Source of the DNA: Eledone cirrhosa
Lineage: Eukaryota
Direction of reading: 5' to 3'
Length of the DNA: 64,000 nt
Assembly (NCBI GenBank): GCA_964016885.1
Contig: OZ024751.1
Coordinates: 46,748,001-46,812,000, forward strand
Shown here: positions 1 to 64,000 of the stretch, one piece after another
How the letters are laid out: each line of letters begins with the position of its first letter
Position numbering within the stretch: position 1 is the stretch's first letter
The notes under the pieces: generated by a model
Told to the model about the DNA's origin: nothing
Database searches by the model: none
The model's input: the letters and a program-made list of their open reading frames with translations, nothing else
Made by a program: the position numbers and the translations under genes

Positions 1-1352
1 AGTCATAACCACCTCAATCACAACCACCTCAATCACAACGACCTCAGTCACAACGACCTCAGTCACAACGACCTCAGTCACAACGACCTCAGTCACAACG
101 ACCTTAGTCACAACGACCTCAGTCACAACGACCTCAGTCACAACGACCTTAGTCACAACGACCTCAGTCACAACGACCTTAGTCACAACGACCTCAGTCA
201 CAACGACCTCAGTCAGTCACAACGACCTCAGTCACAACGACCTTAGTCACAACGACCTCAGGCACAACCACCTCAGTCACAACCACCTCAGTCACAACCA
301 CCTCAGTCACAACGACCTCAGTCACAACGACCTCAGTCACAACCCCCTCAGTCATAACCACCTCAATCACAACCACCTCAATCACAACCACCTCAGTCAC
401 AACGACCTCAGTCACAACCCCCTCAGTCATAACCACCTCAATCACAACCACCTCAGTCACAACGACCTCAGTCACAACGACCTCAGTCACAACGACCTCA
501 GTCACAACCACCTCAGTCACAACGACCTCAGTCACAACGACCTTAGTCACAACGACCTCAGTCACAACGACCTCAGTCACAACGACCTTAGTCACAACGA
601 CCTCAGTCACAACGACCTTAGTCACAACGACCTCAGTCACAACGACCTCAGTCACAACGACCTTAGTCACAACGACCTCAGTCACAACGACCTTAGTCAC
701 AACGACCTCAGTCACAACGACCTCAGTCACAACCACCTCAGTCACAACCACCTCAGTCACAACGACCTCAGTCACAACGACCTCAGTCACAACCCCCTCA
801 GTCATAACCACCTCAATCACAACCACCTCAATCACAACCACCTCAGTCACAACGACCTCAGTCACAACCCCCTCAGTCATAACCACCTCAATCACAACCA
901 CCTCAGTCACAACGACCTCAGTCACAACCACCTCAGTCACAACCACCTCAGTCACAACGACCTCAGTCACAACCACCTCAGTCACAACGACCTCAGTCAC
1001 AACCACCTCAGTCACAACGACCTCAATCACAACCACCTCAGTCACAACCACCTCAGTCACAACCGCCTCTGTCACAACGACCTCAGTCACAACGACCTCA
1101 GTCACAACGACCTCAGTCACAACCTCCTCAGTCACAACGACCTCAGTCACAACCGCCTCGAACACAACGACCTCAGTCACAACGACCTCAGTCACAACCA
1201 CCTCAGTCACATCCACCTCAGTCACAACGACTTCAGTCACAACGACCTCAGTCACAACCACCTCAATCAATCACAATGACTTCAGTCACAACCACCTCAG
1301 TCATAACCACCTCAGTCACAACCACCTCAATCAATCACAACCACTTCAGTCA
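1..1352. repeat. 15-bp minisatellite (CCTCAGTCACAACGA)n
   Basis: About 90 tandem copies, running off the window start. Source of the spurious (EVVVT)n ORF. Confidence 0.97.
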
Positions 1353-1444
1353 CATTCATTAAGGTCATAACTCCCTCAGTAATAACTTCCTTGAACATAA
1401 CATCCTCATGTATGACATCGTCTCCTCTCCTTAAATAACTTCCT

Positions 1445-2198
1445 CATAACATCACTAACAACATCCTATACTTATAACATCCCTAACAACACCCTATACT
1501 TATAACATCACTAACAACACCCTATACTTATAACATCACTAACAACATCCTATACTTATAACATCTCTAACAACACCCTATACTTATAACATCACTAACA
1601 ACACCCTATACTTATAACATCCCTAACAACACCCTATACTTATAACATCACTAACAACACCCTATACTTATAACATCACTAACAACACCCTATACTTATA
1701 ACATCACTAACAACACCCTATACTTATAACATCAATAACAACACCCTATACTTATAACATCAATAACAACACCCTATACTTATAACATCACTAACAACAC
1801 CCTATACTTATAACATCACTAACAACACCCTATACTTATAACATCAATAACAACACCCTATACTTATAACATCACTAACAACACCCTATACTTATAACAT
1901 CACTAACAACACCCTATACTTATAACATCACTAACAACACCCTATACTTATAACATCACTAACAACACCCTATACTTATAACATCCCTAACAACACCCTA
2001 TACTTATAACATCCCTAACAACACCCTATACTTATAACATCACTAACAACACCCTATACTTATAACATCACTAACAACACCCTATACTTATAACATCACT
2101 AACAACACCCTATACTTATAACATCCCTAACAACACCCTATACTTATAACATCACTAACAACACCCTATACTTATAACATCACTAACAACACCCTATA
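1445..2198. repeat. 28-bp minisatellite (CACCCTATACTTATAACATCACTAACAA)n
   Basis: About 27 near-identical tandem copies ending about 40 bp before the exon at 2239. Confidence 0.97.
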
Positions 2199-2238
2199 CG
2201 TTCTTAACATACTTGAACCAAATTTTGCTATATTCCAG

Positions 2239-2318
2239 GATGGACATAGACCAAAGTGCACGCAGAAACGCACAAGATTACTTCAACGTTCAAGATCCAG
2301 ATTTCTACGAATTTGAAG
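2239..2318 (+). CDS. CHS: Chitin synthase, first exon visible in window (internal coding exon)
   Basis: ttccag|G ATG GAC...TTT GAA G|gtaag. Encodes MDIDQSARRNAQDYFNVQDPDFYEFE, matching the animal chitin synthase MDxDQSARR...DPDxYEFE block. Phase-1 end joins the next exon in frame. Confidence 0.9.
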
Positions 2319-2369
2319 GTAAGATTCAAAACACTTCAAACACATAGACACTTAAAACCACAACGATGG

Positions 2370-2533
2370 TTTAAGAAATAAGGGTCAACTTTGAGGATGA
2401 CATTTAAGAAATAAGGGTCAACTTTGAGGATGACATTTAAGAAATAAGGGTCAACTTTGAGGATGACATTTAAGAAATAAGGGTGAACTTTGAGGGTGAC
2501 ATTTAAGAAATAAGGGTCAACTTTGAGGGTGAT
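2370..2533. repeat. 33-bp tandem repeat, about 5 copies
   Basis: Unit TTTAAGAAATAAGGGTCAACTTTGAGGATGACA. Confidence 0.95.
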
Positions 2534-2678
2534 TTTGCTCCTATTTCTAACAGACCAAGCAATTGCTTCCATATTCAATCCAACGATACATCTATTGGTT
2601 GCATCCTGTCATTGACCCGGTTAAATAGGTACTTGCTTCAGCTCCCATGATTAGTGGTAGTGGTCTCTTCGGTCACAG

Positions 2679-2796
<118 letters not shown>

Positions 2797-2995
2797 TATA
2801 TATAAATAATAAATAAGAGAGACGATTTTATTCCTACATTTTTATTCTATTATATAATTCTATTATACGTATTTCAATAGCGCCCTGGCATGTTTTCATC
2901 AGATAGTGTAATATATATATAAAGAGAGAGAGAGAGGGGTGTGTGTGTGGGGGGGATAGTTAGATAGATAGATATAGATATGTATATATGTATGC

Positions 2996-3031
<36 letters not shown>

Positions 3032-4115
3032 ATGTATGTATCTACACAAGTAGAAGTGATCAGTGATGTAAAAAAATAGACTAGTGTTTTGTCATCGAGT
3101 CTATACTTCAACACCGCATCAGACACATTCCCACACCTTTACCACTACACCACTGCACCACCGCACCACCCGAGGGTGTTTCAGATGATGTAAGGTGGTG
3201 AAGGTGGAGGTGGTGCTGTTGGTGGTGAGGGGATGAGGATGGGGATGGGGTGGGGTGGGGTCGTCGAATGACACAAGTTCTCACGACCCACATCAGACGT
3301 AATGTAATCCAAATAAATTGACATAACTTCCAGTGGAATTCGCTCGGAATCTAACCTCGCCACTGTAATCCAACCGGAAGGACACAGTAATGTATGTTTC
3401 ATCACCGCCACTACCCTCACCTCATACCCCCAATCTTACCCCCACCCCACCCCACCCACACCCACACCCGTACCTCCAAACCAACCCATCCTCCCTTGCT
3501 GCTGCAGACCACTACTTTCCAGGACCCCCTGTCCCACCACCACCACCACCACCACCACCACCACCACCACCACCACCACCACCGCCATCACCGCTGCCGC
3601 CGCTGCCACTACCACCACTACCACCACCACCTCCGCCACCACCACCACCACCACCATTATGGCTTTTAGACCTTAAATCAAGATGTCCATGCAAATAAAA
3701 TCCGAATGGTATCTTGAAATCAATTGAAATAAAACACACACACACACACTCACGCACACTCATACACACACACATACAGACACACAATATTATATATATA
3801 TATATATATACACACAAGGTCATATACACACATACACACATTTTCAAAGAAACACGCAGACACAAATACATGTGCACACACAAAAACACAAACACATACA
3901 TAAAGGATTATGTACACATACATACATACACACACACAGATACATATATGCATGAATGCATGCATACATACTACATACATATATACATTCATACGTACGT
4001 ACATACCGACACACACACATATATATATAACTAACCCAGACTGCTGGGTTAGTTCGGAAACGGCCGGAGCTCAGCCGTCGGGGTCCTGACTCTTCCCCTA
4101 TATATATTTTAAGGA

Positions 4116-4454
<339 letters not shown>

Positions 4455-4640
4455 CTTATTATTTTAGAAGAGAAAAAGTAAATAAACAAACATAAAAATA
4501 AATAAAAACTAATAAAAAAATGTCTGAGATGGAAAATAATCGATTAAAATCAAATAAAGGGGAGATAAATAGGAAAAAACATAATAAAAGACATTAAATT
4601 GAATGATGGCGACTAGGATAGAATAAATGACGTTAGTATG

Positions 4641-4687
<47 letters not shown>

Positions 4688-5011
4688 TTTTCTTTATTAA
4701 CCACAAGGGTTTACATAAAGTAGACATTAAGGACAGTACAGGACAATACAGGACGGTACAAAAGGGCATTTCTGCGTGTAAAAAAAACAGAGGTTGAAAT
4801 AAAATAACAAAGAAAAATAATAATAATAATAATAATAATAATACACAACAGATTTATAACGGAAACATTCCTTTGCTTGGGTAAATATTACTTCTGGTCG
4901 ATTGAACGAAATGTTGTCCTACCCTGGATGGCTGCGACATATGGAGAAAAGGGAGGTAAGCAGTAATAGTAGTAGTAGTAGTTGTGGTAGTGGTGGTGGT
5001 AGTAGTAGTAC

Positions 5012-5069
<58 letters not shown>

Positions 5070-5526
5070 AGTAGTGGTATAAGAAGGGAAGGGAGCGAGG
5101 GGAGAGAAGGGGAGAGAAGTCGTGATGGGAGGGGAAAACGCAGGCTTAGGGACAGTGGTGGTGGTGGTGGTGGATAAAGGTGTGGGTGATATGTTAGATG
5201 GGAATACAGACGACGGCAAGCAACGAGAAGGTGGAGGAGGGGAGGGGAGAAAAACAAAGACGAAAGGTGTAATGGGGACGAAGAAGCATTGTGTGTATGA
5301 TACTGAAAGTATCAAAGAATTAATATATATATATGTATACCCCATATATATATATTGGGGATGTACATACATACATAAAAATAAGTTAGTTTAATCCTCT
5401 TAGAAATCTGAGTCCTTAAATGAATGTGTATGGGGATACATTCGAGTTTTAAAGTGACTCGAAGCACACTATATCCTTAAAACTTGATTTTTGTACTAAA
5501 TACTCTTTGTTTTACAATATTTTCAG

Positions 5527-5629
5527 CGCACATATTTGTCGATGATGCCATGGAATTTAATAACAAACGACAATGGATGCCAAACAGCTTCGTGAAACAA
5601 CTTGTCTCGGTTGTTGACAAAGCAGCCAG
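5527..5629 (+). CDS. CHS: Chitin synthase exon
   Basis: tttcag|CG CAC ATA...GCC AG|gtaag. Encodes (A)HIFVDDAMEFNNKRQWMPNSFVKQLVSVVDKAA(S), with the conserved HIFxDDA motif. Phases 1/2 fit the neighbouring exons. Confidence 0.92.
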
Positions 5630-5764
5630 GTAAGAAGAATTACAACCTCACGCTTTGTCTCCCTTTCTCGCTCCCATTCCCTCTAGATATATGTTTTTTC
5701 TCTTCCGACAAACATATACACACACAAACACGCGAAAATATACACAATTATGCATACACCTCCC

Positions 5765-5824
<60 letters not shown>

Positions 5825-5930
5825 TGAGATTCTATAGGACTAGAACTGTTTCATTCTTTAGAAATCATCAGGAATCTCTGTATTGAGTACCTTACTTACT
5901 GTGATTACCTCCGACTCAACCCGGAATAAC

Positions 5931-6010
<80 letters not shown>

Positions 6011-6011
6011 G

Positions 6012-6098
<87 letters not shown>

Positions 6099-6289
6099 GG
6101 TGAACAAGGCAGAACACGGTAAAATAATGAATGCATGCTAGTTTAATACTCAGAAGTGAAAGCCCAAGAAAGTCAGATCATAAAGTTTCCGGCGACGCCT
6201 TTCATTGGATAATAGAGCGGGTGTGGGGGTGGGGGTAGGGAAACAATAATAAAAGGTGCGTGAGAGTTGACAACAGAGTGTGTGTATCA

Positions 6290-6325
<36 letters not shown>

Positions 6326-6339
6326 TATATAAATATATA

Positions 6340-6424
<85 letters not shown>

Positions 6425-6459
6425 TATATAAATATATATATTTTTATATATATATATGT

Positions 6460-6523
<64 letters not shown>

Positions 6524-6540
6524 GTATATATATATATATG

Positions 6541-6793
<253 letters not shown>

Positions 6794-6871
6794 TATATAA
6801 ATGTATCTATATATATTTATATATAATAAAATAACAGGAGGCTGGACTTGTGTAAATCCTTGAAAGGTTTA

Positions 6872-6933
6872 TTATACTATGATCATTTCAATGACCGGGT
6901 TCCGTATGAATCCGGTGATATCATCAGTATATA
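6872..6933 (-). ncRNA. Hammerhead ribozyme-like motif (family 2), antisense in CHS intron
   Basis: - strand reads tatata CTGATGA tatcaccgga...cccggtcatt GAAA TGATCA TA gtataat AAA. Core intact, helix III is a palindromic hexamer, stem I register is off by one base. Confidence 0.5.
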
Positions 6934-7380
6934 TAAATAAATATATATAATGTGTATATAAAGTATATATAGTATATATATATTTATATATATATATTAA
7001 ATGTGTATACTTGCTTTCACCCTTAACGGGATCTTCTGAAAAAAAAAATATAATGCATATATATATATATATATTTAAAATAAACACACGTTTCGGGTAA
7101 TGAGATTTCACCTTTCAGTAAATGTTTCATCTATATAGTGTCTTCATATGTTATGAAGGGATCTCATATGTGTATATGTGTATATATGTATGTGTATGTG
7201 TATATATGTATATGTATGTATATGTATGCGTGTATTTGTGTGTAGAAGGATAATATTTTTATGAATGGGTAGTCACGTATCTGTGTTGGTCCTGTTACAC
7301 TTGGTGTAACTTAATTGGTGGCCTTTACAAACAGTGTGATATGTGATCCGAAAAGTCGAGAAAGCACGTACAACAGCTTG

Positions 7381-7412
<32 letters not shown>

Positions 7413-7621
7413 AAGCGTGTGTCTGTATATATATGCGTATGTACGTATGCATTTATATATATATATAGAGAGAGATATGTATGTGTGTGTGTGTAAGCGT
7501 GTGTCTGTATATATATGCGTATGTACGTATGCATGTATATATATATATATAGAGAGAGAGAGATATGTATGTGTGTGTGTATAAATACATACATAGACTG
7601 AAGTACACATGTACACACACA

Positions 7622-7663
<42 letters not shown>

Positions 7664-8034
7664 CATATACAATCTCCGGCACTACGCAAGGAAATATAAA
7701 CACAAACAACATACACATACACTCACATACAAAGGCACACACAACACACAATAGTAATAACCTCACACGCACACACCATCATGAACGATGTGCATACATG
7801 CACACAGGGATACACATATACATACACACATTCAAGAATTAAAAAAACAATACACACACAAGATCTCTTTTTCTTTCAACTTCTAATTTTGTCAATCTTC
7901 TCTCTCTCCGAAATTTACTTTTACTTGATGAAGGACTAGCGCCCGATACATTGAAATATTCATTTACCTTTTTCTATAAAGCATGAAACTAATAGAACAT
8001 TATGCATTATGAATATGTTTGGAAATAATTAAAT

Positions 8035-8224
8035 AATTGTTTCTACTTTTGGCACAAGGCCAGCAATTATCCAGTACGTTACTGGTACTTTATTTTATCG
8101 ACCCCGTAAGGATGAAAGGCAAAGTTAACCTCGAAGGGATTTGAACTCAGACCGCAAAAGGGACGTAACTATGCTGGAAAGCATGGCGTCCAACCCTCTA
8201 CCGATAGTACCAATTCACCGCCCT
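8035..8224 (-). mobile_element. tRNA-derived SINE, family A
   Basis: Reverse complement of the full-length copy at 47279: B-box GAGTTCAAATCCC, core TTTGCCTTTCATCCTTACGGGGTCGATAAAATAAAGTACCAG, tail GCTGGCCTTGTGCCAAAAGTAGAAA. Confidence 0.9.
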
Positions 8225-8504
8225 TTAATTAAATAATTCAAACTGGATTATTTAACTGACACCAGGAAGTTGTCGGTGAATGTCCGCATAAATTCTTTCC
8301 TTAACCAAGCAGTTAATTAGATTCTTGAATAGATCCTAAGATAATTACTTATCAGTAGAAGAACCAGTATAGTCCTGAGTAATGAATGAAGGGCCTAGAA
8401 CGAGCACCACGGATTACTTAATAAACTCGGGTATAGTTGTGTGTGTTTGTGTGTATATATATGTGTGTGTGTGTATGTCTAGCTGAGTTAAATATAATCC
8501 TTAA

Positions 8505-8529
8505 TTCTATCTATCTATCTATCTGTCTG

Positions 8530-8576
<47 letters not shown>

Positions 8577-8609
8577 GTCTATCTATCTATCTATCTTTCT
8601 ATCTATCTT

Positions 8610-8684
<75 letters not shown>

Positions 8685-8843
8685 GCCTGCCTGACTATCT
8701 ATCTTTTTAAATGTATATAAACTCTCTACGTCTCTGTTTCTCTCTCTCGCTCTCGCTCTCTCTCGCGCTCTCTCTCCCTCTTCTCTCGCGCTCTCTCTCT
8801 CTTGTGCTCTCTCTCCCTTTCTCTCTCTCTCTCGCTCTCTCTC

Positions 8844-8879
<36 letters not shown>

Positions 8880-8935
8880 AGTCTATCTATCTATCTCTCC
8901 AACTATCTTTCTCTTTCTCCAACTCTCTTTTTTTT

Positions 8936-8986
<51 letters not shown>

Positions 8987-9075
8987 CTCTCTCTCCCTCT
9001 CTCTCTCTCTCAGTCTATCTCTCTCTCTCTCAGTCTATCTCTCTCTCTCTCAGTCTATCTCTATCTCTCTCGTCT
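8505..9075. repeat. Compound (TCTA)n/(TCTG)n/(CT)n/(CTTT)n microsatellite
   Basis: Directly visible. Confidence 0.95.
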
Positions 9076-9202
9076 CTATAGTTAAACTTCAGCAACATTA
9101 ACTTTCTTTACTGTCTGTGACTTCTGCTCACCTAAACATGTTTATTCTAGACGACCCTGAATGATTCTATTGATCCACCTCGTGGCTGTGTTGCTCTTGT
9201 TG

Positions 9203-10125
9203 TTGGTTGGATGGCTGGCTGGTGGGTTGGTTGGTTGGCTGGTTGGTTGGTTGGTTGGTTGGTTGGTTGGTTGGTTGGTTGGCTGGCTGACTGACTGACT
9301 GGTTGGTTGGATGGCTGGCTGGTTGGTTGGTTGGTTGGTTGGTTGGTTGGTTGGTTGGTTGGTTGGTTGGCTGGCTGGTTGGTTGGTTGGTTGGTTGGTT
9401 GGTTGGTTGGTTGGCTGGCTGACTGGTTGGTTGGTTGGTTGGTTGGTTGGCTGGCTGGCTGGTTGGTTGGTTGGTTGGTTGGCTGGTTGGTTAGTTGGTT
9501 GGTTTGTTGGTTGGTTGATTGGTTGGCTGGCTGACTGGTTGGTTGGTTGGTTGGTTGGTTGGCTGGCTGGCTGGTTGGTTGGTTGGTTGGCTGGCTGGCG
9601 GGTTGGTTGGTTGGTTGGTTGGCTGACTGGTTGGTTGGTTGGTTGGTGGATGGCTGACTAGTTGGTTAGTTGGTTGGCTGGCTGGCAGGTTGGTTGGTTG
9701 GATGGCTGACTGGTTGGTTGGTTGGCTGGTTGGATGGTTGGTAGGTTGGTTGGTTGGCTGACTGGTTGGTTGGCTGGTTGGATGGCTGATTGGTTGGTTG
9801 GTTGGTTGGTTGGTTGTTTGGTTGGTTGGTTGGTTGGTTGGTTGACTGGCTGGCTGGTTGGTTGGCTGGTTGGATGACTGACTGGTTGGTTGGTTGGTTG
9901 GTTGGTTGGTTGGCTGGTTGGTTGGATGACTGGTTGGTTGGTTGGCTGGTTGGTTGGCTGACTGGTTGGTTGGTTGGTTGGTTGGTTGGTTGGTTGGTTG
10001 GTTGCTGGTAAATGGTTCGAAAGCTGATTAGCTGACTTGTTGGCTAGCTAGTTGATTGGCCAGTTGGTTGATTGGCTGGCTTGTTAGTTGACTGGTTGGC
10101 TGGTTGGTTGGCTGGTTGGTTGGTT
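9203..10125. repeat. Degenerate (TGGT)n tetranucleotide satellite
   Basis: Directly visible. Source of the (WLVG)n ORFs. Confidence 0.95.
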
Positions 10126-10157
10126 GAAAAGACAAAGATAACACACACCATACACAG

Positions 10158-10196
<39 letters not shown>

Positions 10197-10371
10197 GGCA
10201 TGCACACACATTGACACACACAGAGAAATTCACCCACAACTACACACGCTCCGACACATACAGAGGCACACACACACATACACACGCACACTGACACATA
10301 AAGATGCACACACACGCACACTGACACATACAGAGGTACATACACACACACGCACACTGACACATAAAGAT

Positions 10372-10416
<45 letters not shown>

Positions 10417-10684
10417 GGTAGACTCACATCGACACACGCTCCAACACACATACACACACTGACGCATACAAAAGCACACACTCACACACACACACACACA
10501 CACGTACTTAGCTTTTTGGGGGACATTACGTTAAACTGTTGACAATTCCCAATTCAGACACAATCTGAATTTACTTTGACGCGTTCAACCTGGTGTTGTT
10601 TCTTTGTGAACAAATATTGGCTAAATCATCTGTAACAGCCAGATACGACCACCACTACTACTACTAACACCAACACAACAACCA

Positions 10685-10750
<66 letters not shown>

Positions 10751-10782
10751 ACACCACCACCACCACTACTAACACCACCACC

Positions 10783-10828
<46 letters not shown>

Positions 10829-10849
10829 ACACCACTACCACCACTACCA

Positions 10850-10902
<53 letters not shown>

Positions 10903-11505
10903 ACACCACCACCACCACAACTAACACCACCACAACCACCACCACCACTAATACCACCACTAACATCACCACCACAACCACCACCACGACCACCACTACT
11001 AACACCACCACTGTGTCTGTGTGTGTGTTTTCTGTTGATGGACCTCACAGGCTGTTATACTATGTGCAACCTCTCCGAGAGTCAAAGTTGACAGTGGCAG
11101 TAACCGGGACGTTAGGAGAGTGCCATGTCAAGGATTCGCCATGGGGAATTGTTGAGATATACTTCTTTGGTTCAATTTATATATTTATATGCTATTATTC
11201 TGTATGCATGATATTAATAAGCTCAGATCAGTCCTGATCCAGCAGACCTATGATCAAAGATGTTCTAATTATGAACATCTCATATATCTTCTTCACACAT
11301 AGTCAACATAAGACTACATTGTCTAATGTTTGGTTGTAGGATATGGGTGGGATCTGGTGGATATTTAGCTGTTATTTTTAGCAAGTCAGGTGAACGCGTA
11401 CAGGATTCCGCCATGACAAGTCTGCAAATATGTTCTGTATATTTGTGTATGAATGTATGTATTTGTGTATATGTACATGTGTGTGTGTGTGTGTATCTCT
11501 GTGTG

Positions 11506-11579
11506 TGCTTGTGTCTCCGCGGGTGGTATGTATATATGTATATATACACAGGGGTGTATATGTGGTTTATGTATGTATG

Positions 11580-11671
<92 letters not shown>

Positions 11672-11742
11672 CATACATACATAAACCACATATACACCCC
11701 TGTGTATATATACATATATACATACCACCCGCGGAGACACAA

Positions 11743-11745
<3 letters not shown>
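11506..11745. repeat. Palindrome centred on a (TA)n tract
   Basis: tgcttgtgtctccgcgggtggtatg...ggggtgtatatgtggtttatg (TA)n cataaaccacatatacacccc...cataccacccgcggagacacaagca. Arms appear identical. Confidence 0.92.
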
Positions 11746-11777
<32 letters not shown>

Positions 11778-12076
11778 ATAGCCCATCAGAATACTCGATA
11801 CTTGGGGTAGTAGAGTGGGTAATATGAAACGGCCGGAGCTCAGCTGTCGGGCTCCTGAATCTTTTCATATATGTATATATGCATTCATATATGTATATAT
11901 GCATATATATATATATATATGAGGTGTATAGGTTTATATATATGTGCGTGTGTGTATATATATGTATGTGTATGTGTGCATGTATGTGTGTATATGTATA
12001 TATATATGTGTATCTGTGTGTATTTATGTGTGTATAAGTGTATGTATGTGTATGTGTGTGTATGTATATGTATATG

Positions 12077-12119
<43 letters not shown>

Positions 12120-12242
12120 GTATATGTATGTAAATATATGTATATGTTTATGTATGTATATGTATATGTATATGTATGTGTATGTGTATGTGTATATGTA
12201 TATGTATATGTGTATGTATATATGTGTATATGTATGTATATG

Positions 12243-12289
<47 letters not shown>

Positions 12290-12336
12290 GTATGTATATA
12301 TGTATGTATATGTATGTATATGTATGTATATGTATG

Positions 12337-12397
<61 letters not shown>

Positions 12398-12578
12398 GTA
12401 TGTATATATGTATGTATATGTATGTATATATGTATGTATATGTATGTATATATGTATGTATATGTATGTATATACTAAAAGACAGTACAGAGAGAGTTAA
12501 CTAAAGTTCCCAGTGTTGTGTTAGAGTCAACAACCCCTGAACTGGCGACGTTCTCTGAAGGTCAGCACTTTAGCCACC

Positions 12579-12619
<41 letters not shown>

Positions 12620-12962
12620 TGGTAGTAGTAGTAGTAATGGTGGTGGTGCTGTTGCTGGATGGTGGTGGATGTGACAAGGAACATTTGCCTTGGTCAAAAT
12701 GACATTTAACCATCGAACACAACAACAACAACAACACCAGCAGCAGCAGCAGCAGCAGCACCAACAACACTAATAGCAACAGCAACAACACCAACAATAG
12801 CAACAGCAAGAGTAAGAACAACAGCAGTAACTACCACAACAATAACATCAACAACAATAACAACAACAGTAAACGACAACATCAATAAAAACAACAAAAT
12901 GACCACTACCACCAACACCAGCTGATACACCACCACCAACACTACTACTACTACTACCACCA

Positions 12963-13026
<64 letters not shown>

Positions 13027-13078
13027 ATCAGTGAGTGCAACACAACAAAAGTGTGCCAACTGATATACATATATATAA

Positions 13079-13261
13079 AAGAAAGTTAATGAAATATATC
13101 CATACAGATTTAAGTGTGCCTTAAGATATATCAAAGCAAAACTAGAGACGATCTGCACTGAATTATGTAATGTTACATTCAGTGCAGATTGTCTCTAGTT
13201 TTGCTTTGATATATCTTAATGCACACTTAAGTATGTATGGATATATTATATTAACTTTCTT
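13079..13261. repeat. Fold-back inverted repeat, arms about 85 bp
   Basis: aagaaagttaat...gatctgcactgaat / attcagtgcagatt...attaactttctt, with a loop of about 13 bp and several mismatches. Confidence 0.9.
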
Positions 13262-13372
13262 ATAATGAATAAGGCTCGATTTTATTGCCTGAATTCTATT
13301 TTGAGCTGTTTTTTTGAGAAAAAACATATGTTTGATTTTATATCATTCATGATATCCTTTACTTTGAATGTA

Positions 13373-13438
<66 letters not shown>

Positions 13439-13628
13439 TCTCTGTTGTTATTTGCTGAGAATAATGACATAGTCACTACTTGAAAACTGATAGCGAATGG
13501 TCTTCTAAATGTTTTTAATTAAACATTCAACATATTGCCAATTATACTATACATACATTCATGTATATATCGCTATTTCAGAGCACCAATACTAATACAT
13601 ACACACACACACACACACATACACACAC

Positions 13629-13660
<32 letters not shown>

Positions 13661-14677
13661 ATGTGTGAGTGTGTGCGCGTGTATATATATATAATAATAT
13701 ATGTATATATATATATATATATACATATATATACACTAGTTCACTGACTACGTTGTATATGGGTACTTGAGATGAAAAACCCACACCATGCTGAAAGCCT
13801 TAGCTTCATAAGCTACAAATATAACGACGATATCTATAACTTCCAACATTTATACAACGTTCTCACGATTTAGGAGATGAACGATTGCTCAAAAAGACGA
13901 CGAAAATTTCCTTTTCTTTACAATCTTGCTGTCGGGAAGATGGCCGGTCGAAAATTGACTCAAAATTAAGAAAAAGAGACGAAACATACATACATATACA
14001 TATACATAGATTTACACAGTTACGCATACATGCATATAAGCAGAGATACCTAGACGCATATACACGTACACACTCACATGCATATACACAAACACAAACA
14101 CAGTCGTGCACAATTTCATACATCTACACACAACTCAGTACAGTTAGGATCAACTTAAAAGCACGCCGAGTCAGTTGCCAACAGTGAGTTAATGCAGGAT
14201 AATACAGGATAATCTCCCTTCTAGAACCTCTCTATGTGATGAAGGTTGAGTGGTAGGGGGAGATAGTTAATATGTCATGCATTCTAACCTTCACTCTCCT
14301 GCTTTCTCTCGCTTCTTCATTCTATCTATCTTTCTACCTTCCTGTTCTCAACCTGTTGCAGTACACCTTATACTGGAAAGGTTTGTTGATCGAGCAGACA
14401 TTCCAATTATGACCATCCAGTAGTATTTTCAGGAATAGTGTTCCCTGGACCAAACCAGAAGATAGAAAAGAGGCTAGCTATGACAGTTGACATGATTTTA
14501 AAGAGACATACTTCCTTCATGTTTTAGTTCTTTTATTTTTATTCCTGTGCTGCAATTAGAAATCCTTCAGTCTCGGCTATTAGTCCAATGCTTCTTGGGT
14601 AGATTTGTGAAATCTACTTGTCCACTTCGTCCCTATTCAATCTTTTCAGGTATAGGGTTTTTTCTTGACATCGTTAT

Positions 14678-14822
14678 AGCATGGCATATAGTTATGTCCC
14701 TTTACGTTCTGAGTTCAAATCCCGCCGAGGTTAACTTTGCCTTTCATCCTTACGGGGTCGATAAAATAAAATACCAGTAATACACTGGGTAATTGCTGGC
14801 CTTGTGCCTAACGTAGAAACAA
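14678..14822 (+). mobile_element. SINE family A, 5'-truncated
   Basis: B-box, core and tail matching 47279, followed by (TTA)n. Confidence 0.88.
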
Positions 14823-14834
14823 TTATTATTATTA

Positions 14835-14884
<50 letters not shown>

Positions 14885-15350
14885 GTTCTTTGAGTCTCAG
14901 ACATTGATGTTATTTAACTGGAAAGTTTGTTGAAATGAATATCAAGCCACTACCTGCAGCCTCAGATATTCAGGACGTATCGGGCGGGACCAATTTTCTT
15001 TAACCATCCTTGGAAACTCTTTGAGATAGTCCCTAGTGTGCCTATGACAATCGGGACCACTTTGACCTCATGGCAGTTCCAAATCCTTTTTACCTCCCAC
15101 TTCAAGTCCTGGTATCGGTTAATTTTCTCCCTCTCCTTCTCTTGCACTCTCGTGTCGAATGGGCAGGCTACATCCACAATCAGGCACGATCTTTTTCCCT
15201 TGTCCAAAACCACCAGGTCAGGTCTATTGTGTCCAGTTTCTTGTCCGTCTGTATCCTAAAATCCCACAGCACCTTCACCTGATCGTTTTCTATCACCGAC
15301 TCTGGCTTATGCTCATACCACTTCTCAGAATGTGGTAAATTGTTTACTTT
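14885..15350 (-). mobile_element. R4/Dong-like non-LTR retrotransposon 3' fragment (restriction-like endonuclease domain)
   Basis: - strand encodes WYEHKPESVIENDQVKVLWDFRIQTD, then a frameshift, then HNRPDLVVLDKGKRSCLIVDVACPFD...EKINRYQDL...VVPIVIGTLG. This is the RPD...D...KxxKY RLE pattern. Flanked by (TAA)n on both sides. Confidence 0.85.
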
Positions 15351-15391
15351 GCATTATTATTATTATTATTATTATTATTTATTATTTCCAG

Positions 15392-15545
15392 TGCAATCCA
15401 CGAAAGCGACTTGTCTCTACTCCATCCCATTCGTATACCAACGCCATACGGTGGACGTCTTGTGTGGAACCTACCTGGAGGTAACCTACTTATTGTCCAC
15501 TTTAAGGACAGGGAAATGAGTCGCCACAAGAAGAGATGGTCTCAG
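15392..15545 (+). CDS. CHS: Chitin synthase exon
   Basis: ttccag|T GCA ATC...TCT CAG|gtcag. Encodes AIHESDLSLLHPIRIPTPYGGRLVWNLPGGNLLIVHFKDREMSRHKKRWSQ, with the TPYGGRL and RHKKRWSQ motifs. Confidence 0.95.
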
Positions 15546-15592
15546 GTCAGCAGTAGTTATTATTTGTTTGCGTGTATGTGTGTATGTGTGTA

Positions 15593-15621
<29 letters not shown>

Positions 15622-15623
<2 letters not shown>

Positions 15624-16037
15624 GGCCAACAACTGGTCCGTTTCTTCCGATATCATTTCGGAAGAAGGATCAGGATGGAGAGAGAGGTGCTGCACCCCAG
15701 CCGTTTCTATGAAAGATGGGTGAAAGTGGCGAGAATGGCCCGTGTGAATGGGCCTTCACTCTACATCAGACTATAGGTGAGGAAGATGAAAGACCAAGGG
15801 AGCACCCCTTCTCTGTGCTCCTGAGGAGAAGGGTTGCACACTTTTTTCGGGGGTGTGTGCGACCCCCCAAGGCGCCTCCTCTCTATTGAGGATTTTGTTA
15901 AAAATGTTATTTTTTGTTATATCTTATTTTATTTTTATATTTTGTTATTGCCTCCTCCTTATTGAGGACGCCTTTTTGTGTAAACTCCCCCCTTTGTACT
16001 TGTCCCACTTTTGATGCCCTAGTGGCAAATAAAAGAA

Positions 16038-16038
<1 letters not shown>
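15622..16038 (+). mobile_element. Tx1/L1-like LINE 3' end
   Basis: Terminal ORF remnant GQQLVRFFRYHFGRRIRMEREVLHPSRFYERWVKVA..., T-rich 3'UTR ending GTGGCAAATAAAAGAAA. Embedded in (TCTA)n on both sides. Clade assignment is by resemblance only. Confidence 0.6.
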
Positions 16039-16101
<63 letters not shown>

Positions 16102-16197
16102 GTCTATCTATCTATCTATCTATCTGTCTGTCTGTCTGTCTGTCTACATACCTACCTATATATCTATCCATCTATCTGTATATCTTCTTTCTATCCT

Positions 16198-16230
<33 letters not shown>

Positions 16231-16231
<1 letters not shown>

Positions 16232-16403
16232 ATATCAATAATATTAATAAATGGAAAATATCTTTATAAAACGATATTTTATATATAAAGATATTTTCCA
16301 TTTATTAATATTATTGATATTAATGATACTCTGGATTAAAACTGTTGAGTGCTTCTAATCTGTTGTAAAATTAACTTTGTTGAACAATCAACAAACCAAA
16401 TAA
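16231..16403 (+). mobile_element. Truncated copy of hammerhead fold-back family 1 (short hairpin plus tail)
   Basis: Palindrome 16231-16321 (aatatcaataatattaataaatggaaa.../...tttccatttattaatattattgatatt), followed by a tail homologous to 58794-58876 (tgttgagtgctt...caacaaa). Confidence 0.75.
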
Positions 16404-16409
16404 CTCATT

Positions 16410-16540
<131 letters not shown>

Positions 16541-16546
16541 CAGAGG

Positions 16547-16613
16547 CCCTTGAAATATGTATAATAAAATAAATATGGTTTCATAAATATAGTTTCCATT
16601 TATTAATATATTG
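16547..16613 (+). mobile_element. Fragment of family 1 (3' half of the hammerhead)
   Basis: cccttGAAA TATGTA TA ataaaata aatatggtttcataaatatagtttccattt, nearly identical to 58724-58790. Confidence 0.8.
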
Positions 16614-16650
16614 TATATATATATATATACACATATATATATATATATAT

Positions 16651-16752
<102 letters not shown>

Positions 16753-16767
16753 ATATATATCTTACAG

Positions 16768-16935
16768 GTGATGTATATGTACTACCTTCTCGGATATCGC
16801 CTGCTTGGTCAACAAGACGACAGCACACAAAACAACCAAAGTCAAGCTTCACAAAACGAGAAATGGAAACATTCTCCAGCACATTTCGTCAAAGGCAACC
16901 TTTTTAAAAATATTCCAGAAAAAACTCTTGTTCAG
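16768..16935 (+). CDS. CHS: Chitin synthase exon
   Basis: ttacag|GTG ATG TAT...GTT CAG|gtaat. 56 codons, [16 protein letters not shown]...EKTLVQ, continuing [12 protein letters not shown]. Phase 0/0. Confidence 0.93.
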
Positions 16936-16968
16936 GTAATTTTAGCTTTAAATAATATTTTTCTTCTC

Positions 16969-17090
16969 TATCCTTACGGGGTCGATAAAATAAAGTACCA
17001 GTAGCAAACTAGGGTTGATTTAATCGACCCCACCCCCCTCTCCCACCTGAAAAAAAAATTGTTGGCCTTGTTCATAAATCAGAAACAATA
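16969..17090 (+). mobile_element. SINE family A-related 3' fragment
   Basis: atccttacggggtcgataaaataaagtaccag...ttggccttg. Confidence 0.75.
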
Positions 17091-17387
17091 TTTAATGTAG
17101 GAGATGATTTAAGGAAGGACCTATAAGAAAACTGGAACGTTTCATTCAATATTTCATATTCGGTACAGTGTAGGTACAGTGTAGCTTCCCACAACTTGTG
17201 GTTCGTAGATCCTGCGCATCTACAGAAGTAGCGTTGTTGGAGATTTCGCAAGAGGGAATAATTCAAGTATTTTCTTAAAAAACATGTGCACATTCTATTC
17301 GGTATCCATTTTTTTTCTTTAGGTATAAATATTTCTCCCTTTCAATTAAATCTCACCATATAACAATCTGGAAGGTCCGTGGGATAA

Positions 17388-17577
17388 TAATTGTTTCTAC
17401 TTTTGGCACAAGGCCAGCAATTAACCCAGTATATTACTGGTAATTTATTTTATCGACCCCGTAAGGATGAAAGGCAAAGTTAATATCGGCGGGATTCGAA
17501 CTCTGAACGTAAAGGGCCGTAACTCCATGCTGCAAAGCATGGTGTCAGACCCTCTACCGATACTGCCGACAGCTCCT
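17388..17577 (-). mobile_element. SINE family A
   Basis: Full reverse-complement match to the 47279 copy. Confidence 0.9.
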
Positions 17578-17830
17578 TCATTAATGTCTTATATAATCAA
17601 TACAAGGATCGATATATCACCATTATGCAAAATACAGTTAGATAAAATGATTCTTGATCGATGTTGGCAGCCCCTTCCTTAGTGTTTTCTTATATAATCA
17701 ATATGTGGATCACTATATTGATTGGCTCTAATTAGGGCATCAGTTCGTCTTAATACGCCCTTGAATACTAAGCTTAAACAATGTCATTTCTATAATCCTA
17801 TATTACATGTCTTTCGTTCTTTGTTTCTAG

Positions 17831-17966
17831 GCAGAAAATACGTATATCTTGGCTCTTGACGGAGATGTAGACTTCAAACCTGGGGCTGTACAATTATTGG
17901 TGGACAGAATGAAGAAAAGCAAGAAAGTAGGGGCCGCTTGCGGTAGAATCCATCCTTCCGGTTCTG
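17831..17966 (+). CDS. CHS: Chitin synthase exon (DxD motif)
   Basis: ttctag|GCA GAA AAT...TCT G|gtcag. Encodes AENTYILALDGDVDFKPGAVQLLVDRMKKSKKVGAACGRIHPSGS. Confidence 0.95.
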
Positions 17967-18033
17967 GTCAGTTCAATCTCTTATCATTTCTTTATAATTT
18001 CAGTCTTTGTTTATTGTTCTTGTTCAACATGGC

Positions 18034-18140
<107 letters not shown>

Positions 18141-18149
18141 TATATATAC

Positions 18150-18928
18150 TCGTTTACTCTTTTACCCGTTCCAGCCATCCGGCTGAGGCCATGCTGGGGC
18201 ACCACCCTTGTTGCTACACATTCTATTTCCAGCATGTGTTAGCTGGCCATTGGTGTAAGAGAGAGATCGTTGCTGCTGCCCTTAGGTACCTTCGTACAGT
18301 GCTGTGGCCACCTGGGTAGCAGGGTGTCAAGATGTTTCTTGAAAACATTCACGTCCACACCATGCAGATCTCTCAAATTTCTTGGCTGCTTTGAACCCCA
18401 GGCTATTGCAATATCTGCTCCTTATTCTAGATGTGAAAGACGGGACCCTATGGCACCATAGAGTAACGTTATGTTCGACGGTTGGTCCAGCTCTCAATGC
18501 CAAAGTTTGGTGCTAGTCCTCAAGGATTTTCCATATGTATATCACTGTGTATCTCTCCCGTCTTCGTTCCAAGTAGTAGAGTTTCAGTTCTTTTAGCCTC
18601 TCCCAGTAGCTCATCTCCTTCATCGGGTCAATCCTCTTGGTATAGCTTCGTTGGATTGCCTCAAGCTCTGTGGTTAGTTTGATACAATGGGGTGATCAAG
18701 GGTGGAAGCAGTAGTCCAGGCTGCTTAGGACAAATGTCCTCCATAGTATCAACATGGTCTCTCGGACTCTTGTCCGGAAAGTCCTCAAGATCTAACCAGC
18801 GAGTCGTCTGCACATTGCTGCCACCCTCATGATGTGTAAATAAAAAGATGCATCATCCCTCATGTCTATCCCCAGGTCTCGTATCGATTTCGACACGGGG
18901 ATTTCGATCCTTCCTGGTCCGGTGTAGT
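18150..18928 (-). mobile_element. CR1/L2-group LINE, degenerate 3' ORF2 fragment
   Basis: - strand reads RDLGIDMRDDASFYLHIMRVAAMCRRLAG*ILRTFRTR...MLILWRTFVLSSLDYC, typical of the post-RT region. Contains stops and frameshifts. Confidence 0.75.
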
Positions 18929-19045
18929 TTGCTTAAACTTTAATCTGTTATTTTAATAAATATTTGCTCTAAGGTTCTTATATATTTGATATATATTTAT
19001 CCTTATCGAGCCTCTTTGGATTTTAGTCTTCACATTTATTATTAT

Positions 19046-19135
<90 letters not shown>

Positions 19136-19227
19136 AGCCTACTTGTTTGTTAATTAAATATGTGACCAACACATCCCTTTATATTTAAAATTTTTATCTA
19201 TTTTATTATTTATATATATTTATCTAG

Positions 19228-19428
19228 GACCCATTGTATGGTATCAGATCTTCGAATATGCCATTGGCCATTGGCTCCAAAAGGCAGCCGAACATATGCT
19301 TGGTTGTGTTCTTTGCAGTCCTGGATGTTTCAGTTTGTTCCGAGGATCTGCTCTTATGGACGATAACGTCATGCGAACCTACGCCACCCGCTCAACCGTA
19401 GCCAGACACTATCTTCAATATGATCAAG
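19228..19428 (+). CDS. CHS: Chitin synthase exon
   Basis: atctag|GA CCC ATT...CAA G|gtatg. Encodes (G)PIVWYQIFEYAIGHWLQKAAEHMLGCVLCSPGCFSLFRGSALMDDNVMRTYATRSTVARHYLQYDQ(G), with the QxFEY and CSPGCFSLFR motifs. Confidence 0.97.
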
Positions 19429-19462
19429 GTATGTACGTTATATGTTTACTATTGCTGCTACT

Positions 19463-20100
19463 AAGGCGGCGAATTGTCAGAGTTGTTAGAACGTCAGATA
19501 GAATGAGTTGCCGTATTCATTTCCGTTCTCTGTTCTCTGAGTTCAAATCCCGCCGAGGTCAAATTTGTCTTTCATCCATTGAAGGTCAATAAAAAAAGTA
19601 CCAGTCAATAATGAGGTCGATTCTTCCTCTATATCTCTTTCATACTTCCATTCTCTTTATCTCTATCCTTCTCTGTGAAGGTACATGGCTGAGTGGTTAG
19701 AGAATTGGATTCACAATCTTGAGGCTGTAAGTTCGATTCCTGGACCGGGTGGTGCGTTATGTCCTTGAGCAAGACACTTTATTTCACTTTGCTCCTTCTA
19801 CCTGGAGTTGCGACCAATAGATAGTACTAGCAACTGGAAAGACCGACGAAAACATTGTTTCCTCGGTCCGATTTGACGAAAGTCGATCGATTCTTTTTTC
19901 TCTGGAAGAAATCTGCTGTATTCAGACCTGGAGAGAGATGGGCTTCGCCTGGTGCTCTCTTTTTATTGATATTTGTAAATATTCTATTATTGTTAAACCT
20001 ACAATATCTTGGGTCCTTGTGGCAAATAAATGTGAATCATCATTATCATAAGGACAAATGGAAGGGGAATTATTTTTGATTTTTGAAATATTTAATTTCT
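19463..20100 (+). mobile_element. Composite SINE block (A-related SINE + SINE B + about 200 bp tail), copy 1
   Basis: Colinear and highly similar to 45776-46630. Confidence 0.85.
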
Positions 20101-20311
20101 ATCATTCTCTGAAAGAAATCTGCTGTATTCAGACATGGAAAGGTTTGGGCTTCGTCAGGTTTAATAAATGCCCTAGAAACACCGTATACTAATACGGCGC
20201 CACTAGGAGTTAGGGGACCATGTATGCATGCATTGCTGCTACTGCTACTGCTACTGCTATTATTTGTTGTTTTCCTTATACTGTTGGCATTTTTGCAGCT
20301 TGGTGGTTAGG

Positions 20312-23300
20312 GGATATGTATATATACATGTATATATGTGTGTGTATATATGTATGAATGGATGGATATGTATATATACATGTATATATGTGTGTATATA
20401 TGTATGAATGGATGGATATGTATATATACATGTATATATGTGTGTGTATATATGTATGAATGGATGGATATGTATATATACATGTATATATGTGTGTGTA
20501 TATATGTATGAATGGATGGATATGTATATATACATGTATATATGTGTGTGTATATATGTGTGTGTATATATGTATGAATGGATGGATATGTATATATACA
20601 TGTATATATGTGTGTGTATATATGTATGAATGGATGGATATGTATATATACATGTATATATGTGTGTGTATATATGTATGAATGGATGGATATGTATATA
20701 TACATGTATATATGTGTGTGTATATATGTATGAATGGATGGATATGTATATATACATGTATATATGTGTGTGTATATATGTATGAATGGATGGATATGTA
20801 TATATACATGTATATATGTGTGTGTATATATGTATGAATGGATGGATATGTATATATACATGTATATATGTGTGTGTATATATGTGTGTGTATATATGTA
20901 TGAATGGATGGATATGTATATATACATGTATATATGTGTGTGTATATATGTATGAATGGATGGATATGTATATATACATGTATATATGTGTGTGTATATA
21001 TGTATGAATGGATGGATATGTATATATACATTGTATATATGTGTGTGTATATATGTATGAATGGATGGATATGTATATATACATGTATATATGTGTGTGT
21101 ATATATGTATGAATGGATGGATATGTATATATACATTGTATATATGTGTGTGTATATATGTATGAATGGATGGATATGTATATATACATGTAGATATGTG
21201 TGTGTATATATGTGTGTGTATATATGTATGAATGGATGGATATGTATATATACATTGTATATATGTGTGTGTATATATGTATGAATGGATGGATATGTAT
21301 ATATACATGTATATATGTGTGTGTATATATGTGTGTGTATATATGTATGAATGGATGGATATGTATATATACATTGTATATATGTGTGTGTATATATGTA
21401 TGAATGGATGGATATGTATATATACATGTAGATATGTGTGTGTATATATGTGTGTGTATATATGTATGAATGGATGGATATGTATATATACATTGTATAT
21501 ATGTGTGTGTATATATGTATGAATGGATGGATATGTTTATATACATGTATATATGTGTGTGTATATATGTGTGTGTATATATGTATGAATGGATGGATAT
21601 GTATATATACATTGTATATATGTGTGTGTATATATGTATGAATGGATGGATATGTATATATACATGTATATATGTGTGTGTATATATGTATGAATGGATG
21701 GATATGTATATATACATTGTATATATGTGTGTGTATATATGTATGAATGGATGGATATGTATATATACATGTATATATGTGTGTGTATATATGTATGAAT
21801 GGATGGATATGTTTATATACATGTATATATGTGTGTGTATATATGTATGAATGGATGGATATGTATATATACATGTATATATGTGTGTGTATATATGTAT
21901 GAATGGATGGATATGTATATATACATGTATATGTGTGTGTATATATGTATGAATGGATGGATATGTATATATACATTGTATATATGTGTGTGTATATATG
22001 TATGAATGGATGGATATGTATATATACATGTATATATATGTGTGTATATATGTATGAATGGATGGATATGTATATATACATGTATATATGTGTGTGTATA
22101 TATGTATGAATGGATGGATATGTTTATATACATGTATATATGTGTGTGTATATATGTGTGTGTATATATGTATGAATGGATGGATATGTATATATACATT
22201 GTATATATGTGTGTGTATATATGTATGAATGGATGGATATGTATATATACATGTATATATGTGTGTGTATATATGTATGAATGGATGGATATGTTTATAT
22301 ACATGTATATGTGTGTGTATATATGTATGAATGGATGGATATGTATATATACATTGTATATATGTGTGTGTATATATGTATGAATGGATGGATATGTATA
22401 TATACATTGTATATATGTGTGTGTATATATGTATGAATGGATGGATATGTATATATACATGTATATATGTGTGTGTATATATGTATGAATGGATGGATAT
22501 GTATATATACATTGTATATATGTGTGTGTATATATGTATGAATGGATGGATATGTTTATATACATGTATATATGTGTGTGTATATATGTATGAATGGATG
22601 GATATGTATATATACATGTATATATGTGTGTGTATATATGTATGAATGGATGGATATGTTTATATACATGTATATATGTGTGTGTATATATGTATGAATG
22701 GATGGATATGTATATATACATGTATATATGTGTGTGTATATATGTATGAATGGATGGATATGTATATATACATGTATATATGTGTGTGTATATATGTATG
22801 AATGGATGCATATGTATATATACATGTATATATATGTGTGTATATATGTATGAATGGATGGATATGTATATATACATGTATATATGTGTGTGTATATATG
22901 TATGTGTATATATGTATGAATGGATGGATATGTATATATACATGTATATATGTGTGTGTATATATGTATGAATGGATGGATATGTATATATACATTGTAT
23001 ATATGTGTGTGTATATATGTATGAATGGATGGATATGTATATATACATGTATATATGTGTGTGTATATATGTGTGTGTATATATGTATGAATGGATGGAT
23101 ATGTATATATACATGTATATATGTGTGTGTATATGTGTATGAATGGATGGATATGTTTATATACATGTATATATGTGTGTGTATATATGTATGAATGGAT
23201 GGATATGTATATATACATGTATATATGTGTGTGTATATGTGTATGAATGGATGGATATGTTTATATACATGTATATATGTGTGTGTATATATGTATGAAT

Positions 23301-25749
23301 GGATGGATATGTATATATACATGTATATATGTGTGTGTATATATGTATGAATGGATGGATATGTATATATACATGTATATATGTGTGTGTATATATGTAT
23401 GAATGGATGGATATGTATATATACATTGTATATATGTGTGTGTATATATGTATGAATGGATGGATATGTTTATATACATGTATATATGTGTGTGTATATA
23501 TGTATGAATGGATGGATATGTATATATACATGTATATATGTGTGTGTATATATATATGAATGGATGGATATGTATATATACATGTATATATGTGTGTGTA
23601 TATATGTATGAATGGATGGATATGTATATATACATTGTATATATGTGTGTGTATATATGTATGAATGGATGGATATGTATATATACATGTATATATGTGT
23701 GTGTATATATGTGTGTGTATATATGTATGAATGGATGGATATGTATATATACATTGTATATATGTATGTGTATATATGTATGAATGGATGGATATGTATA
23801 TATACATGTATATATGTGTGTGTATATATGTATGAATGGATGGATATGTATATATACATGTATATATGTGTGTGTATATATGTATGAATGGATGGATATG
23901 TATATATACATGTATATATGTGTGTGTATATATATGTATGAATGGATGGATATGTATATATACATGTATATATGTGTGTGTATATATATGTATGAATGGA
24001 TGGATATGTATATATACATGTATATATGTGTGTGTATATATGTATGAATGGATGGATATGTATATATACATGTATATATGTGTGTGTATATATGTATGAA
24101 TGGATGGATATGTATATATACATGTATATATGTGTGTGTATATATGTATGAATGGATGGATATGTATATATACATGTGTATATGTGTGTGTATATATATG
24201 TATGAATGGATGGATATGTATATATACATGTATATATGTGTGTGTATATATGTATGAATGGATGGATATGTATATATACATGTATATATGTGTGTGTATA
24301 TATGTATGAATGGATGGATATGTATATATACATGTATATATGTGTGTGTATATATGTATGAATGGATGGATATGTATATATACATGTATATATGTGTGTG
24401 TATATATGTATGAATGGATGGATATGTATATATACATGTATATATGTGTGTGTATATATGTATGAATGGATGGATATGTATATATACATTGTATATATGT
24501 GTGTGTATATATGTATGAATGGATGGATATGTATATATACATTGTATATATGTGTGTGTATATATGTATGAATGGATGGATATGTATATATACATGTATA
24601 TATGTGTGTGTATATATGTATGAATGGATGGATATGTATATATACATTGTATATATGTGTGTGTATATATGTATGAATGGATGGATATGTATATATACAT
24701 GTATATATGTGTGTGTATATATGTATGAATGGATGGATATGTATATATACATGTATATATGTGTGTGTATATATGTATGAATGGATGGATATGTATATAT
24801 ACATGTATATATGTGTGTGTATATATGTATGAATGGATGGATATGTATATATACATGTATATATGTGTGTGTATATATGTATGAATGGATGGATATGTAT
24901 ATATACATGTATATATGTGTGTGTATATATGTATGAATGGATGGATATGTTTATATACATGTATATATGTGTGTGTATATATGTATGAATGGATGGATAT
25001 GTTTATATACATGTATATATGTGTGTGTATATATGTGTGTGTATATATGTATGAATGGATGGATATGTATATATACATGTATATATGTGTGTGTATATAT
25101 GTGTGTGTATATATGTATGAATGGATGGATATGTATATATACATGTATATATGTGTGTGTATATATGTATGAATGGATGGATATGTATATATACATTGTA
25201 TATATGTGTGTGTATATATGTATGAATGGATGGATATGTATATATACATGTATATATGTGTGTGTATATATGTGTGTGTATATATGTATGAATGGATGGA
25301 TATGTATATATACATGTATATATGTGTGTGTATATATGTATGAATGGATGGATATGTATATATACATGTATATATGTGTGTGTATATATGTATGAATGGA
25401 TGGATATGTATATATACATGTATATATGTGTGTGTATATATGTATGAATGGATGGATATGTATATATACATGTATATATGTGTGTGTATATATGTATGAA
25501 TGGATGGATATGTTTATATACATGTATATATGTGTGTGTATATATGTATGAATGGATGGATATGTTTATATACATGTATATATGTGTGTGTATATATGTG
25601 TGTGTATATATGTATGAATGGATGGATATGTATATATACATGTATATATGTGTGTGTATATATGTGTGTGTATATATGTATGAATGGATGGATATGTATA
25701 TATACATGTATATATGTGTGTGTATATATGTATGCATGGATGGATATGT
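20312..25749. repeat. 52-bp minisatellite, about 5.4 kb
   Basis: Unit GGATATGTATATATACATGTATATATGTGTGTGTATATATGTATGAATGGAT, about 100 copies with 53- and 66-bp variants. Lies in the last CHS intron. Confidence 0.98.
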
Positions 25750-25847
25750 AAGTCCTTACGCTGTCGCAAAGGCGCCGTAATAACATATATGTTAGTAGTA
25801 GTAGTAGAAGATATATTTTTGATTTTCTCTATTATTTTTCTTATCAG

Positions 25848-27922
25848 GTGAGGATCGATGGTTGAGTACTTTACTCCTGCAACAGGGTTACCGTGTTGAG
25901 TACTGTGCCGCTTCAGACGCCATGACCCAAACTCCGGAAGGATTCAAAGAGTTCTTCAATCAACGTCGTCGTTGGATTCCTTCGACACTAGCCAACATCA
26001 TGGATCTTCTACAGAGCTATCGAACCACAGTGAAAATGAACGATAATATTTCTTATCTCTACATCGCCTATCAAGCTTCACTCATGCTTTCCACAACGTT
26101 AGGACCTGCAACCGTTTTGTTGATGATGGCTGGTGCCTTCAACGCTGTGTTAAAAACCAGTTTATGGCAGTCCTACTTATTAGCCGTGGGGCCAGCTGTC
26201 ATCTATCTCATCCTTTGTTTCATTCTAAAGAGCGAACACCAAGTAACAATTGCCGCCATTCAGAGCGCCATTTATGCTCTCTTTATGATGTCTGTGATAG
26301 TTGGAACTATGGTTCAAATTGTTGAAGATTCACTAATCAGTCCCAACGCTATATTCTTTTTCATGTTGCTAGCGATATTTACGATATCGGCGTGTTTTCA
26401 CCCTCAAGAGTTCTTATGTTTGCTACCTGGTGCTCTTTACTTCCTTTGTATTCCATCTGGTTACGTGCTCCTCATCATATATGCCATGTGCAATATGCAT
26501 GTCGTCTCCTGGGGAACGAGAGAAAAAGCAGTGCAGCCAAGCAGCGGTCCCGAAGATGAAAAGGGAAAAGTGTCACGGAACAACAGTTTCATGAAATGGC
26601 TTGGTCGTAAAGAGGAGGAAGATTCTTGTTGTCCGTGTATCACTGGTTTCTTTCGACGTTTATGCGGTTGCCGTTCCCATGCGGACATGAGCAACGAGAT
26701 CCTCCGGCAGGTGATGGAGAAACTAGACAAAGTGGAAGCTGGAATTAAAATGACTAGTACAAGTTCAAACATCGGTCACACCCGTCGACGCAGGTCGTCA
26801 TCGCGGTCTCGTCGTTCAAATATTGGAAATATTGAAGAAGCAAATATAGAAAATGACGACAGTGATGTTGATACGAGCAGCACTGAAAACGATATAGATT
26901 TGGACGAAATTAGGGATCCTTTTGTGAACCCACTTTGGCTTGAAGACCAGGAAATGGGTAACGGAGAAATTCAATACCTGCCTGGGAGAGAGGTGGAGTT
27001 TTGGCAACAATGTATCGCGAAATATTTGGCACCAATACCTTTCGATAAAAATCATCATATACAAATGTCAACGGATCTCAGATCGATGCGAAACAATGTC
27101 GCTTTTGCTTTCTTCATGTTAAACGCCTTTTGGATGATAATAATATTCATGCTTCAAAGTGTCAAAGAGAAAATCAGCGTACCAATTCCAAGACCAGACG
27201 CCGAACCGTTGTTGATCGAACCACTTGGCTTGATTTTCCTTGTATTCTTTGCTTTCATCCTCATCCTGCAGTTCGGTGCCATGTTACGGCATCGATACGG
27301 AACACTTCTTCACATTTTGGCATCGACGGAAATTCGATGTTGTCGAAAACGATTCGATCCGAAGAAACATATTGAAGAAGCTGTTGAATACGCGAGAGTT
27401 CTCCAGCGTCTCTACGGAATTGACGATGACACGGATCAAGATTTGGATTTCTCCATTTCCCAAGACACTAGAGTAGTCCGACCAGGTAACAATGCCATTA
27501 ACAGTTTACCAATGTTGACAAGCAGTCCAGCGGCGGGTGGTTGTGACTCCACACGAACAACCATTACATTGATGTCTAGTCTAGAGAAATCTATGCCACA
27601 GGCATTCGACAACATCAACTGTCGCAAAGAAGATATGAGGTCGAGTTACTCGGAGATGTCTGACACGAAAGAAGTAGAAGTAGCAAAGTTGCCGCCTTCT
27701 AGAAGGGCACCACACAGACATAAAGGTAGACACACAGGTAAAAACAGTACTCTGAGACGGGCGTTCGTTCGCAGATACACGAAACTAATGAGAGAACAGA
27801 CTTCACAGAGCTTGTCAGCGGCAACGGGTGGTCGAGAGACCAGACCAAGCCATCCGTCAATATTACCAGCCAAAGACAGCGGTGATGAATACATTCCACA
27901 ATTCAATCAACTGAACAGATGA
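25848..27922 (+). CDS. CHS: Chitin synthase terminal coding exon (GEDR, QRRRW, TM cluster, SWGTRE, C-terminal tail)
   Basis: ttatcag|GT GAG GAT CGA TGG gives (G)[14 protein letters not shown]. Contains QRRRW, several hydrophobic helices, VSWGTRE and [19 protein letters not shown]. Open for 2075 bp to the TGA ending at 27922. Confidence 0.97.
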
Positions 27923-28131
27923 TAAGTTGAACAGATTTCAACGAATTTCCGAATCTGGGAGAAAATATACAGCAATCGTGTTAAAACAATCAACAAACGA
28001 TGATGTGATTTATATATATATATACATATACATACACACACACACACACATATATATATATGGATGTGTGTGCATGTACATATATATGTATGTATATATA
28101 TACATATATATACATACATACTTGCATATAT

Positions 28132-28169
<38 letters not shown>

Positions 28170-28214
28170 GTGTGTGTGTATGTGTATATATATATATATG
28201 TGTGTGTGTGTATG

Positions 28215-28247
<33 letters not shown>

Positions 28248-28415
28248 ATGTATATATATATATATACATATATATATACATATATATATATATATACATA
28301 TATATACATATATATATATACATATATATATATATATGTATATATATATGTGTATATATATATATATATATATACATATATATTTATATATATACATATA
28401 TATATACATATATAT

Positions 28416-28463
<48 letters not shown>

Positions 28464-28824
28464 ATGTGTGTAAGTGTGTGTGTAAGTGCATATGCATGTC
28501 TGTAAGTGAGTGTGTACATATCTCAATTATATTCATACATATATATATATATATATATATACATATACATACACACGTACACAGGCACACATATATATAC
28601 ATACATACATATACACATGCATACATACATATATTTACGCCCCTCAAAAGATATATTGATACATAACTACACAATAATTGCAAATTATTTATATAATACA
28701 TATGTATATTACCACACAAAGATTTAATACAAGTGAATTATATAATTATATATATATGAATGCATATATTTGCAAATATATATATTTACATATATCTAAT
28801 TATATATATCTAATTGTATGTATA

Positions 28825-28882
<58 letters not shown>

Positions 28883-28918
28883 CACAGGCACATATATATA
28901 CATATATATATACATACA

Positions 28919-29006
<88 letters not shown>

Positions 29007-29085
29007 TATATGTCGCCTTCTGCTTCATCATGAGATATTTGAGTATTTAACATACGGAATATGAAAAATTGAATTTATGTATGTA

Positions 29086-29140
<55 letters not shown>

Positions 29141-29257
29141 TACAATCGATATATATACATATATATATATATAAAACTATGTACATCTATGTATGTATGC
29201 AAATATATATATATGTGTGCGTGTTACGTGTTTATGAATGTGTATGTATGTATAAGC

Positions 29258-29289
<32 letters not shown>

Positions 29290-30036
29290 ACGCACATATT
29301 TACACATTTACAACCCCACACACACATATACATCTATAAAGCAGTTTATTGTCTCCAATATTTACGCACCAAAAATTAAAAACAAAAGCAAAACTGAAAC
29401 CAAAAAGAAACTAATAAAAAATCAATACTAACATTACAAAACAAATGTAAAGGGAGATAAATAGTTTCAGTCAAGAAAACGAAACTATTCCCTTGTAATT
29501 CTTGCGATTATTTAACGATATTATTACTATTATAATTAAATGAATTGGTAGAGCTTCGGAAAAAATGTCGTTCCAATATCTCTTTCGGTTCCTTACATTC
29601 TGAGTTCAAATCCCGTCACGGTCAACTTTGCTTTTCGACCTTCAATTGGGTTGGGGGCGGGGCGTCGATAAAATACAATACCAATTAAATACTGTTGTCG
29701 ATTAAAACGACTTTTTCCCTTCCCGACACCCACCTCCCACCACAAAATATTTACCGGCCTGGTGCCTAAATAATAAACGAAAAAATGATATTTTGTTTTT
29801 AATATTTTTATTATTTTTACCCGTACAAACAAAAACATACTGACGAAATATAAATTAAAAGGACATGGAAAGGTATTTTTGTGAATAAGATATTTTTATA
29901 AATATATATTATATTATTACAATGCATTATTCTCTGTTAAACAAACGAAAAAAAGAAAAACAATTTATATATATATATATATACTTGGTGATGTTTCCTA
30001 ATGTTTTTTTCTATCTCTTGCTTCAACCATTTTGTT

Positions 30037-30075
30037 AATAAAAGCTGTTAATTTGTTCAAACGTGGTTTTATTTC
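30037..30075 (+). terminator. Candidate polyadenylation signal of CHS
   Basis: AATAAA at 30037 followed about 20 nt later by GT/T-rich sequence (cgtggttttattt). Would imply a 3'UTR of about 2.1 kb. Not verifiable from sequence alone. Confidence 0.3.
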
Positions 30076-30110
30076 AATATCGTCATACAAGTGATATATA
30101 CATACATATA

Positions 30111-30160
<50 letters not shown>

Positions 30161-30220
30161 CATACATTATATATATATATATACTCATATATATATATAT
30201 CTCTCTCTATATATATATAT

Positions 30221-30616
<396 letters not shown>

Positions 30617-30786
30617 GTGTGTGTGTATATATGTATATATACATATACATCTATCTCTATATATATATTGCCCCTGTGGCTAATAAAGAAACATATCTCT
30701 CTCTCTATATATATATACATCTATCTATCTATATATATATCTATCTATCTCTCTCTCTCTCTCTCTCCCTCTCTCTCTCTCTCTCT

Positions 30787-30866
<80 letters not shown>

Positions 30867-30975
30867 GAATAGGTAAATATTTATATTATATTTTTTAATT
30901 TTGATTAATTTTAATTGTAAATTAATTTTGATTTATTTTGAAAAATTGGTTGAATTTTACTTGTTCTGCTTATCT

Positions 30976-31037
<62 letters not shown>

Positions 31038-31066
31038 GTATATATATATATGTATATATATATATG

Positions 31067-31184
<118 letters not shown>

Positions 31185-31404
31185 CATTTATATATACATC
31201 TATATATTCATTGATGTTTGGTGCTTCACCGTTTGATAGAACCGGTCATTCCTTATAGTTAACCATGATATAATAGTGGGAAAAAGCACACGACGTTATG
31301 CAACTCATACATCTTTGATGTTGAATCCTGTTGTTGGTCCGGAAATGGTGTTAATTGTTATTGAATAAAATAACAGGAGGTCGTACTTCAAAGTTTTATT
31401 TCTG

Positions 31405-31468
31405 CAAAGACTATATATATTTCAGTGACCAGGTTACGTAAAATCATGGCGACATCATCAGGTGTATA
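31405..31468 (-). ncRNA. Hammerhead-like motif (family 2), degenerate
   Basis: - strand reads acac CTGATGA tgtcgcca...tggtcact GAAA TATATA TA gtc. Shares the flank aaataacaggagg with the 6872 copy. Stem I is weak. Confidence 0.42.
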
Positions 31469-31654
31469 TTTCATAATAGTTATTTGATAAAGGAATAATG
31501 GTAAACATAATCCTAGAGGCTACAAAATGAGACATATAAATCTATATCTATATAAAATATATTATAAAATAATATACATATATTATATTTCATTTTATAT
31601 TTAATTATATATATAATATAATATGATATAATATAATATAATATAATATAATAT

Positions 31655-32115
31655 AATTGTTTCTATTTTTGGCGCAAGGCCAGCAATTTTCCTAGTGTAT
31701 TACTGGTACTTTATTTTATCGACCCCATAAGGATGAAAAGCAAAGTTAACCTTGGCGGGATTTTAACTCAGACCGTAAAGGGCCGTAACTCTTTGCTGTA
31801 AAGCATGGCGTCAGACCCTCTACCGATACTGCCAATCCACCGCCTAATATATATAATATAATATAATATAATATAATATAATATATGATATAATATAATA
31901 TAATATAATATAATATAATATAATATAATATAATATATTATAATATATATAATTGTTTCTACTTTTGGCACAAGGCCAGCAATTATCACAGTGTATTACT
32001 GGTACTTTATTTTATCGACCCCGTAGGATGAAAGGCAAAGTTAACCTCGGCGGGATTTTAACTCAGACCGTAAAGGGCCGTAACTCTTTGCTTCAGAGCC
32101 TCTACCGATACTGCC
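31655..32115 (-). mobile_element. Two tandem SINE family A copies separated by (ATATA)n
   Basis: Copies at about 31655-31845 and 31950-32115. Confidence 0.88.
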
Positions 32116-33356
32116 ATATTATAATATAATATAATATATATAATATATATAATCTATATAATATATTATAAAATAACATAATAAAATATAATTTAATATA
32201 ATACAATATATACAATATAATACAATATAATATAATATAATATAATATAAAATAATATATTAAATAAAATATTAAATAATTTAAAATAAAATACATTATT
32301 AAATATAAAATGAAATATATTATATAATATATTATAATACAATATAAAATAAAATTTTAAATACAATATTGAATATAAAAAAAAGAAAAAACAAAAGTAA
32401 AGAAAATATGAAATAAAATAAAATATAAATTGAAATAAAATACAATAAAAATATAATATAAAATAAAATAAAGTAAAATAAAGTTAAAATAAAATAAAAT
32501 TTAAAGTAAAATAAAATATAAAATAAACAAAATAAATGAAAATATAAATTAAAATAAAATACAAAATAAAATAAATTAAAATAAAATAGAAAATAAAATA
32601 AAACAAAAAGTAAAATATAAAATAAAATATAAAAATAAAATATAATATAAAATAAAATATAAAATAGAATAAAACAAATTAAATAAAATAAGATATAAAA
32701 TAAAATACAAAATAAAATATAAAATAAAGTATAAAATAAAATAAAATTTAAAATAAAATATAATATATAAAATAAAATATAAAATAAAATAAAATAAAAT
32801 ATAAAATAAAATAAAATATAAAATTTAAAATAAAATAAAATAAAATAAAATAAAATAAAATAAAATAAAATATGAAATATAAAATATGCAATCTAAAATA
32901 AAATATAAAATAAAATAAAATATAATAACAATATAAAATAAAATACAAAATAAAATAAAATATAAAATAAAATAATATATAAAATAAAATATAAAATAAA
33001 ATGAAATATACATAAAATAAAATATAAAATAAAATAAAATAAAATAAAATAAAATAAAATAAAATAAATAAAATAAAATAAAATAAAATAAAATAAAATA
33101 AAATAAAATAAAATAAAATAAAATAAAATAAAATAAAATAAAATAAAATAAAATAAAATAAAATAAAATAAAATATAAAATTAAATTAAATAAAATATAA
33201 AATAAAATAAAATAAAATATAAAATCAAATATAAAATAAAATAAAATAAAGTATTAAATAAAATAAAATTAAATATAAAATAAAATAAAATAAAATATAA
33301 AATAAAATATAAAATCAAATATAAAATAGAATAAAATAAAATAAAATAAAATATAA

Positions 33357-33360
<4 letters not shown>
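32116..33360. repeat. (TAAAA)n / (ATATA)n pentanucleotide satellite
   Basis: Directly visible. Confidence 0.95.
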
Positions 33361-33426
<66 letters not shown>

Positions 33427-33500
33427 TTAATAATTTTCTAACCCAGAAAAAAGATTAAAAAAATTTTTTTTTTCCTAATAATCGTCTTTTTCTCCCTGTA

Positions 33501-33589
<89 letters not shown>

Positions 33590-33593
<4 letters not shown>

Positions 33594-34071
33594 TGTTATA
33601 CTTGGGGAGAGTCATATTTGTGTAATATTGCCAGAATTAATAACAGAACACACTTAGTGTTTGGTTGGTTTTCGCTTTTCGCCTCTGTGTCTTTTATATC
33701 GGTAATCTAATTTATTCGGTCCTCAATGTTGCCATTGACTGACCAACGGTCAACAATAATACAGATACAATATTGACACAATCACATAGAAAATGCAATG
33801 CAACGGGGGGAAACAATAGCACCACTGACGGTGTTTCAGATGTGCAACGAAAGAACTTTGATAAACTATATATATGTGTTTGTGTCTATATTGTATCTGT
33901 ATTATTTTTGACCGTTGGTCGGGCAATGGCAACATTGAGGACCGAATAAATTAGATTACCGATATAAAAGACACAGAAGCGAAAAGCGAAAACCAACCAA
34001 ACAGTGAGTGTGTTCTGTTATTAATTCTGGCAATATTACACAAATATGACTCTTCCCAAGTATAACAATAT
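33590..34071. mobile_element. Fold-back element, arms about 198 bp, spacer about 85 bp
   Basis: tattgttatacttggggagagtcatatttg... / ...caaatatgactcttcccaagtataacaata. Lies between (TA)n tracts and has a one-sided tail of about 55 bp. Confidence 0.85.
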
Positions 34072-34369
34072 TTGTTTCGACACACGATTTCATATCAAAA
34101 ACCTCGCAAAACTAATTCATCGCCATTATATATATATATATATATATATATACCTAATACTAATACTTTGTACTGCACTCTTTGTTATTGTTTTTGTTTT
34201 TTGTTTTAACTTATATATATATATATATATATAAGCAAAAGGGATATTTAATTTGTTGGTAATTCAACAAATATATATGTTTATAACTGATTCGAAGCAC
34301 TCGACTGGTTTTCTGGAGTATAATATCAATGATATTAATAAATGGAAACTATATTTATAAAACTATATT

Positions 34370-34430
34370 TATTCTATTATATATATTTCAAGGGTACCAA
34401 AAGTTTGGTACGCTCTCATCAGATAAAATA
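34370..34430 (-). ncRNA. Minimal type-I hammerhead ribozyme
   Basis: tattttat CTGATGA gagcgtacc aaactttt ggtaccctt GAAA TATATA TA atagaata. Stems I and II pair and the core is intact. Confidence 0.72.
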
Positions 34431-34798
34431 CAAAGTTTGTTTTATAAATATTGACATATCCAGGAAGGAGATCTTAACGGTTCAAGTTTTTCCTGGATAG
34501 TAAAGGAAAGAAGGGAAAGAGAGGAAAAGTCAAATATTTCAAGTTATTAAGATGAATATGCAAATGAGCTTCTTCCTACACATACATATATATATCCTAA
34601 TAATTATTTTAATCTACCTAGCGTCTAAAAATAACGTTTTTTTCAGCCCTATACCTCAACCTCATTTGCATATTCATCTTAATAATTTGAAATATTTTAC
34701 CTTTCTTCTCTTTCCCTTCTTTCCTTTACTATCCAGGAAAAACTTGAACCGTTAAGATCTCCTTCCTGGATATGTCAATATTTATAAAACAAACTTTG

Positions 34799-34858
34799 TA
34801 TTTTATCTGATGAGTGCATACCAAAGTTTTGTACCCTTGAAATATATATAATAGAATA
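34799..34858 (+). ncRNA. Minimal type-I hammerhead ribozyme (mirror arm)
   Basis: tattttat CTGATGA gtgcatacc aaagtttt gtaccctt GAAA TATATA TA atagaata. Stem II partly decayed. Confidence 0.6.
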
Positions 34859-34901
34859 AATATGGTTTTATAAATATAGTTTCCATTTATTAATATCATT
34901 G

Positions 34902-34933
<32 letters not shown>

Positions 34934-35066
34934 AAGTATGACCCCCTACGGCAGAGCTCAAGCCGTTTTGACGGTCATACTTTTTCCTATTTCCCACTCT
35001 ACTACCCTAAGTAGTGAGTACTCTGGTGCGTTGTGGTCCATTTGGTTCCTTACCACAATTCCTTTG

Positions 35067-35146
<80 letters not shown>

Positions 35147-35324
35147 ATAATAATAAATGTGAAGACTAAAATCCAAAGAGGGCTCGATAAGGAAAAATAT
35201 ATATGGAAAGCAGCGATTCTTTGCTTAAACTTTAATCTGTTATTTTAATAAATAAATAAATAAATAAATATATATATATATATATGCTTGTATGTATGTA
35301 TATGCATCGTTGGCCTTGAAAGTA

Positions 35325-35493
35325 CCGTATTTCTCGGCGTCGAAGACGCTACTTTTTTCCTAAAGTAAGTCTCAAAATTCTACCCTGCATTCAGGAGACC
35401 GAAGGTTGTTTATTATTTTTTTTTCAAATTTTTGATTGTCAAAATTAGGGTGCATCCTCGATAACGAAGCGTCTTCGGCGCCGGGAAATACGG
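35325..35493. mobile_element. MITE, Tc1/mariner-pogo (Tc2-like ends)
   Basis: TA|CCGTATTTCTCGGCGTCGAAGACGC ... GCGTCTTCGGCGCCGGGAAATACGG|TA. 25-bp TIRs and TA TSD. Confidence 0.88.
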
Positions 35494-36353
35494 TAAATAT
35501 TTTTGTAAATGTACGTCGTCAACAATACATATTTAGATGCTATTTGAAAAGTGATGGCGGATTATGGGACATCAATCGTACAAACTTGAAATATATTTTA
35601 AATTGGTTATGTCCCTTTAACAGGGATGGTATTCTCATAAATTTTGAACTGATACAAAGCAGATATAACGTGTCTGCCATCAAGGGAAGTGGGGAGATGG
35701 TACTGAATGATTTCTCACGCCTCTACTTTTCAATGGTGTACCCTCAGATTTAAAAATATTTACGGAGATATACTTATTCTGAAATTCTGCCATTAGAAAT
35801 ATTACAAATTAGTATATCGTAGCAGAATTTTCTTAAGCTACCCGTATTCTATCCACACCGAGGACAAAATCCTAGCGATAGGCCTCCCTGCAATAATTGT
35901 TGTGGCGAGACAACAGACTCATAGCATTGCCACTGGTGTTAGCGGGACTGAGATGCTGGGATAGCCAAGCACACTCTCGTACATCACCTGATAATCTCGG
36001 TAATGTGACATGCCAAACAATGACAAGAATTTCGTTATGAAATCAGTTTTTAAGCTGGTCTAACAACTATGAGAATATTTCCCTGTAATATCTACACTGT
36101 ACAATGTAGTTTAAAAGACAATGGTGTGGAATACGTGGATGATTCAGCTGCTGTTTCTAGCCTGTCAATCTACTTCCTCATTGTATGGGTGTGTGACAGA
36201 GAAGGTAAGTATTAACAGTACTATTGTTATCATAACACTTCTATGAAGACGAAGAAGTGATAAAGATAAACAATGACTACTGTTGAGAAACATCAGTGAG
36301 CCACACCTTAGGAAAAAGGATAATATAATATAATAAAATATTATATATATAAT

Positions 36354-36767
<414 letters not shown>

Positions 36768-37107
36768 CAATATCGGAGAAACCTTTTTAGCGATACTCCG
36801 GCCAAATTCCAACTCACCCAACAAACATTAGAAAATAAGTGATTATATTCCCAATTATGTGTTCGGGGTGCTAACTAAAAGTATTGCGTGGAAAATTGGC
36901 TGTATTATTTCATATGAGACATATCTAATATATCTCCTCCCAGACGGACGTCTCGTTTCATTATAGGACTCCTACAATTTGGGTGAAAACATACCAGTTT
37001 ATGTAGGAGCTTGTATAGCATCAATAGATATATATTCAAGTGGGCTACTATAATTCATCAGTGGGTGCCCCAATTATACTAATATTGATAATCTAACCAA
37101 CGTCAGC

Positions 37108-37197
<90 letters not shown>

Positions 37198-37281
37198 TAT
37201 ATATATAAGTATATATAAGTATATATATAAGTATATATAAGTATATATAAGAGTGGGAAATGAAATTTCGTTTCATTTTTT

Positions 37282-37362
<81 letters not shown>

Positions 37363-37468
37363 ATACATATATATGCAGATATAAATATATATATATATAT
37401 ATATATATGTGTACAGGTAACAGGCAAACACACACACATAGATATATACTCACATATGGGAGGGGGAA

Positions 37469-37521
<53 letters not shown>

Positions 37522-37977
37522 ATAATACATACATTCCACAGGAATATATTTATATCTTTTATGTTCTCCTTTTACCTAAGGTGTGGGTAAGCTTATTTTT
37601 ACACCCGTGTAGTGATTGTCTCCATCATAATTTCTTCATGTCAATTGAAGTGTTATGACAACAATACAAAATATATGTAGGAATCGTTAGGACCTCACAT
37701 AGAATACCTTGCAGTATTCCTTCTGGCTCTCTGCTCTCTGAGTTTAACTTTACATTTCATTCTATCGACATCGATATAAAACTAAAAATAAAACAACAAA
37801 CAAAATACGTACCAGTCATGTATTGGGGGGTTTCATTCTTCCTCCACCTCCACTGTATTTAGTTTCTTTCTTTTTCTGTCTATCATTATCTTTCTTTATT
37901 TAGAAGAAATCTACTGTGTTTAGACTTGTGAATATGTTTGTCGTGATGGATGTTTTGGGACACCCTATACATATGTC

Positions 37978-38039
<62 letters not shown>

Positions 38040-38361
38040 TTATAATAAATTTTGAAACTAAAATCCAAAGAGGGCTCGATAAGGATAAATATATATATAT
38101 ATATATAAATAGCTTAGAGTTTAGACTCAATGGGGTCATTTACAATCATTTCAGCTCTAGGAATCGCTTCTGAGCAGTATAAATTAATATTTGATGAACA
38201 TTTACATGTTTTAGTTGCAATTGACTAATAAGATCGCTAGAGTGAAAAATCTTAATTCAACAACATAAAGTCTGCCTGTACGATCTAGAAAATAATAAAT
38301 CAATACTCACAGACTCATATGGGCAAAAAGCCTTGGTACCTAGACACGTTTAAAATTCAAA

Positions 38362-38442
<81 letters not shown>

Positions 38443-38749
38443 CACATACATATACACATACATATATATATATATATATAACAAAGAAAGTGTGGTAAGA
38501 AACTAGGTGGACCATAACGCACCAAAGTACTCGATACTTAGTTATCTGATCTAGCTGTCGAAATGGCCGGAGCTCAGCCGTCGGGGTCCTGACACTTTTC
38601 CTATTACATATATATATTTATATATATATGGGGGTGTAAATTTGTGTGTATATATGTATATTTGTACGTATGTATTTATGTACGTACGCACGTATGTGTA
38701 TGGTATTGTGTGGTAGTATTGTGGTGATTGTGTGATGGTACTGTGGTGT

Positions 38750-38990
38750 TATAGCCCTGGTGTGGTGTGGCGGTGATGAGTGGCAATGGTATATCCCTAG
38801 GGTGATGTGGCGGCGGGGTGTGGCGACGGTATAGCCCTGGTGTGATGTGGCGGTAGTATAGCCCTGGTGTGGTGTGGCGGTGAGGAGTGGCAATGGTATA
38901 TCCCTAGGGTGATGTGGCGGCGGGGTGTGGCGACGGTATAGCCCTGGTGTGATGTGGCGGTGGTATAGCCCTGGTGTGGTGTGGCAACGA
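38750..38990. repeat. 107-bp tandem duplication built from about 27-bp subunits (TATAGCCCTGGTGTG...)
   Basis: Units start at about 38750 and 38857. Confidence 0.85.
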
Positions 38991-39974
38991 TGTTGTAGGA
39001 TCTGGTGTGGCGCCAGTGTTGTAGCCCTAGTGTGGTGTATCAGTGTGATGAAGTAGTGATATTATGGTAGTGTGATGGTTTTGTGGTGAGGTAGTGGTGG
39101 TGGCGGGGTCCAGGGGAGAGTGGTGGGGGTTTGTGGTTTCGAGGCTTGTATGGTTTGTGGTGGCAAAACAAAACGTAAGACACACGATAAACTACTAATT
39201 GGTGTTTTGGAGTGAACCAACAAAAGAGAGGGGGGGCGTTGATGTGGGTACTAGACTGACATGAAACGCCCCCTAAAGACGCTCTCTTGAAGACACGTGT
39301 CATTGAACCCTCTCCCCCTAGCACCACCTTACCCATACCCGACCTCCACCCCATTAAGGGTACTGGCTAAATCTTTTAATTAATTGAATGTCCCAGCAGC
39401 TCTCTAGGACATTACTTGGTATAATCTGGTAGTAGACGACTAACTGTCAGTCCTCTCTTGTAATTACAATTGTAAAAATGTCTAATTCGTGACACACTGT
39501 TTTGTTAACTGAAATAATGTGTATTTATATTAATAAATATTGTTGGTTTTTATTGTGATGTTATTGTGATGTTATTGTAATGTCATTGAAATGTTATTGT
39601 GATGTTATTGTGTTGTTATTGTAATGTTATTGTGATGTTATTGTGTTGTTATTGTGATGTTATTGTGTTGTTATTGTGATGTTATTGTGATGTTATTGTG
39701 TTGTTATTGTGATGTTATTGTGTTGTTATTGTTTTTTATTATTGTAAGAACTACGAAAAAAAACAAAAAAAAAACAACATCGACTACGACGACAACGATG
39801 ACGAGAACGACGAGAAAAACAACGAGAACAGAGACAATAACAACAAACACTACAACAACGACAGCGGCAATAACAACAAACACAACAACAACGACCACAA
39901 CAATAACGACAGCAACAACAACGACAACAACAACAATGGCAAAAGCAGCAACAATAACCACTAAGACAACAACA

Positions 39975-42290
39975 ACAACAACACGACAGTGACAAAAACA
40001 ACAACACGACAGTGACAAAAGCAACAACAATAACAACAACAAAAACAACAACACGACAGTGACAAAAGCAACAACAATAACAACAACAATAACAACAACA
40101 AAAACAACAACACGACAGTGACAAAAGCAACAAAAATAACAACAAAAACAACAACATGACAGTGACAAAAAGAACAACAATAACAACAATGACAAAAACA
40201 ACAACACGACAGTGACAAAAGCAACAACAATAACAACAACAACAAAAACAACAACACGGCAGTGACAAAAGCAACAACATAACAACAACACGACAGTGAC
40301 AAAAGCAACAACAATAACAATAATGACAAAAACAACAACACGACAGTGACAAAAGCAACAACAATAACCACAAAAACAAAAACAACACGACAGTGACAAA
40401 AGCAACAACAATAACAACAACAAAAACAACAACACTACAGTGACAAAAGCAACAACAATAACAACAAGAAAAACAACAACACGACAGTGACAAAAGCAAC
40501 AACAATAACAACAACAACAACAACAACAAAAACAACAACACGACAGTGACAAAAGCAACAACAATAACAACAACAAAATCAACAACACGACAGTGACAAA
40601 AGCAACAACAATAACAACAATGACAAAAACAACAACACGACAGTGACAAAAGCAACAACAATAACAACAACAAAAACAACAACACGTCAGTGACAAAAGC
40701 AACAACAATAACAACAATGACAAAAACAACAGCACGACAGTGACAAAAGCAACCACAATAACAACAATGACAAAAACAACAACACGACTGACAAAAGCAA
40801 CAACAACAACAAAAACAACAACACGACAGTGACAAAAGCAACCACAATAACAACAACAAAAACAACAACACGACAGTGACAAAAGCAACAAAAATAACAA
40901 CAAAAACAACAACATGACAGTGACAAAAAGAACAACAATAACAACAATGACAAAAACAACAACACGACAGTGACAAAAGCAACAACAATAACAACAACAA
41001 CAACAAAAACAACAACACGGCAGTGACAAAAGCAACAACATAACAACAACAAAAACAACAACACGACAGTGACAAAAGCAACAACAATAACAATAATGAC
41101 AAAAACAACAACACGACAGTGACAAAAGCAACAACAATAACCACAAAAACAAAAACAACACGACAGTGACAAAAGCAACAACAATAACAACAACAAAAAC
41201 AACAACACTACAGTGACAAAAGCAACAACAATAACAACAAGAAAAACAACAACACGACAGTGACAAAAGCAACAACAATAACAACAACAACAACAACAAC
41301 AACAAAAACAACAACACGACAGTGACAAAAGCAACAACAATAACAACAACAAAATCAACAACACGACAGTGACAAAAGCAACAACAATAACAACAATGAC
41401 AAAAACAACAACACGACAGTGACAAAAGCAACAACAATAACAACAACAAAAACAACAACACGTCAGTGACAAAAGCAACAACAATAACAACAATGACAAA
41501 AACAACAGCACGACAGTGACAAAAGCAACCACAATAACAACAATGACAAAAACAACAACACGACTGACAAAAGCAACAACAACAACAAAAACAACAACAC
41601 GACAGTGACAAAAGCAACCACAATAACAACAACAAAAACAACAACACGACAGTGACAAAAGCAACAACAATAACAACAATGACAAAAACAACAACACGAC
41701 AGTGACAAAAGCAACAACAATAACCACAATGACAAAAACAACAACACGACAGTGACAAAAGCAACAACATAACAACAACAAAAACAAAAACAACAACACG
41801 ACAGTGACAAAAGCAACAACATAACAACAACAAAAACAAAAACAACAACACGACAGTGACAAAAGCAACAACATAACAACAACAAAAACAACAACACGAC
41901 AGTGACAAAAGCAACAACAATAACAACAATGACAAAAACAACAACACTACAGTGACAAAAGCAACAACAATAACAACGACAGTAACAACAACAAAAACAA
42001 CAACACGACAGTGACAAAAGCAACAACATAACAACAACAAAAACAACAACACGACAGTGACAAAAGCAACAACAATAACCACAATGACAAAAACAACAAC
42101 ACGACAGTGACAAGCAACAACAATAACAGCAACAATTACAACAACAAAAGCAACAACACGACAGTGACAAAAGCAACAACAATAACCACAATGACAAAAA
42201 CAACAACACGACAGTGACAAAAGCAACAACAATAACAACAACAACAAAAACAACAACACGACAGTGACACAAGCAACAACAATAACAACA
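39975..42290. repeat. About 45-bp (CAA)-derived minisatellite anchored by CACGACAGTGACAAAAGC
   Basis: About 50 copies. Source of the long Val/Leu/Cys ORFs on the - strand. Confidence 0.96.
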
Positions 42291-42489
42291 ACAAATACAA
42301 CAACAACCATGACAACAACAACGACAATGACAATGATGATAGTATGGTATTGTAGTAGTGTCATAATTTGTGTAATTGTGTTAGTGTAGTACTGCTGTAA
42401 TAGTGTAGTATATTCTATATTTAATGTAATTTAGTATTATAATGTCTATTTAGCCTTATAGTGTATATTATTTATAATAATGTATGTTT

Positions 42490-44015
42490 TGTGTAATAAC
42501 GTATATTTAGCGATTTAATGTATATTTAGTGTTATATAATGTATATTTAGCTATATAATGTATATTTAGCGATATAATGTAATATTTAGTGTTATAATGT
42601 ATATTTAGTGATATAATGTATATTTAGCTATATAATGTATATTTAGTGATATAATGTATATTTAGTGATATATAATGTATATTTAGTGATATATAATGTA
42701 TATTTAGTGTTATAATGTATATTTAGTGATATATAATGTATATTTAGTGATATATAATGTATATTTAGTGTAATAATGTATATTTAGTGTTATAATGTAT
42801 ATTTAGTGTAATAATATATATTTAGCGATATAATGTATATTTAGTGATATAATGTATATTTAGTGATATATAATGTATATTTAGTGTTATAATGTATATT
42901 TAGTGATATATAATGTATATTTAGTGATATATAATGTATATTTAGTGTTATAATGTATATTTAGTGATATATAATGTATATTTAGTGATATATAATGTAT
43001 ATTTAGTGATATATAATGTATATTTAGTGTTATAATGTATATTTTGTGTAATAATGTATATTTAGCTATATAATGTATATATAGTTATATATAATGTATA
43101 TTTTGTGACATAGTGTATATTTAGTGTTATAATGTATATTTAGTGTTATATAATGTATATTTAGTTATATATAATGTATATTTTGTGATATAATGTATAT
43201 TTAGTGATATATAATGTATATTTAGTGTTATAATGTATATTTAGTGATATATAATGTATATTTAGTGATATATAATGTATATTTAGTGTTATAATGTATA
43301 TTTAGTAATATATAATGTATATTTAGTGATATATAATGTATATTTAGTGTTATAATGTATATTTAGTGATTTATAATGTATATTTAGTGATATATAATGT
43401 ATATTTAGTGTTATAATGTATATTTAGTGATATATAATGTATATTTAGTGATATATAATGTATATTTAGTGATATATAATGTATATTTAGTGTTATAATG
43501 TATATTTAGTGATATATAAGGTATATTTAGTGATATATAATGTATATTTAGTGTTATAATGTATATTTAGTGATATGTAATGTATATTTAGTGATATATA
43601 ATGTATATTTAGTGATATATAATGTATATTTAGTGTTATAATGTATATTTAGTGATATATAATGTATATTTAGTGTTATAATGTATATTTAGTGATATAT
43701 AATGTATATTTAGTGATATATAATGTATATTTAGTGTTATAATGTATATTTAGTGATATATAATGTATATTTAGTGATATATAATGTATATTTAGTGATA
43801 TATAATATATATTTAGTTATATATAATGTATATTTTGTGTAATAATGTATATTTAGCTATATAATATATATTTAGTTATATATAATATATATTTAGTTAT
43901 ATATAATATATATTTAGTTATATATAATATATATTTAGTTATATATAATATATATTTAGTTATATATAATGTATATTTAGTTATATATAATGTATATTTA
44001 GTTATATATAATGTA
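42490..44015. repeat. 21/23-bp minisatellite (TATAATGTATATTTAGTGATA)n
   Basis: Directly visible. Confidence 0.96.
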
Positions 44016-44222
44016 TAATATATATTATATATAAGACAACTTTTGTGATGATGATGATGATGCCGATGATGGTGGTGGTGGTGGTGGTGATGATAGTATT
44101 GATATCGATGATGATGGCAATGACAATGATGACTATTGTGATGAAGATAATAATTATGATGATGATGATGATGATGATATTGGTGAGAACAATAGACATT
44201 GATGATAATAGTGATGTACGAG

Positions 44223-45210
44223 CTCCACCAGCACCACCACCAGTACCACCACCAGCACCACCAGCACCACCACCAGTACCACCACCAGCACCACCAGCAC
44301 CACCACCAGTACCACCACCAGCAGCACCCACCACCACCACCAGCATCACCAGCACCAGCACCACCACTACCAGCACCACCACCAGCTCCACCACCGGCAC
44401 CCCTACCAGCTCCCCCTCCCCCCACCAGCACCACCACCAACCCCACCATCAGCACCACCACCGCCACCACCAGTACTCCCCACACACACACCACCACCAG
44501 CTCCACCACCAGCACCACCACCAGCACCACCAGCACCCCCGCCACCCCCGCCACCCCCACCAGCCCCACCCCCAGCCCCACCCCCAGCCCCACCAGCACC
44601 ACCACCAACTCCACCACCAGCACCAGCACCGCCAGCACCCCCGCCACCACCAGAACCCCAGCACCACCCCCAGCATCACCCCAGCACCACCAACCCACCA
44701 CCAGCACCACCAGCACCACCCAGCACCACCCAGCACCACCAGCACCCCCGCCACCACCAGCACCCCCAGCACCACCCCCAGCACCACCAACCCACCACCA
44801 CCACCACCAACCCCATCACCAGCACCACCATCAGCACCACCAGCCCCACCAGCACCCCCGCCACCACCAGCACCCCCAGCACCACCCCCACCACCACCAG
44901 CACCACCAACCTCACCACCAGCACCACCCCCAGCACCACCAGCACCACCACCCCCAGCACCACCACCCAGCACCACCAGCACCACCCCCAGCACCACCCC
45001 CAGCACCACCCCCAGCACCACCCCCAGCACCACCCCCAGCACCACCCCCAGCACCACCCCCACCACCACCAGCACCACCAACCTCACCACCAGCACCACC
45101 CCCAGCACCACCAGCACCACCAGCACCACCCCCAGCACCACCAGCACCACCACCAGCACCACCCCCAGCACCACCACCAGCACCACCCCCAGCACCAGCA
45201 GCAGCAGCAA
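44223..45210. repeat. (CCA/GCA)n low-complexity tract
   Basis: Open in most frames on both strands, with no splice or homology support. Confidence 0.9.
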
Positions 45211-45463
45211 CAGTACAATGTATGGTATATACTAACAAACAGAAGCGGTCAGGTGTAACTGATCCTCCGACCTACTGACAGGTTGTCAAGTCACATGTCA
45301 CTAACCACTAAACCACCACACCACCACCACCACCACCACCACCACCTTTACCTCCCTCCTCTACCCACTCCCTCCAAACCTTCACTTCTACCTAAACCAT
45401 CACTCCACCACCACCACCTCTATCTCCCTCTACTTTCCACTCCCCCACATCATCTTCCTCTAA

Positions 45464-45656
45464 CCTAAACCATCAAACCACCACCTTTACTTCCCTCCTC
45501 TCCCCCAAGCCTTCCTCTTACCTAAACCATCAAACCATCACCTTTACTTCTCTCCTCTCCCCCAAGCCTTCCTCTAACCTAAACCATCAAACCACCACCT
45601 TTACTTCCCTCCTCTCCCCCAAACCTTCCTCCTACCTAAACCATCAAACCACCTTT
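45464..45656. repeat. About 57-bp tandem repeat (CCTAAACCATCAAACCACCACCTTTAC...)
   Basis: Units at about 45464, 45521, 45578 and 45634. Confidence 0.85.
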
Positions 45657-45775
45657 CTTTTCTCCTCTTCTAACTTTGTAATATCCTCTTTTACGACACC
45701 CTTGCGGCAAATCAAAGAAATCATATGCGACCCTAGGGGCCAATTCCCCCGTTGAAAGACGTTATTCTGTTCTAT

Positions 45776-46630
45776 AAGGTGGCGAATTGACTGAGTCGTC
45801 AGAACGTTGGATAGAATAGTTTGCAGTATTCGTCTCAGCTCTCTGTTCTCTGAGTTCAAATCCCACCGAGGTCAACTTTGTCTTTCATCCATTGCAGGTC
45901 GATAAAAAAAGAACCAGTCAATAATGAGGTCGATTCTTCCTCTATATCTCTTTCATAGTTCCATTCTCTCTATCTTTATCCTTCTCTGTGAAGGCGCATG
46001 GCTGAGTGGTTAGAGAATTGGATTCACAATCTTGAAGCTGTGAGTTCGATTTCTGGACCGGGTGATGCATTATGTCCTTGAGCAAGACACTTTATTTCAC
46101 GTTGCTCCTTCTACCTGGAGTTGCGACCAATAGATAGTACTAGCAACTGGAAATACCGACGAAAACATTGTTTCCTCGGTCCGATTTGACGAAAGTCGAT
46201 CGATTCTTTTTTCTCTGGAAGAAATCTGCTGTATTCAGACCTGGAGAGAGATGGGCTTCGCGTGGTGCTCTCTTTTTATTGATATTTGTAAATATTCTAT
46301 TATTGTTAAACCTACAATATCTTGGGTCCTTGTGGCAAGTAAATGTGAATCATCATTATCATAAGGACAAGGGCGATGGATTGGCAGTATCGGTAGAGGG
46401 TCGGCGCCATGCTTTGAGGCAAAGAGTTACGTCCCTTTATGGTCTGAGTTCAAATCCCGCCGAGGTTAACTTTGCCTTTCATCCTTACTGGGTCGATAAA
46501 ATAAAGTACCAGTAATACACTGAGATAATTGCTGGCCTTGTGCCAAAAGTAAAAACAATTATCATAAGGACAAGTTGAGGGGGAATTATGTTTGATTTTT
46601 GATTTTTGATTTTTGAAATATTTAATTTCA
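45776..46630 (+). mobile_element. Composite SINE block, copy 2, with nested SINE A insertion
   Basis: Paralog of 19463-20100. SINE A at 46372-46557 is flanked by the 17-bp TSD ATTATCATAAGGACAAG (46355-46371 and 46558-46574). Confidence 0.9.
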
Positions 46631-46861
46631 TAGTCACAAAATAAAACCCCTCGCACTGTAACATCATCAGTCGTCCTGTACCATATTTAATGTTTCCTTA
46701 ATGTGAGCCCTGTCTGGCTAATAAAGAAAGCATTATTATTTTTTTTTTTTCATTTATCTGGCTTTAGGTTCATAAGAGTTATCACCAAGTCACAACAAGT
46801 GACCTCAAGAGACAACAAGGTCCGCCATGTTCAAGAAAAACACACACACACACACACATTA

Positions 46862-47465
46862 TATCGGTAGAGCGTCGGACTACATACTTTGCAGCATAGA
46901 GTTACGCCCCTTTATGATCTGAGTTCAAATCCCGCCAAGGTTATCTTTGCTTTTAATCCTTACGGAGTCGATAAAATAAAGTACCAGTCACGTACGGGGT
47001 CGATTTAATCTACTTTCCCCTCCTCCAAAATTGCTGGCCTTATGCCTATAGTAGAAATTGTGGATTGACAGTTTCGGTAGAGCGTCGGACGCCATGCTTT
47101 GCAGCATAGAGTTACGGCCCTTTATGATCTGAGTTCAAATCCCGCCGAGGTTAACTTTGCCTTTCATCCTTACGGGGTCGATAAAATAAAGTACCTGTCA
47201 CGCACTGGGGTCGATTTAATCGACTTTCCCCTCCCCAAAGATTGCTGGCCTCGTGCCTATATAAGAAACAATTATTAAGGGCGGTGGATTGGCAGTATCG
47301 GTAGAGGGTCGGACGCAATGCTTTGCAGCACAGAGTTACGGCCCTTTATGGTCTGAGTTCAAATCCCGCCAAGGTTAACTTTGCCTTTCATCCTTACGGG
47401 GTCGATAAAATAAAGTACGAGTAATGCACTGGGATAATTGCTGGCCTTGTGCCAAAAGTAGAAAT
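46862..47465 (+). mobile_element. Three head-to-tail SINE family A copies
   Basis: About 46862-47058, 47059-47272 and 47279-47465. The last is full length, with A-box TGGCAGTATCGG, B-box GTTCAAATCC and a (TAA)n tail. Confidence 0.9.
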
Positions 47466-47604
47466 AATAATAATAATAATAATTATTATTATTATTTATG
47501 TTTGCTAATCTTTTGGACATTGTTGGTGTACTCCTCCTCCTCCCCGCCGCACGCACCAGATCATAAAAAGGACAAAGTGATGCGTTGTGTTGTTAGGAGA
47601 GTTT

Positions 47605-47740
47605 ATAGTTGGGCGGTAACGAAAGGAAGCTTATATCCGGCGAAAGAACAACAACAAAAAAATATATTGGTGGCCGGAAGTGACAATAGAGAAACACCGG
47701 AAGTGATAAAATTGATCACACATTCGGCGGCCATTGTGGT
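47605..47740. promoter_or_regulatory. Putative ETS/YY1 motif cluster
   Basis: Two CCGGAAGTG sites (about 47674 and 47697), TGGGCGG and GCGGCCATTG in a CpG-containing unique island. Confidence 0.3.
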
Positions 47741-47934
47741 ATAATCATAAAAATGTATCTTTTTTCGTTCTCACTCTCATCTTTCTTTCTTTCTTTCTTA
47801 TTTTTTAAGTGGATTATTTCTAGATTTTTTTTTGTTTATATTATATCTCTTATTATTCCCTGTTATCTTTTCTTCCACTTTATGTTCTCCACCTCCCCCT
47901 CCTCATGCTCCTTCTCCGCCACCTCCTTTTTCTA

Positions 47935-47987
<53 letters not shown>

Positions 47988-48001
47988 CGTATACACACAC
48001 A

Positions 48002-48047
<46 letters not shown>

Positions 48048-48048
48048 G

Positions 48049-48080
<32 letters not shown>

Positions 48081-48136
48081 AACTGTCGTACATACTTATG
48101 CTAATGGACACACACACACACACACACACACGCATG

Positions 48137-48173
<37 letters not shown>

Positions 48174-48194
48174 TTACACACGCACACACATATA

Positions 48195-48288
<94 letters not shown>

Positions 48289-48827
48289 TATATATATATG
48301 TGTGTGTGTATCCGTGTGAGTATTTGAATGTGTGTATGTGTATATGTGCATTAGTATAAGTATGTACCACTGTGTGATTGTGTTCGTTCATTCGGTATAA
48401 TTGTTCCGTTCTCTACGTTGAGCGTTTCCCTTTTATGATGTTGTTTGATTCAATGATCTACATTATATATACCCAAAGTGGGTGTATAATATAGATTTAT
48501 ATACACGAGCGGTGCACGTGCTCTCTAAGTACTTTAACTGGAGGTTTATCTTTTACAGGGCAGAAGAGGTGTCAAAGTCGGAGGACTTAAAAGGTCATAC
48601 ACGCTTAGTTACACTAAATCTTCCCTTTTTACTATATATACACACACACACACACACATACACAAACACATACACCCACACACACACAAACACACACACA
48701 CACACATATATATATGTATATATGTATATATATAAGTTTGCATATATGTGTACCTGTATGAAATGAAAGTATTTGTGCAAACAGGCATCACAATTTATTG
48801 ATGTAAATATGTACGTGTGCGCGTATG

Positions 48828-48890
<63 letters not shown>

Positions 48891-48989
48891 TCATATGCAT
48901 ATACACGCGTGTACACTCATACGCGAACATCCAAATATATCTACATACACACATACATACATACATGCATACATACATACATACAAATA

Positions 48990-49269
48990 TATATTAATAA
49001 GAACGATGAAGTTTTGTTTACATGTATATATATATACATACAGATACACACACACATACACATACACATATATACACACACACACATACATACAAATATA
49101 TATTAATAAGAACGATGAAGTTTCGTTTACTTGTATATATATATACATGTAGATACACACACACATACACATATATATACACATATATATACACACACAC
49201 ACATACATACAAATATATATTAATAAGAACGATGAAGTTTCGTTTACATGTATATATATATACATACAG

Positions 49270-49270
<1 letters not shown>
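48990..49270. repeat. Three-copy 110-120 bp tandem repeat
   Basis: Anchor ATATTAATAAGAACGATGAAGTTT at about 48992, 49101 and 49218. Confidence 0.85.
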
Positions 49271-49328
<58 letters not shown>

Positions 49329-49435
49329 CGCACATATATATATATATATAATAGCGACCGCTAGATACTATCAGCCATGGAATGACCAATTGGAAACATT
49401 GTTTCCTTGGTCAGATCTATCAAATATACACACAC

Positions 49436-49520
<85 letters not shown>

Positions 49521-49726
49521 GGAGAAAGAGAGAGAGACAGAGAGAGTGAAAGAGAGATGTATAGAGAGATAGGTAGTAAGACAGATATTGATATATAGAC
49601 ATAGATATATATCATCTAGCTCAGATATAGTCAGATCTGCATGTCGTAAATCACAGGACAGAACAAACACTATGACACATGAACGTATGTACGTACGCAT
49701 ATCTATCTATCTATCTGTTTCTCTCC

Positions 49727-49777
<51 letters not shown>

Positions 49778-50148
49778 TCTCCCTCTTTCTCTCTCTTTCT
49801 CTCTCTCTATATATATATACACGTATACACGTAAGAGGTGGAACTCGTCAGATCCGATCAATTGGTCTTTCCAATTGCAGATACTATCTTCCAGTCGTAA
49901 CTACTGACAGAAATATATATATATATATATATATTGCTTTTAAAAACAGCTGGTGATATGCATGTAAGTAAATATTCTCTTTATCTGATATTTTGTAACT
50001 AACCTTACATAGATCAATAACGGAGTATAGCTACAATGTATTATCATCATCTAGAAACGATCGTAGAGCAGTGAAGTATATCTCTAATGGCTTGATTTTT
50101 TATTTCATTGTTTTAACTTATATATATATATTTATATATATATATAAA

Positions 50149-50216
<68 letters not shown>

Positions 50217-50263
50217 ATAATAATAAATGTGAAGACTAAAATCAATAAGGGTAATATACATAC

Positions 50264-50303
<40 letters not shown>

Positions 50304-50455
50304 TTAACCGTAGAGCAAAACCGTGTTTCAGAAGATCCGTTAAGGGTGAAAGCAGTGATTCTTTGCTTAAACTTTAAAACTTTAATCTGTTATTTTAATA
50401 TATATATATATATATATAATATATAAGAACAAAAGATGGTTAAAAGAGTTCCATG

Positions 50456-50526
50456 TATTTTATTATGCGCATTTCAAAAACAAATATCATCATGCAATAA
50501 TATTTGTGTTTTCATCAGATAAAACA
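50456..50526 (-). ncRNA. Minimal type-I hammerhead ribozyme (left arm)
   Basis: Reverse complement of the 50680 motif, core intact. Confidence 0.72.
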
Positions 50527-50679
50527 GGAGAACATGATATGAAGGCTAAAAAACACTTGTGGATAGTGCAGTTTTAAATCAACATATCAACATATGTTGA
50601 TTTAATCAACATATCAACATATGTTGATTTAAAACTGCACTATCCACAAGTGTTTTTTAGCCTTCATATCATGTTCTCC

Positions 50680-50750
50680 TGTTTTATCTGATGAAAACAC
50701 AAATATTATTGCATGATGATGTTTGTTTTTGAAATGCGCATAATAAAATA
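50680..50750 (+). ncRNA. Minimal type-I hammerhead ribozyme
   Basis: tgttttat CTGATGA aaacacaaatattatt...gatgatgtttgttttt GAAA TGCGCA TA ataaaata. Confidence 0.75.
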
Positions 50751-50871
50751 CATGGAACTCCTTTAACCTTCTTTTGATCTTATATTATGTATACTCCAGT
50801 CCTACAAATTGTAGAGTGCTTCTTATCCGATATCTGCATTGCTTTATTGTACTACAATAAAACCCACCTCC

Positions 50872-50952
<81 letters not shown>

Positions 50953-51008
50953 TGAGAATGTAAGTGTGCTTGTATGTATGTATGTATGTATGTATGTATG
51001 TATGTATG

Positions 51009-51036
<28 letters not shown>

Positions 51037-51040
<4 letters not shown>

Positions 51041-51572
51041 CTGGCAACCCCACCAAGGTTTCTTGGTGAGGAGGGTGACTTTGGACATCCTGCAGGACTA
51101 AAAACAAAACCTGTCAAAGGGCAAGGGAGCTCTTAAGACTCAATAGCCATCCAAAATCACCGGGAGAGATGACCCCTTAGCCTTTGTCAAGGCAGAATTC
51201 TAGGAGAAGGAAAACTCTGATATAACACCTGCAACCCCGATGGTATCCAATGATGTTGACTTGTTCTTCTTTTTGGTAAATATCATCTTGATTAAGAGAG
51301 TGGGACTGGCTTTGTGCAGTGCCTTTGCTCACTATAAAAGCTTCACAGCACAGGCATTGCTTTATATCTGGAGATCTTTCTGCACTTGTCGTCACATGGT
51401 ACCATGTGCCCTGCACTATGTGTCAATAATGGTCACAAGTGTAGTCTTTGTACCAGAGTTTTCAAGTCGCTGGCTGGACTAAAAAGTCACATTCGTTCAG
51501 CGCATCGGTAGGGGTTCTCCTTCATGGATATAAAGTAGTGGCCGTACTCGAAAACGAGTTGGCAGCCACCAT
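51037..51572 (+). mobile_element. Non-autonomous RTE-like retroelement, copy 1 (5'-truncated)
   Basis: Close paralog of 52462-53002. Ends GAGTTGGCAGCCACC(ATGT)n. Confidence 0.7.
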
Positions 51573-51875
51573 GTATATATGTAAGTATGTATATATGTAT
51601 GTATGTATATATATATGTATGTATGTATATATATGTATGTATGTATATATGTATGTATGTATATATGTATGTATGTATATACGTATGTATGTATGTGTGT
51701 ATATATATATGTATATGTATGTATGTATGTGTGTATATATGTATGTATGTATATATGTATATGTGTATGTATGTATGTATATACGTATGTATGTATGTGT
51801 GTATATATATATATATGTATGTATATATATATGTATGTATATATATATATGTATATATACATATATATATGTATG

Positions 51876-51906
<31 letters not shown>

Positions 51907-52259
51907 GTATGTATATATATGTGTATGTATGTATATATATATGTATGTATATATATATATATATGTGTATATATATGTATGTATGTATATGTATGTATGT
52001 ATATATATATATATGTATGTATATATATATGTATGTATGTATATATATATGTATGTATATATATATATATGTATGTATATATTTATATGTGTATATGTAT
52101 ATATGTGTATGTATATATATATGTATGTATGTATATATATATATATATGTATGTATATATATATATATGTATGTATATATATATATATATGTATATGTAT
52201 ATATGTGTATGTATATATATATGTATGTGTATGTATATATATATATGTATATATATATG

Positions 52260-52290
<31 letters not shown>

Positions 52291-52389
52291 ATATGTATAT
52301 ATATATATACATACATACATACATATATATATACATATATATATACATACATACATATATACATACATATATAAATATATATGTATGTG

Positions 52390-53002
52390 TCTGGTCACCA
52401 GTTGGTGCTACTGGTAACATGTATCCCAGTACAACCTGTCCCATGGTCGGGTCGTTGGCGACTAAACTGGCAACCCCACCAAGGTTTCTTGGTGAGGAGG
52501 GTGACTTTGGACATCCTGCAGGACTAAAAACAAAACCTGTCAAAGGGCAAAGGAGCTCTTTAGAGTCAATGGCCATCCCAAATCACTGGGAGAGATGACC
52601 CCTTAGCCTTTGTCAAGGCAGAATTCTAGGAGAAGGAAAACTCTGATATAACACCTGCAACCCTGATGGTATCCAATGATGTTGACTTGTTCTTCTTTTT
52701 GGTAAATATTATCTTGGTTAAGAGAGTGGGACTGGCTTTGTGCAGTGCCTTTGCTCACTATAAAAGCTTCACGGCACAGGCATTGCTTTATATCTGGAGA
52801 TCTCCCTGCACTTGTCGTCACATGGTACCATGGGCCCAGCACTATGTGTGTCAATAATTGTCACAAGTGTAGTGTTTGTACCAGAGTTTTCAAGTCACTG
52901 GCTGGACTAAAAAGTCACACTTGTTTAGCGCATCGGTAGGGGTTCTCCTACATGGATATAAAGTGGTGGCCGTACTCGAAAACGAGTTGGCAGCCACCAT
53001 GT
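52390..53002 (+). mobile_element. Non-autonomous RTE-like retroelement, copy 2
   Basis: 5'UTR-like part joined to a terminal C2H2 finger remnant [17 protein letters not shown] and an (ATGT)n tail. Clade assignment is inferred. Confidence 0.7.
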
Positions 53003-53759
53003 ATGTATCTATCTATCTATGTCTGTGCGTATGTATGCACACAATATCAGTGTAAAAGAGACGGAGAGAGTGGTGGGGAGTATAAAAGGTGAAGATCTTA
53101 GAGAAAGTAAAAGTGTCTGATAACCGCCAGATAAAATCCAGTCGTTAAGATTGCGTCTACGTAATGGTGTCACATGATTAATGGACGGCGTCATATGGAC
53201 GGAAGTTTCCTGTCTACCTTCAGTTGAAACCCGGAAGTTGATATTTGAAGACAGTATTAACATTCCTTGATAGATAAAACTTGATGTGGGTCAGTTTAAA
53301 AGACAGTCTCTAGCAAGGGCCTTGTTTCAGTGGGGTACCAGGGGACAAGTCTATATATATTTTTTTGTTTATTTGATATAATAAATTCTTTTTAAGCTTA
53401 TTTTTTTTATATCCGAACTTCATTTGAATATATAAATTTTAATTAGTGTAAAATTTTACTTATGTGATAGGGTCTGGGAAAGGCCCCCTAAGCAATTTAT
53501 GCTCCTTTAAGAATCAACAAATGTTGGTTTGTCCTCCTAACATTTTTAAGGTAAACGAGCCCCTTGGTCCCTAATATTTGAAAGAGGTTATCATCTTTTT
53601 TTGTCTATAAAGGTATTCGCCCTTTTGTATGAAGTATTTCATAGCATCACCGCACCACACCATTCTATATATCATATAGTCCTTCTTTTCCTTTTTTTTC
53701 AAATATATAAACACACACCACTGAAACACATATGTTACACACACACAAACACAGACTCA

Positions 53760-54875
53760 TACCATACCACAACCACTCACCACAGCCAGACCACAACCAC
53801 ACACAGACACAAACACAGACACACAACCAAACACAACCAACACACCACACACCACAACCAACACGCCACACACCACAACCAACACACCACACACCACAAC
53901 CAACACGCCACACAACACAACCAACACACCACACAACACAACCAATACACCACACACCACAACCAACACACCACACACCACAACCAGACACAACCTCTCA
54001 CCACAGCTACACCACAGCCACACACAGACACAAACACAGACACACAACCAAACACAACCAACACACCACACACCACAACCAACACGCCACACACCACAAC
54101 CAACACACCACACACCACAACCAACACGCCACACAACACAACAACACACCACAACCAACACACCACAGACCACACACCACAACCAACACGCCACACACCA
54201 CAACCAACACACCACACACCACAACCAACACGCCACACAACACAACCAACACACCACAACCAACACACCACAGACCACACACACACAACCAACACACCAC
54301 ACAACACAACCAACACACCACACAACACAACCAACACACCACACACCACAACCAACACACCACACAACACAACCAACACACCACAGACCACACACCACAA
54401 CCAACACACCACACACCACAACCAACACACCACACAACACAACCAACACACCACACAACACAACCAACACACCACACACCACAACCAAAACACCACACAA
54501 CACAACCAACACACCACACACCACAACCAACACACCACACAACACAACCAACACACCACACAACACAACCAACACGCCACACAACACAACCAACACACCA
54601 CAGACCACACACCACAACCAACACACCACACACCACAACCAACACACCACACACCACAACCAACACACCACACACCACAACCAACACACCACACACCACA
54701 ACCAACACACCACACACCACAACCAACACACCACACAACACAACCAACACACCACACACCACAACCAATACACCACACAACACAACCAACACACCACACA
54801 ACACAACCAACACACCACAGACCACACACCACAACCAACACACCACACACCACAACCAACACACCACACACCACA
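53760..54875. repeat. 21-bp minisatellite (CAACCAACACACCACACACCA)n
   Basis: Directly visible. Confidence 0.95.
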
Positions 54876-55382
54876 AAACATCAACTAGAGAAACTGTTGT
54901 GCTAGGGCACCCCACTAATTCCAAACATACCACTCATCTTACCACTTAACCTAGCACCACATCCCACATCACTGCTACCTCCCTAGTACACCAACACCAA
55001 CACCAACACCAACACCACCACCACCAACCACCACCACCAGCACCACCACCAGCACTACCAGCACCAGCACCACCAGCACCAGCACCACCATCACCACCAA
55101 CACCACCATCACCACTACCAGCACCAGCACCACCACAATCATCACCACCACCACCAACAACAACAACACCACCACCACCACCCCATCACCACTATTTCTC
55201 GTTTTAAAAATAATTTGGCTTCATCCTCCTATATTTTCTATATAAGAAGTATGTGTAAGGGGTTAGGGTTCGTGCTAAGGTCGTTATTGTGGTTATAATA
55301 ATTAAGGTTTGTGATTAAGAGTCTGGGTTAGGGGTTTTATTTCCCTTTATGAGGAAAATAGGGTGCTGTTTTTCTCATTTGT

Positions 55383-55498
<116 letters not shown>

Positions 55499-55501
55499 TT
55501 A

Positions 55502-55666
<165 letters not shown>

Positions 55667-55670
55667 GTAT

Positions 55671-56055
<385 letters not shown>

Positions 56056-56360
56056 CACACAGTGTTATTTCATTAATTGAAAAGAAGAACAAGGAATATG
56101 ACGAGGTTTATAATTAAAATGATGTGTTTGGAAGTCAGCCACGTGACCAATGACGAAATAGTTAATTATGCCGTGCTTATTGGCTGAACCAAGCTAATGA
56201 TGTATGATGGACGGTAATAATGAGGCGAAGTTATTCTGTTGATTATAGCAGCGTTCTGTGTTATCTTAACCCAGCCACCGTTCTACTTTACTACTCTCAA
56301 CACCACCACATCACCACATCACCACATCACCACATCATGCAACCACGCCGCACCTATCCC

Positions 56361-56527
<167 letters not shown>

Positions 56528-56583
56528 AGATATACACATGTATATATATATATATATGTATATATGTATATATATATATATAT

Positions 56584-56734
<151 letters not shown>

Positions 56735-56767
56735 TACATATATATATATATATACATGTGTATATCT

Positions 56768-56819
<52 letters not shown>

Positions 56820-57080
56820 TTATTTATTTATATGTATGTATATATATATATATATATATTTATTTATTTATATGTATGTATGTATATATATATATATATA
56901 TATATCCATATCTATATGTAAGTATTCTAATAGAGAGACGCATCTCTTGAACTGAAACAATCAATGTTGCCCCACAATGATATCCTCCCCGACACCACCA
57001 CCACCACCACAACCACCACCGCCACAATCAACAACAACATCAACAACAACAACAACGATATTCAATAACAAAACAAAGCA

Positions 57081-57400
57081 GTCGGTTTCTCCTCGACACG
57101 CTGCCTTGGACGACGTCATCCGGTGGGGAGCCGAGCCTTGACGCGGCCGCTTTCCCATCATATCTAGAGCCTGCCGGCCTCGACCGTGGTGATATGGTAA
57201 GCGCCCCGGCCGGGATAACCCTCTTCTCCGTTCGTGGGAGGTGAATCATAATTTAGAGATACCTCGTACTGCGACACGTGCTTATACTTCCAACCTGGTC
57301 ACTGTTGGACAAACCCCGGACATGGCGACCCGTAACGCAGAGTAGGTGAAGATAACTAGATACAAGGACTTGACCGATCGCTTCCCTTCCTTTCGTACCT
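57081..57400 (+). mobile_element. CRE-like non-LTR retrotransposon endonuclease fragment, degenerate
   Basis: RHAALDDVIR...AAFPSYLEPAGLDRGD, frameshift, GKRP, frameshift, GITLF...CDT. Matches the CRE-type RLE pattern RHxALNDxI...EPxGLxRxDGKRPDG...WDxTCxDT. Confidence 0.7.
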
Positions 57401-58466
57401 GTTGCTACCACCACCGCCGCCATCACCACCACCACCACCACCACCACCACAACAACAACAACAACAACCACAAAGCTCACCGCCTCCACTAGCATCATCA
57501 CTAACCCCACCGCCACTGCCACTACCACACCCAACGCCGCCGCCGCCGCCACCACCGCCGCCAACAACAACAACACCTCTACCACCACCACCACCACCAG
57601 CACCACCGCCGCCACCGCCACCACCACCACCACCACCACCACCACCGCCGCCGCCGCCGCCATACACAACCACCACCACCAACACCACCCACCATCACCA
57701 CCACCAACACCACCCACCATCACCACCACCACCACCACCGCCGCCACCATACACAACCACCACCACCAACACCATCCACCATCACCACCACCGCCGCCAC
57801 CGTACACAACCACCACCACCAACACCATCACCACCACCGCCGCCACCGTACACAACCACAACCACCAACACCACCACCATCACCACCACCATCACCACCA
57901 CCACCACCACCACCGCCACCACCGCCACAATAACCACCATTACTGTAATTACTGCAATAAAGCTTAGAAATTACAACCATTGGTTTGCGAAGTTAATATG
58001 TCGAGTGGAGATGACACGTGATCTGTATGGTGGCTTTAGATAGCACACGTGACCACTGTTAGTATTTGAGGTGATTGTTAGAGAGGGGGGTGAAGAATAG
58101 GGCATGTGGAGTAGAGATTTGAAGTAGGTGGTGATGGTGTTGGTGGCGGAGGTAGAGGTGATGGTGGTGTTGATAGCGTTGTGATGGCAGCGGTGGTGGT
58201 GGTGTTGTGTTGGGGTTGGTGATTGTTGTATGCGTTGTGATGGTAGTGGTGGTGGCGTTGTCATGTTGGGGTTGGTGGTAGTATAAACATATACATACAA
58301 ATATACATACATACACTCACTCACTGACTCACGTATAACACACACACACACACATACACACACACACACACACACACATACAAACACACACACACACACA
58401 TATATATATATATTTATATATATACAATATATTATCAAATGGAAACTATATTTATAAAACCATATT

Positions 58467-58532
58467 TATTTCATTATACATATTTCAAGGAGCACCAACG
58501 CAAATTATGGTGCGCTTTCATCAGATAAAATA
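58467..58532 (-). ncRNA. Minimal type-I hammerhead ribozyme (left arm)
   Basis: tattttat CTGATGA aagcgcacca...tggtgctcctt GAAA TATGTA TA atgaaata. Confidence 0.68.
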
Positions 58533-58680
58533 TAATATAGGTTAGTTTTATAAATAAATATTGACATACCCTGAAAAAATGCAACCATTCTAATAACTCC
58601 ACTATCCAGGAGATTCCAACCAGAATGGTTGCATTCTTTAAGGGTATGTCAATATTTATTTATAAAACTGATCTAAATTA

Positions 58681-58746
58681 TATTTTATCTGATGAAAGCA
58701 CACCATAATTTGCCTTGGTGGCTCTTGAAATATGTATAATGAAATA
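58681..58746 (+). ncRNA. Minimal type-I hammerhead ribozyme
   Basis: tattttat CTGATGA aagcacacca...tggtggctctt GAAA TATGTA TA atgaaata, followed by AATAAA. Confidence 0.68.
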
Positions 58747-58876
58747 AATATGGTTTTATAAATATAGTTTCCATTTGTTAATATATTGTATATTTACTCC
58801 AATAATTTGTTGAGTGCTTTATATCAGTTATAAAAATATTTTGCTGTTGTATCCCAACAAATTAAATATAACCTCT

Positions 58877-58972
<96 letters not shown>

Positions 58973-59248
58973 GTATATACATATATATCCAAGGATTACA
59001 TCAACAGAGGTTCGACGAGCTTTTGATTCCAGAGTTGGGCCAGATCGATACATATCGAACCCATGAGCTGATCAATAGCGAAACGCGCGTCACTAGTCAA
59101 TAAACGAAATGAAGGACTAGCGTCCGAAATGTTAAGACCATCTTCCTGTTATATCAAGCGTTAACCTAATATATTCCTTCCATATACTGTACCGATTGTG
59201 TTGTTATTTCTGTTTACGTTTTACATATATATATATATATATATATAT

Positions 59249-59642
<394 letters not shown>

Positions 59643-59747
59643 TATTTAACCCAAAGTGCCGCACAGTGGGACTGAACCCAGTTACATGGTTGGGAAGCAA
59701 ACTCCTTAACCACTCGGCCAACACAGTACCTAACTTACATAAATATA

Positions 59748-59938
59748 GCTGTTTCTATTTTTGGCACAAGGCCACCAATTATCCCAGTGCATTACTGGTA
59801 CTTTATTTTATCGACCCCGTAAGTATGAAAGGCAAAGTTAACCTCGGCGAGATTTGAACTCAGACCGTAAAGGGACGTAATTCTATGCCACAAATCATGG
59901 TGTCTGACCCTCTACCGATACCACCAATCCACTGCCTT
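59748..59938 (-). mobile_element. SINE family A
   Basis: Reverse-complement match to 47279. Confidence 0.9.
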
Positions 59939-60451
59939 AACATAAATATAACACGTAAAAAATAGTAAATAAAGGGATTTATAAACAGGGACTCTTATTT
60001 CTCGTCCAGTTACTTCCGGTACAAATAAATTAGAGTGGTGGTGGTTGTGGTGGTGGTGGAGGTGGTGGTGGTAGTGGTGGTGGTGGTGATGGTGGTGGTG
60101 GTGATGGTGTTGGTGGTGTTGGTGGAGGTGATGGTGTTGGTGTTGGTGATGTGGTGGTGGTGGTGGTGCTAGTAGTGGTGGTGGTGGTGGTGGTGGTTGT
60201 GAGTACAGGGTGTAAACAAGACCCCATTGAATGGTGTTCATAATTTATACTGAATTACGACATCGAATAATAATGATAATATAGAGTATTGATAGAGGTG
60301 AGATTAAGCGGTAATCATTGACCTGGACAACCGGAAATAGACAACCGGAAGTATGCAACATCTCCGGGTCTCCTTATTTACACTTCATACTTTTTAATTC
60401 TATCATAATAGATTCGAAAATGCGTGTGCGTGCATATATATATATATATAT

Positions 60452-60655
60452 AGTAATAATAATAAATTTGAAGACTAAAATCCAAAGAGGGCTCGATAAG
60501 GATAAATATATATCAAATATATAGGAACCGTAGAACAAATATTTATTAAAGTAACAGTTTAAGTAAAGAATCGCTGCTTTCACCCTTAACGGGATCTTCT
60601 GAAACTCTTCTGAAGCAGCGATTCTTTGCTTAAACTTTAATCTGTTATTTTAATA

Positions 60656-60657
<2 letters not shown>
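60452..60657. mobile_element. (TA)n-associated repeat family 4 with internal inversion
   Basis: agtaataataataaat..gaagactaaaatccaaagagggctcgataagg block, also at about 18928-19050 (opposite orientation), 35143-35250, 38036-38092 and 50213-50400. Confidence 0.8.
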
Positions 60658-60725
<68 letters not shown>

Positions 60726-60818
60726 GATTTACATATATATATAAAGTCACAGATATATATGTGGCAACCGTTCACGATGTGGCTCGATTAAGAATTAATA
60801 AATTAAATAATCAGAGCA

Positions 60819-61097
60819 ATATATCATAAATTATGTCCCTAGAATTATTAGATAAAATATATACAATTTCTTCTCCCAATTAGCATAATTAACCATACAA
60901 AAAATCAGTTACACCAGGCTATAAGAATAAAGGCTCCTCTGAAGAAATATTAGATAAATAACCGAAAGCAGCCTCTTCGCGGTTGACCACAATAGAGTAT
61001 TTACCCAACATTTCAACAGCATGTAGAAACTAACCAAATATATCGTCAACCATACATAATTAGGTATAAAATCTAATAATTCTAGGGACATGATTTA

Positions 61098-61105
<8 letters not shown>
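60819..61105. repeat. About 33-bp inverted repeats around a spacer of about 215 bp
   Basis: atatcataaattatgtccctagaattattagat / atctaataattctagggacatgatttatgatat, in a (TA)n-bounded island. Confidence 0.75.
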
Positions 61106-61179
<74 letters not shown>

Positions 61180-61227
61180 ATGTGTATATATGTATATATG
61201 TGTGTATATATATATATGTATATATTT

Positions 61228-61260
<33 letters not shown>

Positions 61261-61339
61261 ATATATATACATATGCTTACTTTTTTTCTTATTTTCATAT
61301 CTTTTTATTTAATATTGGTGGTAGACGACCAGTAAAAAA

Positions 61340-61875
61340 TAATTGTTTCTACTTTTGGTACAAGGCCAGCAATTACCACCAGTGTATTACTGGTACTTTG
61401 TTTTATCGACCCCGTAAGGATGAAAGGCAAAGTTAACCTCGGCGGGATTTGAACTCAGACAGTAAAGGGACATAACTATGCTGAAAAGCATGGTGTCCGA
61501 CCATCTACCGATACTGCCAATCCCCCAATGAAATATAACTATATCGTATTATCTCCGGTGGATTAGCAGTATCGGTAGAGGGTCGGATGCCATACTTTGC
61601 AGCAAAGAGTTACGTCCATTTATGGTCAGAGTTCAAATCCCGCCGAAGTTAACTTTGCCTTTCATCCTTACGGAGTCGATAAAATAAAGTACCAGTAATA
61701 CACTGAGATAATTGCTGGCCTTGTGCCAAATATAGAAACAATTATCTCCTAAAGACAAAACATAAAAAAAAAAAGAAATGTGGTGTGTATATTTTATCCT
61801 TGCGGGGTCGATAAAATAAAGTACCAGTAATGCACTGAAATAATTGTTGGCCTTGTGCCAAAAATAGAAACAATT
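61340..61875. mobile_element. Cluster of SINE A copies: - (61340-61525), + (61556-61740), + 3' fragment (61795-61872)
   Basis: Head-to-head pair about 30 bp apart. ATTATCTCC flanks the + copy (possible TSD). Confidence 0.88.
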
Positions 61876-62496
61876 ATCTCCTAAAGACACACACACAAAA
61901 AAAAAAGAAATATGAATGTGTGTGTGTTTGTGTGTATTGTGTTTTAGGCGGCGAATTGGCAGAGTCGTTCGGGCGTCGGAAATAATGGTTTTTGTGGTAT
62001 TTGTCCAGACGCTGGGCCTCCGAGTTCAAATCCTACTTAGCATACTGTCACCGGAAAAGCGGTGTCGCTTCAGTCAACATTTGCGACCGACAGATAGTAT
62101 CAGCAATGAAAAGATCAATGGAAACATTGTTTCCTTGGTCCGGTTAGGAAAAGTGGGTCCTTTTCCTTTCCCAATTTTTTAAGTATATATTTCTTTTTTC
62201 GTTTGTTTGTTTTTACTGTCCGTTGTGTGTGTTTTGTGCACGTGTTAATACCACTACATCTTTTGTTAGTGGACATGATGTGTGTAACTAGCTGACGGGT
62301 CACTTGTAAAGTATTGTGAAGATTGTGTAAAAAAAGAATAGTTTCAGGGTGTGTGGGTGGTAGTTAATATGGGAGATGGGAGGACAAGGTATTTTACCAG
62401 GCGGTGTGTATATGTGTATGTGCTCAAACGTGTATGTATACATGCATATGCGTGCGTGTATGTATGTATATGTATGAAAGTGTATGTGTGTGTATA

Positions 62497-62687
62497 CAGC
62501 TAGAATTCCGTTATAACGAATACCATTATAACGAATTTTTCAGTATAACGAATTTTTTTTCAATCCCCGTGGTAATAACAAACAAATGTTCCATTTGTTT
62601 CGGCCGATCTCGTTATAAAGAATTTTTCGTTACAACGAATTTTTTTTTTATATACCTCGTAAATTTCGTTATAACGGAATATCACTG
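62497..62687. mobile_element. MITE, pogo/Tigger-like
   Basis: TA|CAGCTAGAATTCCGTTATAACGAA ... TTCGTTATAACGGAATATCACTG|TA, with internal TATAACGAA subterminal repeats. Confidence 0.85.
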
Positions 62688-63493
62688 TATATGTATAAGT
62701 CACGAACGTATATGTATATATGCGTACGCTTGCGTGTATGTATGTGTATCTAAGTGTATGTGTGTATATATGTATGAATTACGAACATGTATGTAAACAT
62801 GTATACGCGTGTGTGTGTGTGTATGTATGTATATGTAAGTCTATGTGTGTATATATGTATTGTTGGTGCTGTTACTGTTGTCGTGTCTGTTTAGGGTTGT
62901 GTTGATGATGGTGGGAGGTGAGACGGTGGTATTGCAGTGGTATGGCCCGTAGCTTTATTTGGAGGAGGGGAGGGGGGGGGGGGCAATGGTGATCATGTTA
63001 ATAATAATCAAACCAACGATCAAAGGCGTTCCATCCATGACCCCTTATTTAAAGAGTTCTTCCATTTTGAAAGAGTAATTGGGAGGATCTTTTAGTTGTT
63101 ATCTCTAACAGGGAGAGCAACCATCTAGTGGTCGAGGGTGGTGGAGGTAGGTGTGTTAGGGGCTGGGGTGTGGTTTCAGGCGATGGGGTCAATTTGAACA
63201 ATACATTATTGGTAATAGAACTATTGCGAAGAGAAGTGATAAAGAAATAGTGAAAGGAGTGACATGATTAGAGGTATGGGGGTTGGGGGGTTGGGGGGGG
63301 GGATAAGTGGCTTAATTGATTGACCAGTGACGTCACAGTATGTGGGCGCACGCCTTTATATGGAGTGGTGTGATGGCGGAAGATATGTAGGTAAATGAAA
63401 GAGAGACACACATAATGAGACTGGGATACATACAAACATTCATACATACATGTATATGTGTATACATATATACATGTATACATATATATGTAT

Positions 63494-63528
<35 letters not shown>

Positions 63529-63683
63529 AATATATATAAATATATATATATATATAAATATATATAAATATATATATATACACGCCCACAGACATACATA
63601 AATATATGCTATATGCTTGCATATATACATACGCATACATACATGTACATATATGTGTGTATACACACACACACACACACATA

Positions 63684-63771
<88 letters not shown>

Positions 63772-63786
63772 GTATATATATTATCT

Positions 63787-63824
<38 letters not shown>

Positions 63825-63844
63825 GTATACATATATGTGTGTAT

Positions 63845-63945
<101 letters not shown>

Positions 63946-64000
63946 GTATATATATTATCTATATATATATATAAATATATATATATATATGTATATATAT

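Follow-up and report, generated by a model that had tools for sequence, protein, structure and literature searches.

The window (the whole stretch of DNA analyzed here, 64 kb in length) carries several fold-back repeats lodged in (TA)n tracts, which raises the question of what kind of element they derive from and how their inverted arms came about. A sequence-only reading had taken them for a non-coding, retrozyme-like family that yields double-stranded RNA along with a ribozyme active from either strand. The origin of the tails and inverted pLTRs of Penelope-like elements (PLEs) is called an open question in passages of PMC8557442, and reconstitution has so far been achieved for a single PLE, according to passages of PMC11167929.

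Copies in the window and their coding relatives

The copies are listed in Table 1. As had been proposed, they lie in (TA)n and show two arms with a one-sided tail, and the motif CTGATGA-stem II-GAAA-TATRTA-TA-stem I was found in the arms at 34.2 kb and 58.4 kb and in the linear copy, with five cores at 34422(-), 34807(+), 58524(-), 58689(+), and 59437(-). A sixth copy, overlooked earlier, is a fold-back of a younger related family (family B; 50421-50872). Half-site 1, described below, was present in all five tail-bearing window copies (five pattern matches in the window versus 0.05 expected). A 23-nt tag running from GAAA through stem I gave 30,318 exact matches in the 3.0-Gb genome and none for a reversed control, indicating that the window copies are not chance occurrences. 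The presumed spacer at 34.6 kb proved to be additional 3′ UTR belonging to the tail-less arm. The two arms of this copy directly adjoin, and the tail-less one extends ~85 nt further 5′ than its tail-bearing partner. The 16.2-kb copy does have the fold-back layout attributed to it, but it ends at 16412 rather than 16403, lacks a hammerhead, and belongs to a different subfamily. Likewise, the two arms of one copy are indeed more alike (96% and 93%) than are different window copies (78-81%), but no more so than copies of the same subfamily elsewhere (93-97%).

Table 1. Repeat copies and their parts in the 64-kb window.
Feature	Position	Strand	Basis or relation
Tail-bearing arm, subfamily A34, ends at site 2	34236-34571	-	95-96% identity to long copies L064/L065/L071
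Tail-less inverted arm, ends at site 1	34569-34907	+	End-class mapping
Minimal type I hammerhead, stem II intact, predicted cut after 34378	34370-34430	-	Sequence
Hammerhead, stem II damaged, predicted cut after 34850	34799-34858	+	Sequence and folding
Half-site 1 of sequence ACTC-loop-GAGTGCT, immediately 3′ of site 1	34296-34319	-	Pattern match
B, 5′ strand of helix; partner B′ in 5′ UTR of read-through copies	34281-34290	-	Sequence
Tail-bearing arm, subfamily A58; hammerhead core 58689, half-site 1 58796-58818	58591-58876	+	
Tail-less inverted arm, hammerhead core 58524	58420-58589	-	
Single tail-bearing copy, subfamily A59; core 59437, half-site 1 59309-59330	59249-59519	-	
Short fold-back lacking a hammerhead, with tail-less arm at 16231-16279 (-), tail-bearing arm at 16284-16412 (+), and half-site 1 at 16328-16353	16231-16412		
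Single tail-less fragment of 76 nt, starts within hammerhead stem II	16546-16621	+	
Family B fold-back: tail-less arm 50421-50590 (-), tail-bearing arm 50618-50872 (+); cores 50518 (-) and 50688 (+), half-site 1 50793-50820	50421-50872		

In an Rfam search of the whole window, the 150 of 712 matches listed were all microsatellites resembling miRNAs, and the output of a repeat finder was dominated by microsatellites. Contigs aligned to 34240-34900 covered the repeat alone, with none spanning the copy. Further hammerhead-like cores occur in TA-rich settings at 2902(-), 6927(-), 31461(-), and 29840(+); they have no match to the family references and are probably stumps of other PLE families. Several Hydra stumps were seen stacked within one (TA)n tract (L164, L355, L374). 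Another repeat, which has perfect internal palindromes, often shares these tracts (L015, L021, L022; 34920-35066 in the window), suggesting hot spots of nested insertion.

Judged from sequence, the window pieces are 5′-truncated 3′ ends of Hydra-clade PLEs, consisting of a pLTR, a minimal hammerhead, and an 81- to 86-nt tail. The tail-bearing arm at 34.2 kb is one such end; two of the long copies L064, L065, and L071 encode a GIY-YIG C-terminus upstream, and in this exact subfamily the endonuclease C-terminus lies 1.5 kb upstream. Walking 5′ from relatives led through an AT-rich 3′ UTR into a frame with reverse transcriptase (RT) and GIY-YIG domains; the extension toward such an ORF suggested in the sequence-only reading was reached, including for the 34.2-kb subfamily in L065, L071, and L075. 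L060 is a complete unit, in the order inverted tail-less pLTR, pLTR+tail, ATG, ORF, 3′ UTR, and pLTR+tail. An open frame of 732-793 aa with YRDD was present in 17 of 17 copies, all picked for long frames; the RT query gave 44,569 first-look candidates, of which 134 were scored.

The protein of L277 (737 aa, single ORF) consists of an RT followed by a C-terminal GIY-YIG domain, with YRDD at 352 and Y617..YVG630. It has RWR, an RWK-type motif, at 37 and DKT in place of DKG at 118 (DK[TS] in 81/82 aligned proteins), together with a CxCx5C linker and CxxC/CxH around conserved E and N (596-604, 694-700, 721-723). A CCHH motif was absent from the frames, as judged by eye. Pfam and PDB sequence searches with the protein gave no direct match, and GIY-YIG and RVT_1 were found in part of the members among its Atlas neighbors. 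The best named homolog was from Argonauta hians (39%), which, together with genome size and a SINE, points to an octopus as the likely host. These features are shared with the published Hydra clade (Hydra-1_Obim, Penelope-13_HM, Penelope-1_NV), and all protein features given for it in section 11 of PMC8557442 are present, as are a sense, putatively self-cleaving hammerhead in the pLTR, (TA)n targets, partial tandems, and an inverted 5′-truncated copy with a one-sided tail; the assignment rests on these protein and element features. The protein of L411 is 36% identical over 1-724, and its hammerhead region matches, by eye, the one listed for Penelope-1_NV.

Published work already covers the Hydra clade together with its hammerheads, its preference for (TA)n targets, and its inverted copies, including the Octopus family Hydra-1_Obim, and a supplement lists Penelope-13_HM with an inverted copy and a hammerhead on both strands (PMC8557442). 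The elements described here are new members of this known clade, of other families and with another hammerhead than Hydra-1_Obim. Their units of 3.7-4.2 kb (periods of ~4.17 kb in L060 and 3.66 kb), with a 3′ UTR of 1.0-1.7 kb, are longer than the under ~3 kb of published members, a length that PMC8557442 words as "generally" and not as a criterion. Their tail of 81-86 nt compares with 30-40 nt, and their copy number is very high.

These frames bear directly on the retrozyme-like reading. Most copies are short, the core is conserved, and the family B junction recurs in many copies of 98-100% identity, as a fold-back master would give. However, the same ends run into a 3′ UTR and then an RT + GIY-YIG frame, the 5′ ends vary, the recurring family B junction lies on five haplotype classes common to linear copies, and folding predictions leave the core paired within the fold-back. 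Applied to the whole family, the non-coding reading is refuted by the coding frames upstream of the same ends, and we regard a retrozyme-like source of double-stranded RNA and two-strand ribozymes as very improbable; the Penelope-like, (TA)n-associated character and the minimal type I hammerhead, also put forward earlier, were supported. Non-LTR retrozymes (Li et al., bioRxiv 10.64898/2026.07.22.740005) likewise have a type I hammerhead derived from PLE pLTRs, but passages of that work describe them as tandem units that are non-coding and have one hammerhead apiece, whereas the copies here are scattered remnants of coding elements and occur in the window singly or head to head. The sole tandem array found consists of 3.66-kb coding units. 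A MITE or foldback DNA transposon fits no better, given the one-sided tail, variable 5′ junctions, single-arm copies, and RT frame; the symmetric TIRs that would have pointed to one did not materialize, and TSDs are unreadable in (TA)n. By this account, palindromes that look like MITEs or retrozymes in such genomes would in many cases be PLE stumps.

The array (L269-L271; G000:C6:38.07-38.09 Mb) runs head to tail, with six hammerheads ~3.66 kb apart and frameshifted ORFs. Its family is very young, since 40 of 40 scored 5′ UTR matches were 100% identical. In L033, an open frame beside the Hydra insertion (2090-2875, minus strand) is, from its translation, presumably sulfotransferase-like.

The hammerhead motif in source elements and stumps

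Among 241 family A arms, non-majority letters made up 1.1% in 11 core columns versus 10.7% in 128 neighboring columns; for 89 arms whose loci had been selected on the basis of an ORF or the twin motif, the values were 2.1% and 11.6%. The core is more conserved overall than its flanks, a comparison that the sequence-only reading had named as a test, but some flanking blocks within family A were as conserved as the core, so the test rests on comparison across families. Over ten subfamilies the core was constant, stem I was altered in pairs, and helix III stayed palindromic, with stems I and III covarying. These comparisons indicate that selection acts on the hammerhead motif in source elements. 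In the window, the predicted cleavage site had been correctly placed after 34850. The G-U changes reported in stem I do exist, but at 34854 and 58741; 34851 and 58739 are the first positions of stem I strands. Similarly, stem II pairing is kept in the minus-strand copy at 34370-34430 but damaged in the plus-strand copy at 34807 (-3.2 versus -9.3 kcal/mol). The Rfam search suggested as a check gave no hammerhead match for 34340-34460, nor for a family B read-through stretch.

The arms of a fold-back lie head to head, with the antisense arm transcribed first, whichever strand is used. The core was fully paired in six of six predicted fold-back folds, and for this reason a hammerhead active on either strand, as envisaged earlier, is unlikely; the folding models make activity in stumps unlikely in general. 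The hammerhead is probably a conserved passenger of the pLTR that would cut only in tandem or protein-bound RNA, not in the fold-back. Copies of this kind could supply tens of thousands of potential long double-stranded RNA hairpins in a host lineage, likely octopus, that is known for heavy RNA editing. In family E (L319, L323, L330), the twin motif and a Hydra ORF occur without the canonical CTGANGA core, for which a variant identified by eye, having one additional base and a stem II that is long, may substitute.

The minimal PLE hammerheads of Cervera and de la Pena (2014; PMC4209133) are likewise type I, with a short palindromic helix III (TATATA, TATGTA, TGCGCA) and a long helix II. According to passages of that report, activity as monomers is not expected, and the motifs need dimers and cut poorly. 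Families A and B differ in their AUA triplet, their weak A-U stem I, and the lack of an Rfam match. PAc, the Poseidon element of Anolis, inserted in vitro without requiring its hammerhead (Frangieh et al., 2024; PMC11167929).

Two 3′ end sites, twin half-sites, and helix B:B′

In seven families, 369 of 380 mapped non-read-through 3′ ends fell in two clusters 81-103 nt apart, with modes 0-6 nt 5′ of a half-site; the mapping is blurred by TA microhomology, and the loci were partly chosen for having a tail. Left out of this count were family F, whose reference held a TA run, and B2, E, and G, with few copies. Among 75 insertions at 70 loci taken in contig order, each of the 18 fold-backs joined one arm ending at site 1 to one ending at site 2, for which simple arithmetic gives p ~3e-6 if the arms chose their sites independently. 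In family B, 41 of 41 pairs, chosen for the tail arm, have a tail-less partner. Single arms among the 75 insertions ended at site 1 in 31 cases, at site 2 in 24, and elsewhere in 2. That 55 of the 75 insertions are single arms is counted against the scheme favored below; some single arms are probably unrecognized halves of fold-backs.

Each end site adjoins a half-site of the form RCTC-loop-GAGYRCT. In read-through copies, site 1 lies just 5′ of ACTC-loop-GAGTGCT and site 2 just 5′ of GCTC-loop-GAGCRCT, and the 10-12 nt that follow the first half-site pair with those that follow the second to form a closing helix, B:B′. The spaced twin pattern gave 835 matches versus 26 for a control. Cognate B:B′ pairing in divergent families averaged -10.4 kcal/mol, versus -4.0 kcal/mol for non-cognate pairing, and ranked first of 5,040 permutations over seven families, with eight null controls. 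Predictions of B′ written before the divergent families were fetched proved near-exact at three loci and held in part in families D and E. In an alignment of 14 copies from families A-C, related sequences from which the structure was itself derived, pairing was seen in 91% of cells and two-sided change in 15 cells (0/500 shuffles), with five pair types at one column. Helix B:B′ was weak in 3 of 12 representatives (E2, F, G) and in L410 and L438, which was counted on the negative side.

The arrangement recurred in an independent set of metagenomic elements. In the 46 of 77 loci whose match reaches the N-terminus, one half-site was found in 33 and two in 20 (controls, 2/0 and 1/0). The twin half-sites were 54-82 nt apart, and none of 20,000 permutations paired as well as B:B′ in the 20 elements, also after three near-duplicates were dropped; two valid shifted-window controls were null, and another was discarded because its window ran past the end of a contig. 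Internal 3′ ends lay within 4 nt of a half-site in 10 of 12 cases, one of them judged by eye. By eye, the published consensi Hydra-1_Ajap (sea cucumber) and Hydra-1_Crog (copepod) also have both halves and B:B′, the half-site stem of the latter being GCCC/GGGC. Since the half-site loop was structured at the level of shuffled sequence (z 0.18) and the 4-bp stem is nearly invariant (GCTC/GAGC in 39/40), the half-site may be read as sequence, which was likewise counted on the negative side. A pseudoknot between the two GAGYRCT motifs, present in an RNAalifold consensus, was rejected: in 19 of 20 metagenomic loci each motif is GAGCACT, leaving the two unable to pair.

Neither the twin element nor the one-of-each rule seems to have been described before. 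No description of the twin motif was found in the openly available literature searched, and the motif was absent from passages of PMC8557442, PMC11167929, PMC4209133, PMC3846280, PMC13282606, PMC8967140, PMC8556966, and bioRxiv 10.64898/2026.07.22.740005; the passages on the published Hydra clade mention neither half-site nor helix.

Of the 20 metagenomic helices, 8 had a sense duplex more stable than the antisense one, and for half-sites the count was 11 of 40; the octopus-type alignment had 7 G-U cells versus a few mismatches. Because folding energies do not favor the sense strand, either strand may be the acting one, and a DNA-level signal stays a live rival, in which the twin motif would serve in DNA or cDNA for endonuclease (EN) recognition or resolution, trimming a longer intermediate at two sites. 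Consistent with this, Craig et al. (PMC8557442) ascribe the Penelope tail to EN-mediated resolution, cutting by the Drosophila EN required the tail, according to a citation in PMC11167929, and TA-rich sequence resembling the target precedes both sites. We nevertheless consider it unlikely, as long-range compensatory pairing would be useless in duplex DNA and, in PAc, the start sites were located on RNA at the ends of the tail (PMC11167929).

A proposed scheme for the origin of the fold-backs

The account that we favor, and hold to be reasonably probable, is that the copies are 5′-truncated insertions of protein-coding Hydra-clade PLEs with ends at two half-site-flanked sites, and that fold-backs form when two proteins prime on opposite (TA)n strands during insertion and their cDNAs are joined head to head. 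The half-sites would be protein-binding sites, and the protein would act as a dimer. Two Hydra proteins would sit on the twin half-sites, with helix B:B′ bringing the start sites together and so positioning the two copying enzymes, and each protein would prime from one strand of the (TA)n target. Both cDNAs would usually stop early, and their 3′ ends would be joined head to head into a fold-back; a single successful priming would leave a single arm. The earlier proposal that the hairpin forms at insertion is most likely correct. By analogy with PAc in vitro, the template would be a read-through RNA spanning pLTR, tail, and 5′ UTR. Since PAc nicks and extends both strands of an AT-rich target and starts at two internal RNA sites that bound the tail (PMC11167929), the two-protein scheme is the simplest extension of what is known. 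PAc differs in that it belongs to another clade and has its starts in an AC-rich stem loop that lies within the ORF, at 111-118 nt, whereas both ends here lie upstream of the ATG, and passages of PMC11167929 report neither a twin motif nor a one-of-each rule. Also counted against the scheme are the use of the PAc start sites by both strands without preference and the PAc tail of 30-40 nt.

A competing route is self-priming (snap-back) of one cDNA, or priming on an antisense template; the twin motif would then do no more than set the points at which copying begins or ends. Palindromes at inverted junctions have been read in this way in rotifer PLEs (PMC3846280), family B junctions center on a 6-nt palindrome, and the arms share private variants, eight of which were common to both arms among the 41 family B pairs (2 A>G, 3 T>C; one locus counted twice). 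Such variants fit one template per event or later gene conversion, and the latter was counted against the two-protein scheme. When an editing signature was looked for, 38 of 89 single-arm variant calls were an end artefact. Against snap-back, 12 of the 18 fold-backs have a tail-less arm that extends beyond its partner on the 5′ side by 10 nt or more, with the tail on the other arm alone, so that neither arm is a copy of the other; the 34.2-kb window copy is asymmetric likewise, as are L031-L033, over kilobases. Snap-back is hard to hold for asymmetric junctions, and as an account of the fold-backs we find it quite improbable.

We consider it an even question whether a two-fold RNA platform, so far undescribed, is common to Hydra-clade PLEs, including cnidarian-type, mollusc, echinoderm, and copepod members. 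In such a platform, twin half-sites clasped by a covarying helix would load one RT/endonuclease subunit per start site and one event would write two cDNAs from opposite strands, explaining both the PLE tail and the inverted pLTR. With its compensatory changes, its fixed distances to both ends, and the one-of-each rule, this short cis-element, found across the clade, makes the two-primer mechanism testable by mutation and rescue.

The 5′ ends were also clustered. Family B arms (50590-50618 in the window; L123-L152, L183-L212) have one 5′ hot spot ~255 nt from the tail end, and 16 of 53 arms, on five haplotype classes, carry the same 8-nt duplication at the junction. This fits a discrete RNA 5′ end with telomerase-like slipping and re-copying, or inheritance from a fold-back master. 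In family A (L153-L182, L339-L378), 5′ ends cluster ~200-210 and 160 nt ahead of the first GAGTGCT and frequently coincide with CTATCC; these positions are upstream of the hammerhead and not at its edge.

Follow-up and report, generated by a model that had tools for sequence, protein, structure and literature searches.

The locus lies in a 64-kb window, which is the whole stretch of DNA that was analysed. It consists of head-to-head copies of one ~256-nt repeat between (TA)n tracts, and each arm carries a hammerhead motif. The features are as follows:

50398..50420, no strand: (TA)n left flank, likely a remnant of the target
50421..50587, minus strand: inverted tail-less copy, a pLTR-like arm with its 5' end at the centre; reverse complement of 50619-50785
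50456..50526, minus strand: left-arm type I hammerhead motif, with core CTGATGA at 50518-50512 and hexamer at 50471-50466
50577..50603, plus strand: centre unit 1, which together with A50576 forms a 12-bp hairpin with a 4-nt loop; 8-nt direct duplication at 50578-50595
50604..50630, plus strand: centre unit 2, an exact direct copy of unit 1 (27 nt), with AA microhomology (2 nt) at the boundary
50619..50874, plus strand: family-length copy (~256 nt) with 5' end, hammerhead and 3' tail, delimited by a collapse of contig depth and a cluster of joints
50680..50750, plus strand: right-arm type I hammerhead motif, composed of stem I (50680-87), core (50688-94), helix II region (50695-50730, 12-bp stem), GAAA (50731-34), TGCGCA (50735-40), TA (50741-42) and stem I' (50743-50)
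50786..50874, plus strand: one-sided 3' tail of 89 nt, defined by alignment with the tails of family 1 and by folds
50875..50946, no strand: (TA)n right flank, likely a remnant of the target

The arms (50421-50587 and 50619-50785) are reverse complements of each other with 4 mismatches in 167 bp. Three of the four mismatches (50429, 50437 and 50445) are exactly 8 nt apart within the outer 25 nt, probably by chance. The 3' tail has no mirror image at the left arm. The earlier note had placed the end of the element at 50787, but the tail continues to 50874 and aligns with the tails of a related group of insertions in the window, family 1:

58417-58882 and 34236-34910: tailed fold-backs with hammerheads
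16231-16416: tiny tailed fold-back without a core
59249-59520: solo tailed copy
16542-16623: fragment beginning at the foot of helix II

The tail has motifs in common with this family (TACTCCA...GAGTGCTT) and ends in an 8-bp hairpin; its hairpins were no more stable than those of shuffled sequences (z -0.7 to -1.3). A 30-codon open frame from 50787 was considered as a conserved ORF start and rejected, as it is not kept in family 1 when judged by eye. The three fold-backs of family 1 (58417-58882, 34236-34910 and 16231-16416) also have a one-sided tail. TA runs of 14–30 nt were found on both sides of all five such inserts, in a window that is TA-rich overall. Since both flanks of the studied element are (TA)n, no target-site duplication is readable. 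The element sits in a TA run behind the end of another short repeat (about 50286-50398).

Hammerhead motifs and their helix III hexamers

On both strands of the locus, the parts of a type I hammerhead (C3-U-G-A-N-G-A9, GAAA and UH) occur in order with helix I closing. Each strand has an 8-bp stem I (with one G.U pair), CTGATGA, a long helix II, GAAA, TGCGCA, TA and stem I'. The claim that this geometry is identical to that of family 1 holds for the layout but not for the helix II region, which is 36 nt here and 25–31 nt in family 1. In a single-arm transcript, the pair tested in the 12-bp helix II stem had a probability of 0.98. Helix II lacks G10.1-C11.1 at its base, where A...T is present instead (50680-50750/50526-50456), which makes the A/U at this position a natural variant. 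In 10 of 10 window copies a T directly precedes GAAA, and the base that follows the core is variable.

Rfam gave 0 matches at the gathering score in the 64-kb window, and no hammerhead family was among its 63 matches in 49800-51000 at E values up to 10. Its output at the locus consisted of sub-threshold miRNA-hairpin matches, which any long inverted repeat would give. We also trained a covariance model on the window copies; at E < 0.01 it recovered, in the window, the 10 training copies and a truncated copy (16531-16573) and nothing more. Thirteen CTGATGA sites in the window are followed by a TGAA-like box, and 11 of them have a self-complementary hexamer, including one in a degenerate motif at 37061. 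The two sites that lack such a hexamer (46670 and 5871) were unmatched by the window-trained model.

All 10 complete motifs, which belong to 7 insertions, have a self-complementary hexamer (8 strict, 2 with G.U). Five hexamers occur among them: TGCGCA, TATATA, TATGTA (G.U), TACGTA and TGATCA. As background, self-complementary hexamers were present in 10 of 134 GAAA-N6-TH sites that lack an upstream core, and, with the outer T and A fixed, in 3 of 11. TGCGCA had been regarded as the best covariation evidence in the window; TGATCA (core 6927, minus strand) is equally good, as all four of its inner positions differ from TATATA, and TACGTA (2902, minus strand) differs from TATATA at two inner positions. 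In the helix III alignment, 40 of 40 cells pair, and both inner pairs have changed on both sides. The covariation score of the whole structure was 0.438 versus 0.192 when shuffled and at most 0.270 when slid, but it is not a probability, as the rows were hand-picked and the two arms of one fold-back are not independent. The 8-bp intermolecular duplex for TGCGCA has a predicted energy of -10.5 kcal/mol versus +4.7 kcal/mol for the monomer loop. These data support a conserved palindromic helix III in the hammerheads of the window, and the occurrence of five distinct ones within 64 kb speaks for selection, in the source elements, on the pairing of helix III between molecules.

Outside the window, a degenerate hammerhead pattern and two family-specific 23-mers had no matches in viral or prokaryote genome contigs. 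Thirteen metagenome loci that matched the pattern were rejected as relatives: 11 hold microbial-looking ORFs of at least 120 aa, and none of the 13 has a fold-back or a long TA run. They were used solely as a chance control, in which 3 of 13 hits had palindromic hexamers.

Further hammerhead motifs of other subfamilies were found on the minus strand at 2854-2912 (TACGTA), 6868-6937 (TGATCA) and 31402-31471 (TATATA). Stem I is damaged in the latter two, which have a common downstream motif. In addition, GAAA-CGATCG-TA at 50054-50065 and GAAA-CGCGCG-TC at 59080-59091 (both plus strand), whose 5' core is decayed, are probably what is left of further hammerhead families that had palindromic hexamers.

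The family in public contigs and cleavage at the locus

Parts of the stretch were present in 20 of the 24 public runs listed, the best of which contained 0.71–0.84 of the sampled words. We aligned to the stretch 4263 contig pieces from run X1 (which may be the source sample and would then not be independent), 492 from X7 (same organism, other sample) and 38 from X4 (a second organism). In X1, the summed depth, which is not a copy number, was 1e5–1.5e6 along the arms and fell to 5.8e3 in bin 50597-50612; in X7 and X4 it was zero there. The family to which the sequence belongs is of very high copy number, and the collapse of depth just upstream marks its 5' end sharply, near 50619. Joints in the contigs cluster at 50618-50623 / 50584-50588. 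Among the 15 joints listed (of 89), 12 had one side at element positions 0–5, and the partners of these 12 began anywhere from position 1 to 220.

Within the TGCGCA family, one hexamer variant was present among the 40 variant rows listed (of 51), a CpG-type change at 50468 that breaks the middle pair and accounts for 1.2% of the depth in X1 and 7% in X4. Loose ends in X7 revealed a related subfamily with C before GAAA and an identical hexamer. Contigs that continue before 50618 had a common upstream extension (10 contigs in X1 and one 215-nt loose end in X4), which may represent a longer parent element.

At the locus itself, the two hammerhead motifs lie on opposite strands. A transcript of the fold-back therefore never contains two sense copies, and no pairing into a dimer is available in cis. 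The nearest other plus-strand motif is 8 kb away, at 58689. The full fold-back transcript forms one hairpin of about -280 kcal/mol in which the test pairs of stems I and II have a probability of 0.0, and a transcript of one arm alone still gives the tested stem I pair a probability of just 0.03. The hammerhead at the locus is thus predicted to be buried in the long hairpin and inert.

The plus-strand hammerhead is predicted to cleave after 50742, which corresponds to element position 124/125, and none of the 15 joints listed (of 89) was at this site. Six of the listed breakpoints were at element positions 109–116 (50727-50734), the 3' foot of helix II, which is 8–15 nt upstream of the predicted cut site and is an expected stalling place for a reverse transcriptase (RT). 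The partial copy at 16542 begins at the same foot. In the accessible text on an anole Penelope-like element (PLE), hammerhead cleavage was dispensable in vitro (PMC11167929).

The absence of listed joints at the cut site bears on another candidate origin, in which the repeat would be one monomer of a non-LTR retrozyme whose self-cleaved RNA circulates in circular form; we regard this as very unlikely. Its length of about 256 nt, low GC content and type I hammerhead fit this class: in the parts of the sources available (PMC7229834; bioRxiv 10.64898/2026.07.22.740005), animal non-LTR retrozymes are non-coding, fall in a 150–450 nt class, carry type I hammerheads and share a proposed PLE origin. 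In contrast to what these sources describe, the locus has no head-to-tail repeat or tandem array, and its ends are away from the cleavage site.

The doubled centre

The two arms are separated by a doubled hairpin unit. Two tandem copies of a self-complementary unit had been reported here, and the copies are indeed exact (50577-50603 and 50604-50630, 27 nt each), but the 27-mer itself is neither self-complementary nor a palindrome; together with the A before it, it forms a 12-bp stem with a 4-nt loop. Each 27-nt unit contains an 8-nt direct duplication, and the two units are direct rather than inverted repeats. The centre folds far more stably than shuffled sequences (z about -10 to -12). A model in which two hairpin-tipped templates were joined head to head was excluded, as both units share one loop on one strand; this same loop on the same strand points to a single 27-nt slippage duplication, aided by the hairpin and the 2-nt microhomology. 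This duplication would date from the insertion or from later replication.

We compared centre junctions between contig copies of the family. Most were simple, with a loop of 0–3 nt and no doubling. For example, some were perfect palindromes (loose ends at 50613, 14 contigs), and others had 6 letters fewer at 50586 (4 contigs) or 3 letters fewer at 50588 (4 contigs). Doubled centres were rare but recurring: X1 had a depth of 517 across 50606, single contigs were shorter there by 2 or 7 letters, and an 85-nt contig piece crossed the centre with 14 gaps, all three showing variant doubled centres. In addition, one X1 contig had an insert of 12 nt at the joint in which the end of the arm (50575-50586) was copied again, exactly and in direct orientation. 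Centre variants with 2 or 5 additional nt were rejected as re-copies, because they are equally well explained as plain joins of two arms, and the re-copy cases counted are the 8-nt, 27-nt and 12-nt ones.

The earlier note had regarded the doubled centre as a footprint of snap-back priming or template switching that created the inverted arm. Snap-back would be consistent with unit 1, and a join of two separately primed cDNAs suits it just as well; the doubling is not needed to produce the arm, because simple palindromic centres are the common form in the family. Additional slippage at the junction is the better reading of the doubling, making it a by-product and not the event that made the arm.

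The 55-nt doubled centre might instead be an artefact of the assembly or of long reads at the strong hairpin, with a single-centred true allele. None of the listed short-read contig pieces spans the exact centre, and even the best runs contained 0.71–0.84 of the sampled words, but the depth across 50606 and the variant doubled centres in the contigs of X1, a separate sequencing run unless it is the source sample, make such an error unlikely. The fold-back as a whole is not a read chimera, as its arms differ at 4 sites and its flanks are not inverted.

The variability of the junctions also bears on a MITE-like DNA transposon with long terminal inverted repeats and a TA target that moves as a unit. 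Long inverted arms, TA flanks, high copy number and frequent simple palindromic centres are features of the family that agree with such a transposon. However, the tail is one-sided and lies outside the inverted repeat, a solo tailed copy is present at 59249-59520, centres and arm lengths vary, and a hammerhead is carried as cargo. This explanation is largely refuted by the variable junctions, and we consider it extremely unlikely.

Origin of the head-to-head insertion

The locus is very probably the non-coding end (pLTR plus tail) of an endonuclease-bearing (EN+) PLE, inserted head to head and copied in trans by the RT of that element. Membership is assigned on the basis of architecture, no parent ORF having been found: neither an RT nor a GIY-YIG match was detected at the locus or, in the window, in 121 of 210 filtered open segments and one chitin synthase exon. 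In the available parts of two studies (Arkhipova et al. 2013, PMC3846280; Craig et al. 2021, PMC8557442), a typical EN+ PLE insertion has an inverted 5'-truncated copy joined head to head with a junction palindrome, a one-sided tail, variable 5' truncation of the partner and a simple AT-rich target. Each of these features was observed here, including an inverted copy that adjoins the 5' end and TA runs beside all five inserts. Unlike the insertions described there, the locus has no ORF, its tail is 89 nt versus the reported 30–40 nt, many copies of the family reach one sharp 5' end, and direct junction duplications of 8 and 27 nt are present.

The minimal, dimeric hammerheads of metazoan PLEs, as far as described in the text available (Cervera and de la Pena 2014, PMC4209133), have CUGAUGA, GAAA and UH, a long helix II, a palindromic helix III and loop 3, dual motifs on opposite strands 100–700 bp apart, and many families per genome, all in likeness to the motifs described here; palindromic 15.2-16.2 and loop 3 were found in 10 of 10 window copies. 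The motifs here differ from that description in the 6-nt palindromic insert (an 8-bp duplex with A15.1/U16.1), the 8-bp helix I, the lack of G10.1-C11.1 (A/U) and the U before GAAA in all 10 window copies.

Insertion could have proceeded as follows. The PLE protein would nick a (TA)n target, and cDNA synthesis would begin inside the RNA at one of two sites, giving tailed and tail-less ends; two internal RT start sites that define the PLE tail, and AT-rich targets, have been described in the accessible text of PMC11167929. The cDNA would extend to the 5' end of the RNA and finish in the self-complementary 4-mer ATAT. This end might then reverse direction, either by folding back on itself or by pairing with a second cDNA whose priming took place on the other target strand, which would produce the inverted arm. 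At the turn, the polymerase would slip twice, yielding first the 8-nt re-copy and then the hairpin-assisted 27-nt duplication, at insertion or later. The hammerhead would be inherited pLTR cargo, and the palindromic helix III may have been kept since the hammerhead would work only when two sense copies in the source transcript form a dimer.

The turn itself could have occurred in two ways. According to the first, which is possible but somewhat doubtful, one cDNA snapped back at its 5' end and copied itself, the centre being the result of repeated zig-zag snap-back. After the 8-nt re-copy, the strand would end in ATAT-4 nt-ATAT, a usable fold-back primer, and the differences between the arms have the appearance of private mutations acquired later (the left-arm letter accounts for nearly all contig depth at 50769). 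Palindromes at inverted PLE junctions have also been read as evidence of self-priming (PMC3846280, in the part available). However, the predicted primer alone (50576-50595) is unfolded (0 kcal/mol), many centres in the family have loops of 0–1 nt, which are too tight for a simple snap-back, and an identical 4-nt loop twice on one strand is more simply one tandem duplication. According to the second, which falls just short of probable, two cDNAs primed by nicks on both target strands, and started at the two RT start sites, joined via self-complementary or microhomologous 3' ends, and the doubling arose by slippage during or after the join. Such a join explains why the 3' ends face outward, why the tail is on one side, how palindromes with no loop arise and why partners are truncated at many different positions; a PLE protein also nicks and extends both target strands in vitro and is a predicted dimer (PMC11167929, accessible text). 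On the other hand, no contig piece is long enough to cover the two arms of a single insertion, and the two templates are inferred. Loops of 0–1 nt favour the joining of two cDNAs, and the 4-nt loop at this locus fits either route.

The ribozyme type, palindromic helix III, opposite-strand pair, fold-back and self-priming idea have all been published. Openly available papers turned up neither a description of the family nor one of re-copied termini at PLE junctions; Repbase, subscription papers and supplements may contain one. On its own, the locus is ordinary retroelement debris. Its family is of more use, as a sharply defined 5' end together with numerous independent fold-back junctions provides a natural data set for the inverted-copy step of PLEs.

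A bolder and rather improbable extension of the PLE origin is that the family is a self-propagating, SINE-like parasite of PLEs with a fixed ATAT 5' end, whose telomerase-related RT re-copied the last 8–27 bases before joining. If so, a telomerase-like repeat-addition step would be recorded in the genome, and thousands of junctions at one position would allow counting to settle between snap-back and two cDNAs.

Fold-backs without a hammerhead were also present in the window. They are formed by three unrelated repeats (33594-34067, 61340-61744 and 13076-13264), one of which (33594-34067) has a one-sided extension before a TA run. They show that inversion is common among the repeats of this genome, and part of the fold-back tendency may be general to it. 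The window is animal DNA and rich in microsatellites. It also contains chitin synthase exons (17831-27922, plus strand), including a 699-codon open stretch at 25823-27922 (Pfam Chitin_synth_2). Another repeat is present twice, at 51030-51540 and about 52400-52940, and in each copy a short frame (51338-51508 and 52706-52936) weakly matches a C2H2 zinc finger.
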